This document shows, piece after piece, positions 1-43,279 of a DNA stretch of 43,279 nt. Numbering within the stretch: position 1 is the first letter of the stretch; every line of letters starts with the position of its first letter. The translations under genes and the position numbers were made by a program. Under the pieces are notes generated by a model. It was not told the DNA's origin, did not search any database, and worked only from the letters and a program-made list of their open reading frames with translations. The stretch comes from Thermoplasmatales archaeon SW_10_69_26. Its GTDB lineage: Archaea; Thermoplasmatota; SW-10-69-26. Where the stretch lies: positions 74,827 through 118,105 of the forward strand of contig PXUB01000019.1 in NCBI GenBank assembly GCA_003009755.1, given 5' to 3'.

Positions 1-780
1 GCGGGCGGCCCGCCAGGCGCTGCCCTCCCGGCGTTGCTGGGTGCCGATCAACGCGAGCCCGGTCGGGAGCGCGAGCGCGAGCTCGATCACGGTGGCCCAG
101 CCGTCGGAGTCGGAGGCGCCGTCGTTGCCGAGGTGCTCGCGGTAGAGGCGCTCGACGTAGGGTTCGCCCATGAAGTCGGACTCGAGCCGGGATTGGGCGT
201 CCTGGACGCCGTCCACGGCGTGGCGGAGCGTGAACCAGTCGAAGTGCTCGCTGTGGACTTGCAGCAGGACCCAATCCTCGTCGGCGCTGGGATCCTCGTA
301 CAGGCGGATGTGGTGGCGGTAGCCGAAGTAGTCGCCGTCGTTGAGCTGGGCGGACTCGCGCACCCACTGGCCCTCGCCGTCGTGGACGTAAGCGTAGCGG
401 GCCGTGCCCTTGGCTTGCCCCCAGACGATGTTGGTGCCGGTCACGTTGAGCCCGCCGGCGTCCTCGCGGTCGGTCGTGTTCGCGTCCTCGAGGACGGTCT
501 CGTTCCACTGCGTGGGCGAGCGCTCGCGCAGGGCTGTGAGGACCTCGGAGAGGTTGCCGATCACGACGACGTTCACGGGGCTGCGGTTCGCGAACGTCGG
601 GTCGTCGTTCAGGTACGGGTAGAACCCGCTCTCGTGATCGTCGAGGCGGTGCAGATCCGCCTCGCGCTCCGGCTCGGGCGCCGGACGGTCGTTGGTGGGG
701 GGCGCCAGCCAGCTGGTGGCCAGCCCGAACACCACGGCCAGGCCCAGGACGAGCCCCACGATGACGAGCGACCGCCGCAT
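1..780 (-). CDS. Membrane/secreted hypothetical protein, runs off the window start (possibly LssY C-terminal-like)
   Basis: Not in the ORF track. Manual translation from ATG at 780 gives MRRSLVIVGLVLGLAVVFGLATSWL...SPVNVVVIG...GYRHHIRLY...HSEHFDWFTLRH..., open to base 1, with a hydrophobic N-terminus and acidic body. CTTAAC TATA-like box about 27 nt upstream. Confidence 0.8.
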   Translation of the reverse strand, partial: MRRSLVIVGLVLGLAVVFGLATSWLAPPTNDRPAPEPEREADLHRLDDHESGFYPYLNDDPTFANRSPVNVVVIGNLSEVLTALRERSPTQWNETVLEDANTTDREDAGGLNVTGTNIVWGQAKGTARYAYVHDGEGQWVRESAQLNDGDYFGYRHHIRLYEDPSADEDWVLLQVHSEHFDWFTLRHAVDGVQDAQSRLESDFMGEPYVERLYREHLGNDGASDSDGWATVIELALALPTGLALIGTQQRREGSAWRAAR

Positions 781-923
781 GCTCGGTGGTCACGGAGCCG
801 CTGGAGGTTAAGCGTTCGGTGCTCGGCCCTGCTCAGCCATCGTCTTCGACGTCCGCTAGAGGTCGTTGAAGGGGTTGGACGGGCAAGGATGGGGTAGCCC
901 GGTGACCCCGGGAGCGTGATACG

Positions 924-1202
924 ATGGATACGCGGAAACTGATCGCAAGCGGTCTCGCGCTAGCACTGTTGAGCATCAGCGCCCCCGCCGTGGCCTCGGG
1001 CCCTGGCGGCCACGGACCGGACGAGGGGGGCGGCTTCGACGGGCTGCCCGACCAGGCCCTGTATGGGATCTGCAACGCGTTCGGGCACGCCGACGAGAAC
1101 GCGAGGGCCGCCCATCCGTTCGCCTGGCTGACCTCGGGCATGTGCGAGGACGCCTCGCACCCCGCCGACGACCGCGACGAGGCCGGCGGCCCGCCGCGGT
1201 AA
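924..1202 (+). CDS. Small secreted protein (92 aa, signal peptide, two Cys)
   Basis: MDTRKLIASGLALALLSISAPAVA signal peptide, acidic mature part, GGGAG upstream. Confidence 0.7.
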   Translation: MDTRKLIASGLALALLSISAPAVASGPGGHGPDEGGGFDGLPDQALYGICNAFGHADENARAAHPFAWLTSGMCEDASHPADDRDEAGGPPR

Positions 1203-1221
1203 CCGAGGGACAGATCGCCGG

Positions 1222-1273
1222 TTCCCCTCCCTTCTCTTCTCCCCTCCTCTCCTCCCGCTTGGCTCTTCTCTCC
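1222..1273 (+). terminator. Pyrimidine-rich tract, probable terminator
   Basis: About 50 nt of almost pure C/T directly after the 924-1202 stop. Confidence 0.4.
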
Positions 1274-1325
1274 GATCGATGCAACGTTTGGGCATCTGCG
1301 TGTGGGCCAGCGGGGAGGAGGGGGT

Positions 1326-1457
1326 GCGTTCCTCGGCGCGGTCGGCCTCGCCCAGGTCCTCGGCGGAGAGGTCGGCCAGGTCGTCGACGACGCGGGCGCC
1401 GGTGGCACGGGCCAGTTGCTCCACGTCGGAGGACTCGACGCGGCGGATGGCGAAGAT
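1326..1457 (-). pseudogene. Isolated thermosome (group II chaperonin) apical-domain fragment
   Basis: IFAIRRVESSDVEQLARATGARVVDDLADLSAEDLGEADRAEER matches the thermosome consensus (AVRRVKKSDMEKLARATGAKIV...DL...DLG.A..VEER); flanking sequence is unrelated. Confidence 0.75.
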
Positions 1458-1500
1458 GGATGAGGGTTGCCTGAACGAACCTCTACCGGCGGTGTGGGAG

Positions 1501-2055
1501 CTAGATGTAGCCTCGGATGTTGTCGCCGGTCGTCGTCGACTCCTGCTCGGGATCGGCCGGCGCCTCGGGGCCCAGGTGCTGGTTGAGGACCTCGATCAAC
1601 TCGAGGTGCTTCGTGTAGAGCGTGCGCAGGCTCTGGAAGAACCGATCCTGGCTGAGCCCGTCGTCGTAGACGGAGATGTCGAGCTGCCAGCGGGCGAGCA
1701 CGTCGTCCTCCATCTGCGGGGCGAAGCCGACGTCGCCGCCTTCGAAGGCGCACCGGCGGATGGCGTGGATCAGGCCCTGCTTGTCGTCCTGGGGCAACGC
1801 CTGGAACGGTTGCTTGTGGTTCGGGGACAGCTGGACGCCGAGCATCATCGCCAGCACCGGGCGCCCGGGCGGGCGCACGACGTGGATGTTGGCGTCCCCG
1901 GTGGAGGCCGGGTACTGGATCGTGTAGTGGAAGTCAGCCTGGTCGTCCTCGGTGATCCGTTTGGAGGAGATGCCTTCCTGGTCGAGCCAGCGGCGGATCT
2001 CGTCGTCGAGCTCGTCCGAGGCGAACGTTTCTCCCACGTCGGCGTCCAACGTCAT
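1501..2055 (-). CDS. DUF2299-like archaeal protein (184 aa)
   Basis: Acidic C-terminal part of the 547-aa track ORF starting MTLDADV; motifs IRRWLDQEG, FHYTIQYP, IHVVRP, VYDDGLSQDRFF. Confidence 0.7.
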   Translation of the reverse strand: MTLDADVGETFASDELDDEIRRWLDQEGISSKRITEDDQADFHYTIQYPASTGDANIHVVRPPGRPVLAMMLGVQLSPNHKQPFQALPQDDKQGLIHAIRRCAFEGGDVGFAPQMEDDVLARWQLDISVYDDGLSQDRFFQSLRTLYTKHLELIEVLNQHLGPEAPADPEQESTTTGDNIRGYI

Positions 2056-2129
2056 GGTCGATCCTCGCACCCGTAGGTGCAGAGAGGGATGGCGGCCATC
2101 CTTTGAAAGTTGGCCGACACGGGAACCTG

Positions 2130-4613
2130 TCAGTCTCCGCCTTCGGAGACCGGGTTGGCGTACAGGCGCGAACGCCGGCCCTCCCGCACCTTGTCGACGA
2201 GCCCGACGTCGACGAGCTGGCTGACGAGCTTGCTGGCGTAGGCCTTGGAGATCTCGGCGCGCTCGGCGAGCGTCGTCGTGTCCAGGCCGGGATCCTGGCG
2301 CACCGCCTCGTACACGGCCTCCGCCTTGCCGCGCTGCAGCGAGGCCAACGCCTGCATGCGTTTGGGGGAGTGCTGGCCCTGCACGAAGTAGTGGTTGTAG
2401 CCGCCGCGCTCGAGCTCGGCCAACACGTCCTCGCGGACGAGCACGTCGACGTGGTGCTCGACGGTTCGCTCGTTGGCGTCGACCTGGCGAGCGATCGCGC
2501 TCCCGTGGATGCCGGGCTCGACCTCGACGAGGTCGCGGATCTGCTGGCGGGTGTCGTGGGCCAGCACCTCGTCGCCTTGCAGGCGGCTGTACAGCGCCCA
2601 GACGGCGAGCGCGATCAGGCCCAGCAGACCGGCGCCCGTCGCGGCCCCGACGACCGGGTCGCCGCCGCCGAACGGGACGGCCTCGCCTCCCGGGCCGGCG
2701 CTCGCGGCCGACGACAAGGCGTCGGCCGGTTGCGTGAGGCCCTGGTGGGACTTGACGCCGGTGGTGTGCGTCAACGTCTCGCCGCTCCCCAACGCGAGGG
2801 CGACCGTGGTCGGGACCTCGGCGGATCCGGTGGCCCCGGCTTGGGCCTGGCCACCGGGGGTGCCGACGGCGAACTGGGCGGTCCGCGGGCCGCGCGGTTT
2901 CTCGTCGGCGAGCGGCTGGTAGCGGGCGAGCTCGAGGGGCGCGCTGGCGTTGTCGGGATCCAGCAGGCGCCAGCGGTCGAGGGCGGCGTCCCAGGTGGCG
3001 GCCTGGCTGGGCAGCGCCTGGGTGCCGCGGGCGGGCACCTGGGTCAGGTGGTCGGCGGCCTCGCGAGGTTGGTCGGTTTCGCGGCACTCGGCGGCGGGGG
3101 GAGCCAGGGCGTTGCCCTGGGCCTGGCCGACGGGGCGCTGGCACTCGACCAGGATCGGGCCCTCGTCGGGGGCGGTGTAGGCCAGGGTCCAGGTGAGCGT
3201 GCGAGCCTCGCCGGCGTCGGTGTCCTCGTCGGGCAGCAGTTGGGCGCCGGCGAGGACCGCGTCCTCGTCCTCGAGCAGGGCCTGCAGCTCGGTGAGCGTG
3301 GGGTCTTGCCGGGCGGCCTGCGAGGCGTCGGCGAGGGGGAACGGGACGGCCTCGGCGCTTCGGAGCTGGGGCCCGTCGAGCGGGGCCAGGGGGGCCCGGT
3401 CGATCGAGGCGGGCCCCCGGGGGGCCGCGTCCTGGGCGAGGGGCTCGCCGGCGCGGGTCAGGTTCGTCAGGTTGGCGGCGAACCGGTCGGCCTCGTCACC
3501 GTCCACGCCGACCGTGATCGTGTCGACCTGGATCGGGTAGGGGACGCCCTCGGCCCAGACGAGCTTCGCGACGATGCGAGGGTCCTCGGCGTCGTCGACC
3601 CCGTACTGGGGGACCGTGGTGAGCCCGCGCTGGGTCTCGGGCTCGCCGGTCCACCAGGAAGCGTCGAGGTCGGCCCCCGGGCAGGGGTCGCCGACGCGGG
3701 CGCCGGTCGCCAACGCGTCGCCCTGCAGGACGTTGCGGTACAGGCAGTCGACGACCGTGGGCCGGACGTCGTAGCGGATCTCCCAACGGATCTCCGCGCT
3801 GGCCCCCGAGGCCGAGGCCGACGAGGCCGAGCTGACGGGTCGCGTCTTGGCGACCGGGTCGGGATCTGCGGGGGCGTAGCGGACGCGGTCCTCGACGCCC
3901 TCGGAGCTGGCCTCGACCTCGAACAGGGGACCGCTGGACGCCTCGCCCTCCGCGTGCGAGGGGGTCAGGTAGGCGAGCTCGGGGCCCGTGAGCTCGCGGC
4001 CGCGTTCGTCGTGGAAGGTGGTGTTGGCGATCCAGGCGAACGGGACGGAGGCGGCCTCCGTCCAGTTGGGCTCGGCGACATCGGACCAGACGAGCAGCCG
4101 CCCCTCGCTGGCGTCGAGCGGCATCGGGACGTCGATCCGCTCGTCGGCGTCCGCCGAGCGGGCGGCCAGGGCCTCCTCGAAGAGAGCCTGGAAGCCCGGG
4201 ACCAGGCCCTCGCAGCCGCCCCCGCGGACGGCGATGCCGCCGGTGTCGGTGATCCGAAACGGGGCCAGGGTAGGGCCGTGGCAGCCGGCGGTGTCGGCTT
4301 TGGTCGAACCGCGGGTCCGCGAGTCCTCGTCCTCGACGACGACCTCGACGCGGTACTCGCCGGGCTCGCCGGGGTGGCGGTGCGTCCAGGTCTCCCCGGC
4401 GGGCACGGTCACTTCCTCGGACCAGGGGTCGGGACCGTCGATCGCGACCTCGACGTCGCGATCCCGGTTGTCGTCGTTCGCGAGCTGGACGAGCACGTGG
4501 GGCTCGTCGTCTGCGACGTGGTCGCTGGCCTCGCCGACGTCGGCGAGCATCGGGGCGGCCAGGACCACGGCGAGGGCGGCCAGCGCGAGACCGCCCTTGC
4601 TCGGGACGCTCAT
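2130..4613 (-). CDS. Membrane-anchored transcription regulator: signal peptide, large ectodomain, TM helix, tandem winged HTH
   Basis: Hydrophobic N-terminus; TM GAATGAGLLGLIALAVWALYSRL; then TRQQIRDLVEVEPGIH...TVEHHVDVL and VYEAVRQDPGL...YASKLVSQLVDVGLVDKVREGR. Alternative start 4628. Confidence 0.85.
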   Translation of the reverse strand: MSVPSKGGLALAALAVVLAAPMLADVGEASDHVADDEPHVLVQLANDDNRDRDVEVAIDGPDPWSEEVTVPAGETWTHRHPGEPGEYRVEVVVEDEDSRTRGSTKADTAGCHGPTLAPFRITDTGGIAVRGGGCEGLVPGFQALFEEALAARSADADERIDVPMPLDASEGRLLVWSDVAEPNWTEAASVPFAWIANTTFHDERGRELTGPELAYLTPSHAEGEASSGPLFEVEASSEGVEDRVRYAPADPDPVAKTRPVSSASSASASGASAEIRWEIRYDVRPTVVDCLYRNVLQGDALATGARVGDPCPGADLDASWWTGEPETQRGLTTVPQYGVDDAEDPRIVAKLVWAEGVPYPIQVDTITVGVDGDEADRFAANLTNLTRAGEPLAQDAAPRGPASIDRAPLAPLDGPQLRSAEAVPFPLADASQAARQDPTLTELQALLEDEDAVLAGAQLLPDEDTDAGEARTLTWTLAYTAPDEGPILVECQRPVGQAQGNALAPPAAECRETDQPREAADHLTQVPARGTQALPSQAATWDAALDRWRLLDPDNASAPLELARYQPLADEKPRGPRTAQFAVGTPGGQAQAGATGSAEVPTTVALALGSGETLTHTTGVKSHQGLTQPADALSSAASAGPGGEAVPFGGGDPVVGAATGAGLLGLIALAVWALYSRLQGDEVLAHDTRQQIRDLVEVEPGIHGSAIARQVDANERTVEHHVDVLVREDVLAELERGGYNHYFVQGQHSPKRMQALASLQRGKAEAVYEAVRQDPGLDTTTLAERAEISKAYASKLVSQLVDVGLVDKVREGRRSRLYANPVSEGGD

Positions 4614-4650
4614 CGGTCCGATGTCCATCGCGTCGTCCCCCTATGAAGCG

Positions 4651-5247
4651 TTAGGTCGAACCGCCGTGGGGAACGATCTCCCCGGTGACGTGGAAGTCCT
4701 GGCTGGTGTGGACGTCGGCGTACAGGGGGTCGGGCGTGGGGTTGGGTCGGTCGACGAGGATCCACAGCGACTGGCCCTCGTCGATCGAGAGGTCTCCGGC
4801 GGTGAGCGTCAGCGGCGAGGTGCCGCTGGTCTCGGCGATCGTCGACCAGGTGAAGCAGGAGCCGCCGCAGGAGCCGGCGCTGGCCAGGCTGATCTCCAGC
4901 TCGTCGGTGTCGGGCGTGTTGGCCTCCCAGCGGAGCTCGAGCTCGGCGTCCTCGGCCGAGCCCGTGATGCCGGTGTCGTGGCGGTCGTCGGCCTCGCCCA
5001 CGCTCGTGCCTCGGCAGCTGTGGAGCCCGGAGGGCAGGCAGGCGTCGTTGTCCAACTGTCCCTCCCAGTCGACGACGAGGGGGTCAGCCTGCTCTTCGTC
5101 GGAGGCCTGGGCGGCGCTGGCGGCCTGCACGGGTTCGCGGCCCGTGTCGGCGACGATGCCGAGCCCGGCCGTGGCGGTCAGGCCGACGGCGAGCAGGACG
5201 GCGACGGCGGTCGTAGCGGCGTGGTCCTCGATCGGTCGTGTCCTCAT
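4651..5247 (-). CDS. Secreted/membrane-anchored protein with two Cys pairs (198 aa)
   Basis: MRTRPIEDHAATTAVAVLLAVGLTATAGLGIV hydrophobic N-terminus followed by an acidic beta-type domain. Confidence 0.75.
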   Translation of the reverse strand: MRTRPIEDHAATTAVAVLLAVGLTATAGLGIVADTGREPVQAASAAQASDEEQADPLVVDWEGQLDNDACLPSGLHSCRGTSVGEADDRHDTGITGSAEDAELELRWEANTPDTDELEISLASAGSCGGSCFTWSTIAETSGTSPLTLTAGDLSIDEGQSLWILVDRPNPTPDPLYADVHTSQDFHVTGEIVPHGGST

Positions 5248-5366
5248 GTCCTCGGTCACCTCGACCGGGACTCGGCTGGGGGACACTTGAGGTGATTGGG
5301 CCGATCGGGAAACGGTGTGGGTCGGTCGGTGAAACGCCGCTCGCTGGAGGCGGGGGACGCGGTAGA

Positions 5367-5522
5367 TCAGGGCTGCGCGGTCGCCTCTCGGGTCGGGGCC
5401 TGGTGCTCGGCGTGGCAGTCCTCGTCGCAGAAGGCCCGCTGGGGCGGGTCGGCCCAGTCCTCGACCTCGAAGGGGATCGACTCTCCGCAGTGCTGGCAGG
5501 CGACCTCGATCGTTTCCCTCAT
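5367..5522 (-). CDS. Small zinc-finger protein (51 aa)
   Basis: MRETIEVACQHCGESI...RAFCDEDCH: CxxC plus FCxxxC (TRASH/MYM-like). Confidence 0.7.
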   Translation of the reverse strand: MRETIEVACQHCGESIPFEVEDWADPPQRAFCDEDCHAEHQAPTREATAQP

Positions 5523-5669
5523 CCTTGGATCACTCCGGCCCGCCCGTGGCACGGCAGGCCAAGCCTCCCTTGCCGGGCCAGACCTTCAGCTTTGCCCTTC
5601 CTTGGTGTGTCAGTTGTGCGCTACAGCGCACAGACCGTGCAGATCTGTGGGGTGTCGGCGGCGCGGCGC

Positions 5670-7532
5670 TCAGATCCGCTCCTGGATCGCCTCGCGCACG
5701 AGTCGGTTGACGGTCTCGCCCTCGAGCTTGCCTTTGAGTTCGCCCATGGCTTGCCCCATGAGGGCACCCATGGCGCCCATGCCTTGGTTCTCGACCATCT
5801 CGGCGTTGTCGTCGACGATGCCCTCGACGATCTCTCGGGCCTCGTCCTCGCTGACGCCGCCCAGACCCAGCTCCTCGACGGCGTCCTCGATCGCCAGCCC
5901 CTCGCGGGCGGCCTCGAGCAGGACGTCCTCGAGCGCGTCCTTGGTGAACGCGCCGTCGGTGAGGGCCGACACGGCCTCGCGGAGCAGCTCGTCGGGGACC
6001 TCGTGGCCCTCGTCCTCGACCTGGGGACGGATCTGGAGCACGCTGCTGGCGGCCACGGAGGCCTCGGCGCCCTCGGCGACGAGGTCGTCGAAGAGGCCGG
6101 CGTGCTCGCTGGTGGCGAGCGCGGCGGCGATCTCCTCGTTGAGCTCGAGCTCCTCCTGGTAGCGAGCCTGCTTCTCCTCGGGCAGCTCGGGCAAACCGGC
6201 CTCGATCGCCGCCATGCGGTCGGGGTCGATGGTGGCCGGCGGGACGTCGGTCTCGGGGTACATGCGGGCGCTGCCGGGCAGCGGGCGTAGGTAGCGCGTG
6301 AGCCCGTTCTCGAGGGCCTCCCGCGTCTCCTCGGGCACGCCCTCGAAGGCCGTGTGGGCCCGCTCGAGGGCGGCCTCCAGCGACCGTTGGGCGATGTCGG
6401 GATCGGCGGCGACGAGGCAGAAGGCGTCCTCGTCGGGGTCCGTGCCCAGCGCCTCGTGCACCTGACCGATCTCGTGCTCGGTGATGCCGTAGGCCGGCAA
6501 CTCGTCGGTGTGGAACAACCCGCTGGCGCCCTGGCTGCGGGCGTAGCCGGCCAACTCGCGGCCCAGCCGGTGGTCGGTCTCCTCCCTGGTGCCGAGGTGC
6601 CCGTCGAAGCCGGGCAGGGCCAGGGCCCAGACCTCGCCGTCGGCGGCGAGCGCGTCCTCGACGACGCTGCTGTCGGTGTGCTCGAAGACGTCGCTGACGT
6701 CGACCGGGCCCTCGGGCAGGGCCTCGGGGCTGGTCGTCTTCGACAGGCGGTCGGCCAGCTCGACGAAGGTGCGCTGGCGCTGCTGCTCCTGCTCGACGTA
6801 GGTCGGAAGCAGGTCCAGATCCTGCACGCCCTTGATCTCGACGCGAGCGCCCTCCGGGACGCTGATGTTGAGATCCTGGCGGATCGTGCCGAGCCCGCGC
6901 TTGGCTTGCCCGGTGGCGCGGATCATCGTCCCGATGCGCTGGGCGGCTTCCCGGACGGCCTCGGGGCTGTGCAGTTGGGGCGCAGTGGCGATCTCGACGA
7001 GCGGGATGCCCAGCCGGTCGAGCCGGTAGCGGGCTTGCCGGGAGCCGCGTTGCATGATACGGGCGGCGTCCTCCTCGAGCGCCATCGCCTCCAGCTCGAT
7101 CTCGCCCTCGCTGATCTCGATCGAGCCGCCTTTGGCGACGAGCGCGGTGCGTTGGAAGCCCGTCGTGTTCGAGCCGTCGATCACGATCTTGCGCATCGTG
7201 TGCACCTCGTCGGCGGGCCGGGCGTCGGTCATCGCGGCGATCGTGAGCGCGACGTCGAGGGCCTGCTGGTTGAGCGCGTGCGGGGGCTCCTCGTCGGCTT
7301 CGACCAGGCAGGCGGTGGCCGAGCTGGCCTCGTAGGAGAAGTCCCGGCCCTTGCGGGCTTCGGCGAGCGCGGCGCGGTCGACCTCGCCCATCTCGCTTTG
7401 CGTGGGGCGCAGCCGCCGCGTGATCGTGACCTCCTCGCGCTCGTCGAGCTCGGTGGGGCAATCGCAGAACAGCTTGCCGGTGTCGAGCTGCTGGTGGATC
7501 TCGAGCCCGCACACGAGGTCGGGGTCGCTCAT
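5670..7532 (-). CDS. gatE: Glu-tRNA(Gln) amidotransferase subunit E
   Basis: GLEIHQQLDTGKLFC, MRKIVIDGSNTTGFQRT, LEEDAAR, DRLGIPLVEIAT, RPLPGSARMYPETD; ATGA overlap with gatD. Confidence 0.97.
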   Translation of the reverse strand: MSDPDLVCGLEIHQQLDTGKLFCDCPTELDEREEVTITRRLRPTQSEMGEVDRAALAEARKGRDFSYEASSATACLVEADEEPPHALNQQALDVALTIAAMTDARPADEVHTMRKIVIDGSNTTGFQRTALVAKGGSIEISEGEIELEAMALEEDAARIMQRGSRQARYRLDRLGIPLVEIATAPQLHSPEAVREAAQRIGTMIRATGQAKRGLGTIRQDLNISVPEGARVEIKGVQDLDLLPTYVEQEQQRQRTFVELADRLSKTTSPEALPEGPVDVSDVFEHTDSSVVEDALAADGEVWALALPGFDGHLGTREETDHRLGRELAGYARSQGASGLFHTDELPAYGITEHEIGQVHEALGTDPDEDAFCLVAADPDIAQRSLEAALERAHTAFEGVPEETREALENGLTRYLRPLPGSARMYPETDVPPATIDPDRMAAIEAGLPELPEEKQARYQEELELNEEIAAALATSEHAGLFDDLVAEGAEASVAASSVLQIRPQVEDEGHEVPDELLREAVSALTDGAFTKDALEDVLLEAAREGLAIEDAVEELGLGGVSEDEAREIVEGIVDDNAEMVENQGMGAMGALMGQAMGELKGKLEGETVNRLVREAIQERI

Positions 7533-8842
7533 CGGGCCTCCTCCCTGGGGTAGTAGAAGCCGGTCCGGGGGCTTTGCTCTCGGCCTTGCGGCTGGCGGAA
7601 CAGCTCGCGGGCCTCGTCGGGATCGTCGGCGGTGGCCAGCGCCCAGACGAGCTTGACGTAGGCGGTCTCGGGCAGCATGTCCCCGGCCTCGATCGCTCCG
7701 GCCTCGACGAGCTGGCGGCCGGTCTCGTAGACGTGCATGTTCGTGCGGCCGTTGAGGCACTGGCTGGCCATGGCCACCAGCGTGCCCTCGTCGGTGAGCT
7801 CGTCGACGTCCTCGGCGAGGTGGCTGGGCAGGTGGCCCAGGCCGGTGCCGGCGACGACGAGGCCGTCCCGGGCGGCGGCGCGGATCTCGTCGGCGTCGAT
7901 GCCGGGGTAGCTGTGGACGAGGCCGACGTCGGCATCGAAGCTGCCGCTGCGTTGCACTCGGTCGGCGGGCTCGCGGGGCTCGACGTTCCACTCGATCGCG
8001 TCGTCGGTGACGACGCCCAGCGGGCGGTGGTCCAGCGACTGGAAGGCGTCGCGTCGGCTGGTGTGCATCTTGCGGGCCCGGCCCGCAGCGTGGATGGCCC
8101 AGGTCTCGTCGCTCATGCCCTCGTGCATGACGACCATGGCTTCGCCGGCGTCGGTCTCGGCGGCCACGCGCACGGCGCTGGTGAGGTTCGTGGCCGCGTC
8201 GCTGGAGGGGCGATCGGAGGAGCGTTGGGCGCCGACGAGGACGACCGGTCCGGGCAGCTCGTCGAAGGCCAGTTCCAGCGCCATCGCGGTGTAGTGCATC
8301 GTGTCGGTGCCGTGCGTGACGACGACGCCCTCGACGCCACGCTCGAAGGCAGCCTCGACGGCGTCGGCCAGCTGGCTCCAGTGGTCCGGGGTCAGGTCCT
8401 CGCTGAAGGCCTCGAACACGACCTCGGGGTCCAGGCGAGCGTGCTCGAAGGCCTCGGGCACGGCCGCGGCCAGCTCCTCGGGGCTGGTGGCCGGGTGGAC
8501 GGCGCCGGTGCGGTACTCGACGAAGCTGGCGATCGTGCCGCCGGTACCGAGCAAGGCGACAGTGGGCAGCTCGTCGACGTCATCCGGCATGGCCGGCGGT
8601 TGCTCGGGAGCCTCGCCGCCGGTCTCGAGCCGTTCGACCTCGTCCCCCTCGTCGACGCGAAGGCCGATGTTGTAGCCGCTGTCGAGCTTGAGGACGACGA
8701 CATCGGGGTCGGAGAAGCCGTGGCGGGGCATCACGCGACCCTCGAGGGTGTCCTCGTCGCGATGGACGCGGACCCGGTCGCCGGGCTCGGCGTCGACGGA
8801 GGCCAACAGCTGGTCCGCCGAGGAGGCCTGATCGGTGCTCAT
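7529..8842 (-). CDS. gatD: Glu-tRNA(Gln) amidotransferase subunit D
   Basis: LKLDSGYNIG, GTGGTIAS, HGTDTMHYTA, GAQRSSDRPSSD, RKMHTSRRDAF. Start 8842 (alternative GTG 8860). Confidence 0.97.
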   Translation of the reverse strand: MSTDQASSADQLLASVDAEPGDRVRVHRDEDTLEGRVMPRHGFSDPDVVVLKLDSGYNIGLRVDEGDEVERLETGGEAPEQPPAMPDDVDELPTVALLGTGGTIASFVEYRTGAVHPATSPEELAAAVPEAFEHARLDPEVVFEAFSEDLTPDHWSQLADAVEAAFERGVEGVVVTHGTDTMHYTAMALELAFDELPGPVVLVGAQRSSDRPSSDAATNLTSAVRVAAETDAGEAMVVMHEGMSDETWAIHAAGRARKMHTSRRDAFQSLDHRPLGVVTDDAIEWNVEPREPADRVQRSGSFDADVGLVHSYPGIDADEIRAAARDGLVVAGTGLGHLPSHLAEDVDELTDEGTLVAMASQCLNGRTNMHVYETGRQLVEAGAIEAGDMLPETAYVKLVWALATADDPDEARELFRQPQGREQSPRTGFYYPREEAR

Positions 8843-8906
8843 CGTCGGCTGAGACGTCACCGGAGGGGAAAACGTTGTCGGCGGCCACCGGCGGATCGCT
8901 CGCGCA

Positions 8907-9104
8907 CGATCGGCCCCGAAGGTTGGCTTTCCAGGGTGGGGGATGCTTCGGGGGGCCGGGGTGAACGGTTGGGCGACGGAGGCAGGGAGGCTGGGCAGGC
9001 CCCCGAAGCATTCCTTCGTCCCCGGGAGGGATTAAAGGCGTTGCCGGCAGGGCACGGAACCGGCCGTCCACCCCTGGCGACCGGCAGGCGTCCCCGGCCG
9101 ATCG
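8907..9104 (-). ncRNA. Candidate structured small RNA or leader
   Basis: Long stem 8941-8957/8998-9014 with outer pairings 8931-8939/9068-9077 and 8907-8915/9096-9104; TTTAAT on the minus strand at 9031-9036. Confidence 0.4.
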
Positions 9105-9109
9105 GCCGG

Positions 9110-10705
9110 TCAGGAGAGGGGCTTGACCATGTAGGGACCCTCGCGCTCGTAGCCGAGCTTGCGGTAGTACTCGCGGGTGCCGACGCCGGCCATCACGAGC
9201 AGCTTGCCGCGTCCGCGTTCGTGGGCGACGTCCTCGGCGCGGCGCATCAGCGCGGTGCCGTGGCCTTGGTGTTGGTGGGATCGGTCGTCGCCGGAGCCGG
9301 CGAGGGGAACCTCGCTGCCGACGACCTTCAGCTCGCGCACGATCGCCGCACCGTCAACCTCGTCGCGGTGGGCGTCCATGGAGGGGATGCGCACGCGGCA
9401 GTAGCCGACGACGGCGTCCTTGCTCGTGTCCTCGACGGCGAGGAACACCTCCTCGCCCCCGCTGGCCTCGTAGCCGTGCTGGGTCTCCTCGAGATCCAGG
9501 GGTTCCTCGGTGCGACGGGGGGCTTCCCGGCAGCGCAGGCACGAGCACTGGGCGCCCATCTCGTCCCACGCGAGCTCGCGCAGGTTCGTCTTGAACACGC
9601 CGGCGGCGATCTCGTGCGTGGGGATGTCGCGCTCGACGCGCTGCACGCGCACCCACGGTGGGACCATGTCGAGGATCTCGCTCACGAGGTCGGCAGCCTC
9701 CTCGTCACCCAGGGGCTCGAACTCGCCGCGCTGGTGTTGCTCGTGCAGCGCGGTGCCGGGCACGACGAGCGTGGGATAGATCTTCAGCATGTCCGGCCGC
9801 AGCCTGGGATCGTCGAACGTCTGGCGGGCCGTCTCGAGATCCATCTCGCGGGAGGACTCGGGCAGGCCCGGCATCAGGTGGTAGCAGACCTTGAGGCCGG
9901 CATCGCGGGCGGTCTGCGATGCTTCGTAGGTGTCCTGCATCGTGTGGCCGCGGTTCGTGGCCGCCAGCACCTCGTCGTAGACGGTCTGGACACCGATCTC
10001 GATCCGCGTGGTGCCCAGGGCCAGCATGTTGTCGACGTGGGGCTTTTGGCACCAATCCGGCTTGGTCTCGAGCGTGAGCCCGATCCCGCGGGCATCGGCC
10101 GTCTCGTTGCGGCGGTGGGCCTCGGCGAGGTCGGCCGAGCGCTGCTCCTCATCGGTGCCGTGGTCGTTCAGCGCGTCGTAGAGGCTCGTGACGAACCGCT
10201 GTTGATCGTCCCAATCGCGGGCCGGGAACGTGCCGCCCTGGACGATGAGATCGACCTTGTCGACGGGGTGCCCGTTGCGTTCCAGATCCTGCAGCCGCGA
10301 GCGGGCCTGGTCGTAGGCGTCGAACCCGTGGCGGTCGGCCCGCCGGGCGGCCGGCTCCTTGCCGGTGTAGCTTTGCGCGGTCCCCATGCGGGGCCCGCCG
10401 GGGCAGAACGTGCACGTGCCGTGCGGGCAGGCCTCGGGCGGCGCCTGCACGGTCACGACCGCCACACCGGACAGCGAACGAGTTGGCTTCTTCACCAGCA
10501 GCGGCTTGAACGCCTCGCGCTCGTCCTCCGGCAAGGCGTTCAACAGCTTGCTGTTCTTCGGGATCTTGGGGACCTCGTGGTCGCGCGCCGTGCGGATCTT
10601 GAGCTTTTGAACGTCCTCGCGGCTGTCCGGAGGGTCCTCCATCATGCGGTCAACGATGTCCTCGAGGTAGGCGTCCAGGCCCAAGGCAGGCCAAGCCAGG
10701 GGCAT
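9110..10705 (-). CDS. elp3: Elp3 tRNA uridine(34) carboxymethyltransferase (radical SAM + GNAT)
   Basis: KPTRSLSGVAVV, CPHGTCTFCPGG, SYTGKEPA, ETKPD, IYPTLV, VRELKVVG, QHQGHG. Start uncertain (ATG 10705 or a TTG slightly downstream). Confidence 0.95.
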   Translation of the reverse strand: MPLAWPALGLDAYLEDIVDRMMEDPPDSREDVQKLKIRTARDHEVPKIPKNSKLLNALPEDEREAFKPLLVKKPTRSLSGVAVVTVQAPPEACPHGTCTFCPGGPRMGTAQSYTGKEPAARRADRHGFDAYDQARSRLQDLERNGHPVDKVDLIVQGGTFPARDWDDQQRFVTSLYDALNDHGTDEEQRSADLAEAHRRNETADARGIGLTLETKPDWCQKPHVDNMLALGTTRIEIGVQTVYDEVLAATNRGHTMQDTYEASQTARDAGLKVCYHLMPGLPESSREMDLETARQTFDDPRLRPDMLKIYPTLVVPGTALHEQHQRGEFEPLGDEEAADLVSEILDMVPPWVRVQRVERDIPTHEIAAGVFKTNLRELAWDEMGAQCSCLRCREAPRRTEEPLDLEETQHGYEASGGEEVFLAVEDTSKDAVVGYCRVRIPSMDAHRDEVDGAAIVRELKVVGSEVPLAGSGDDRSHQHQGHGTALMRRAEDVAHERGRGKLLVMAGVGTREYYRKLGYEREGPYMVKPLS

Positions 10706-10758
10706 CGTCGGGAAGAAGGTTGCGGGGAGGGCGAGGTGGGGTCCAGGTGAGAGCCCGA

Positions 10759-11116
10759 CGGGTCTCATCCTGCGAGCCTAGACCTGAACCCTGGAGGCCT
10801 TCCCTCGCTGGTACGCTCGGTCGACCTCCAGATCCGAACGTCCGGCCTCGCTCTGAGGTCTCGGCCGGACGTTCTCTGGGTCGGATGGTGAAGGCCCGAG
10901 ACCGCTTGGTGACGCCGGTCTCGGGATCCGGACGGATCAGAGATCCGTCCTCTTCCGAGGCGAGCGCTGCGGTCCCCGTCTCGCCTCGGAACGCGCTCGC
11001 CGGGATCCGCGGACGAGCCTGGCGTAAATCACCGAACTCGTCCTCTACGGAGACCGTCCACCTTCACCGGTCTCCGGACGAACCCAAGGGTTCTCATCCC
11101 GGCTCGCAGCGACCCG
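10759..11116 (-). ncRNA. Multi-hairpin structured element downstream of tRNA-Arg
   Basis: Eight inverted repeats of 6-12 bp enclosed by closing stems 10759-10778/11101-11116; several stems extend by G-U pairs on the minus strand. Confidence 0.5.
10992..11006 (-). repeat. 15-bp exact copy of the tRNA-Arg 3' end (att-like)
   Basis: CGCGCTCGCCGGGAT at 10992-11006 and 11122-11136. Confidence 0.7.
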
Positions 11117-11121
11117 GTCAG

Positions 11122-11197
11122 CGCGCTCGCCGGGATTCGAACCCGGGATCCTCGGCTTAGAAGGCCGATGCCTTGGTCCGGACTAGGCTACGAGCGC
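11122..11197 (-). tRNA. tRNA-Arg(TCT), intronless, CCA not encoded
   Basis: GCGCTCG-TA-GCCT...AGGC-A-TCGGC-CT[TCT]AA-GCCGA-GGATC-CCGGG-TTCGAAT-CCCGG-CGAGCGC-G; TAATAT box about 25 nt upstream. Confidence 0.97.
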
Positions 11198-11538
11198 TCA
11201 CAGGTGGCACTGGGCTTCGTCATATTAGTGGCCGGTTCCTGTGGGAAAGCGAGGCAGGCGAGACGCGGACCGCGGTCCGGATCGCCGGAGTCCCTGTCCG
11301 TCAGGCGGACTCCGGCGAGAGCACGGATCTTCGGTCCGTGCCGACCAGGCGACGGGCGCTCGGGCGGGCACTGACCTTCGCTGTATCCGTGACCGGTGCC
11401 CTCGAGACGCCACCGCACCCCATTCTTTGACGATCGTTGCGGCTCCGGGCGTCTCCGTCCGCCATCGGCGGCCACGGTCCGCCCCGTCGGTCGTCCGAAA
11501 ACCTCACAACGATAAACGACGCGCGTGTTGGCGGGGGC

Positions 11539-12539
11539 GTGCCGGCGGACGAGCCGCCTGTGGATGCGGACGAGGGTCCGCCCGAGGAGCCGAAGCCGTT
11601 GGGCCGCCCGGTGCAGGTGAACCAGGCCGATCTCGTCCGTGGGATGATCTGCGTCGGCAAGAAGAAGGCGGTCACGCTGTTGCGCGAGCCCGAGCGCCGG
11701 ACGAGCGAGGTGCACGGGCTGGCGAGCCTGCTCGATGCCTACGTGGCGTTCACGAGCGAGGGGCCGCAGACGTCGGCCTTCTACGACGAGCTCGACAGCC
11801 GCGAGAAGGCCTCCTTCTCCTACCGGGTCGGCATGGGGCTGGCCCTGCTGGCGGCCCAGCACGCGCTCGAGATCCCGTGGCTGATGCACGCCGCCTCGCT
11901 GGAGGCCAGCGGCGGCCCGCATCGAGCCCGAGGACACCGCGCGCGGACCTGATCGGGCTCTCGCTCGACGGGCGCTGGCAGCTGGTGAGAGCGCACGCGC
12001 GCTCGACGGAGATCACGGCCTCGATCGTCGAGGACACCCGTCGCGAGGTGGCCGAGGTGGCCTCGATCAACGACCGGGAGCCGGTCGAGCGGCGGGCCTG
12101 CGTGGCCGGGCTGGGCGAGGCGCCGTTCCGCGTCAGCTTCGAGCCCGGACTCCCGCCGGAGGAGGCCGAGGACGAGGGCCCCGAGGTGCGCTTCCGGATC
12201 GACCCCTCGCAGTACATCGCCGAGTACTACGCCCAGTTTTCGTTCTTCACGAGCCTCGACACGCGCGAGCACACGTTCGCGAAAGACATCGGATGCGGGA
12301 ACCTGCCGCCGGCGGTGCTCTCGGATCTGGAGGGCACGCCATACGAGATCGGGCTGTTGAAACCGCTGCACGATGCCTTGCAACCGCCGGAGGAGCGGGT
12401 CGAGGAGACCCAGAGCCTGGACGAGGCGGTGCCGGGCAAGCGCGGCTGGGAGCCGGCCGATCCCCGCCGGGCCCGCCAGGCGGGCGTGAGCGTGGGCCGG
12501 GATGGCGTCGTCGTGACCGGGCCGGCGCCACCCGGGTAG
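11539..12539 (+). pseudogene. Frameshifted restriction-endonuclease-like (PD-(D/E)xK) protein with degenerate active site
   Basis: GTG 11539 frame gives EKASFSYRVGMGLA..LEIPWLMH and stops at 11952; the sequence continues in another frame as RADLIGLSLDGRWQLVRAHARS to 12539. GATAAA box at 11511. Confidence 0.6.
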
Positions 12540-12586
12540 CTGACCCGTAGGTTAACCAGGGCGAGCTCGCTGGCCGGGCGAGAACG

Positions 12587-13636
12587 GTGCGCCTGCTGGT
12601 CACGACCCGGACGGGGAACGAGTACCTGGCTGCCCGCATCCTCGAGGATCGCTTCCACGCGATCGAGGACACCGACGCCCGACCGACGGGGCTGAAGGGC
12701 CTAGTGATCCTCGAGGCTCGCGAGGGGATCGAGGCCGACGAGGTGGGCGAGGTCAGCGAGGTCGAGAAGGTCATCGAGATCGATCGCGAGCTGGAGGACC
12801 CGCAGGTGCGCGAGATCGCCAAGGCGGCCGGCGAGGTCGCCGCCGAGCTCCCGGACGGCACCCGGTTCGCGGTGCGTTGCACGCGCCGCGGGTCGCACGA
12901 TTTCACGAGCCAGGACGTCGAGCGGTTGGCGGGCGCGGCGGTGCTGGACCGCGACGAGGAGCACGAGGTCGACCTGGACGACCCCGACCACGTGCTCCGG
13001 GTCGAGATCATCAACGACTGGACCGGGATCGGGCTCGTGGCCGGCGAGGACATCCACAAGAAGTACGTCGGCAAGCCCGACGCGCGCCGGCTGACGAAGA
13101 AGACGACGATCGTGCAGCGGATGTACGAGAGCCAGCACCCGCGCGGCACGAACCGCATCGGGGCCGCGCTGGGTCGCTCGGCCCAGGCCTTCGAGGTCGA
13201 CCGGCTCGTCGTCGGCATGGCCGAACCGGCCGAGGCCGACGACCTGGACCGGTTCGTCGACGCCCTGCAGGAGGGCATCGGGTCGCGGCACGAGGTGCAG
13301 AAGAAGGCCTACGAGCAGCAGCGCGACCGCGTCCCGGTCGAGGTGGCCGACCTGCACCAGATGGCGCGCCGGGCGAAGGGCTCGGGCGCGCTCGTCGTCG
13401 CGACCGATCCGCGCGGCGAGACGGTGGCCGACGTGCGCGACGAGCTGGGCACCGATCTGCGCGAGGCCGACGAGATCTACGTCTTCAACGGTTCGAACGA
13501 GGCGTTGCCGACGGGCATGTTCTCGCACGCCGACCACGTGCTCGACCTGGCGCCCTCGATCACATATGGCACCGACCAGGCGATCGCGGCCTCCTTGGTG
13601 GCCCTGTTGACGGCCTGGAAGCCGCCCGAGGGCTAG
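12587..13636 (+). CDS. THUMP-domain + SPOUT RNA methyltransferase
   Basis: FAVRCTRRGSHDFTSQDVERLAG..VDLDDPD..LRVEII (THUMP); TDPRG..NGSNEALPTG..DLAPSITYGTDQAI (SPOUT knot). Confidence 0.85.
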   Translation: MRLLVTTRTGNEYLAARILEDRFHAIEDTDARPTGLKGLVILEAREGIEADEVGEVSEVEKVIEIDRELEDPQVREIAKAAGEVAAELPDGTRFAVRCTRRGSHDFTSQDVERLAGAAVLDRDEEHEVDLDDPDHVLRVEIINDWTGIGLVAGEDIHKKYVGKPDARRLTKKTTIVQRMYESQHPRGTNRIGAALGRSAQAFEVDRLVVGMAEPAEADDLDRFVDALQEGIGSRHEVQKKAYEQQRDRVPVEVADLHQMARRAKGSGALVVATDPRGETVADVRDELGTDLREADEIYVFNGSNEALPTGMFSHADHVLDLAPSITYGTDQAIAASLVALLTAWKPPEG

Positions 13637-14136
13637 TTCAGGAGGACGAACCCGGCGTTGAGCGCGGTGGCGTAGACGACCCACACGAGGTAGGGGACCA
13701 GGAGCCCGGCCGCGCGCTTGTTGACTCCCCGGAAGGCTCTGATCGTCCAACCGATCGCGGCCAGCAGGACGACGATCTCGATCAGCGCCCACCGGGGCCG
13801 CTGCAGGCCGAAGAACAGGCCCGACCAGCCGACGTTGAGCGCCAGCTGCACCCCGAAGGGGACCATCGCTCGTGCCCGGTGGGGACCGGATGTGCGCTGC
13901 CAGACGAGCCAGCCGCTGACGGCCATCATGGCGTACAGGGCCGTCCAGACGGGGCCGAACACCCAGGAGGGCGGCGTCCCGAGCGGCTTCTCGAGCGTGG
14001 GGTACCAGGTTTCGACGGCGCCGGCGGTCAGCCAGCCGCCGATGGCGGCGGCCGCGAAGCAGATCGCCAGGAAGACGCCCAACGAGACGAGAGTGCGGCC
14101 GAAGCTGGGCTCGTGCACGCCGTCGGTCTCGGCCAT
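13633..14136 (-). CDS. tspO: TspO/MBR tryptophan-rich sensory protein
   Basis: WYPTLEKP..PPSWVFGPVWTALY, QLALNVGWSGLFFG, LVPYLVWVVYATALN. Confidence 0.93.
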   Translation of the reverse strand: MAETDGVHEPSFGRTLVSLGVFLAICFAAAAIGGWLTAGAVETWYPTLEKPLGTPPSWVFGPVWTALYAMMAVSGWLVWQRTSGPHRARAMVPFGVQLALNVGWSGLFFGLQRPRWALIEIVVLLAAIGWTIRAFRGVNKRAAGLLVPYLVWVVYATALNAGFVLLN

Positions 14137-14138
14137 CC

Positions 14139-14513
14139 TCACTCCCCCAGGGCCTCGGAGGCCTCGTCGACGGTGCCGATCACGGCGTTGCCGCCGGCGT
14201 GGAACCCCTCGACGTAGCCCAGGCACAATCCCCAGGCACCCAACAGCCCGGCCTCGTGGCCGTCGAGCGGGAGGCCGCCGGGTTCAGCGTCGACGAGCTC
14301 GAGACCTTGCTCACTCGCGACCCCCTCGAGCACGGCCTGCGGGCGTTCGTCGGGATCGGCCTCAGGGATCGCGGCGAGGACCGCCTCGAAGAACGCGGCT
14401 TGGCCGTCGAGGTAGGCCGAGCGCTCCTCGGTGGCCTCGACCGCGGCGAGCAGATCCTCGACGCCCTCGCCCAGCGCCTCCAGCACGTCGATCTCGCGGG
14501 CCGGCTGGCTCAT
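14139..14513 (-). CDS. Hypothetical acidic protein (124 aa), probably co-transcribed with tspO
   Basis: MSQPAREIDVLEALGEG...; host-like composition; stop 2 nt before the tspO start. Confidence 0.7.
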   Translation of the reverse strand: MSQPAREIDVLEALGEGVEDLLAAVEATEERSAYLDGQAAFFEAVLAAIPEADPDERPQAVLEGVASEQGLELVDAEPGGLPLDGHEAGLLGAWGLCLGYVEGFHAGGNAVIGTVDEASEALGE

Positions 14514-14592
14514 CGTGGACCCCAACGGGCCCCCGCTTGGAAACGGTTCGGTCCGCCCGACAGGCTTTCCCACGGCGAGCCGCTGCCCACGC

Positions 14593-15033
14593 GTGGCCGA
14601 GTGGGAGCTGTACCGGGCGATCGCCGACCACTGGCGCTCGCGCGGCTACCACGTGGTGACGTCGGTGACGGACCCCAGCGGCTCGCGCGTGGAGCTGGAC
14701 GTGGTCGCGTTCACGCCGGAGCTGGACGACGTGCGGATCACGGAGGCCAAGGTCGCGGCCTCGAAGGCGTTGGTCGACCAGTGCATCGATCGGTTGCGGT
14801 ACGCAGAGCGCGTGTACGCGGCCGTGCCGGCGACCGCGGCCGAGCGGTTGCGATCGCAAGCCGGCTCCGGGCCGGCGGACCGGCTGGGGATCTTGGCCGT
14901 GGCGGAGACCGGGGTCGAGGTGGTGCGGCAGGCCGAGCCGAGCGATCAGCGACGGGAGCCGGGCAAGGCGCACGTGATCGAGCGCCAGCTGCGGTCGGCG
15001 TTGGCGGAGGGCGAGGCCGAGGGGCCGGCGTGA
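14593..15033 (+). CDS. Small PD-(D/E)xK nuclease-fold protein (146 aa)
   Basis: E..LY...W...GY, ELDVVAF, ITEAK, LVDQ, RVYAAVP motif series; GTG start. Confidence 0.7.
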   Translation: MAEWELYRAIADHWRSRGYHVVTSVTDPSGSRVELDVVAFTPELDDVRITEAKVAASKALVDQCIDRLRYAERVYAAVPATAAERLRSQAGSGPADRLGILAVAETGVEVVRQAEPSDQRREPGKAHVIERQLRSALAEGEAEGPA

Positions 15034-15042
15034 GCGGCCGAC

Positions 15043-15237
15043 TCAGCCCTGCAGCGCGATCCGCACGTCGACGTCCTTGACGGCCCAGGTGCGGGCCTCG
15101 CTGGTGTTGGCGAACGTGACCTCGATGCGGCCCTCCTCGGCCAGCCAGTGGGCCAATTCGTCCTCGACGAGGGCGAAGGCCTCGTCGAAGCGGGGGCCCT
15201 GGGGGAGCTCGATCGTGCAGGGCACGGTCTCCTCCAT
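15043..15237 (-). pseudogene. Orphan second copy of the IleRS C-terminal domain (64 aa; may be expressed)
   Basis: LDMEETVPCTIEL..LAEEGRIEVTF..ARTW..VRIALQG aligns with the ileS end LEMEAVVDCTIGL..IEEEARVNLSF..ATEW..IRIVLHG. Confidence 0.7.
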
Positions 15238-15269
15238 GTCGAGCTTAGCTCCTAAGGAGGGGTAGCCCC

Positions 15270-18200
15270 TCAGTCGCCGTGAAGGACGATTCGAATGGTC
15301 TCCTCGTCTCCGCTCGCCTTGTTCGTGATCTCCCACTCGGTGGCGGAATCGGAGACCCCTTCGAACGAGAACGAGAGGTTCACCCTGGCCTCCTCTTCGA
15401 TCGCCTCTCGGAGGTAGGACTCGAGGTCCTCGAGCTCGCCCTCCCACGCCCTCGCGACGGTGGCTTGGGGATCTAGGCCGATGGTGCAGTCCACGACGGC
15501 CTCCATCTCCAGGTCCTGGCGCTTGCGCATCTCCTGGATCCTACGCAGAATCTCTTGGCTGAGACCTTCCTGCTCGTGCTCGGGCTCGAGGTGGGCGTCA
15601 ACGAACACGCTGCCCTCCTCGAAGTCAGCACCGAGGATGCCCTCGGGGACCTCGGTCGTGAACGAGACGGCCTCGGGCGGGATCTCGAAGCCGTCGATCT
15701 CGACGGTCTCACCAGCGTCGACGCGCTTCTTGAGCGCCTGGGCGTCGGCCTCGCTGATCGCCTTCTTCACGGCGGGGGCGTCCTCGCGGAACTCGGGACC
15801 GACGACCGAGCGCACGGGCTCGGCGACGAGGTGCAGCTCCTCCCAGGTGGGGCCGGCGTACTCGACGCGTTTGGCGTTGCACTGGTCGGCCAGCACGTCC
15901 TCCAGCGTCTCGCAGGCGCGCTCGACCGGCTTGGGTCCGGCCAAAACGACGCGCGGGACCGGCCATCGCAGGGACAGCTTCTCCTGCTCGCGAGCCTTGC
16001 TGGTCGCCTCGACGATGTCGCGCACGAGCTGCATGTCCTCCTCGAGCTCGGTGTCGCGCAGCGTCTCGTCGGGCTCGGGCCAGGCATCGGCGTGCACCGT
16101 GTCGGCCTCGGGGTACAGGTCGCGCCAGATCTGGTCGGCGACGTGCGGGGTGTAGGGCGCCAGCAGGCGGGCGACGTCGGCGAGCGCGACGCCGAGCACG
16201 TCGTACAGGCGGGTCTGAGCCTCGCCGTCCTCCCAGGCGCGGTCGCGGGTCAGCCGCACGTACCAGCGTGAGAGATCCTCGAGCACGAAGGTCGTGATCG
16301 TGCGCGCGGCCTCGTGGTATTCGTGGGCGTGCAGTTCGTCGCTGGCCTGCTCGACGGTGGCGGTCAACCGCGACAGGATCCAGCGGTCGAGGGCGTCCTC
16401 GGGCGGGTCGGCGTCCCAGCCCGGGCTCTGGGCCACGACGTCGTCCATGGCCATGTACTGGGTGGCGAACCGGTGCACGTTCCACAGGATGTTGAGCGTG
16501 CGTTGGGCCTCCTCGGCCGTCTCCTCGCCGTACTTGAGGTCGTTCCAGGGGGCGGAGGGCTCCAGCAGGGACAGCCGCGTCGGGTCGACGCCGTAGGCCT
16601 CGATGACGTCCTCGGGCGCGATGATGTTGCCCAGGGACTTGCTCATCGGGCGGCCCTCGTCGTCGTGGACGAACCCGTGCATGACGACCTCCTCGTAGGG
16701 CACCTGACCCATGGCGACGGTGCCGGCGGCGAGTTGGGAGTAAAACCAGCCGCGGGTCTGATCGAGGCCCTCGATGATGAGATCGCAGGGGAACCAATCG
16801 TCGAGCTGTTCGTCCGAGCGGGGGTATTCGAGGCTGGCCCAGGAGGCCACGGCCGAGTCGAACCAGACGTCGAGCACGTCGACGACGCGCTCCATCTCGC
16901 CCTCGCACCCGTCGGCGGTGCAGCCGAAGGTGACCTCGTCGACCCAGGGGCGGTGCAGGTCGGGCACGTCCTGGCCGGAGCGGCGTTCGAGCTCGGCGTG
17001 CGAGTCGACGACGTGTCGGTGCTCGCACGTGCCGCAGATCCAGATCGGGATCGGGATGCCCCAGTAGCGTTGCCGGCTGATGCACCAGTCGCGCACGTTC
17101 TCGACCCAGTCGCGTTGGCGGCCGGCGCCGGCCCACTCGGGGGTCCAGTCGACGCGGTCGATCTCGTCGAGCATCTCCTGCTTGCGATCGGTGACCGCGA
17201 GGAACCACTGCTCGGCCGTGCGGTACAGGATCGGCGTGTCGCAGCGCCAGCAGTGGCCGTAGCTGTGGTCGGTGAGGGCATCGGAGAACAGCAGGCCCTT
17301 CTCGGTCAGGCGCTCGATCACGGCGGTGTCGGCGTGGTCCTCGGGTGGCTCGCCGTCCTCGCCGGCTTCCTTGCGGACGCGAAGCCCGGCGAGCTCGCCG
17401 GCCTGGTCCGTGTAGAAGCCGTCGGCGCCGACGGGGCTGAACGGCGGGATGTCCTTCTCCTTGCCGATCTCGTAGTCCTCTTCCCCGTGCCCGGTCGCGG
17501 TGTGGACGAGCCCGGTGCGGTCGGCCTCGACGTGATCGCCGAGGACGAGGGTGTACTCGTTCTCGGTGCGTCGGTCCCGGTGATAGGGGACCTCGTCCGC
17601 GAACGGGTGCTCGTAGGCCAGGCCTTCGAGCTCGGTGCCCGGGAGGTGCTCCATCACGGTGACGTCGCGGGCCACCTGGTCGAGCACGTCGATGCAGGTC
17701 TCCTCGATGATCAGCTCCTCGGTGTCGCCGGCGTGGCTGGTGGCGAGCACGCGGGCGTAGGTGAGATCGGGGTGGGCCGCGACGGCGTTGTTCGCCGGCA
17801 GGGTCCACGGCGTGGTGGTCCAGACGAGCAGCGAGGCGTCGTCGTCGACCAGCGGCAGGCGGACGTAGATGCTGGGATCGACGCGGTCGTCGTACTCGAC
17901 CTCGGCCTGGGCGAGCGCCGTCTCGCAGCGGGGACACCAGGGCAGCCCGCCGCGGTTGTCGCGGTACAACAAATCCTGCTCGTCGGCGCGCTTGATCGCC
18001 CACCAGGCGCCTTCCATGTACGTGTCGTCGATGGTGCGGTAGGGGTCATCCCAGTCCAGCCAGACGCCGAGCTCGGCGAACTCGTCGTTCATCGTGTCGA
18101 GGAACCCGGTGGAGAACTCGCGGCACTTGTCGACGAAGTTGCCGACGCCGTAGTCCTCGATCTCGTTCTTGTCGGCGATGCCCAGCTCCTTCTCGACCTT

Positions 18201-18497
18201 GACCTCGATCGGGAGCCCGTGCATGTCGTAGCCGGGCTGGTCGCGGACGTCGTAGCCCTCCATCCGCCGGAACCGGACCAGCAGGTCCTTCATCACCTTG
18301 TTCCAGGCGGTACCCATGTGGATGTGGCCGCTCGTGTACGGCGGGCCGTCGACGAAGGAGAACGGGGGATCGTCGGCGTGGGCCTGGCGGACGGTCTCGA
18401 TCGCGTCCTCGGCCTCCCACCGCTCGCGGACCTGATCCTCGATGGCGTGGGGATCGTACTCGGAGCGGGCCGGCTGGACGGGTTCACGTTCGCCCAT
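15270..18497 (-). CDS. ileS: Isoleucyl-tRNA synthetase
   Basis: DGPPYTSGHIHMGTAWNK, WTTTPWTLP, HCWRCDTP, DWCISRQRYWG, EGLDQTRGWF, PMSKS; TTTAAA at 18528-18533 upstream. Confidence 0.98.
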   Translation of the reverse strand: MGEREPVQPARSEYDPHAIEDQVRERWEAEDAIETVRQAHADDPPFSFVDGPPYTSGHIHMGTAWNKVMKDLLVRFRRMEGYDVRDQPGYDMHGLPIEVKVEKELGIADKNEIEDYGVGNFVDKCREFSTGFLDTMNDEFAELGVWLDWDDPYRTIDDTYMEGAWWAIKRADEQDLLYRDNRGGLPWCPRCETALAQAEVEYDDRVDPSIYVRLPLVDDDASLLVWTTTPWTLPANNAVAAHPDLTYARVLATSHAGDTEELIIEETCIDVLDQVARDVTVMEHLPGTELEGLAYEHPFADEVPYHRDRRTENEYTLVLGDHVEADRTGLVHTATGHGEEDYEIGKEKDIPPFSPVGADGFYTDQAGELAGLRVRKEAGEDGEPPEDHADTAVIERLTEKGLLFSDALTDHSYGHCWRCDTPILYRTAEQWFLAVTDRKQEMLDEIDRVDWTPEWAGAGRQRDWVENVRDWCISRQRYWGIPIPIWICGTCEHRHVVDSHAELERRSGQDVPDLHRPWVDEVTFGCTADGCEGEMERVVDVLDVWFDSAVASWASLEYPRSDEQLDDWFPCDLIIEGLDQTRGWFYSQLAAGTVAMGQVPYEEVVMHGFVHDDEGRPMSKSLGNIIAPEDVIEAYGVDPTRLSLLEPSAPWNDLKYGEETAEEAQRTLNILWNVHRFATQYMAMDDVVAQSPGWDADPPEDALDRWILSRLTATVEQASDELHAHEYHEAARTITTFVLEDLSRWYVRLTRDRAWEDGEAQTRLYDVLGVALADVARLLAPYTPHVADQIWRDLYPEADTVHADAWPEPDETLRDTELEEDMQLVRDIVEATSKAREQEKLSLRWPVPRVVLAGPKPVERACETLEDVLADQCNAKRVEYAGPTWEELHLVAEPVRSVVGPEFREDAPAVKKAISEADAQALKKRVDAGETVEIDGFEIPPEAVSFTTEVPEGILGADFEEGSVFVDAHLEPEHEQEGLSQEILRRIQEMRKRQDLEMEAVVDCTIGLDPQATVARAWEGELEDLESYLREAIEEEARVNLSFSFEGVSDSATEWEITNKASGDEETIRIVLHGD

Positions 18498-18622
18498 CGG
18501 TTTCGCCCTCGGGAAGCGAGCCCCGTCTTTAAACCGTTCCGTTCGGCCGGAGGGCGTGCGACGTTCGACGACCGGTCATCCCAAGAAATTAGGGATGCAG
18601 GCAGATGGCTGCCTGCGGTATC

Positions 18623-19201
18623 ATGTCGCAAATCAAGAACGTCACACGGTTCGCCGCCGCGATCGCGCTGCTCGTCGGGTTCGCCGTCGTCGCCCCGTCG
18701 GTCAGCGCCGCCGAAGAGGACACGGAGACGCCGAGCGCCGAGACCACGCAGACGATCCCGCCCTGCGCGACCTTCAACCCCGAGTACAACGTCGGCCCCG
18801 CCACGGCGGGCATCGACGAGTTCTGCAGCCCCTACGCCTCCGTCGATCTGGATCTCGACCCCGACGAGGACCCGACCGAGAAGTGCTCGGTCACCACCAG
18901 CGAGGACAAGCCGTTCGTCCTCGTCAGGTGCCAGCTCTCGACCACCTCCGAGCCGCATTGCTACCACATCTACTGGAAGACGGAGGTCGGCCCGGTCACG
19001 TGGGAGCAGCGGTCGAGCTGCGATGGCGATATCACGGTCGACAAGGACTGGCGGCCCGACACGGACCCCAGCACGACGTCCACCTGCCTGCAGATCTACT
19101 ACAAGATCGAGATCGGTCCCGTCGTCTACGAGCGTAGCGGCTGCGACAGCCAGCTCTACGTCGACGAGAACTGGCAGCCCTCCGACGAGATCCCCCAGTA
19201 G
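18623..19201 (+). CDS. Secreted Cys-paired repeat protein (192 aa)
   Basis: Signal peptide ending VSA; three C...[VI]GP...C...VD units. Confidence 0.8.
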   Translation: MSQIKNVTRFAAAIALLVGFAVVAPSVSAAEEDTETPSAETTQTIPPCATFNPEYNVGPATAGIDEFCSPYASVDLDLDPDEDPTEKCSVTTSEDKPFVLVRCQLSTTSEPHCYHIYWKTEVGPVTWEQRSSCDGDITVDKDWRPDTDPSTTSTCLQIYYKIEIGPVVYERSGCDSQLYVDENWQPSDEIPQ

Positions 19202-19218
19202 GGCTCCCCCCTCCGACC

Positions 19219-19275
19219 GTAGCCTACGCCAAGGCTGCCGCTGGGCGTCTCCCCGTCTTTCCCTTTTCCCCTCTC
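19219..19275 (+). terminator. Hairpin plus pyrimidine tract, probable terminator
   Basis: GTAGCCT/AGGCTGC stem followed by TCTTTCCCTTTTCCCCTCTC. Confidence 0.4.
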
Positions 19276-19360
19276 GGACCCGACGAGCCGAGGCTCGCGC
19301 CCGGGACGTTTCGAGGCTTCCGCCTCAACGCTCAAGACCCCAAAGGCCACCTATTCCCCC

Positions 19361-20143
19361 GTGGACGAGGACCTCCCCTGGGTGACCGTCGCCGCGGTCG
19401 CCGCGGTCGCCTACGTCGCCTGGCAGGTCACTGGCTTCGTGCCGACCGAAGCCTCGCTGTCGCCGTACTGGTTCTCGGCCGAGGCGATGGAGGCCGGCGA
19501 GTGGCATCGGCTGATCACCAGCGTGTTCGTCCACGGCGGCCTGCTGCACCTGGCGTTCAACGTCTTCGCGATCGTGTCCTTGGCCGGCCTCGAGAAGCAG
19601 CTGGGCTCGCCGGCCTACGCGGTGGTGTTCCTGGCGGCGGGCATCGGCGGCAACCTCGCCCACGTCATGGTCAGCCCGACGCCCGTCGTGGGCGCCTCGG
19701 GCGCCATCTTCGGGCTGCTGGGCGTCCTGTTGGCGATCGCTCCCGGCACGCGGTTGGCCCTGATGGGCATCATCCCCGTGCCGGCGGCCATCATGTTGCC
19801 CGGGTACGCGGCCGTCGTGTTGCTCGTGCCGGGCCTCGAGCAACTGGCGCCCGTCGCCCACTTCGCCCACCTGGGCGGGTTGCTCGTCGGGTTGGCCGCC
19901 GGCGCCAGCTTGGCACCGACGAAGGCGCTGGGCAACCTCGCCTACGCCGCCGTCGCCTTCCTCGGCATCGGATCGCTCGTCGTCAACGTCCAAGCCGTCG
20001 GCCTGGGCCGCTTGGTCGAGGCCGCCAGCAGCCGAGGCCTGGGCGGGCTGTTGACGCTGGCGTGGCCCTCGCTGGTCGGGCTCGGGCTCGTCGGCCTCGT
20101 GCTGAACGGGTTGCCGGACGGTCAGCGCTCGCCGGCCGCCTAG
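19361..20143 (+). CDS. Rhomboid intramembrane serine protease
   Basis: WHRLITSVFVHGGLLHLAFN, GASG, AHLGG. Confidence 0.92.
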   Translation: MDEDLPWVTVAAVAAVAYVAWQVTGFVPTEASLSPYWFSAEAMEAGEWHRLITSVFVHGGLLHLAFNVFAIVSLAGLEKQLGSPAYAVVFLAAGIGGNLAHVMVSPTPVVGASGAIFGLLGVLLAIAPGTRLALMGIIPVPAAIMLPGYAAVVLLVPGLEQLAPVAHFAHLGGLLVGLAAGASLAPTKALGNLAYAAVAFLGIGSLVVNVQAVGLGRLVEAASSRGLGGLLTLAWPSLVGLGLVGLVLNGLPDGQRSPAA

Positions 20144-20283
20144 CCCCTGGCCGCCGATCCCCGCACCAGCGTCTGCGCCGCCAGGTTCGCCGTCGCCGAG
20201 CCCAGCTCGTCGGTGGTGGTCTCGACGACGTCGAACCCGCCCGACGGGCCGGACCGGGAACGGCTCTGGTGGCTCGCGGGCAC
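20140..20283 (-). pseudogene. Possible agmatinase/arginase-family C-terminal fragment
   Basis: GFDVVETTTDELGSATANLAAQTL resembles the ureohydrolase tail G.DvvE......Ta.LAA; short match only. Confidence 0.35.
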
Positions 20284-20318
20284 CAAGGCTTTCCCCGGAA
20301 GCCGACGTGGGGCCGGTG

Positions 20319-21119
20319 ATGGAGCCCGCCGGTCGCTGGCAACTGGACCGCCCCGACGGGGCCGAGCTGTCGATCCACGAGCTCGGCAGCGGCCCGCCCG
20401 TCGTGCTCGTCCACGGCACGGCCTGCGATCACCGGGTGTGGGCGCGCGTGGCCCGCCGCCTGGCGCCGAGGTTCACGCTGCACATGCCCGACCGACGAGG
20501 GCGGGGCGACGGAAGCGAGGCCGAGGAGTGGAGCCTGGAGACCGACGCGCGCGACGTGGCCGCCATCGCCGACGAGGTGGGCGAAGACGTGCCCGTCGTC
20601 GGTCACTCGATGGGGGCGATCGTCGCGATCGAGGCTGCCCGTCACGGCGATCGGGTGGGTCCGGTCGTGGCCTACGAGCCGCCGGTGCACGGGGGCCAGG
20701 GGCCGCCGGTGGCCGCCGCCGACGAGCTGGCCGCCATCCTCGAGGAGGAGGGCCCCGACGCGGCGGTCGAGGCGTTCCTGCGCCAGGTCGGCTACGGTGA
20801 CGAGCAGCTCGGTCAGCTGCGCCAGCACGAGCAGCTGTGGGCGGCGACCGTGGCGACGGCGCCGACGCTGCCGCGCGAGGTGCGGGCCGACCTCGCCTAC
20901 GCGATCGACGACGAGCGGCTGGCCAGCATCGGGTCGACGGTGCTCTTGCTCGAGGGCGAGCAAAGCCCCTCGGACTTCGACGAGGGGCTGGATCGCCTGG
21001 CGAGGGCGCTGCCCGACGTCGAACGCCGCGTGATCGACGACGCCACGCACGCGATCCTCTACGAGGCGCCTGGAGCCTTCGCGGACGCGATCGAGGCCTT
21101 CCTCGCCGAGCAAGGCTAG
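20319..21119 (+). CDS. Alpha/beta hydrolase
   Basis: VVLVHG, DRRGRGD, GHSMG nucleophile elbow, C-terminal His. Confidence 0.9.
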   Translation: MEPAGRWQLDRPDGAELSIHELGSGPPVVLVHGTACDHRVWARVARRLAPRFTLHMPDRRGRGDGSEAEEWSLETDARDVAAIADEVGEDVPVVGHSMGAIVAIEAARHGDRVGPVVAYEPPVHGGQGPPVAAADELAAILEEEGPDAAVEAFLRQVGYGDEQLGQLRQHEQLWAATVATAPTLPREVRADLAYAIDDERLASIGSTVLLLEGEQSPSDFDEGLDRLARALPDVERRVIDDATHAILYEAPGAFADAIEAFLAEQG

Positions 21120-21180
21120 GGCCCGACATGTTCGCGCTCTGGGGGGCTTTTCGGCTTCCTGAGCGTTGGCTGGGCCGCCG

Positions 21181-23532
21181 ATGGCCTCCTCGTCCGCGTC
21201 CGGGAGCCTTGGTCCTCCGACGATCGCGGCGCTGGTTCTCGCCCTGGCCGGGACGGTCGTCTTGGCGGGCGCAGCCGGGGCCTACCACCTCAGCGCCGGC
21301 GTCAGCGACACCGCCGCCACCGGCCCCGAGGAGACGCCCACCGACCCCAGCGTCGACCGCGAAACGTACGAGCGCGGGCTGGCTCGGGACTGCTACGAGC
21401 CCGCCGAGGACGGGCTGGCACGGGCGGCCGAGGCGGACGGGTTCTGCGGGCGCCTGGTCTACCATCCCGGCACCGTCTTCGAGCAGGCCAGCCCGCCCGA
21501 CCAGGATCTCGTCACCGCCGAGATCGGGGGCTTCGACGTCGTGTACGCCAACTACGTCGGGACCTACGGTGTCGGCACCTGCAGCCCGTGGTGCTTCCCG
21601 GGCGGCGAGAGCCTCTACCGGGCCGGGCACGACGCCGGCGCCCAGCTGGGCCTGACCCCGACCGGCGAGGAGGCCTACCGGGACGACCAGGGTTGGCAGA
21701 CCTACGGCGGCGACCTGGCCCACCCGAACGCCGCCCGGATCGCCCAGGCCTCCACGGGCGCCTGGGCGGCCAACGGATGGGCTCAACCGATGCCCGACCA
21801 GAGCTTCGTCGGGTTCGTGGAGGACACGGAAGGTGACCCGATCGACGAGGTGCGTCTGGCGGCGCTCGCCAGCGACCACGAGAGCTTGCCCTCGCGGGCG
21901 GTCCCGGCCGTGTGCGGGTTCACCCCGGACGCGGACCTCGCCGACAGCGGTCCATCCCAGGCCTGCGAGGTCACCCTCCACTGGCGGGGCACCGGCTCGC
22001 AAGACGCCGCATGCCGGTCGCCGACCTACACCTGCGGGGCCCTGACGCCGGCGTGGCACGGCCAGGTCGCCTGCTGGCCCGTCCACGGGTGCCAGGGCAC
22101 CGCTCTGGGGGAGCCGGCGGAGCCCTCGCTGGACCTGGGGCCCTCGTCCAGCGCCGCCGACTACGACGTCTGGCACTGGGTGCTTGCCCCCGCCCCCAGC
22201 GCCTGCGGCGGCGCCCAAGAGCCCGGCTTCGCCACCTCGCCCGACGCCGACCTCCCCTACCTCGCCCACGATCTCGACGTCTACAGCCCAGCCACGACCG
22301 CGGCCGGGATCGATCGAGGCCAGCCGCTGGCCGAGGCCGCCCAGACCGCGGTCGGTCACCGGCTCGGCCAGGCCCCGTCACCGCCCGAGCCCGCGAGAGA
22401 GCCCGAGCCGGCTGCTGCCGAGCTCGTCGCCAAGGACGACCGCGTCGAGCCCAACGCCCCCGGCGACTCGAGCCAGTCCACGATCGACGTCGACCGCGAC
22501 CCGCTCGCGAACGAGTGCACCCTCGTCCGCGAGGACGCCGAGCAGGCGGCCTCCGTGGATCCCTGGGTGGACCTGATCGACGCCCAGGTGTACCGGAACC
22601 TCTGGCTGGACAGCATCCTGGGCGTCGACCCCTGGCTGGAGGGCCTGGACCGAGCCAGCTACCAGCAGGCCCCCGTCGCTGGGGCCTTCGGAGACGCCAA
22701 CGACGCCTACCTGCAGGACGAGGACCACCAAGACGCGAGCAACCGGCCCGGGCCCTGGATGTACTCGGCCGGCGGCCAGGTGGGCGTGTTCACGGATCTC
22801 GACGACGACGGCCGCTACGACCAGGCCGCCAACGGTCGCCTGTTCGAGGCGATCGGGGACGTGGGCGCCTATCCGCTGTTCTGGGACATGCGCGTCACCG
22901 AGGACGGGGCGATCGACGGGGACGCCGGATGCACGCTCGCCGGCGAGCGGCTGACCCAAGCGATGGCCGAGGCCGGCTACGGCCCCCGGACGGGCCTGAT
23001 CACGGCGGTGCACAAGACCGAGCCCACCGTGCTGTACGACTGGCGGACCTCGCAGGCGTTCCCCCAGCTCGAGGCGGGACAGACCTACGTGTTGCTCAGC
23101 CAGGCGCTGGCCGCCCAGCGCGAGGATCCCACCGTCCGCCAGGCGATCGCAGCCACGCTGGACAAGCTGCCGGCCGAGGTGGCCCTCGACGACGACCGCG
23201 TCGTGTTCCCCGGGGAGTGGACCACGCCGGCCAGCGACTTCTACGAGCAGTGCGGCTACCCGACCGGCGGTTTCCACACGTCCTGGAGCTTCACCCACGA
23301 GGCCCGAGCGCTGGCCGGCGACACGATCGTCACCGCCTACGTCCTCGACAACGCCGCCGCGGACGGCGTGCTCGGCGGCGACGGGCTCGTCCCGGCGTTC
23401 ACGCCGCAGGGTGAGGCCTACGCGTTCGAACACGGCCTCTCGCAGTGGTTCGACGTCGACCCCATCGACGGGGACCCCGACCGGAACACGGAGACCTGCA
23501 GCGCCCCACCACACGAGGGGGATCGATGTTGA
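21181..23532 (+). CDS. Large secreted Cys-rich acidic protein (783 aa)
   Basis: Signal IAALVLALAGTVVLAGAAGA; many Cys; DLDDDGRYD Ca-loop-like motif. Confidence 0.8.
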   Translation: MASSSASGSLGPPTIAALVLALAGTVVLAGAAGAYHLSAGVSDTAATGPEETPTDPSVDRETYERGLARDCYEPAEDGLARAAEADGFCGRLVYHPGTVFEQASPPDQDLVTAEIGGFDVVYANYVGTYGVGTCSPWCFPGGESLYRAGHDAGAQLGLTPTGEEAYRDDQGWQTYGGDLAHPNAARIAQASTGAWAANGWAQPMPDQSFVGFVEDTEGDPIDEVRLAALASDHESLPSRAVPAVCGFTPDADLADSGPSQACEVTLHWRGTGSQDAACRSPTYTCGALTPAWHGQVACWPVHGCQGTALGEPAEPSLDLGPSSSAADYDVWHWVLAPAPSACGGAQEPGFATSPDADLPYLAHDLDVYSPATTAAGIDRGQPLAEAAQTAVGHRLGQAPSPPEPAREPEPAAAELVAKDDRVEPNAPGDSSQSTIDVDRDPLANECTLVREDAEQAASVDPWVDLIDAQVYRNLWLDSILGVDPWLEGLDRASYQQAPVAGAFGDANDAYLQDEDHQDASNRPGPWMYSAGGQVGVFTDLDDDGRYDQAANGRLFEAIGDVGAYPLFWDMRVTEDGAIDGDAGCTLAGERLTQAMAEAGYGPRTGLITAVHKTEPTVLYDWRTSQAFPQLEAGQTYVLLSQALAAQREDPTVRQAIAATLDKLPAEVALDDDRVVFPGEWTTPASDFYEQCGYPTGGFHTSWSFTHEARALAGDTIVTAYVLDNAAADGVLGGDGLVPAFTPQGEAYAFEHGLSQWFDVDPIDGDPDRNTETCSAPPHEGDRC

Positions 23533-23619
23533 GGGAAGAGAGCTCCGCGGACACCCTCTGCAGCGCTCGCATCCTCCGGGGTGGGAAACCTACTTGACGG
23601 CCATCGACCTTGGCGGCTT

Positions 23620-24582
23620 GTGGCCCTCGAAGAGGTCTGGCTCGAGAAGTACCGACCCGACACGCTTGACGAGGTGCTGGGACAAGACCACGTGATCGAC
23701 CGGCTGCAAGGCTACGTCGACGCCGGTCAGCTCCCGCACCTGCTGTTCGCGGGCCCAGCCGGTGTAGGCAAGACCACGTGCGCGATCGCGCTCGCCAAGC
23801 AGCTGTTCGGTGACGACTGGGAGAACAACTTCCAGGAGCTCAACGCCAGCGACGAGCGCGGCATCAACACCGTCCGCACGAAGATCAAGGACTTCGCCCG
23901 CACCGCGCCGCTGGGCGAGGCCGACTTCAAAGTCATCTTCCTCGACGAGGCCGACAACCTGACCTCGGACGCGCAGGCCGCGCTGCGCCGCACGATGGAG
24001 CAGTACGCCCAGACGTGCCGGTTCATCCTGTCCTGCAACTACTCCTCGCGCATCATCGACCCGATCCAGAGCCGCTGCACCATCTTCCGCTTCCGCCCGA
24101 TCCCCGAGGAGGGGATCCGATCGATGGTCGAACGGGTCGCCAAGCGAGAGGGCCTCTCGATCGACGAGGAGGCGATGGAGGCCGTCGAGTACATCGCCGA
24201 CGGCGACATGCGCGGCGCCGTCAACACGGTCCAGATGGCAGCCAGCGTCTCCACGGATATCGACAGCGACGTGATCTACGAGGCTGCCACGGCCGCTCGC
24301 CCGGAGGAGGTCGAGGACATGGTCGGGCTCGCGCTCGAGGCCGAGTACCTCGACGCCCGCGACAAGCTCGACACGCTGCTCGTCGACCAGGGCCTCTCGG
24401 GCGAGGACGTCGTCAAGCAGGTCCACAAGACGCTCGTCGACGCCCCCGTCGACGACGAGCTCAAGGTGCGGCTGATCGACCGGTTGGGCGACACCGAGTA
24501 CCGGCTCGTCATGGGCGCCAACGAGCGCGTCCAGCTGGAAGCGATGCTGGCCCACTTCGGCATCGCCGACGACGAGGCCTGA
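23620..24582 (+). CDS. rfcS: Replication factor C small subunit (no intein)
   Basis: WLEKYRP, GPAGVGKTT, ELNASDERG, LDEAD, AQAALRRTME, IQSRC. Confidence 0.97.
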   Translation: MALEEVWLEKYRPDTLDEVLGQDHVIDRLQGYVDAGQLPHLLFAGPAGVGKTTCAIALAKQLFGDDWENNFQELNASDERGINTVRTKIKDFARTAPLGEADFKVIFLDEADNLTSDAQAALRRTMEQYAQTCRFILSCNYSSRIIDPIQSRCTIFRFRPIPEEGIRSMVERVAKREGLSIDEEAMEAVEYIADGDMRGAVNTVQMAASVSTDIDSDVIYEAATAARPEEVEDMVGLALEAEYLDARDKLDTLLVDQGLSGEDVVKQVHKTLVDAPVDDELKVRLIDRLGDTEYRLVMGANERVQLEAMLAHFGIADDEA

Positions 24583-24588
24583 CCCGCG

Positions 24589-24921
24589 TCAGCGACCGTT
24601 CGGCCCGCCCGCAGGCTCGCAAGCGGGCTGCGGGAACCAGAACGTCGAGCCCTCGCCGTCCTCGGCCTCGTCGATCGCAGCGGCCAGCCCCTTGCGGCGC
24701 TCATCCAAGACGTCGGCGGCATCGACCGGTTGACGGTCGGCCTCGGTCCCGCCAGCCCGAGCATAGCAGAGGGCGTTGCCAACGAGGGAGTTCATCCGCT
24801 CGGCGCCGGACGGGGCGTCCTCGAGCAGCTCGCGCCGCTCGTCAGCGAGCTCGTCGCCGAGGTCGAGGCTTAGCAGGTCGAGGTTGCTGACGTCCTCCGT
24901 GATGGATGCGCGGAGGTCGGA
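24589..24921 (-). pseudogene. Internally deleted sensor histidine kinase remnant
   Basis: SDLRASIT..NLDLL (decayed H-box), GAERMNSLVGNALCYAR, QPVD, then directly GEGSTFWF (G2 box); N/G1/F boxes and a start codon are missing. Confidence 0.65.
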
Positions 24922-25015
24922 CCCGAGGCGGGGATGCGGGGTCGAGTGCGAACGCGCCCGACCCCGGAACAGGAGGGGGGATGCACCTCGGGAGGGGGGT
25001 CGAACAAGGTTATCG

Positions 25016-25273
25016 TCACTGGATGCAGTCGGCCGGATCGAGCACGGCGGTGAGACCGCTGGAGCCGGATGGCGAACCGAAGGACACCGGACCAGACTCG
25101 GGAAGGTCGGCGCCGCCGGTGGTGTACTCGAACGTTCCACAGCGGGAGCACTCGTAGGACTCGCGGGCTCGCCCGTTGGACCAAGCGTGCACGCGCTTGA
25201 CTTCGGCTCCGCACCCGGGGCAGGAGCCTTCCGTGTTCGTCATGCCGCCGCGGATCGTCTGTTGGTACGCCAT
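25016..25273 (-). CDS. Small CPxCG zinc-ribbon protein (85 aa)
   Basis: CPGCG...YECSRCG; CTTCTTAC TATA-like sequence upstream. Confidence 0.65.
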   Translation of the reverse strand: MAYQQTIRGGMTNTEGSCPGCGAEVKRVHAWSNGRARESYECSRCGTFEYTTGGADLPESGPVSFGSPSGSSGLTAVLDPADCIQ

Positions 25274-25418
25274 CGCTTACTCACCAACACCTGGGACCCC
25301 CCGACACGTAAGAAGCTCTCAGGCTAGGTCGTCGAAAGTACTCGGTGGCCCCCCTTGGAGCGGGTCAACCTACCCACGCTCGCGTCCCGCCCAGGGCGTC
25401 CGGGAGAGTCCGCCACCA

Positions 25419-25702
25419 AGGCCGCCGCGTTCCCGTATCAAGGGGTGAGCCTACGTCTAGCCTCGGCGGCCTGCGGCGATCGACGCACCGATGGTCGAGT
25501 ACGGGAACGGGACCGCGCTGAGCCATCGTTTCGTTCGCTCTCGTGACGACCGCGCAATCCTCGCCGGTCGTCACTCCAAGCGTCGAGCCCGCACGGTTGA
25601 CACCGGGCTAGCGACGCTCGAGATTCGAACGAGCCGCTCCACGGTTGGGCCGGCTCGTTCTCTTGCGTGACGACCGCGTGATGTATGTCGGTCGTCACGC
25701 AA
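25419..25702 (-). ncRNA. Multi-hairpin structured element downstream of cdc6
   Basis: Stems 25543-25574, 25579-25618, 25627-25660, 25663-25702 and crossing pairs 25419-27/25464-72 and 25428-37/25500-09. Confidence 0.45.
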
Positions 25703-26888
25703 TCTCGCCGGCTTCGAGGCGCTCGCCGAGGTGCTCCTCGATCTGGTGGGCCGGGGCATCGGGCAGGCTCATCAGCGTCGTCGTGCCGACGACGCCCTCG
25801 CCGGAGCGCTTGGCCTCGATCAGGCCCAGCGCGTCGAGATCCTGGATGTAGGTCCAGAACTGCGTGTGGCCGCGCGGCTCGGCGTCGAACTCCTCGCAGG
25901 CGGCCTCGTAGGCGGACTTGACGTCGCCGGTCTTGGCGTAGGCGCCGCCGCGGTCGAGCACGCGAGCCACGCCCAGCAGCGTGAGGGCGTGTTGCTCGTC
26001 GAGCTCCTCCAGGCGTTCGTCGAGGATGACAGGGTGGATGTGGGCCTTGGCGGCGCGCACGTGCTCGGGAACGACCTGGTCCTCGCTGCGCTCGTCGGCG
26101 GCTTGCCCGGCCTCGTGCAGCAGCTCGATCGCGAACCGGGCGTCACCGTCCTCGCTGGCCAGGTCGGCCACCAGATCCACGACGCCGTCCTGCACCGTGT
26201 TGGGGTGGAAGGCCAGGTCGACACGTTGCTCGGCGATCGAGCCCAGCTCCTCGGCCCCGTAGGCGTCCAGCTGCAGCGTGTTCGTCTGCTTGAACGTGGA
26301 CTTGGTGCCCTCGTCCATCAGCAGACGCACGTTCTCCTGGCTGACGAGGATCACCGAGACGCCGAACTCGCCGCCGCCGGTCTCCTCGTTGAACCGCGTG
26401 AGGTGATAGACGAGGTCCGCATCGTCGCGCTTGATCAACACGTCGACCTCGTCGAGCACGACGATCAGGTGCGAGCGGTTGCGCTTGAGCTGCTTGGCGA
26501 GCTGCTCGAGCATCTCGGTCGTCGAGAACCCGCGATCGGGGAAGCCCGGATCGAACTCGTTGACGATCTGCAGCAGCGCCGAGGAGGTCGTCGACCGGCG
26601 CCGACAGTTGACGTGCACCGTCTCGAGGTTGATCTCTCGGCTGTCGGCCGCGCGCTCGAACTCGCGACAGAAGCGCTTGCTGAGCGCCGTCTTGCCGGAC
26701 CCGACGGGCCCACGGACGAGCATCGACTGCTGGGTGCCCTCCTCGAACACCGACCGCATCTGGCGGGTCATCTCCCGCATCTCGTCCTCGCGGTGCGGGA
26801 GCTCGTCGGGGACGTAATCGAACCCCAGCTTGCTCTCGTCCTTGAACACGGACGGGCCACGGAGGGTCTCCTCGATCACGTCCCGCAT
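25695..26888 (-). CDS. cdc6: Orc1/Cdc6 replication initiator
   Basis: YVPDELPHRE, GPVGSGKT, VHVNCR, VLDEVD, GDARFAIELL, C-terminal winged helix. Confidence 0.96.
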   Translation of the reverse strand: MRDVIEETLRGPSVFKDESKLGFDYVPDELPHREDEMREMTRQMRSVFEEGTQQSMLVRGPVGSGKTALSKRFCREFERAADSREINLETVHVNCRRRSTTSSALLQIVNEFDPGFPDRGFSTTEMLEQLAKQLKRNRSHLIVVLDEVDVLIKRDDADLVYHLTRFNEETGGGEFGVSVILVSQENVRLLMDEGTKSTFKQTNTLQLDAYGAEELGSIAEQRVDLAFHPNTVQDGVVDLVADLASEDGDARFAIELLHEAGQAADERSEDQVVPEHVRAAKAHIHPVILDERLEELDEQHALTLLGVARVLDRGGAYAKTGDVKSAYEAACEEFDAEPRGHTQFWTYIQDLDALGLIEAKRSGEGVVGTTTLMSLPDAPAHQIEEHLGERLEAGEIA

Positions 26889-26949
26889 ACGAGCCCTCGA
26901 TGGGTGCCCTGAAAGTATAGGCTTTGTCCAGGGGGCGTACCGAAACTAC

Positions 26950-27108
26950 TCACTGCTGCTGGACGACGCCTGCCTCGGATTCCAGCCGACCGTTGGTTCG
27001 CGAGAAGCAGGCGCCGCACATGAAACCATCCGAGCCCTCGCCCACCAGGTACCAGATGCCTGCGACGGATTTGGACTCGCCGCACGATGAGCACATGCGT
27101 GTTTCCAT
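26950..27108 (-). CDS. Small zinc-finger protein (52 aa)
   Basis: METRMCSSCGE...FMCGACF; ATTATC box upstream. Hidden as the tail of the 698-aa shadow ORF. Confidence 0.6.
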   Translation of the reverse strand: METRMCSSCGESKSVAGIWYLVGEGSDGFMCGACFSRTNGRLESEAGVVQQQ

Positions 27109-27312
27109 GGGGCGACCACGTTGGGGAGGCGCCGGGTGGTAGATAATGGTTTGCGCGGCGACTCGGCCCGGTGGCCCGATCGCGACCCCATCGAGCTGAT
27201 GCATCTGATCCAGTCGAAAGAATGGTGGGGGTCCGGGTCGGTCGACGAGATGGACTAGGGCGCCGCCAACGTTCAACTGCGGGCAACGGGTGGCCCACCA
27301 CGGCCCGCCGCC

Positions 27313-28791
27313 ATGCCCGATCGCTCCTCCGGCCGTGTCCGGTCCGCGATCCTCGATCTGCTGTTCGGGTTCCCAGCAGCGCTCGCGAAGCTGGGGATCG
27401 TCGACCGCGAGGCCGGCGACCGCGCCTTCGATCTGGCGCTGCCGGTGATGCTGACCGCCGGCTTCCGCATCCTCCAGCAGGTCGCCGACTTCCTGATGGT
27501 CTCGATCGCGCTGGGCGCCAGCGCGGTGGCCGGGCTCGAGATCGGGTTCCAGTACTACTTCATCGGGTTCGGGCTCTCGCTGGCGGTCTCCAGCGGCACG
27601 ATCAGCGTCGTCTCCCGCCTGGTCGGCGCCGGCGAGGACGCCCAGGCCGACGTCGCGCTCAAGCAATCGCTGTGGTTGTCCCTGCTGTTGGCGGTCCCGC
27701 TGACGCTGCTGGCGTGGCTGTACGCGGAACCGATGGTCGGCCTGTTGACCGACGACGGGGCGGTGATCCGCCAGGGCGGTGCCTACCTGCGGGTCGTGAT
27801 GCTGGGTTTGGTGTTCCGCTTCTGGACGATGGTCGCCGCTCGGGCGCTGTACGGGGCCGGCGACACGCGGACGCCGATGTACGTCCGCTTCGTGACGATC
27901 CCGGTCAACCTCGTCCTGAACGCCGTGCTGATCTTCGGCTTGGGCCCGGCGCCGGCGTTGGGCGTCGTCGGGGCCGCCTGGGGCACCACGGTGGCCAACG
28001 CCTTGGCTGGCCTCGCGTTCCTGGCGTTGCTCGTGACCGACCGCTTCTCCGTGCGCTTGCGCCTGGGCGGCCCCCAACTGGCCCCCTCCATCGCCTGGGA
28101 GGTCGTCCGCGTGGGCTTCCCGCTGGGAGCGACCCGGTTGACGCGCACGCTGGGCCGGTTCCCGTTCCTGTTCGTGCTCGGCACGCTGGGCACCGGCGTC
28201 CTGGCCGCCTACGCCATCGCTCGACGGGTCATCCTGTTGGCGATCATGCCGGCCTGGGGCTACGGGACGAGCGCGAGCACGCTCGTCGGGCAGGCCTTGG
28301 GCGCCGGCGACGAGGAGGAAGCCAGCTACCTGGGCTGGCAGACGTTGCGGATCGGCGTCGCCACGCAGGCGCTCGTGGCCGTCGCGCTGGCGCTGGCCGC
28401 CGAGCCGATCGTGGCCGCCTTCGCCTCGCCCTCGCCCGAGCGGGCCGTCGCGTTCCTGCGCGTGTTCGCCATCGGCGTCATCCCCTACGCCCTGGCCCGC
28501 GCCGCCCGGGGTGGCCTGCGCGGCGCCGGCGACGCGATGTTCCCCCTGTACGGTGTCACCTTGGGCACAGGGTTGCGCCTGGTGGTCGCGTTCACCGCGC
28601 TGCCCGTCGGGTTCGTCCTCTCCTCGATGGCGGGGATCGAGCTCTCGCCCGGCATGGGTTGGGGGATGGCGGCCATCTATGCGGCGATCGTGAGCGACTG
28701 GACGGTGCGAGCCCTCGTCAACGTCGGCCGGTTCGCCGGCGGCCGATGGAAGCTGGTGGCGCGCGAGAGCGCGATCGGCGGCCGGCCGTGA
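27313..28791 (+). CDS. MATE family efflux transporter
   Basis: LALPVM, DFLMV, GAGDTRTPM, LNAVLIFG, GVVGAAWGT, LRGAGD; about 12 TM segments. Confidence 0.93.
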   Translation: MPDRSSGRVRSAILDLLFGFPAALAKLGIVDREAGDRAFDLALPVMLTAGFRILQQVADFLMVSIALGASAVAGLEIGFQYYFIGFGLSLAVSSGTISVVSRLVGAGEDAQADVALKQSLWLSLLLAVPLTLLAWLYAEPMVGLLTDDGAVIRQGGAYLRVVMLGLVFRFWTMVAARALYGAGDTRTPMYVRFVTIPVNLVLNAVLIFGLGPAPALGVVGAAWGTTVANALAGLAFLALLVTDRFSVRLRLGGPQLAPSIAWEVVRVGFPLGATRLTRTLGRFPFLFVLGTLGTGVLAAYAIARRVILLAIMPAWGYGTSASTLVGQALGAGDEEEASYLGWQTLRIGVATQALVAVALALAAEPIVAAFASPSPERAVAFLRVFAIGVIPYALARAARGGLRGAGDAMFPLYGVTLGTGLRLVVAFTALPVGFVLSSMAGIELSPGMGWGMAAIYAAIVSDWTVRALVNVGRFAGGRWKLVARESAIGGRP

Positions 28792-28918
28792 GCGCCGACG
28801 ATCCCCGAGCCCCCGACTCTCGACGTCGAAACGGTTATCAGGGGCCACCCGTACAAGTTCATCTTGGCCGGTCGTGCCTGCCTCCGGCAGGCTGAACCCC
28901 GAACGGAGTGACCCCCTC

Positions 28919-29794
28919 GTGATACGTCTTGGACCATCTGGAGTTCCGCTCTCCTGCAAAGGACGCACGCTCAAGGACGGCGTCGAGTTCACCCACGAGC
29001 TCGGTCTCGGTGCCATGGAGGTCCAGTTCTCCCGCGGGATCCGCATCGAGGAGGAGTACGCCGAGGAGGTCGGCGACCGCGCCGACGAGCTGGGCGTCCA
29101 GCTGTCCGTCCACAGCCCGTACTACACGAACCTCGGCAGCGACGACGAGGAGGTCGTGCAGAACTCGATCGACAAGATCGTCATGAGCGGCCACATGGGC
29201 GACGTCATGGGCGCCAACGTCGTCGTCGCCCACCCCGGCTTCTACACCTCCCTGGACCCCCAGGAGACGAAGGAGAAGATCACGCAGAACGCCAGCCTCA
29301 CGCGGGACTTCTTCCGGGACTCGAACTACCAGGTCGACCTGGGCCTGGAGGTCATGGGCAAAAAGCAGACCTTCGGCACGCTCGACGAGGTCATCGAGCT
29401 GTGCGAGGAGATCGGCGAGGGCGTCGTCCCCGTCATCGACTTCGCGCACATCCACGCCCGCTCCAACGGTGGTCTGCGGGAGCGCGAGGACTTCGAGGAG
29501 ATCTTCGAGAAGCTCGACAGTCTCGGCCTCGACCGCTACTACACCTACTTCACCGGCGTCGAGTACGAGAACGGGAACGAGGTCTCCCACAAGCCGATCA
29601 AGAAGGCCGACCTGGACTTCGACATCCTCGGCCAGATGCTGCTCGAATCCGGTCACGACGTGACCGTGATCAGCATCTCGCCGCTCGTCGAGCACGACGC
29701 GATCTACATGAAGATCCGGCTGGAGCGCATGCTCGACGACCTCGAGCGCGAGGGCACCTTCAAGGAGGTCGCCCAGCAGGTCACCGGAGCGTGA
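28919..29794 (+). CDS. Endonuclease IV / AP endonuclease family 2 TIM barrel
   Basis: LSVHSPYYTNL, VAHPG, GLEVMGK, DFAHIHAR. Confidence 0.88.
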   Translation: MIRLGPSGVPLSCKGRTLKDGVEFTHELGLGAMEVQFSRGIRIEEEYAEEVGDRADELGVQLSVHSPYYTNLGSDDEEVVQNSIDKIVMSGHMGDVMGANVVVAHPGFYTSLDPQETKEKITQNASLTRDFFRDSNYQVDLGLEVMGKKQTFGTLDEVIELCEEIGEGVVPVIDFAHIHARSNGGLREREDFEEIFEKLDSLGLDRYYTYFTGVEYENGNEVSHKPIKKADLDFDILGQMLLESGHDVTVISISPLVEHDAIYMKIRLERMLDDLEREGTFKEVAQQVTGA

Positions 29795-30348
29795 GCCGGG
29801 TGAAACGCTTCGAGCAGGCCGTCGACTTCCTCGTCGACGACGTCCGACGCACCACCCGCGAGGTGGACGTCGACGACCTCGACGTGTTGCTCGATCAGCT
29901 CGAAGCCGCCCGCCACGTCGTCATCTTCGGCCGCGGCCGTAGCGGCCACGTCGCCCAGTCCTTCGCCACACGCCTGGCGCACCTGGGCTTCAAATCCTAC
30001 GTCGTCGGCGAGACGAGCACGCCCCCGGTCAGCGACGAGGACGTCGTGTTGCTCGTCTCCGGCAGCGGCGAGACGTTCAGCGTGACGCTCACCGGCCGCA
30101 TCGCCCGCGACGTCGACGCCACCGTCGTCTCCGTCACGGCCACGCCCGACAGCGCGCTGGCCGAGGACAGCGACCACGTCGTCCACCTCCCGGTCGAGAC
30201 CACCCCGACCTCGGGCGAGCTGGCGCCGCTCGGGACCCGGTTCGAGCTCGCGGCCCATGCCGTCTTCGACGGGCTCGTCGCCGAGCTGATGGAGCGCCTG
30301 GACGAGGACGAGAGCTCGATGCAGGACCGTCACGCCACGCTGGAGTGA
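29791..30348 (+). CDS. SIS-domain sugar isomerase (6-phospho-3-hexuloisomerase-like)
   Basis: GRGRSG..FATRLAHLG..VVGET, SGSGET, APLGTRFE, C-terminal RHATLE; GTGA overlap. Confidence 0.9.
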   Translation: MSRVKRFEQAVDFLVDDVRRTTREVDVDDLDVLLDQLEAARHVVIFGRGRSGHVAQSFATRLAHLGFKSYVVGETSTPPVSDEDVVLLVSGSGETFSVTLTGRIARDVDATVVSVTATPDSALAEDSDHVVHLPVETTPTSGELAPLGTRFELAAHAVFDGLVAELMERLDEDESSMQDRHATLE

Positions 30349-30428
30349 CCGTCGACATCCGCGCCCGGCCCTGTCCAGCGTGAAAATCTTAAAGAGGAGC
30401 GGGCCGCTGCCGGCGAAGGGAGCCGCCA

Positions 30429-31040
30429 ATGGTGAACAGGGTCGACGGAGTCATCCTGGGCGTCGGGATCGTGGTGCTCGTTGCCTCGGTCATCGGCGTC
30501 GTGCTCTACGACGAGCAGAGCCCGCAGTCCTACAACCTCAGCTGGTCGGAGAGCGAGGCGATCGAGCTCGACGAACAGACCGACAGCGGCGGCCCCGGCG
30601 AGTTCACCTTCGCGACGAACGTCTCGGAGGAGGCGCTGGCCCGCGCCGAGTTCACGGTCGAGGTGACCGCCTCGGGAACGACCGTGGAAGACAGCAACGT
30701 AGAGGTCGAGGTCGAGACCTCCGAGGGCGAGACCGACACCTGCTCGTTCACCGTCGCTGGCGGCGGTCAGACGTCCTCGACGGGCGACTGCACGGTCGAG
30801 TTCGAGCTCAACCCGCGGCCGGCCCTGTCGACGGCCAACGGTGTCAACAACACGGCGGCCGAACGGCAGGCCCTCGACCAGGTCGCGTTCCCCAACGGGA
30901 CCGGCGAGTGGGCCACCACGGTCACCGTGGACGCCGGCACCGGGATCTCGGACCCGGATTACGACGTCAGCCTGCAGCCGACAGTGTACAACTGGGAGGT
31001 CACCGCCACCCAGAACGCCCCCGGCGGACGCGCGGGTTGA
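30429..31040 (+). CDS. Membrane-anchored hypothetical protein (203 aa)
   Basis: N-terminal TM, acidic beta-rich body; CTTAAA box at 30388. Confidence 0.8.
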   Translation: MVNRVDGVILGVGIVVLVASVIGVVLYDEQSPQSYNLSWSESEAIELDEQTDSGGPGEFTFATNVSEEALARAEFTVEVTASGTTVEDSNVEVEVETSEGETDTCSFTVAGGGQTSSTGDCTVEFELNPRPALSTANGVNNTAAERQALDQVAFPNGTGEWATTVTVDAGTGISDPDYDVSLQPTVYNWEVTATQNAPGGRAG

Positions 31041-31130
31041 CGACGATCGGCCCCTGATCCCCGGCCGCGGTGGCCGACGGCTCGATGCCGGTACAGCAAC
31101 GCCTTTCAACCCCGCTCGGCGTCCGGCGCC

Positions 31131-32528
31131 GTGGACCTTCGACGGGATCTGGGCCCGGTCGCCGCGACGAGCGTCGTCGTCGGCAGCATGATCGGCTCCG
31201 GCATCTTCTTCGGCCCCCAGATCGTCGCCTGGCAGTTCACCTCGAACGGGATCGACCCGACCGCGCCCCTCGTGCTGAGCGTGTGGGCCGTGGCGGGGTT
31301 CCTGTCCCTGCTGGGCGCTCTCACGTTCGCCGAGCTCGCCGTCGCCATGCCCGAGTCCGGCGGGCAGTACGCCTACATCCGTGAGGCCTTCGGCGCCAAG
31401 CTCGGGTTCCTGCAGGGCTGGTCGAGCTTCTTCATCGGCAAGGCCGGCTCGGTTGCGGCCCTGGCCGTCGCCTTCGGCAACCTGCTATCCGAGGTCGAGG
31501 GCGGCCAGTGGGTCGGTACCGGGCTCGACGTGACCTTCGTCGCCGTCGGCCTGATCACCGGGCTCACGCTCGTCAACTACGTCGGCGTCAAGTTCGGCGG
31601 CTGGGTCCAATCGTCCACGACGGTTCTCAAGGTGCTGGCCCTGGTCCTGCTGGCCGGCGTGGCCGTGTTCGCCGAGCCGAGCGGCGACCCGATCGCGACG
31701 GCCCCGATCGACGGCTCCGGCTCCCTGCTGGCCGCGTTCGGGCTCGCGCTCGTGCCCGCCCTGTGGGCCTACGACGGCTGGTACAACAGCACCCAGGTCG
31801 CCGAGGAGATCGAGAACCCCGATCGCAACCTGCCGTTGTCGCTGATCGGCGGCACCGTGCTCGTCATCGTCGTCTACGCGGCGACGAACTGGGCCTACTT
31901 GCACGTGCTCGGCGGCCAAGGGTTGGCTGGCATCCAGGAAGCCTTGGGTGACGTTGGCGCGGCCCAGGCGGCTCAATCGCCGGCCGGCTTGACCGCCCAG
32001 TTGCTCGGCGGCGACGGGCTGTCGACGTTCATCCTCGCCGGCGTGCTCATCTCCGTGTTCGGCACCTGCAACGCCGTCATCCTCACCGGGCCCCGCATCC
32101 CGTTCGCGATGGCGCGCGACGGCGTGTTCTTCGAGAGCCTCACCGGCGTCCACGACGATTTCGCGACCCCGCACGTCGCGCTGCTCGTCCAGGGGGCGTG
32201 GTCGCTGGTGTTAGCCCTGACCGGCACCTTCGAGCAGCTGATCACGCTCGTCGTGTTCTCGATCTGGCTGTGGGTCGGGCTCGGCGGGTTGGCCGTGATC
32301 GTGCTCCGCCGCAAACGGCCCGACATGCGCCGCCCCTACGAGGTGCCCTTGTACCCGTGGATCCCGCTGGCCTTCATCGCGCTGGCCGGGATCTTCGCGG
32401 CGAACCTGATCCTCGAGTCGCCCGTCGAGAGCATCGTCGGGACCGCGATCATCCTCGCCGGGTTGCCGATGTACTTCCTGGCTCGCCGGCCCGGCGCCGA
32501 ACGCGACGTCGAACTCGAGGAGATGTAG
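31131..32528 (+). CDS. APC family amino acid permease
   Basis: GSMIGSGIF, AELAVAMPESGGQYAY, WAYDGW, AEEIENP.RNLP. Confidence 0.94.
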   Translation: MDLRRDLGPVAATSVVVGSMIGSGIFFGPQIVAWQFTSNGIDPTAPLVLSVWAVAGFLSLLGALTFAELAVAMPESGGQYAYIREAFGAKLGFLQGWSSFFIGKAGSVAALAVAFGNLLSEVEGGQWVGTGLDVTFVAVGLITGLTLVNYVGVKFGGWVQSSTTVLKVLALVLLAGVAVFAEPSGDPIATAPIDGSGSLLAAFGLALVPALWAYDGWYNSTQVAEEIENPDRNLPLSLIGGTVLVIVVYAATNWAYLHVLGGQGLAGIQEALGDVGAAQAAQSPAGLTAQLLGGDGLSTFILAGVLISVFGTCNAVILTGPRIPFAMARDGVFFESLTGVHDDFATPHVALLVQGAWSLVLALTGTFEQLITLVVFSIWLWVGLGGLAVIVLRRKRPDMRRPYEVPLYPWIPLAFIALAGIFAANLILESPVESIVGTAIILAGLPMYFLARRPGAERDVELEEM

Positions 32529-32534
32529 GCCGGC

Positions 32535-33683
32535 TCAGAAGAGGTCGCTGCCCAGCCCGGCCAGCCCTTCCTCGCCGCCCATGTCCTCCATGGCGCGCGT
32601 CCAGACGTCCGGGTCGTCGAGGTCGACGGCCAGATCGAGGGTGTCGGCCACGCCACCTCGGTCGAGCACGAGCGCGCGGAACCGCTCGCCGAACCCGGTC
32701 GATCGGCTGGGGACGAGCAGCTGTTTGACCTCCTGCATGCGATCGCGCTGGCGAGCGACCTCGACGAGGCCTAGGTGGACAAGCAGGCGGTCCTGGCCGC
32801 CGTAGGCCGTCTCCGCGAGGCCGAGCGCGTCGGCCAGGCCCATGACGCGGGAGAAGTCGACGTCGGCGGTGAGGTCGACCTCGCCGGGATCTTCGAGCAC
32901 CTCGGCGTGCTGGTGCTCGCGGAAAGCCCGCAGCGTGCCCGAGCTCCCCTGGCCCCAAAGGTCGTCGAAGCGGCCGCCGTAGTCGAAGACGGCGGCCACG
33001 CCGGGGTCCAGCGTCCCAGCGACCGACCGGAGCAGCTCCTCGAGGCCGCGGGACAGCTCGTAGCGGCCGCCCTCGGGCAGCCGAGGCGCGACCGGGGCGG
33101 CAGCTTCGGCCAGTGGGGGCTCGGCCGGCTGCCAGACCTCGACGAAGCCGTCCCCGTCGTCGAGGTCGACGTGCATCGCGTCCAGGCCGTCCTCGGTCTT
33201 CGCGAGCACGTCGACCGGCAACGCGTCGAGCACCTCGTTGGCGAGCAGGAACGTGCGTCCCGGCTCGACGGGCTCGAGGTCGCCGACGACGCGCGGGCGG
33301 TGGCCGGTGTCCTCCTCGACGCGGTCGGCCAAGGCCTGCTGGCGGGCCTCGAAGGGCTCGACGAGCACGACCTCCAGGCGCTGGCGGGCCTCCTCGCTGA
33401 GCTGATCGAGGACGTCGGTCACGAGCCGGCCGCTGCCCGGCCCGAGCTCGACCAGGCGCGAGCCCTGCTCGGCGAAGGCCTCGACGGGCTCGGCCAGCGT
33501 GGCGCCCATCAGCGGGCCCGTGTCCGGCGCCGTCGCGAAGTCGCCGGACCGGCCCGTCGTGAACGAGGGATCGGCGTAGTAGCCGTCCTCGGGGTCGTAC
33601 AGGGCTGCGTTCATGTACTCGGAGAAGGCGATCGGTCCCTCCGAGCGGATGCGCTCGCGAAGGCGGTCGGCCAGCGAGGTCAC
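32535..33683 (-). CDS. SAM-dependent methyltransferase, MidA/NDUFAF7 family
   Basis: YMNAALYDPEDGYY, GDFATAP, VELGPGSG, ANEVLDALP, DYG, DLTADVDF. Confidence 0.88.
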   Translation of the reverse strand: MTSLADRLRERIRSEGPIAFSEYMNAALYDPEDGYYADPSFTTGRSGDFATAPDTGPLMGATLAEPVEAFAEQGSRLVELGPGSGRLVTDVLDQLSEEARQRLEVVLVEPFEARQQALADRVEEDTGHRPRVVGDLEPVEPGRTFLLANEVLDALPVDVLAKTEDGLDAMHVDLDDGDGFVEVWQPAEPPLAEAAAPVAPRLPEGGRYELSRGLEELLRSVAGTLDPGVAAVFDYGGRFDDLWGQGSSGTLRAFREHQHAEVLEDPGEVDLTADVDFSRVMGLADALGLAETAYGGQDRLLVHLGLVEVARQRDRMQEVKQLLVPSRSTGFGERFRALVLDRGGVADTLDLAVDLDDPDVWTRAMEDMGGEEGLAGLGSDLF

Positions 33684-33792
33684 AAGCTCACCCAGGGTGC
33701 CGGCCCGTAAAAGGCTGGCCCGCGGCCGGGCGGGCGCCGCCGGCGAGACCTCGGGCCCAACCCTTTAGCCCCCGATGCGGTTGCCGGCCGCG

Positions 33793-35397
<1,605 letters not shown>

Positions 35398-35495
35398 GCC
35401 CGGCCGACGCCGACCGGCTGGGTCCCCTCCGTCCATCGACAGCGTCGACCGATGGCCCCCACCTTCGGGGTTCATAGCTGAGGGCGGCGCCAGTA

Positions 35496-35542
35496 GTGAG
35501 GGAGCCTCACCGTGTGCGGGCTCACCGATGAGGTGGCCTCAC
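35496..35542. promoter_or_regulatory. Putative MarR operator pair TGAGG-N3-CCTCA
   Basis: GTGAGGGAGCCTCAC (35496-35510) and ATGAGGTGGCCTCAC (35528-35542) directly upstream of marR. Confidence 0.55.
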
Positions 35543-35597
35543 CATCCCGACCCCGACGGATCTCGCCGACGTCTTCTCGCGCTTCGGTCCGGCGTTC

Positions 35598-35990
35598 ATG
35601 CGCTGGATCAAGAACGCCAGCGAGGCCGACGGGCTGACGATCGCTCGCCTGCGCTTGCTGTGGGCGCTCGAGACGCAGGGCCCGCTGATCATGAGCGATC
35701 TCAAGGATGCCCTGGGCGTCACGGCGCGCAGCGTCACCTCGCTCGTCGACGGGCTCGAGGAGGAGAGTCACGTCCGCCGCCGTGCCCACCCCGAGGACCG
35801 GCGAGCCACGATCGTCGAACCGACGGCGGCCGGCCGTGAGGCCGTGCTACGAGCCCAAGAGGGTCACCGCGAGCAGGCCGCCGTGCTCTTCGAGCACCTG
35901 GACGAGGCCGACCGCCAGTCGCTGCTGCGCATCATGCGTTCCGTGATCGAGCAGCTCGAAGCCCGTCATCGCGCGGAGGGATCGTCGTGA
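35598..35990 (+). CDS. MarR family regulator (true start may be near 35544)
   Basis: GLTIARLRLL, SVTSLVDGLEE..VRR..HPEDRRA. Confidence 0.88.
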   Translation: MRWIKNASEADGLTIARLRLLWALETQGPLIMSDLKDALGVTARSVTSLVDGLEEESHVRRRAHPEDRRATIVEPTAAGREAVLRAQEGHREQAAVLFEHLDEADRQSLLRIMRSVIEQLEARHRAEGSS

Positions 35991-36700
35991 GCGAGGACCA
36001 GCTGGCGATCGAGACCCACGGTCTGTCGCGAACGTACGAGCGCGGGGAGGACAACGCCGTGGACGCGCTCGTCGACGTCGACCTGGCCGTCGAGGCCGGC
36101 GAGCGCATCGGCATCATGGGCACCAGCGGCAGCGGCAAGTCGACGCTGTTGAACCTGCTGGGCACCCTCGACCAGCCGACGACAGGCACCGTGTGGCTCG
36201 ACGGGATCGATCCCTCCACCCTCGACGACGACGCCCGATCGCGGCTGCGGAACCGCAAGATCGGGTTCGTCTTCCAGCAGTTCAACCTCATCCCCCGGAT
36301 GACGGCCGAGCAGAACGTCGCGCTGGCCCTGATCCCGCGCGGCGTCGACCGGGCCACCCGCCACGAGCGAGCCCGCGAGGTCTTGGCCGACGTGGGGCTG
36401 GGCGACCGGATCGACCACCACCCCAACGAGCTGTCCGGCGGCCAACAGCAGCGCGTCGCCGTGGCTCGTGCGCTCGTGACCGAGCCGCCGATCCTGTTGG
36501 CCGACGAGCCGACGGGGCAGGTCGACACGGAGACCAGCGAGCGTCTGATGGATCTGTTCGCCGACCTGAACGAGCAGCTCGGCCTCACGATCGTCATCGT
36601 CACCCACGACCCGACCGTCGAGGACCACGTCGACCGGACGGTCCACCTCAGCGACGGGCACGTCGTCGACGAAGCCAGCTACGCGGGGGCGATGCCGTGA
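35987..36700 (+). CDS. ABC transporter ATP-binding protein (LolD/MacB-like)
   Basis: GTSGSGKST, GFVFQQFNL, LSGGQQQR, LLADEPTG, VTHD. Confidence 0.95.
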   Translation: MSEDQLAIETHGLSRTYERGEDNAVDALVDVDLAVEAGERIGIMGTSGSGKSTLLNLLGTLDQPTTGTVWLDGIDPSTLDDDARSRLRNRKIGFVFQQFNLIPRMTAEQNVALALIPRGVDRATRHERAREVLADVGLGDRIDHHPNELSGGQQQRVAVARALVTEPPILLADEPTGQVDTETSERLMDLFADLNEQLGLTIVIVTHDPTVEDHVDRTVHLSDGHVVDEASYAGAMP

Positions 36701-38277
36701 GCCGCCGCTCCGCGCTGGCGGCCGTCGCCGTGGCGCTGGTCGCTTTGCTGGCCCCCCAGCCGGCGCAGGCCGCCTTCGACGTGGGAGCCGAGTTCGAGCG
36801 GGCCTACTGGGGCCAGACCCCCTCGGAGGTCTCGCCGGGCGATGGGGGCCGGCTGTTGACCGTGGAGATCCGCAACGGGGACACGATCGGGTTCTACGGC
36901 GTCGAGGCCGAGCTGCGTGATCACGCCAACCTCACCCCCTCCCCCGCGGGAGGCGACGAGATCAACCGCGGCGAGACGTTCGCCGCCGGCGACGTCTGGA
37001 AGGCGCAGTTCCGCGTCGACCTGGACGACAACCTCACCGTCGGAGACGAGCTCGGGCTCGACGTCCGCGTCACGATGCGCGCCAACGAGGGCGGCAGCGG
37101 GTTCGACGAGGGCGACATCCTCCGCGAGACGCTGGACGTGACCGTCACCGTCCCCGGCCGCACGGACCTCCGCGCCGAAGCCACGACGCCCTCGGTCCCC
37201 CGCGACACGCGGACGAGGGTCCCGATCGCGATCACCAACGAGGGCGACGGCGCCGCCGGGACGATCGAGATCAACGCCTCGCCCGGCCCCGGCAGCGGTC
37301 TGCGCGTGGCCTCCGCCGGCTCCATCGAGCGCATCCCGCGCTTGGGCCCCGGCGAGACGAGCACGGTGGATCTCACCGTCGTCACGCCGGCCGAGACCGG
37401 CCTGCAGGACCTGCGCGTGGGGCTCACGTACGCCTCGACCGTCGGTGAACCCGTTCGCCGGTCGTTGACGGTCCCGCTGAACGTGGCCTATCGCTCGATC
37501 GAGCCGGTGAGCGTGGACCTCGTCGGCGAGGCCACCGCCGGCCGCGCCAGCGAGGCCACGCTGCGCGTCACCAACGACGGCCAGGAGGCGCTGGGCGATT
37601 TGGAGGCCCCCGTCCAGCCGCAGGCTCCACCGCAGGGTCCCTCGCAGCTGACGACGCTCAACGGGACCGGCGTCGTCGCGCTGGGCCCCCTGGAGCCCGG
37701 GCAGACGACCTCGGCCGACGTCCGCGTCTACGCCTCCCGCCAGGCCCCGGATCTGGTGCCGGTGGACGTCACCCTCCAATGGCGGGACGACAGCGGGTTC
37801 GACCGCCGCCTTGAGCGCACGTTCGGTCTCGTCGTGCAGGGTGCGATCGAGGTGCAGATGACCGGCCTGGACGCCCGGCTGCACGGGGACGAGCGCGAGA
37901 TCGTCGTCGAAGGCCGGATCACGAACACCGGCAACACCGAGGCCACGAACGTCTACTTGCGGATCGAGCCGGCCGAGGGCCTGGAAGGCACCGATCCCGT
38001 TTACCAGGGCGACCTGGACCCGGACTCCCCGATCCCGTTCACGCTCGCCTCGCCGGCCGACCCCGAGGACGCGCCGGACAGCGTGACGTTGACGCTGACC
38101 TGGACCGACGACCAGGGCCAATCGCGCGAGCTGACGCGCGGCGTCGGCGTCCGCCCGGCCAGCCCGCCGGCCGAACCAGCCGACGAGGCCGAGGACAACG
38201 ACACGCCCGTGCCCGGCGTGGCGGCTGTGCTCGTGGCCGTGGCCCTCGGCCTGGCTCTGCGTCGACGGGAGGTCTAG
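36697..38277 (+). CDS. COG1361-like S-layer-domain protein with C-terminal sorting anchor
   Basis: GTG start MSRRSALAAVAVALV; repeated I.N.G...LxPGE Ig-like units; PVPG + TM + RRR tail. Confidence 0.82.
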   Translation: MSRRSALAAVAVALVALLAPQPAQAAFDVGAEFERAYWGQTPSEVSPGDGGRLLTVEIRNGDTIGFYGVEAELRDHANLTPSPAGGDEINRGETFAAGDVWKAQFRVDLDDNLTVGDELGLDVRVTMRANEGGSGFDEGDILRETLDVTVTVPGRTDLRAEATTPSVPRDTRTRVPIAITNEGDGAAGTIEINASPGPGSGLRVASAGSIERIPRLGPGETSTVDLTVVTPAETGLQDLRVGLTYASTVGEPVRRSLTVPLNVAYRSIEPVSVDLVGEATAGRASEATLRVTNDGQEALGDLEAPVQPQAPPQGPSQLTTLNGTGVVALGPLEPGQTTSADVRVYASRQAPDLVPVDVTLQWRDDSGFDRRLERTFGLVVQGAIEVQMTGLDARLHGDEREIVVEGRITNTGNTEATNVYLRIEPAEGLEGTDPVYQGDLDPDSPIPFTLASPADPEDAPDSVTLTLTWTDDQGQSRELTRGVGVRPASPPAEPADEAEDNDTPVPGVAAVLVAVALGLALRRREV

Positions 38278-38278
38278 G

Positions 38279-39541
38279 GTGGGCTGGCGCGCCCTGGCGC
38301 GCTTGGCCGCCGAGGCCCTCCTCGCGCGCCGCACCCGGACGGCGCTCACCGTGCTCGGCATCTTCGTCGGCGTCGCGCTGATCACCTCGCTCGTCGGGAC
38401 CAGCCAGGGCATGGCGAACGCGATCGACGAGGAGTTCTCCCAGGTGGGGCCGACGACGATCGTCGTGCGCTCGACCACCGACCTCGTCGAGCCGCACGAG
38501 ATCCGCGAGGTCGAGGGCATCCAGGGGGTGCAAAGCGTCGTGCCGGTCGTCTCGGCCCAGGGCGAGGTGACGGTGGCCGGCGAGGACCAGGACGTCTCCG
38601 TGATCGGGATCGAGGCCGGCCGCCTCGAGGAGGCCTTGCAGGGCTACGAGCTGGATCGCGGCCGCGATCTGACCAACGCCGGCCAGACGGAGGTCGTCGT
38701 GGGCACGGACCTGGCAACCGCCGGCGGCTCGAGCCCACCGATCGGGGACGTCGGCGACGTCTTCCGCCTCACCGTCACCCAGACCCAGGAGGACGGCGAA
38801 CGCGGCGAGGAGTCGGGCACCTACCGCATCGCGGGCGTCTCGGCCCCGTTCGGCGGCTCGTTCCTCGTCGACGTGGACGGGGGCGTGCTCATGCACGAGC
38901 GGGCCGCCCAGAGCCTGCTCGGCATCGGCAACGACTACAACCAGGTGATCGTGATCGCCGAGGACCGGGCCGCGGTCGATCCGGTCGCCGCCGAGCTCGA
39001 GCAGACCTTCGACGACGAAGCCAACGTCCTGTCGGTCCAGCAGATCGCGAGCACGATCGACAGCGCCGTCGACGCGCTCACCGTGCTCGTCGTCTTCATC
39101 GCGGCCGTGAGCCTCGTCGTCGCGGGCCTAGGCATCGCGAACACGATGCTCGTCAGCGTCATGGAGCGCACCCGGGAGATCGGGGTGTTGCGGGCGCTGG
39201 GGTTCGAGCGCTCGGCGGTGCGGTGGCTGTTCGTGCTCGAGGCCGGGTTGACGGGGTTGATCGGCGGGCTCACCGGCGTGGCGACCGGGGTCGGGTTCAC
39301 CTACCTCATCACGGCCGTGCTCAGCCCGATCGGCGGCGGAGGCCCCGAGGGCCCAGGTGCGCCCGAGGAGGGCCCGCCAGGCGGCGGCGATCCCTCGGGA
39401 TTGGACATCGCGCCGGCGTTGCCGGCCGAGCTGTTGATCGGCGTCGTGGTGTTCGCGACGGTGGTCTCGATCCTGGCCGGGCTCGTGCCGGCTCGCAAGG
39501 CCGCCGACCTGGATCCGGTGGACGCGTTGCGCAGCGAGTAG
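38279..39541 (+). CDS. ABC transporter permease (MacB/FtsX type)
   Basis: RTALTVLGIFVG, GIANTMLVSVMERTREIG, PARKAADLDPVDALR. Confidence 0.94.
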   Translation: MGWRALARLAAEALLARRTRTALTVLGIFVGVALITSLVGTSQGMANAIDEEFSQVGPTTIVVRSTTDLVEPHEIREVEGIQGVQSVVPVVSAQGEVTVAGEDQDVSVIGIEAGRLEEALQGYELDRGRDLTNAGQTEVVVGTDLATAGGSSPPIGDVGDVFRLTVTQTQEDGERGEESGTYRIAGVSAPFGGSFLVDVDGGVLMHERAAQSLLGIGNDYNQVIVIAEDRAAVDPVAAELEQTFDDEANVLSVQQIASTIDSAVDALTVLVVFIAAVSLVVAGLGIANTMLVSVMERTREIGVLRALGFERSAVRWLFVLEAGLTGLIGGLTGVATGVGFTYLITAVLSPIGGGGPEGPGAPEEGPPGGGDPSGLDIAPALPAELLIGVVVFATVVSILAGLVPARKAADLDPVDALRSE

Positions 39542-40540
39542 CTAGATTTCGAGCACGTCGGCGGTGAGCTCGTACTCGACGGCGGCGTTGCCGTAGTTGA
39601 CGACGCGCAGCGTCCAGGTGCCCTCGCCGATCGCGTCCACGTTGGCCTCGTGCAGCGCCAGGCCTTCGTCGGCCTCGGGCGTCACGCTGCGGGCGGCGAC
39701 CTCGCCCGCGGGGTCGAGCAGCTCGAGGTCGATGTCGGCGATCCCGGCGCCTTGCAGGCGCTGGAGGCTGGCGGTGAGGCCGGCGTCGGTCTCGTCGATC
39801 TCGATCTCGTAGGCGTCGGCGGTCGTCTGTTCGTCGGCGCCCAGGGCGTAGGCGCTGCCGGCCAGCGTGCCGGTCTCGTCCACGACCGATATCGGCTGGG
39901 TCTCCTCCACGGTGGTCCCTTCGGCGCTGAGCTCGGCTCGCGCGGGGTGGTCGGTGCCGTTGACGAGGAACTCGATGCGGGTGTCCTCGGCGCTGCCTTG
40001 GCCTTGCACGGGCGCCAGCTTGACCACCGGTTCGACCCCGGCGGGCAAAACGAGCCCGCCCTCGGGGACGGCCAGGTCGGCGCTGACCTCGACGACCTCG
40101 CCCTCCTGCACGGTGTCGGGGCCCCCGACGCTGGCCCACGCCATCGGGGCCTGTTCGGTGCCGAAGTAGACGACGAATTCCGGGAACCCCTGGTCCTGGG
40201 GCCCGGTCGTGGCGGTCGCGGTCTCGGCGGTGTAGAAGAACGTCAGCTCGACGGCGTCGGCGTGTAGGCCGGTCGCGAGCGGCGAGCCCGTCCAGGTGGG
40301 CTGTTCCTCGCCCTGCGCCCACGCGGTGTAGAAGTTGCCGGCGGTCACGCGGGCGGCCTCGCCGCTGGCTTCCCGCGTGGTGAGCTCTTCGTCGCCAGTG
40401 AGGTAGAAGGTGGCCTCGTCCTCGCCGAGGGGGGCTTGCTCGGCTGCGTCGGTGTCGGCCCCCGAGCCGGTCTGGGGGGCCGAGGAGAGGCAGCCGGCGG
40501 TGAGCAACGCCACGGCGAGCAGGACGAGATGGGTCCGCAT
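39542..40540 (-). CDS. Lipoprotein, possible C-terminal PPC-like domain
   Basis: Lipobox LTAGC; DIDLELLDPAG..GTWTLRV. Confidence 0.8.
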   Translation of the reverse strand: MRTHLVLLAVALLTAGCLSSAPQTGSGADTDAAEQAPLGEDEATFYLTGDEELTTREASGEAARVTAGNFYTAWAQGEEQPTWTGSPLATGLHADAVELTFFYTAETATATTGPQDQGFPEFVVYFGTEQAPMAWASVGGPDTVQEGEVVEVSADLAVPEGGLVLPAGVEPVVKLAPVQGQGSAEDTRIEFLVNGTDHPARAELSAEGTTVEETQPISVVDETGTLAGSAYALGADEQTTADAYEIEIDETDAGLTASLQRLQGAGIADIDLELLDPAGEVAARSVTPEADEGLALHEANVDAIGEGTWTLRVVNYGNAAVEYELTADVLEI

Positions 40541-40581
40541 CGGGTTGGGATACGGCTTCGGGCCCTAAAACGGTGGCCGTG

Positions 40582-40971
40582 TCACCGGCGGCCGAGGCTG
40601 GAGAACAGCAGGTGCATCCGCTCGTCGTCCGCCATGGCGCGGATCGCCTCGATACCCTCCTCGCCGCAGGTCCATTCGACCAGCGGCTCCAGCGCGTCGT
40701 CGACCTTGCGAGCCGGATGGTCGGGCGCGGTGGGCGGCTTCCCGGGGCGGTCGGCGGTCCCGTAGGCGACGAGGTCGGCCAGGCGGTCGGTGTCGACCAT
40801 CTCCTCGACGAGCGTGCGGGCCTCTTTCACCGGCATCTCGTCGATCTGTCGCCCTAGCGAGCGGCGGACCGGCTCCGGGTGGTCCTCGCAGGCGATCTCG
40901 AAGAGACCGTCGAGGGCTTGGCGGACCAGCTCGGCGTCCTCGCGTCCCGATGGGGAGGGCACGTCGTGCAC
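40582..40971 (-). CDS. Hypothetical protein (about 129 aa)
   Basis: Acidic helical tail of the 399-aa track ORF; GTG start inferred from AAACTTAC about 30 nt upstream. Confidence 0.6.
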   Translation of the reverse strand: MHDVPSPSGREDAELVRQALDGLFEIACEDHPEPVRRSLGRQIDEMPVKEARTLVEEMVDTDRLADLVAYGTADRPGKPPTAPDHPARKVDDALEPLVEWTCGEEGIEAIRAMADDERMHLLFSSLGRR

Positions 40972-41172
40972 CTGGGAACGTGTGAGCCGTGCGGGGTGAT
41001 GTAAGTTTCGCCCAGCACCGTCGGCGGAGCCTAGCCATCGGTGGGCTCGACGGTGGGGGTGCCCTCCATCGTGGATGGCAAGCACCGGTCGCACTCGAAC
41101 GTGCGGCGGGCCGAGGATGTGAGGCCTCGGCTGACGGTACGTTTTAGCGGGAACAGCGTGTGCCCGTCCTCG

Positions 41173-41592
41173 ATGAACCTCGAACGCCTGGACCACGTCG
41201 GCGTGGCCGTCGAGGACGAGACGCAGGCGCGCGCCGTGCTGGAGGACGTGTTCGGCTGTGCGTCGCCGACGGAGGAGACCGTCGAGGACCAGCGCGTCCG
41301 CACGCTGATCTACCAGCTGGGCGACGCCAAGGTCGAGCTGCTCGTGCCGACGAGCGACGAGAGCCCGATCGCCAAGCACCTGGAGAAGCGGGGCGAGGGC
41401 CTGCACCACGTCGCGTTCGAGGTGGACGACGTCGAGCACGCCATCGAGACGGTGGACGCCTCCGAGCTCGAGATGATCGACGAGGAGCCGCGGACCGGCG
41501 TCGAGGGCAGCGAGATCGCGTTCGTGCACCCGAAGGGGACCTTCGGGACGCTGCTGGAGCTCGTCGCGTTCTCCGGCGGCCGTACCGGCTAG
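41173..41592 (+). CDS. mce: Methylmalonyl-CoA epimerase
   Basis: LDHVGVAV, KVELL, GEGLHHVAFEV, AFVHPK, LLELV. Confidence 0.92.
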   Translation: MNLERLDHVGVAVEDETQARAVLEDVFGCASPTEETVEDQRVRTLIYQLGDAKVELLVPTSDESPIAKHLEKRGEGLHHVAFEVDDVEHAIETVDASELEMIDEEPRTGVEGSEIAFVHPKGTFGTLLELVAFSGGRTG

Positions 41593-41678
41593 CCTGCCGG
41601 ACTCGATGTGCCTACCATCTCGCGCCGGCCTGAGCGAGTCAAGGTCAAAGAGGCCGACGCAGGAAACCCCTCTGCGGG

Positions 41679-43214
41679 TTGTCGATGCAGGCCGACGATG
41701 AGATGGGCCGCTCAGGCCGCCGCCCGAGGGGCCGCCCTCAGCAGGCCGACGCCGACGGGAACGCGGTCGCCGCGCCCGCAAGCGTCGTCGCCGTCGACCT
41801 CGAAAGGCCCTGCGGGCCTTCCGTCGTCTTGGCTCCTAGCTTTCGACCTCCTGAGGGCGGCGAGAGGTACGCAGATAACCGCGACCACGTCCGGGGTGAC
41901 CCCGAGGCCCCGGTCACGCTGGTCATGTACGGGGACTTCGACTGCCCGCATTGTGGCGACGTGTACCCGGTGGTCCAGCAGCTCAGGGAAGCCCTCGGGG
42001 ACGAGCTGGCCGTCGTCTACCGGCACTTCCCGCTCGAGGAGATCCATCCGCGCGCCATCCAGGCGGCAGAGGCGACGGAGGCGGCCGCCGAGCAGGGAGC
42101 CTTCTGGGCCATGCACGACCGTCTCTACGAGCACCAGGACGAGCTCGCGTTCGAGGAGCTCGTGGATCACGCCCGCGCGCTTTCGCTGGATGTCGATCGG
42201 TTCCGGGAGGATCTCGAGCAACGCCGGCATCGCGACCGTGTGCACGCCGACTTCGACGCCGGCCTGGAGACCGGTGTCCACTCGGCGCCCACGTTCTTCA
42301 TCAACGGCGACCTCTACGAGGGGCCCAACCGTTTCGAGGCGATGAGGGCCGCGATCGCGACACGGAGCCCAGGGGCGGCCGCGGTGGGTGCCGGTGCCGC
42401 CGTCGACGGGGGACCCTCGGCTGGGATTCGGGAGGCCATCGACCGGTCGAAGAGCGGCGCGCCCGCGGCCGGCGAGGCCGTGCGCGATCGGTTCTCGGCC
42501 GACGAGATCTTCCAGCGCATCGTGGCCACCGCCGACGAGGAGTTCGCCCGCTCGAACCGCCTGTTGTTCCTGTCCGGTCTGGCCGCCGGCCTGTCGATCA
42601 CCCTGTCGTTCGTGGGCGCTGCCACCCTGGGCGCTGCCGTGCCCGCGAACCTCGCGCGGCCCATCGGTTACCTGCTGTATCCACTCGGGTTCCTCTTCAT
42701 CGTGATGGGTGGCTACCAGCTGTTCACCGAGAACACGTTCACCCCCGTCACGCTCGTGCTTACCCGCATCGCCAGCCTCCCGGCCTTGTTACGGGTGTGG
42801 GGGGTCGTCTTCACAGCGAACATCCTTGGGGCCGCCGGCGGTGGCTACCTGCTGGCGAACACGGGCGTCTTCGGGCCCGAAGCTGCAGCCGTCGCGGCTG
42901 ATCTGGCCCACCACGTGCTCGACCTCTCCTGGAGCGAGCTCTTCTGGAAGGGGGTCATCGCCGGCTGGCTGGTCGCCGGGCTCGTCTGGTTGACCCACGC
43001 CGCCCGCAGCGCGACGGCTCGAGTGCTGTTGATCTTCACCATCATCTACACCGTCGGCGTCGCCGGCTTGGCCCATTCGGTGATCGGCTCGGCCGAGGTG
43101 CTCTACCTCGTCTTCCAGGGGGAGGTCACGATCGCGCGCTTCCTGAGCGGCTTCCTCGTCCCAGCGACGCTCGGCAACACGCGCCCTCGCCCAAAACCCC
43201 AGACTGGCCTCTGA
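41679..43214 (+). CDS. DsbA-like thioredoxin fused to formate/nitrite transporter, C-terminally truncated; start uncertain
   Basis: YGDFDCPHC, YRHFPL, APTFFING; then GYQLFTENT, ANILG, AGWLVA, AHSVIG, ending at LGNT. Confidence 0.82.
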   Translation: MSMQADDEMGRSGRRPRGRPQQADADGNAVAAPASVVAVDLERPCGPSVVLAPSFRPPEGGERYADNRDHVRGDPEAPVTLVMYGDFDCPHCGDVYPVVQQLREALGDELAVVYRHFPLEEIHPRAIQAAEATEAAAEQGAFWAMHDRLYEHQDELAFEELVDHARALSLDVDRFREDLEQRRHRDRVHADFDAGLETGVHSAPTFFINGDLYEGPNRFEAMRAAIATRSPGAAAVGAGAAVDGGPSAGIREAIDRSKSGAPAAGEAVRDRFSADEIFQRIVATADEEFARSNRLLFLSGLAAGLSITLSFVGAATLGAAVPANLARPIGYLLYPLGFLFIVMGGYQLFTENTFTPVTLVLTRIASLPALLRVWGVVFTANILGAAGGGYLLANTGVFGPEAAAVAADLAHHVLDLSWSELFWKGVIAGWLVAGLVWLTHAARSATARVLLIFTIIYTVGVAGLAHSVIGSAEVLYLVFQGEVTIARFLSGFLVPATLGNTRPRPKPQTGL

Positions 43215-43279
43215 TCCGACTCGACCCAGTAGAAACTGATTCGAAGAATAAACGGCGGGTTCGGCGACTTTTGTTTTGA
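43182..43279. mobile_element. Probable end of an insertion sequence or other foreign DNA
   Basis: Abrupt AT increase exactly where FNT similarity stops; no transposase visible in the window. Confidence 0.4.

Follow-up and report, generated by a model that had tools for sequence, protein, structure and literature searches.

Probable RtT-type tRNA-linked repeat units in the trailer of a tRNA-Arg(UCU) gene of a Thermoplasmatales archaeon

Introduction

The closest described counterparts of the DNA studied here are the RtT (rttR; RF00391) or tRNA-linked repeats (TLRs) of Escherichia coli K-12, 178-bp repeats that lie behind tyrT and tyrV. [quoted passage not shown] The same account carries the proposal that the repeat is a processing signal, the tRNA-trailer RNA being released by tRNA-type 3′ processing (PMC8144298). 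A tandem G-A motif in RtT is described elsewhere as supported by covariation (PMC7657543), and a 2024 preprint still calls the mode of action unknown (bioRxiv 10.1101/2024.07.17.603846). In the K-12 genome, we read behind tRNA-Tyr at tyrT/tyrV the elements GGGGAAGGATGAGAAGC, GGTTCGA, hairpins with GA-rich linkers, and AATCCTTCCCCCACCACCA, four times; these tyrT-tyrV units are the annotated rttR/tpr repeats and score 133–138 bits with the Rfam RtT model (RF00391).

Our search of the open-access literature found no description of such units in archaea, and the palindrome reported downstream of Methanopyrus tRNA genes is, as given in that report, short and of a different motif (PMC5217627). Here we analyzed a stretch of 43,279 nt from Thermoplasmatales archaeon SW_10_69_26 (contig PXUB01000019.1), referred to below as the window, in which a first-pass annotation had proposed a single closed, undescribed multi-hairpin RNA of about 360 nt at 10759–11116, between tRNA-Arg(UCU) and elp3. 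Our analysis leads to another reading, namely that this interval is probably the trailer of tRNA-Arg(UCU), occupied by RtT-type tRNA-linked repeat units.

Results

The tRNA-Arg(UCU) locus

The tRNA-Arg(UCU) gene, at 11121–11197 on the minus strand (ARAGORN; 68.7 bits with the Rfam tRNA model), is the one tRNA in the window, and its 3′ segment AATCCCGGCGAGCGCG (11137–11122) is the sequence that is copied in the repeat units. An AT-rich box, ACTAATATGA, was read at 11220–11229 on the minus strand, 23–32 nt 5′ of the tRNA, and is a candidate archaeal TATA box that may act as promoter of the tRNA transcription unit. The elp3 open frame (radical SAM and GNAT), which shares the strand of the tRNA, occupies 9110–10768 and matches the ELP3_N, radical-SAM and GNAT domains of Pfam; since the ELP3_N match begins at residue 34, the true start of elp3 may be downstream of 10768. 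The neighbouring genes for GatD and an AF2226-type SPOUT/THUMP methylase are archaeal, and the host genome comprises 2.8 Mb in 49 contigs at 69% G+C, in an assembly that is 95% complete. In a synteny search of 40 relatives, the match to the query was limited to its tRNA part, and at the 19 loci of relatives that were checked no elp3 lay closer than 1.5 kb to tRNA-Arg.

The first-pass annotation had seen no RNase P or SRP consensus. When the window was searched against Rfam, only the tRNA reached the gathering score; the tRNA model (RF00005) matched 11122–11197 only and gave nothing in 10650–11120 even at E ≤ 10. The start of the element 5 nt past the tRNA, also proposed there, agrees with the position and minus strand of the tRNA-Arg(TCT) gene.

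Hairpins and folding of the interval

All 11 stems that had been listed for the interval, including the two enclosing stems and a proposed pseudoknot, proved perfectly complementary, with 0 mismatches each, and five of them were independently recovered as perfect inverted repeats (I4, I5, I8, I9 and I11) in a repeat search. The 358-nt interval folds far better than its dinucleotide shuffles on both strands, with −207.4 kcal/mol (z = −7.83) for the minus strand and −193.9 kcal/mol (z = −7.72) for the plus strand, and 0/100 shuffles as good in either case. Perfect 8-mer complementary pairs were likewise in excess, 20 being found in the interval compared with 3.09 ± 2.47 (maximum 14) in 300 shuffles. 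As the folding excess is equal on both strands, folding alone does not name the strand. The earlier suggestion was that G-U extensions favour the minus strand. For this interval, the minus-strand MFE is lower by 13.5 kcal/mol, but no strand bias was found over 20 sister units, which have 70 G-U pairs in the tRNA sense and 71 in the antisense, with the sense strand more stable in 13 of the 20. Hairpin stability and G-U counts without strand bias mean that DNA palindromes fit as well as RNA does. The proposed pseudoknot (10887–94 with 11061–68) pairs perfectly, but no more than expected by chance, since a shuffled interval holds about three such pairs and a lone 8-nt complementarity is within that range.

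On six other contigs of the genome, pieces of the interval are found apart from one another, several of them directly behind other tRNA genes, and the interval itself resolves into a complete unit of approximately 130 nt concatenated with a second, expanded and truncated unit. The two enclosing stems, which had made it look like one closed RNA, join the trailer and head region of the first unit with the head motif of the second (repeat I1); once the tRNA is included in the fold, the head segment of unit 1 pairs with the tRNA's own 3′ end instead.

Anatomy of unit 1

Unit 1 (11120–10992, minus strand) is a complete unit of approximately 130 nt, and it begins 1 nt past the tRNA and on the same strand. 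Its trailer (11104–11121, minus) contains CTGCGAGCC, one arm of the outer stem of the earlier model (repeat I1), and is followed at 11096–11103 (minus) by GCCGGGAT, the reverse complement of the T-stem/acceptor 3′ strand ATCCCGGC of the tRNA, which we call T′ (repeat I3 and fold) and which forms the 5′ strand of the closing stem. The head motif, GAG followed by AACCC-TT-GGGTT and CG (small arm B), lies at 11078–11095 (minus) and is shared with the RtT consensus of E. coli; it forms part of the motif GGATGAGAACC-N3-GGTTCG, and the RtT motif as a whole is found at 11078–11099 and was aligned to the consensus in the sister units. Hairpin 1 (11048–11077, minus; I9 and fold) and hairpin 2 (11011–11043, minus; stem check and fold) come next. 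The unit ends with a direct copy of the tRNA 3′ end at 10992–11009 (minus; repeat D2 and fold), which is identical to 11122–11139 at 17 of 18 positions, stops at the discriminator base and serves as the closing stem's 3′ strand. Only 113 non-coding nt separate this copy from the tRNA 3′ end.

Folded alone, unit 1 forms a four-way junction of −67.0 kcal/mol (z = −4.76, 0/200 shuffles as good), and its closing stem, GCCGGGAU paired with AUCCCGGC, as in RtT, is present in both the MFE and the centroid structure.

The second unit and its hairpin modules

The remainder of the interval, 10991–10751, is a second unit, expanded and truncated, with five hairpin modules, some of which are dispersed repeats, and a second head motif. 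Module 3 (10953–10991, minus; I5) is a perfect stem of 12 bp. Module 4 (10930–10950, minus), GGACGGATC-TCT-GATCCGTCC, is a dispersed repeat that recurs at 10 further genomic sites, ordinary spacers among them, usually with another hairpin and a GAGA linker in front of it. It is followed by module 5 (10895–10925, minus; I8) and by module 6 (10836–10874, minus; stem check), the stem of which has a CCGAG...CGAGG interior of the tandem G-A type. Module 7 (10793–10829, minus; stem and motif check) has a loop region with the strict CCGAGC...GCGAGG motif at 10803. Genome-wide, the CCGAGS...SCGAGG hairpin motif occurs 704 times, compared with 97 for its backwards control. Modules 6 and 7 together show 87–93% identity to stretches behind tRNA-Arg(CCT) on contig C34 and on contig C17. 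The copies on C17 and C9 that have no tRNA stand in the context of genes for a TPR protein, fumarase, an Lhr helicase and a BNR protein, and mobile-element genes are absent around them.

The second head motif, GGCTCGCAG-GATGAG-ACCC-GTC-GGGCTC at 10751–10778 (minus; D1, I1), has 80% identity to the head of unit 1 over 20 nt. It is imperfectly complementary to the 3′ segment of tRNA-Arg and supplies the other arm of the outer stems of the earlier model. Neither hairpins nor a 3′-end copy follow it, and the second unit is therefore taken as truncated; because 10991–10751 contains no tRNA 3′-end copy, it is called a second unit by virtue of the head motif and of the module order in the relatives on C17 and C34.

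Sister units in the genome and in other strains

For 18 of 57 ARAGORN calls, the last 16 nt of the tRNA itself recur (≤ 2 mismatches) within 800 nt downstream, and for 1 of 57 they recur upstream; of the 43 tRNAs whose T-loop is recognisable, 16 have one or two 3′-end copies downstream. By searching the head motif pattern GAT(GAG|TCG|TTG)AAC-N3-9-GTTYR, we found 21 occurrences in the genome, of which 20 lie ≤ 600 nt behind a same-strand tRNA and the sole exception (C2:37500) is the far end of a tRNA-Gly island. In 15 of 18 motif-bearing units, the MFE structure joins T′ to the terminal 3′-end copy, mostly around three hairpin loops. The arms of the closing stem track the local tRNA, with GGAAGGGAT at tRNA-Arg(TCG), GGGAGCGGGAT at tRNA-Ser(GCT) and GGGGGACAGGAT at tRNA-Leu(TAG), and in a different genus of this family (locus L019) the orthologous tRNA-Arg(TCT) has a different acceptor and, with it, the matching inverted copy CGTCGGGAT.

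For a comparison of strains, contigs of other sequencing runs from the same kind of habitat were aligned with 9900–12300. A contig of run X3 is colinear over 10049–11088, from elp3 onward, with 48 differences and one gap, while a contig of run X5 has 11137 joined back to 11008, that is, an extra tandem copy of unit 1, and the tandem period of 130 nt is set by the direct repeats.

Oligo-T runs (T4+) were found within 30 nt of 0/27 tRNAs without units and inside none of the trailers that bear units (16/16 without), and such runs are uninformative as terminators here because they are too rare at 69% G+C. Across the phylum, the exact head motif matched 51 of 301 genomes, 10 times in one of them (G000) and once or twice in the others; as 0 of 30 fetched loci had a same-strand tRNA upstream, these 30 are chance or coding matches. 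The 21-nt head motif gave 0 matches in viral contigs.

Comparison with RtT and with bacterial units

The claim that the element is undescribed did not survive comparison, since units of this type match the E. coli RtT or tRNA-linked repeats in build and in conserved motif. With the units here, the Rfam RtT consensus shares both the AUGAGAAcC motif and the closing stem that joins the 5′ segment to the 3′-end copy. The match to a known family is nevertheless weak by score: the Rfam RtT model gave no match in 10650–11250 even at E ≤ 10, and among the sister units 4 of 18 align, at full length, with 16.8–18.3 bits compared with a gathering score of 45. Of six bacterial metagenome loci tested, three pass the RtT threshold, with 46.5–65.6 bits, namely the units behind tRNA-Glu, tRNA-Gln and tRNA-Tyr.

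We then based a model on bacterial units alone, 27 in all, of which 25 came from metagenomes and the other 2 from E. coli; in their alignment, the four outer pairs of the closing stem are kept through two-sided changes in 11, 9, 14 and 5 sequences. Searched against the genome of the window, this bacterial model found 8 places at E ≤ 1, all of them units behind tRNAs, including 6 sister units at E ≤ 4.5e-4, all at full length. For unit 1, it gave the best match of the region at 10989–11111 (minus), in register, with 16.5 bits and an E of 2.7e-4 that holds for 901 nt only; this score is not significant genome-wide, and unit 1 is not among the 8 whole-genome matches at E ≤ 1. Under strict filters that left few scored candidates, a search of 151 genomes of the phylum with the bacterial model gave matches at E ≤ 0.001 in the genome of the window alone, which indicates that the archaeal occurrence is patchy.

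A metagenome scan for GGATGAGAACCNNNGGTTCG returned at least 122 stretches, and in 44 of the 80 examined among these matches listed the motif lies 11–241 nt behind a same-strand tRNA. At those 44 loci among the matches listed, 38 have a copy of the 14-nt 3′ segment of the tRNA and 35 encode CCA, which is the bacterial habit; several loci among the matches listed are tandem arrays with periods of 114–176 nt. In species-representative genomes, a tRNA is present ≤ 300 nt upstream in 55 of 80 loci, most commonly tRNA-Gln, -Ser, -Glu, -Tyr, -Pro or -Lys, and a 3′-end copy was seen in 32 loci, a count that covers a short flank only; by their record titles, these loci belong to many bacterial phyla. 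A record titled 'archaeon' (L285) contains two units that follow a tRNA-Gln gene in which CCA is not encoded. Another record of that title (L273) has no tRNA in its 300-nt upstream flank and was judged a chance match.

Discussion

The units have a defined anatomy, are linked to their tRNAs in position and orientation, carry a T′ that tracks each tRNA, contain the motif of E. coli RtT, and vary in number between strains. By its architecture and motif, unit 1 appears to belong to the TLR/RtT class as a divergent member that falls below the Rfam RtT score. The definition used for the E. coli TLRs covers unit 1, both in its place immediately downstream of a same-strand tRNA and in its 17-of-18 copy of the tRNA 3′ end. 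In common with the RtT repeats, the units here lie directly behind a tRNA gene on the same strand, have a 3′ end that copies the last 16–19 nt of the tRNA and a 5′ segment complementary to it that makes a closing stem, and show the motif GGAUGAGAAcC...GGUUCGA, GA-rich linkers, tandem arrays and a variable copy number. They differ in several respects. CCA is not encoded in the archaeal host, in contrast to the E. coli TLRs, and the tRNA copy therefore stops at the discriminator; inside the unit there are two unrelated hairpins, whereas most bacterial units have three or four, usually with a CCCGAAGGG-type hairpin; the second unit, unlike RtT, has taken up dispersed hairpin modules; and units stand at 16 of 43 tRNAs, compared with the ten loci of K-12.

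In the explanation that we favour, a unit consists in turn, on the tRNA strand, of a short trailer, T′, GAG-AACC-N3-GGTT-CG, two or more hairpins, and a copy of the tRNA 3′ end, where the direct copy spans the T-loop to the discriminator base and T′ is the inverted T-stem/acceptor 3′ strand. Because T′ pairs with the 3′-end copy, the unit is predicted to close as a four-way junction in which the tRNA's own 3′ strand provides the 3′ side. The array would be transcribed together with the tRNA from a promoter upstream of it, and the tRNA 3′-end machinery may cut each unit at its tRNA-like 3′ end. Recombination between the direct 3′-end copies could change the number of units by expansion and contraction, and T′ may stay complementary either through selection on the closing stem or through template switching inside the inverted repeat. 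The second unit would have acquired its five hairpin modules, some of which are found in other spacers as well, and lost its 3′ part.

Tyrosine integrases recombine at the T-loop-to-3′-end segment of tRNA genes, and the units could be scars or miniatures of integrative elements, in which an integrase displaced copies of the tRNA 3′ end and internal deletion left att-proximal arms of approximately 120 nt. We regard such an origin as unlikely. All three tyrosine-recombinase genes of the genome adjoin tRNA genes, in segments flanked by direct copies of the tRNA 3′ end: a 13.7-kb island at tRNA-Phe (primase, methylase, ResIII/TnsA-like, HerA and SIR2), a 4.4-kb island at tRNA-Gly(CCC) with a restriction-modification pair (HTH-methylase and BamHI-type endonuclease), and an 8.5-kb island at tRNA-Glu(CTC). 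These islands share with the units the T-loop-to-3′-end direct repeat seen at att sites of tyrosine integrases and their decayed derivatives. Units of the same build stand at the far end of two of the three islands, the one head motif distant from a tRNA marks such an end at tRNA-Gly, and a direct copy that stops at the discriminator is what an element rebuilding the tRNA is expected to leave. However, neither an integrase nor other coding DNA lies between the tRNA and the copy, here or at the other 15 loci; the inverted copy and the conserved non-tRNA motif, in which GAG replaces the complement of the T-loop, are foreign to integrase att sites, and this motif is common to the E. coli tyrT repeats, which are not a known integration site. 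The island at tRNA-Phe has its own 14-nt junction copy ahead of the units and so looks inserted in front of units that were already there, and with approximately 16 different tRNAs involved, 16 lineages of elements would be required, each having inverted and direct copies that match. The arrangement of an integrase scar is absent from this locus and present at three other tRNAs of the genome; integrases act on the same segment of the tRNA, yet they leave the units unexplained.

The hairpins, above all those in 10991–10791, also resemble the REP, BIME and REPIN elements of bacteria and the PATEs of haloarchaea in being short, G+C-rich palindromic modules that are dispersed and clustered in spacers, and they might be gene-less palindromes of this kind that accumulate in spacers, the position behind a tRNA being incidental. 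The spread of module 4 into ordinary spacers, the presence of modules 6 and 7 on C17 in a chromosomal context without a tRNA, and the over-representation of CCGAGS...SCGAGG all speak for this origin, which we nevertheless hold to be quite improbable as an account of the interval: it leaves unexplained unit 1, the tRNA-specific arms and the link of 20 of 21 head motifs to a tRNA, and neither a Y1 (HUH) transposase (PF01797) nor a TnpB-type gene (PF07282) had any match in the 95%-complete assembly. No HUH transposase of the RAYT or IS200/IS605 TnpA kind was found, and, unlike those classes, unit 1 is templated on the adjoining tRNA. Mobilisation of the IS200/IS605 or REP type was rejected for want of a supporting gene. 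The earlier alternative of a non-autonomous mobile element is borne out in part: it fits the recurrence of pieces in the genome and the difference in unit number between strains, but lacks a transposase family for the hairpin elements. For a new ncRNA gene, that is, a single closed multi-hairpin RNA of approximately 360 nt, the outer stems are perfect and present in the MFE of the isolated interval; yet the outer pairing competes with pairing to the tRNA, an internal tRNA 3′-end copy breaks the interval, its pieces recur separately elsewhere, one strain carries an additional copy of unit 1 alone, and the relatives conserve only the tRNA, without elp3 beside it at the loci checked, which makes this the least probable of the readings and a very improbable one.

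Other tRNA-related structures were considered as well. The t-elements are tRNA-like elements processed by RNase P and tRNase Z; by analogy with them, a helix that mimics the acceptor/T-arm 3′ strand of a tRNA could direct tRNA-type end processing, but the unit, unlike a t-element, gives no match to the tRNA covariance model. We rejected a tRNA intron or BHB element on finding the tRNA complete without splicing, and a retroelement primer-binding site on finding that T′ stops short of the tRNA 3′ terminus.

Returning to the RtT-type repeat units, the archaeal and bacterial forms may owe their likeness to descent, to transfer or to convergence. A more far-reaching proposal, which we put forward as speculation and consider rather doubtful, is that RtT-type units form one cross-domain, tRNA-templated family, in which each copy re-specifies both arms of the closing stem on its tRNA and gives rise to a small RNA that has exactly the end of that tRNA and is released through cutting by the tRNA 3′-end machinery; here, the family would have spread to about one third of the tRNA genes and would serve as a landing pad for hairpin modules and as spare integrase attachment sites. 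If this were true, the conserved GAG (tandem G-A) motif at the junction, common to bacteria and archaea, would mark a universal partner, for instance a tRNA-processing or T-arm-binding factor. For annotation, hairpin-rich tRNA trailers of this kind would be neither new ncRNA genes nor prophage scars. With the RtT-type reading, the build, including GGAUGAGAACC...GGUUCG and a closing stem that tracks the tRNA, would occur in an archaeon that does not encode CCA and has different tRNA end-processing enzymes, and this archaeal occurrence would narrow what the TLR class can depend on and offer a second, very different system in which to test it.

The hairpin motif in the window and genome-wide

Searching the whole genome for the hairpin motif CCGAGS-N2-9-SCGAGG returned 704 copies, compared with 97 for its backwards version, used as a control, and 178 for a perfectly palindromic version. 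Within the window, 10 copies lie on the minus strand and 2 on the plus strand. This excess is a strand-asymmetric signal, which is not expected from plain DNA palindromes, and the motif could potentially form tandem G-A pairs.

The tRNA-Arg(UCU)–elp3 neighbourhood

The tRNA-Arg(UCU) gene and elp3 are arranged head to tail on the same strand (window 9110-11197, minus strand), and no run of four or more T was found between them. Elp3 modifies U34 in the tRNAs for codons ending in A. The pairing is local, because elp3 was not adjacent to tRNA-Arg at the tRNA-Arg loci of 19 relatives. Upstream of the tRNA, two long open frames, 11241-12539 (+) and 11188-11937 (−), had no Pfam match and may not be genes, the DNA being 69% G+C.

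Integrase-bearing islands at other tRNA genes

An island of 13.7 kb at tRNA-Phe (L041, C19:58900-72800) lies approximately 2 kb ahead of the window start and carries copies of the tRNA 3′-end at its borders. The proteins encoded on it are a tyrosine integrase, a Prim-Pol/RepB-type primase, a DNA methylase, a ResIII helicase that also has a TnsA-like endonuclease domain, KTSC, HerA and a SIR2-like protein. The island looks like an integrated plasmid-like element with defence genes. A 4.4 kb islet at tRNA-Gly(CCC) (L042, C2:33000-37700) encodes an integrase, an HTH-fused N6/N4 methylase and a BamHI-family endonuclease. [quoted passage not shown]

Units and tRNA fragments elsewhere in the genome

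At C17:3650-4150, a unit array was found without a nearby tRNA gene and among ordinary genes. Its first element is a 3′-end resembling that of tRNA-Arg(CCT), and its last is an exact tRNA-Arg(TCT) 3′-end; in between, it contains modules 6-7 (the window hairpins at 10836..10874 and 10793..10829) plus a copy of unit 1, the complete unit directly behind tRNA-Arg(UCU), in an order circularly permuted relative to the window.

Partial copies of tRNA 5′-parts (acceptor and D arm) were observed upstream of tRNA-Arg(CCT) (C34, ~10065-10250) and ahead of a tRNA gene at a second site (C1, ~123230). These copies are fused to double-hairpin modules, and a single one of the hairpin loops contains a TTATATC box. 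The repetition therefore covers tRNA 5′ fragments and not 3′-ends alone.

Follow-up and report, generated by a model that had tools for sequence, protein, structure and literature searches.

Apparent displacement of the native 3' end of an isoleucyl-tRNA synthetase gene in a salt-loving archaeon

Introduction

How does the gene of an essential synthetase come to lie next to a second version of its own 3' end? In the salt-loving archaeon Thermoplasmatales archaeon SW_10_69_26 (G000 below), the isoleucyl-tRNA synthetase gene, ileS, is followed at short distance by a small ORF, hereafter the orphan. A first-pass annotation had read the end of ileS as a foreign replacement and the orphan as the original end, left behind when an integrating element lost its body. 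The locus was re-examined here in a window of 43,279 nucleotides (contig PXUB01000019.1), from which all positions are counted, together with related genomes and metagenome contigs. On balance, we favor a simpler history, in which the native ileS 3' end was displaced, through one recombination event, by a divergent homologous end from another lineage; the donor probably belonged to a halophilic Thermoplasmatota lineage within G000's own family.

Results

Organization of the ileS 3' region

The ileS gene lies on the minus strand and terminates with a TGA codon at 15270-15272 (Table 1). Its product matches Pfam families tRNA-synt_1 (E 1e-124), Anticodon_1 and DUF5915. A structural model of the C-terminal 309 amino acids resembles the structures of P. 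megaterium IleRS2 and yeast IleRS (E 2e-19 to 4e-16) and aligns over its full length with 8c8w/8c8v (E 2e-19, TMq 0.73). The coordinates given in the first-pass annotation for a 64-codon ORF 32 nt past the ileS stop, with an AGGAG motif ending 11 nt 5' of its ATG, were confirmed. The initial methionine of this ORF falls in register with Met998 of IleRS. Just before the two tails begin to diverge there is a helix with residues that align with the G34 pocket: in the HMMER alignment to 8c8u, residues Q961, R964, K965 and L969 of PmIleRS2 correspond to Q988, R991, K992 and L996 of the G000 enzyme. The role of these four PmIleRS2 residues in reading G34 is described in section 7 of bioRxiv 10.64898/2026.02.03.703510.

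The 32 nt between the ileS stop and the orphan appear to be composite. The portion adjoining ileS is unlike the relatives' coding sequence, its boundary being uncertain by about 7 nt, and is taken to be 3' flanking DNA imported along with the new tail. The portion adjoining the orphan is identical at 11 of 13 nt, as judged by eye, to the in-frame ...A-E-L-D codons at the loose end of a metagenome contig described below (X7 record 23), and at 7 of 12 nt to the same-family genome G001.

Table 1. Features at the 3' end of ileS and in its vicinity (window positions)
Feature	Position	Strand	Description or basis
ileS	15270..18497	-	archaeal/type-2 isoleucyl-tRNA synthetase, 1075 aa + stop; ORF list, Pfam
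ileS, last 240 codons	15270..15995	-	enriched in A/T-ending and rare codons; codon counts
G34-pocket helix, codons 985-996	15510..15545	-	RRIQEMRKRQDL; HMMER alignment to 8c8u
Attached (putatively incoming) tail, codons 1000-1075 + TGA	15270..15500	-	beta-alpha-beta-beta-beta body of ARD3
Spacer, ~19 nt 3' of ileS stop	15251..15269	-	DNA alignment with G001, G004 and G003 tails; by-eye comparison with X7 record 23
Putative untranslated remnant of native ileS (...A-K-L-D)	15238..15250	-	just 5' of orphan ATG
Orphan ORF, 64 codons + TGA	15043..15237	-	probable displaced native ARD3 body
Convergent neighbor ORF	14431..15033	+	no Pfam family; stop 9 nt from orphan stop

Homology of the two tails

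The first-pass annotation had aligned the orphan with the end of IleRS. Direct comparison of the two tails by BLASTP is not significant (E 0.054 off-register, 1.3 in-register); their homology is nonetheless established by three other routes. The orphan matches the IleRS C-termini of two genomes of the same family, G001 and G004 (E 2.4e-12 and 4.7e-12; 47-50% identity), matches being found in 3 of 41 genomes with G000 included. Both of these matches begin at a common MEETVPCTI, and the first 27 nt of the orphan are nearly identical to G001. A profile built on the tails of 23 IleRS that do not belong to the family recognizes the attached tail (E 6e-6) as well as the orphan (6e-4) and also matches a sister orphan, P0004 (E 1e-7; Z=1 throughout). 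Finally, AlphaFold models of the two tails present their secondary-structure elements in a common beta-alpha-beta-beta-beta order. In the attached-tail model, pLDDT per block ranges from 58 to 89. The orphan model is of moderate confidence (pLDDT 70.7); its top TM-scores are to IleRS chains (8c8u, 0.66; 8wnd_A, 0.62; probability 0.9), and taken on its own it gives no structure match with E below 1e-3. From these comparisons both tails are identified as ARD3, the anticodon-reading domain of IleRS. The orphan does not include the G34 pocket, as the ORF starts two residues past the counterpart of L996.

Relatives carry the orphan-type tail joined to ileS

The claim that ileS bears a replacement end and that the original lies just downstream is borne out by the relatives, where the G001 and G004 ends match the orphan. 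Moreover, two metagenome studies each supplied a contig with 85-88% likeness to the orphan in which an orphan-type tail is still in frame with ileS. In one of them (X7 record 23), the likeness amounts to 88% across 15139-15245, and the upstream codons read as RVQQMRKEAELD. In the other (X10 record 2), the positions corresponding to 15225 and 15586 are joined with exactly 91 letters between them. This is the number expected if the orphan's Met1 occupies the place of Met998, so the predicted join codon fits. The two contigs measure only 162 and 342 nt, and their depth is low (2.6-3.6). A tree of the ileS body picked out no single genus as sister to G000; consequently, it is the tails and the pair of unsplit contigs that justify the designation "native". 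Taken together, these sequence comparisons support the reading of the orphan as the displaced native end of ileS.

Other metagenome contigs end or join elsewhere in the region: one X10 contig has a joint from 15370 to 15585, and X2 contigs end at 15261 and 15307.

Origin of the attached tail

At the DNA level, the orphan is 63% identical to the G001 tail and 49% identical to the attached tail. In a tree of the tails, as the first-pass annotation had proposed to build, the attached tail falls inside the family clade on a branch of length 2.22, beside G003 with weak support (80/70); the tree was computed without G002, whose tail is mostly N. The long branch and the low identity to the orphan argue that the attached tail was imported and did not diverge in place. 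We thus infer a foreign origin, for which divergence provides a strong argument.

An alternative, a tandem duplication in place of the last ~80 codons followed by fast divergence of the attached copy, would account for two homologous units arranged head to tail and for the position of both tails within the family clade. It would require, however, that the copy under constraint fell to its present identity with the orphan while the orphan retained 85-88% identity to the unsplit relatives. Compared by eye, the stretches of 19 nt that follow the stop codons of ileS and of the orphan agree at only 6 positions, and no duplicate is found in G001-G005. Duplication therefore appears highly improbable.

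That the attached tail is under constraint is apparent from its conservation. Four metagenome IleRS share 70-75 of its 76 residues, and there are 1-6 differences per 76 residues among the five IleRS. Between G000 and one of the metagenome proteins, P0001, no difference is found in alignment columns 963-1050, the whole proteins being 86.3% identical. The incoming tail is thus conserved and, to judge from this, functional.

Searches for the donor yielded no close relative of the attached tail in 60 related genomes, where only weak matches to IleRS tails were obtained. Among 1.84 billion representative proteins there were two matches only, both in long multi-stretch proteins, and these were left aside. 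None of 14 pattern matches in viral contigs and none of 232 in genome contigs was confirmed. A scan of metagenome contigs returned a single, uninformative locus, 29% identical. Within G000 itself, a second match to the attached tail on contig C2 (E 0.006) was rejected as its frame looked non-coding.

Codon usage

The first-pass annotation had pointed to host-rare codons at the end of ileS and to their scarcity in the orphan. Counts of codons with a frequency below 0.10 agree with this description: there are 15 in the last 125 codons of ileS, against 3.1% of the first 999, and one in the 64 codons of the orphan. Overall measures are less telling. Ranked among 5974 genome windows, the codon score of the attached tail falls within the bottom 8% and that of the orphan lies above 95% of them; the GC3 check suggested in the same annotation gave a drop of -0.045 at the attached tail, unremarkable next to the native tails of 21 relatives (-0.163 to +0.046). 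A/T-ending codons are in excess over the last 240 codons of ileS (26/240 versus 30/569; odds ratio 2.18, p 0.006), and in the same test two relatives out of 17 reach odds ratios of 1.65-1.76 (p 0.03 and 0.051). The compositional signal for import is thus a weak one. The incoming DNA possibly extends over the whole of this 240-codon segment.

An integrating element or a single recombination event

Prophages such as e14 in icd replace the ends of the genes into which they insert, and the replacement ends of known integrating elements are generally nearly identical to their target. An element of this type, integrated with a replacement ileS end and later deleted precisely so as to leave the two ends 32 nt apart, was the origin put forward in the first-pass annotation. 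The order found, replacement end and then original end, is indeed the one that such elements leave. Furthermore, an imperfect direct repeat, CT[G/C]GA[G/C]ATGGAGG (7 identical nt, 11/13 overall), flanks the 269-nt unit, and the genes 3' of ileS differ among G000, G001 and G004, which suggests that the spot is prone to rearrangement. However, the repeat is accounted for by the homology of the two tails, each encoding L-(E/D)-M-E at this point, and a repeat search found no flanking repeat at the tail junctions among the families listed. No integrase or transposase was recognized among the 20 of 29 candidate window ORFs scanned (covering 924-31040), no element body lies between the new and old ends, neither tail has an additional copy in the genome, and viral contigs gave no confirmed match to the attached tail (see above). 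The 49% identity of the two ends is also at odds with the near-identity seen in known elements. Lastly, this scheme requires a second, near-exact deletion. A single recombination suffices to yield the same structure, making such a deletion unnecessary, and an element scar now looks improbable.

The single event that we favor would proceed as follows. A linear ileS fragment would enter the cell and recombine with the resident gene, its upstream end by homologous exchange in the highly conserved RRIQEMRK region or further 5', its downstream end by an illegitimate join some 13-20 nt before the resident Met998 codon. The enzyme would gain the incoming ARD3 body with its own stop codon, and the resident 64-codon ARD3 body would be shunted 32 nt downstream. 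The RRIQEMRK codons are nearly identical in G002-G004, as would befit a homologous anchor region. A candidate microhomology for the downstream join, AGGA..GC at 15250-15257, is deduced from a relative that is only 88% alike. Both this mechanism and the left boundary of the incoming DNA are read from the product.

Fate of the orphan

The orphan has stand-alone homologues (P0003/P0010, P0009 and P0004), and between lineages it differs at 7-14 of 60-64 residues. A tryptophan kept elsewhere is replaced by L28 in the orphan, and P0004 carries W31R. In run X2, nine differences are listed for 14700-15261, and six of these lie within the 195 nt of the orphan; four alter the residue and two affect third positions. 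If the X2 strain is of the P0003 type, the listed differences give a dN/dS of about 0.8-1.2 (147 nonsynonymous and 45 synonymous sites), the five differences of record 8 beyond those listed being assumed to represent the four remaining P0003-type changes plus one. Together with the loss of the four G34-reading residues, these neutral-looking changes suggest that the orphan is in all likelihood a relic under neutral drift, either untranslated or of no use.

The first-pass annotation had offered, as an alternative, that the orphan is a free IleRS C-domain protein. The same origin by displacement could indeed have been followed by selection, the orphan being maintained as a free 64-aa ARD3-like protein made from its own ATG or as a spare cassette for re-attachment. 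The AGGAG site is present at 11 nt from the ATG, and AGGAG occurs upstream of start codons in 4.0% versus 0.7% of 569 genes of the genome; SD-like motifs being enriched before starts, translation of the orphan is possible. The ORF is unbroken in all four known variants, even in the one that has lost a codon in frame. The model folds into a compact domain, the codon score is high (see above), and removal of the 269 nt from one ATG to the other would rebuild an in-frame gene. Set against these points are the missing counterparts of Q988, R991, K992 and L996, the character of the changes and the loss of conserved tryptophans in two lineages. The intactness count, moreover, comes from a search of called ORFs, through which broken copies would escape. 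No orphan protein was recovered from the contigs of P0001, P0005 and P0007 (5.8-6.7 kb), and a word-indexed search, itself weak evidence, found no orphan within longer proteins. A scan of genome contigs with one protein as query gave no match. A selected orphan is accordingly judged unlikely, and a free C-domain protein less likely than a relic.

More specifically, the locus might hold two cassettes, the orphan being kept in register for re-attachment by the 269-nt deletion between the short repeats or acting as a free module on IleRS/tRNA-Ile. This is a doubtful proposition. If it were true, a halite population would possess two interchangeable versions of an anticodon-reading domain, much as orphan tips of toxin genes can come to be expressed again.

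Discussion

The bodies of an anticodon-reading domain from before and after the presumed exchange adjoin in one locus, and unsplit relatives share the habitat. With both versions and the unsplit relatives at hand, the effect of a natural ARD3 swap becomes directly measurable. If the displacement that we favor is correct, a process familiar from polymorphic toxin genes can affect an essential archaeal translation gene, and short orphan ORFs 3' of core genes may flag similar events elsewhere.

C-terminal displacement is described for rhs, cdiA and T6SS effector loci by Jackson et al. 2009 (PMC2935791) and Kirchberger et al. 2017 (PMC5361080). As in the rhs-type cases presented there, the body of the gene stays in place, a 3' tip, in G000 a presumably exogenous one, becomes attached, and the old tip is shunted downstream with a scrap of the core; the displaced tip has no start of its own making, and the difference between the tips would stem from import and not from rapid divergence. 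Unlike the polymorphic toxins of those accounts, the G000 gene encodes a housekeeping synthetase of an archaeon. Its two tips are homologous and alike in fold, whereas rhs tips are reported as unrelated in sequence, and there is one displaced tip, with neither a string of tips nor an immunity gene. The native core scrap retained in G000 (~13-20 nt) also lacks the length that the circular single-crossover model of Jackson et al. (PMC2935791) would need. A second parallel is homology-facilitated illegitimate recombination, described in PMC3240628 and invoked in PMC5361080, where a homology-anchored end and an unanchored join produce replacement plus addition in one step. The process has been demonstrated experimentally in bacteria; in G000 it is deduced from the product alone.

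As with e14 in icd, a protein gene is kept intact by a supplied 3' end and the old end persists as a fragment. The G000 locus differs in that no element, no integrase among the ORFs scanned and no convincing attachment repeat were found, in the mere 32 nt between its two ends, and in the high divergence of the replacement end.

Among the papers listed in a limited literature search, none was relevant to displaced IleRS ends or mosaic ileS genes. ARD3 of IleRS has been proposed to be an evolutionary hotspot, from deep trees that point to an ancient exchange of the domain for an unrelated fold. By comparison, the G000 case would represent a like-for-like swap, recent enough for the displaced piece to persist.

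The original end of ileS lies downstream of the gene

The window has a G+C content of 70.4%, and halite metagenomes contain this stretch; the host, a member of the Thermoplasmatota, is therefore a halophile. The first-pass annotation held that ileS carries a replacement 3' end and that the original end was left downstream, as a short ORF past the stop codon. This ORF (the orphan) is present both in the ORF list and in the sequence (see table). When used to search 41 genomes, the orphan matched only the genome of the window itself (G000) and two same-family relatives of one genus, G001 (E 2.4e-12) and G004 (E 4.7e-12; 47-50% identity). The match in these relatives is the extreme end of the long IleRS frame, from ...DLEMEETV(P/S)C..., so that the relatives' ileS tails do resemble the orphan. 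The first 27 nt of the orphan are nearly identical to the G001 tail.

Unsplit ileS genes were found on two metagenome contigs from two separate studies. One (record 23 of run X7) is 88% alike across 15139-15245, and its upstream codons read on as RVQQMRKEAELD. The other (record 2 of run X10) covers 15110-15225 and 15586-15687 with 91 letters between, exactly the number expected if the orphan's Met1 stood in place of Met998 of IleRS. Together with the relatives' tails, these contigs support the identification of the orphan as the original end. Relative to the loose end of the X7 contig, native homology ends about 13-20 nt 5' of the orphan ATG (approximately 15250-15257), and nothing there corresponds to the 19 nt past the ileS stop. 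In G001-G004 and G010, no orphan was found downstream of ileS.

Features of the ileS region and of the wider window
Feature	Coordinates	Strand	Remarks
tRNA-Arg(TCT)	11121-11197	-	
ORF	11437-11952		no Pfam family
Convergent ORF	14431-15033	+	stop 9 nt from orphan stop; no Pfam family
Orphan	15043-15237	-	64 codons from ATG; 32 nt after ileS TGA; no Pfam family matched
ileS	15270-18497	-	1075 aa; Pfam tRNA-synt_1, Anticodon_1, DUF5915
RFC small subunit	23581-24582	+	
Cdc6/Orc1	25695-26888	-	

The gene 3' of ileS differs among G000 (a convergent ORF without family), G001 (locus L002; a same-strand membrane-like ORF) and G004 (locus L003; a convergent ORF, which we take to resemble the bifunctional-nuclease family); the 3' side of ileS is therefore non-syntenic within the family. 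In the G000 ORF, a stretch ...ELDVVAF...TEAK... presumably resembles a PD-(D/E)xK nuclease motif. On contig C51 of G001 (L002/L012/L040), an N run precedes the ileS stop with the same ~55-nt sequence on either side; this is apparently a scaffolding gap whose ends overlap, and it inflates the apparent length of the ORF. Elsewhere in the window, the tRNA-Arg(TCT) gene is followed by ~1.4 kb (11198-12586) with a sole compositionally gene-like ORF; genes for tRNAs often serve as integration sites. The genes for the RFC small subunit and Cdc6/Orc1 lie close together, and a replication origin may therefore be nearby.

The two tails are homologous but probably of different origin

The orphan had also been said to align with the attached tail (the last 76 aa of IleRS, codons 1000-1075). 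As a pair they do not: the off-register BLASTP match had E 0.054 and the in-register one E 1.3, neither significant. Homology emerges instead through the relatives, a tail profile and structural models. The profile, built from 23 IleRS tails all outside the family (Z=1), scored the attached tail at E 6e-6, a sister orphan at 1e-7 and the orphan at 6e-4. AlphaFold models of the orphan (pLDDT 70.7) and of the last 76 IleRS residues share the element order strand-helix-strand-strand-strand. The model of the C-terminal 309 aa of IleRS (pLDDT 89.7) matches the P. megaterium IleRS2 and yeast IleRS structures (E 2e-19 to 4e-16); Foldseek returned no significant match for the orphan model, whose top TM-scores (0.66 and 0.62) are both to IleRS chains.

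At the DNA level, the attached tail is 49% identical to the orphan, and the orphan 63% identical to the G001 tail. The tree of C-domains proposed in the first-pass annotation, drawn with exclusion of G002, whose tail is mostly N, places every family tail in one clade (support 100/99). The orphans form their own clade (94/98) near G001 and G004, with an only approximate placement among family tails. The attached tails fall next to G003 on a branch 2.22 long, a position that is weakly supported (80/70). The ending ...W-x-I-T-(N/S)-...-E-E-...-I-(R/W)-I is common to the attached tail and to the same-family relatives G003 and G002. The attached tail was probably imported, because so much divergence in place is implausible for the tail of an essential enzyme when the idle copy has kept 85-88% likeness to unsplit relatives. 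No donor was found among related genomes, representative proteins, viral contigs or genome contigs.

Codon usage had been invoked for the same conclusion. Rare codons are indeed denser at the ileS end (15 in the last 125 codons, versus 3.1% of the first 999), and the last 240 codons are enriched in A/T-ending ones (odds ratio 2.18, p 0.006; the same test gave 1.65-1.76 in 2 of 17 relatives). However, the GC3 drop of the attached tail is ordinary among 21 relatives, and its codon score falls only within the lowest 8% of genome windows, making this a weak argument for a foreign end. The rare codons start 5' of the point of protein divergence, which is no more than a hint that the incoming DNA extended further left.

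Four metagenome IleRS proteins carry the attached tail, matching it at 70-75 of its 76 residues. G000 and one of these, P0001, show no differences in columns 963-1050 of the alignment while being 86.3% identical overall. In residues 1-100, another attached-type protein, P0005, equals G000, while P0001 differs at 8 positions; past this point P0005 follows P0001. The pattern makes ileS a recombination mosaic among these lineages, and ordinary homologous recombination may have spread the new end.

The old end is probably a relic

The orphan could still be alive as a functional ORF. It is intact in four variants, one with an in-frame codon deletion, and the AGGAG reported 11 nt ahead of its ATG is present in the sequence; such motifs are enriched ahead of start codons in this genome. 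Nevertheless, lineages differ from one another at 7-14 of the 60-64 residues of the orphan but at 1-6 of the 76 residues of the attached tail, and conserved tryptophans are gone from the orphan in two lineages. In run X2, the orphan holds 6 of the 9 differences listed in 14700-15261, and four alter the residue. If the X2 strain is of the type of P0003 (a metagenome stand-alone orphan homologue), dN/dS is about 1 (147 nonsynonymous and 45 synonymous sites), a provisional value from short contigs and the listed differences only. A functional orphan thus appears less likely, and the ORF is probably a relic of the old ileS end.

ARD3, the C-terminal anticodon-reading domain, reads anticodon base G34 in PmIleRS2 (P. 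megaterium IleRS2) via Q961, R964, K965 and L969, according to a preprint (bioRxiv 10.64898/2026.02.03.703510). These residues align with Q988, R991, K992 and L996 within RRIQEMRKRQDL, directly 5' of the swap; the orphan lacks all four. Judged from this alignment, the swap appears to have retained the pocket helix and exchanged the ARD3 body behind it. IleRS runs past ARD3 in other members of the class (G008, G006, G014, G009, G019, G016 and G013; loci L017, L023, L024, L026, L027, L028 and L032, respectively) by a basic, lysine/alanine/proline-rich extension of 30-100 aa (...AKKAAKK...RR); the G000 family has no such tail.

Probable recombination rather than an integrating element

The arrangement had been attributed to the scar of an integrating element, a proposal that found no support. 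A scan of 20 of the 29 candidate ORFs (924-31040; the other 9 lie beyond 31131) detected no integrase or transposase, and neither the attached tail nor the orphan has a second genomic copy. The sole junction repeat is 7 identical nt (11/13), coding for the common L-(E/D)-M-E. Neighbouring genes encode GatD, an Elp3-like protein, a THUMP-SPOUT methylase, TspO, a rhomboid protein, RFC and Cdc6. A single event would suffice if homologous crossing-over took place in the conserved upstream region and the downstream end was joined illegitimately. The locus is best read as a C-terminal displacement in which recombination exchanged the ARD3 body of this essential synthetase, and the displaced piece is probably a relic. 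A crossover with an illegitimate joint is proposed for T6SS effector displacement (PMC5361080) and rhs tips (PMC2935791). The circular single-crossover model of Jackson et al. (PMC2935791) fits less well, because the core sequence ahead of the orphan amounts to only ~13-20 nt.
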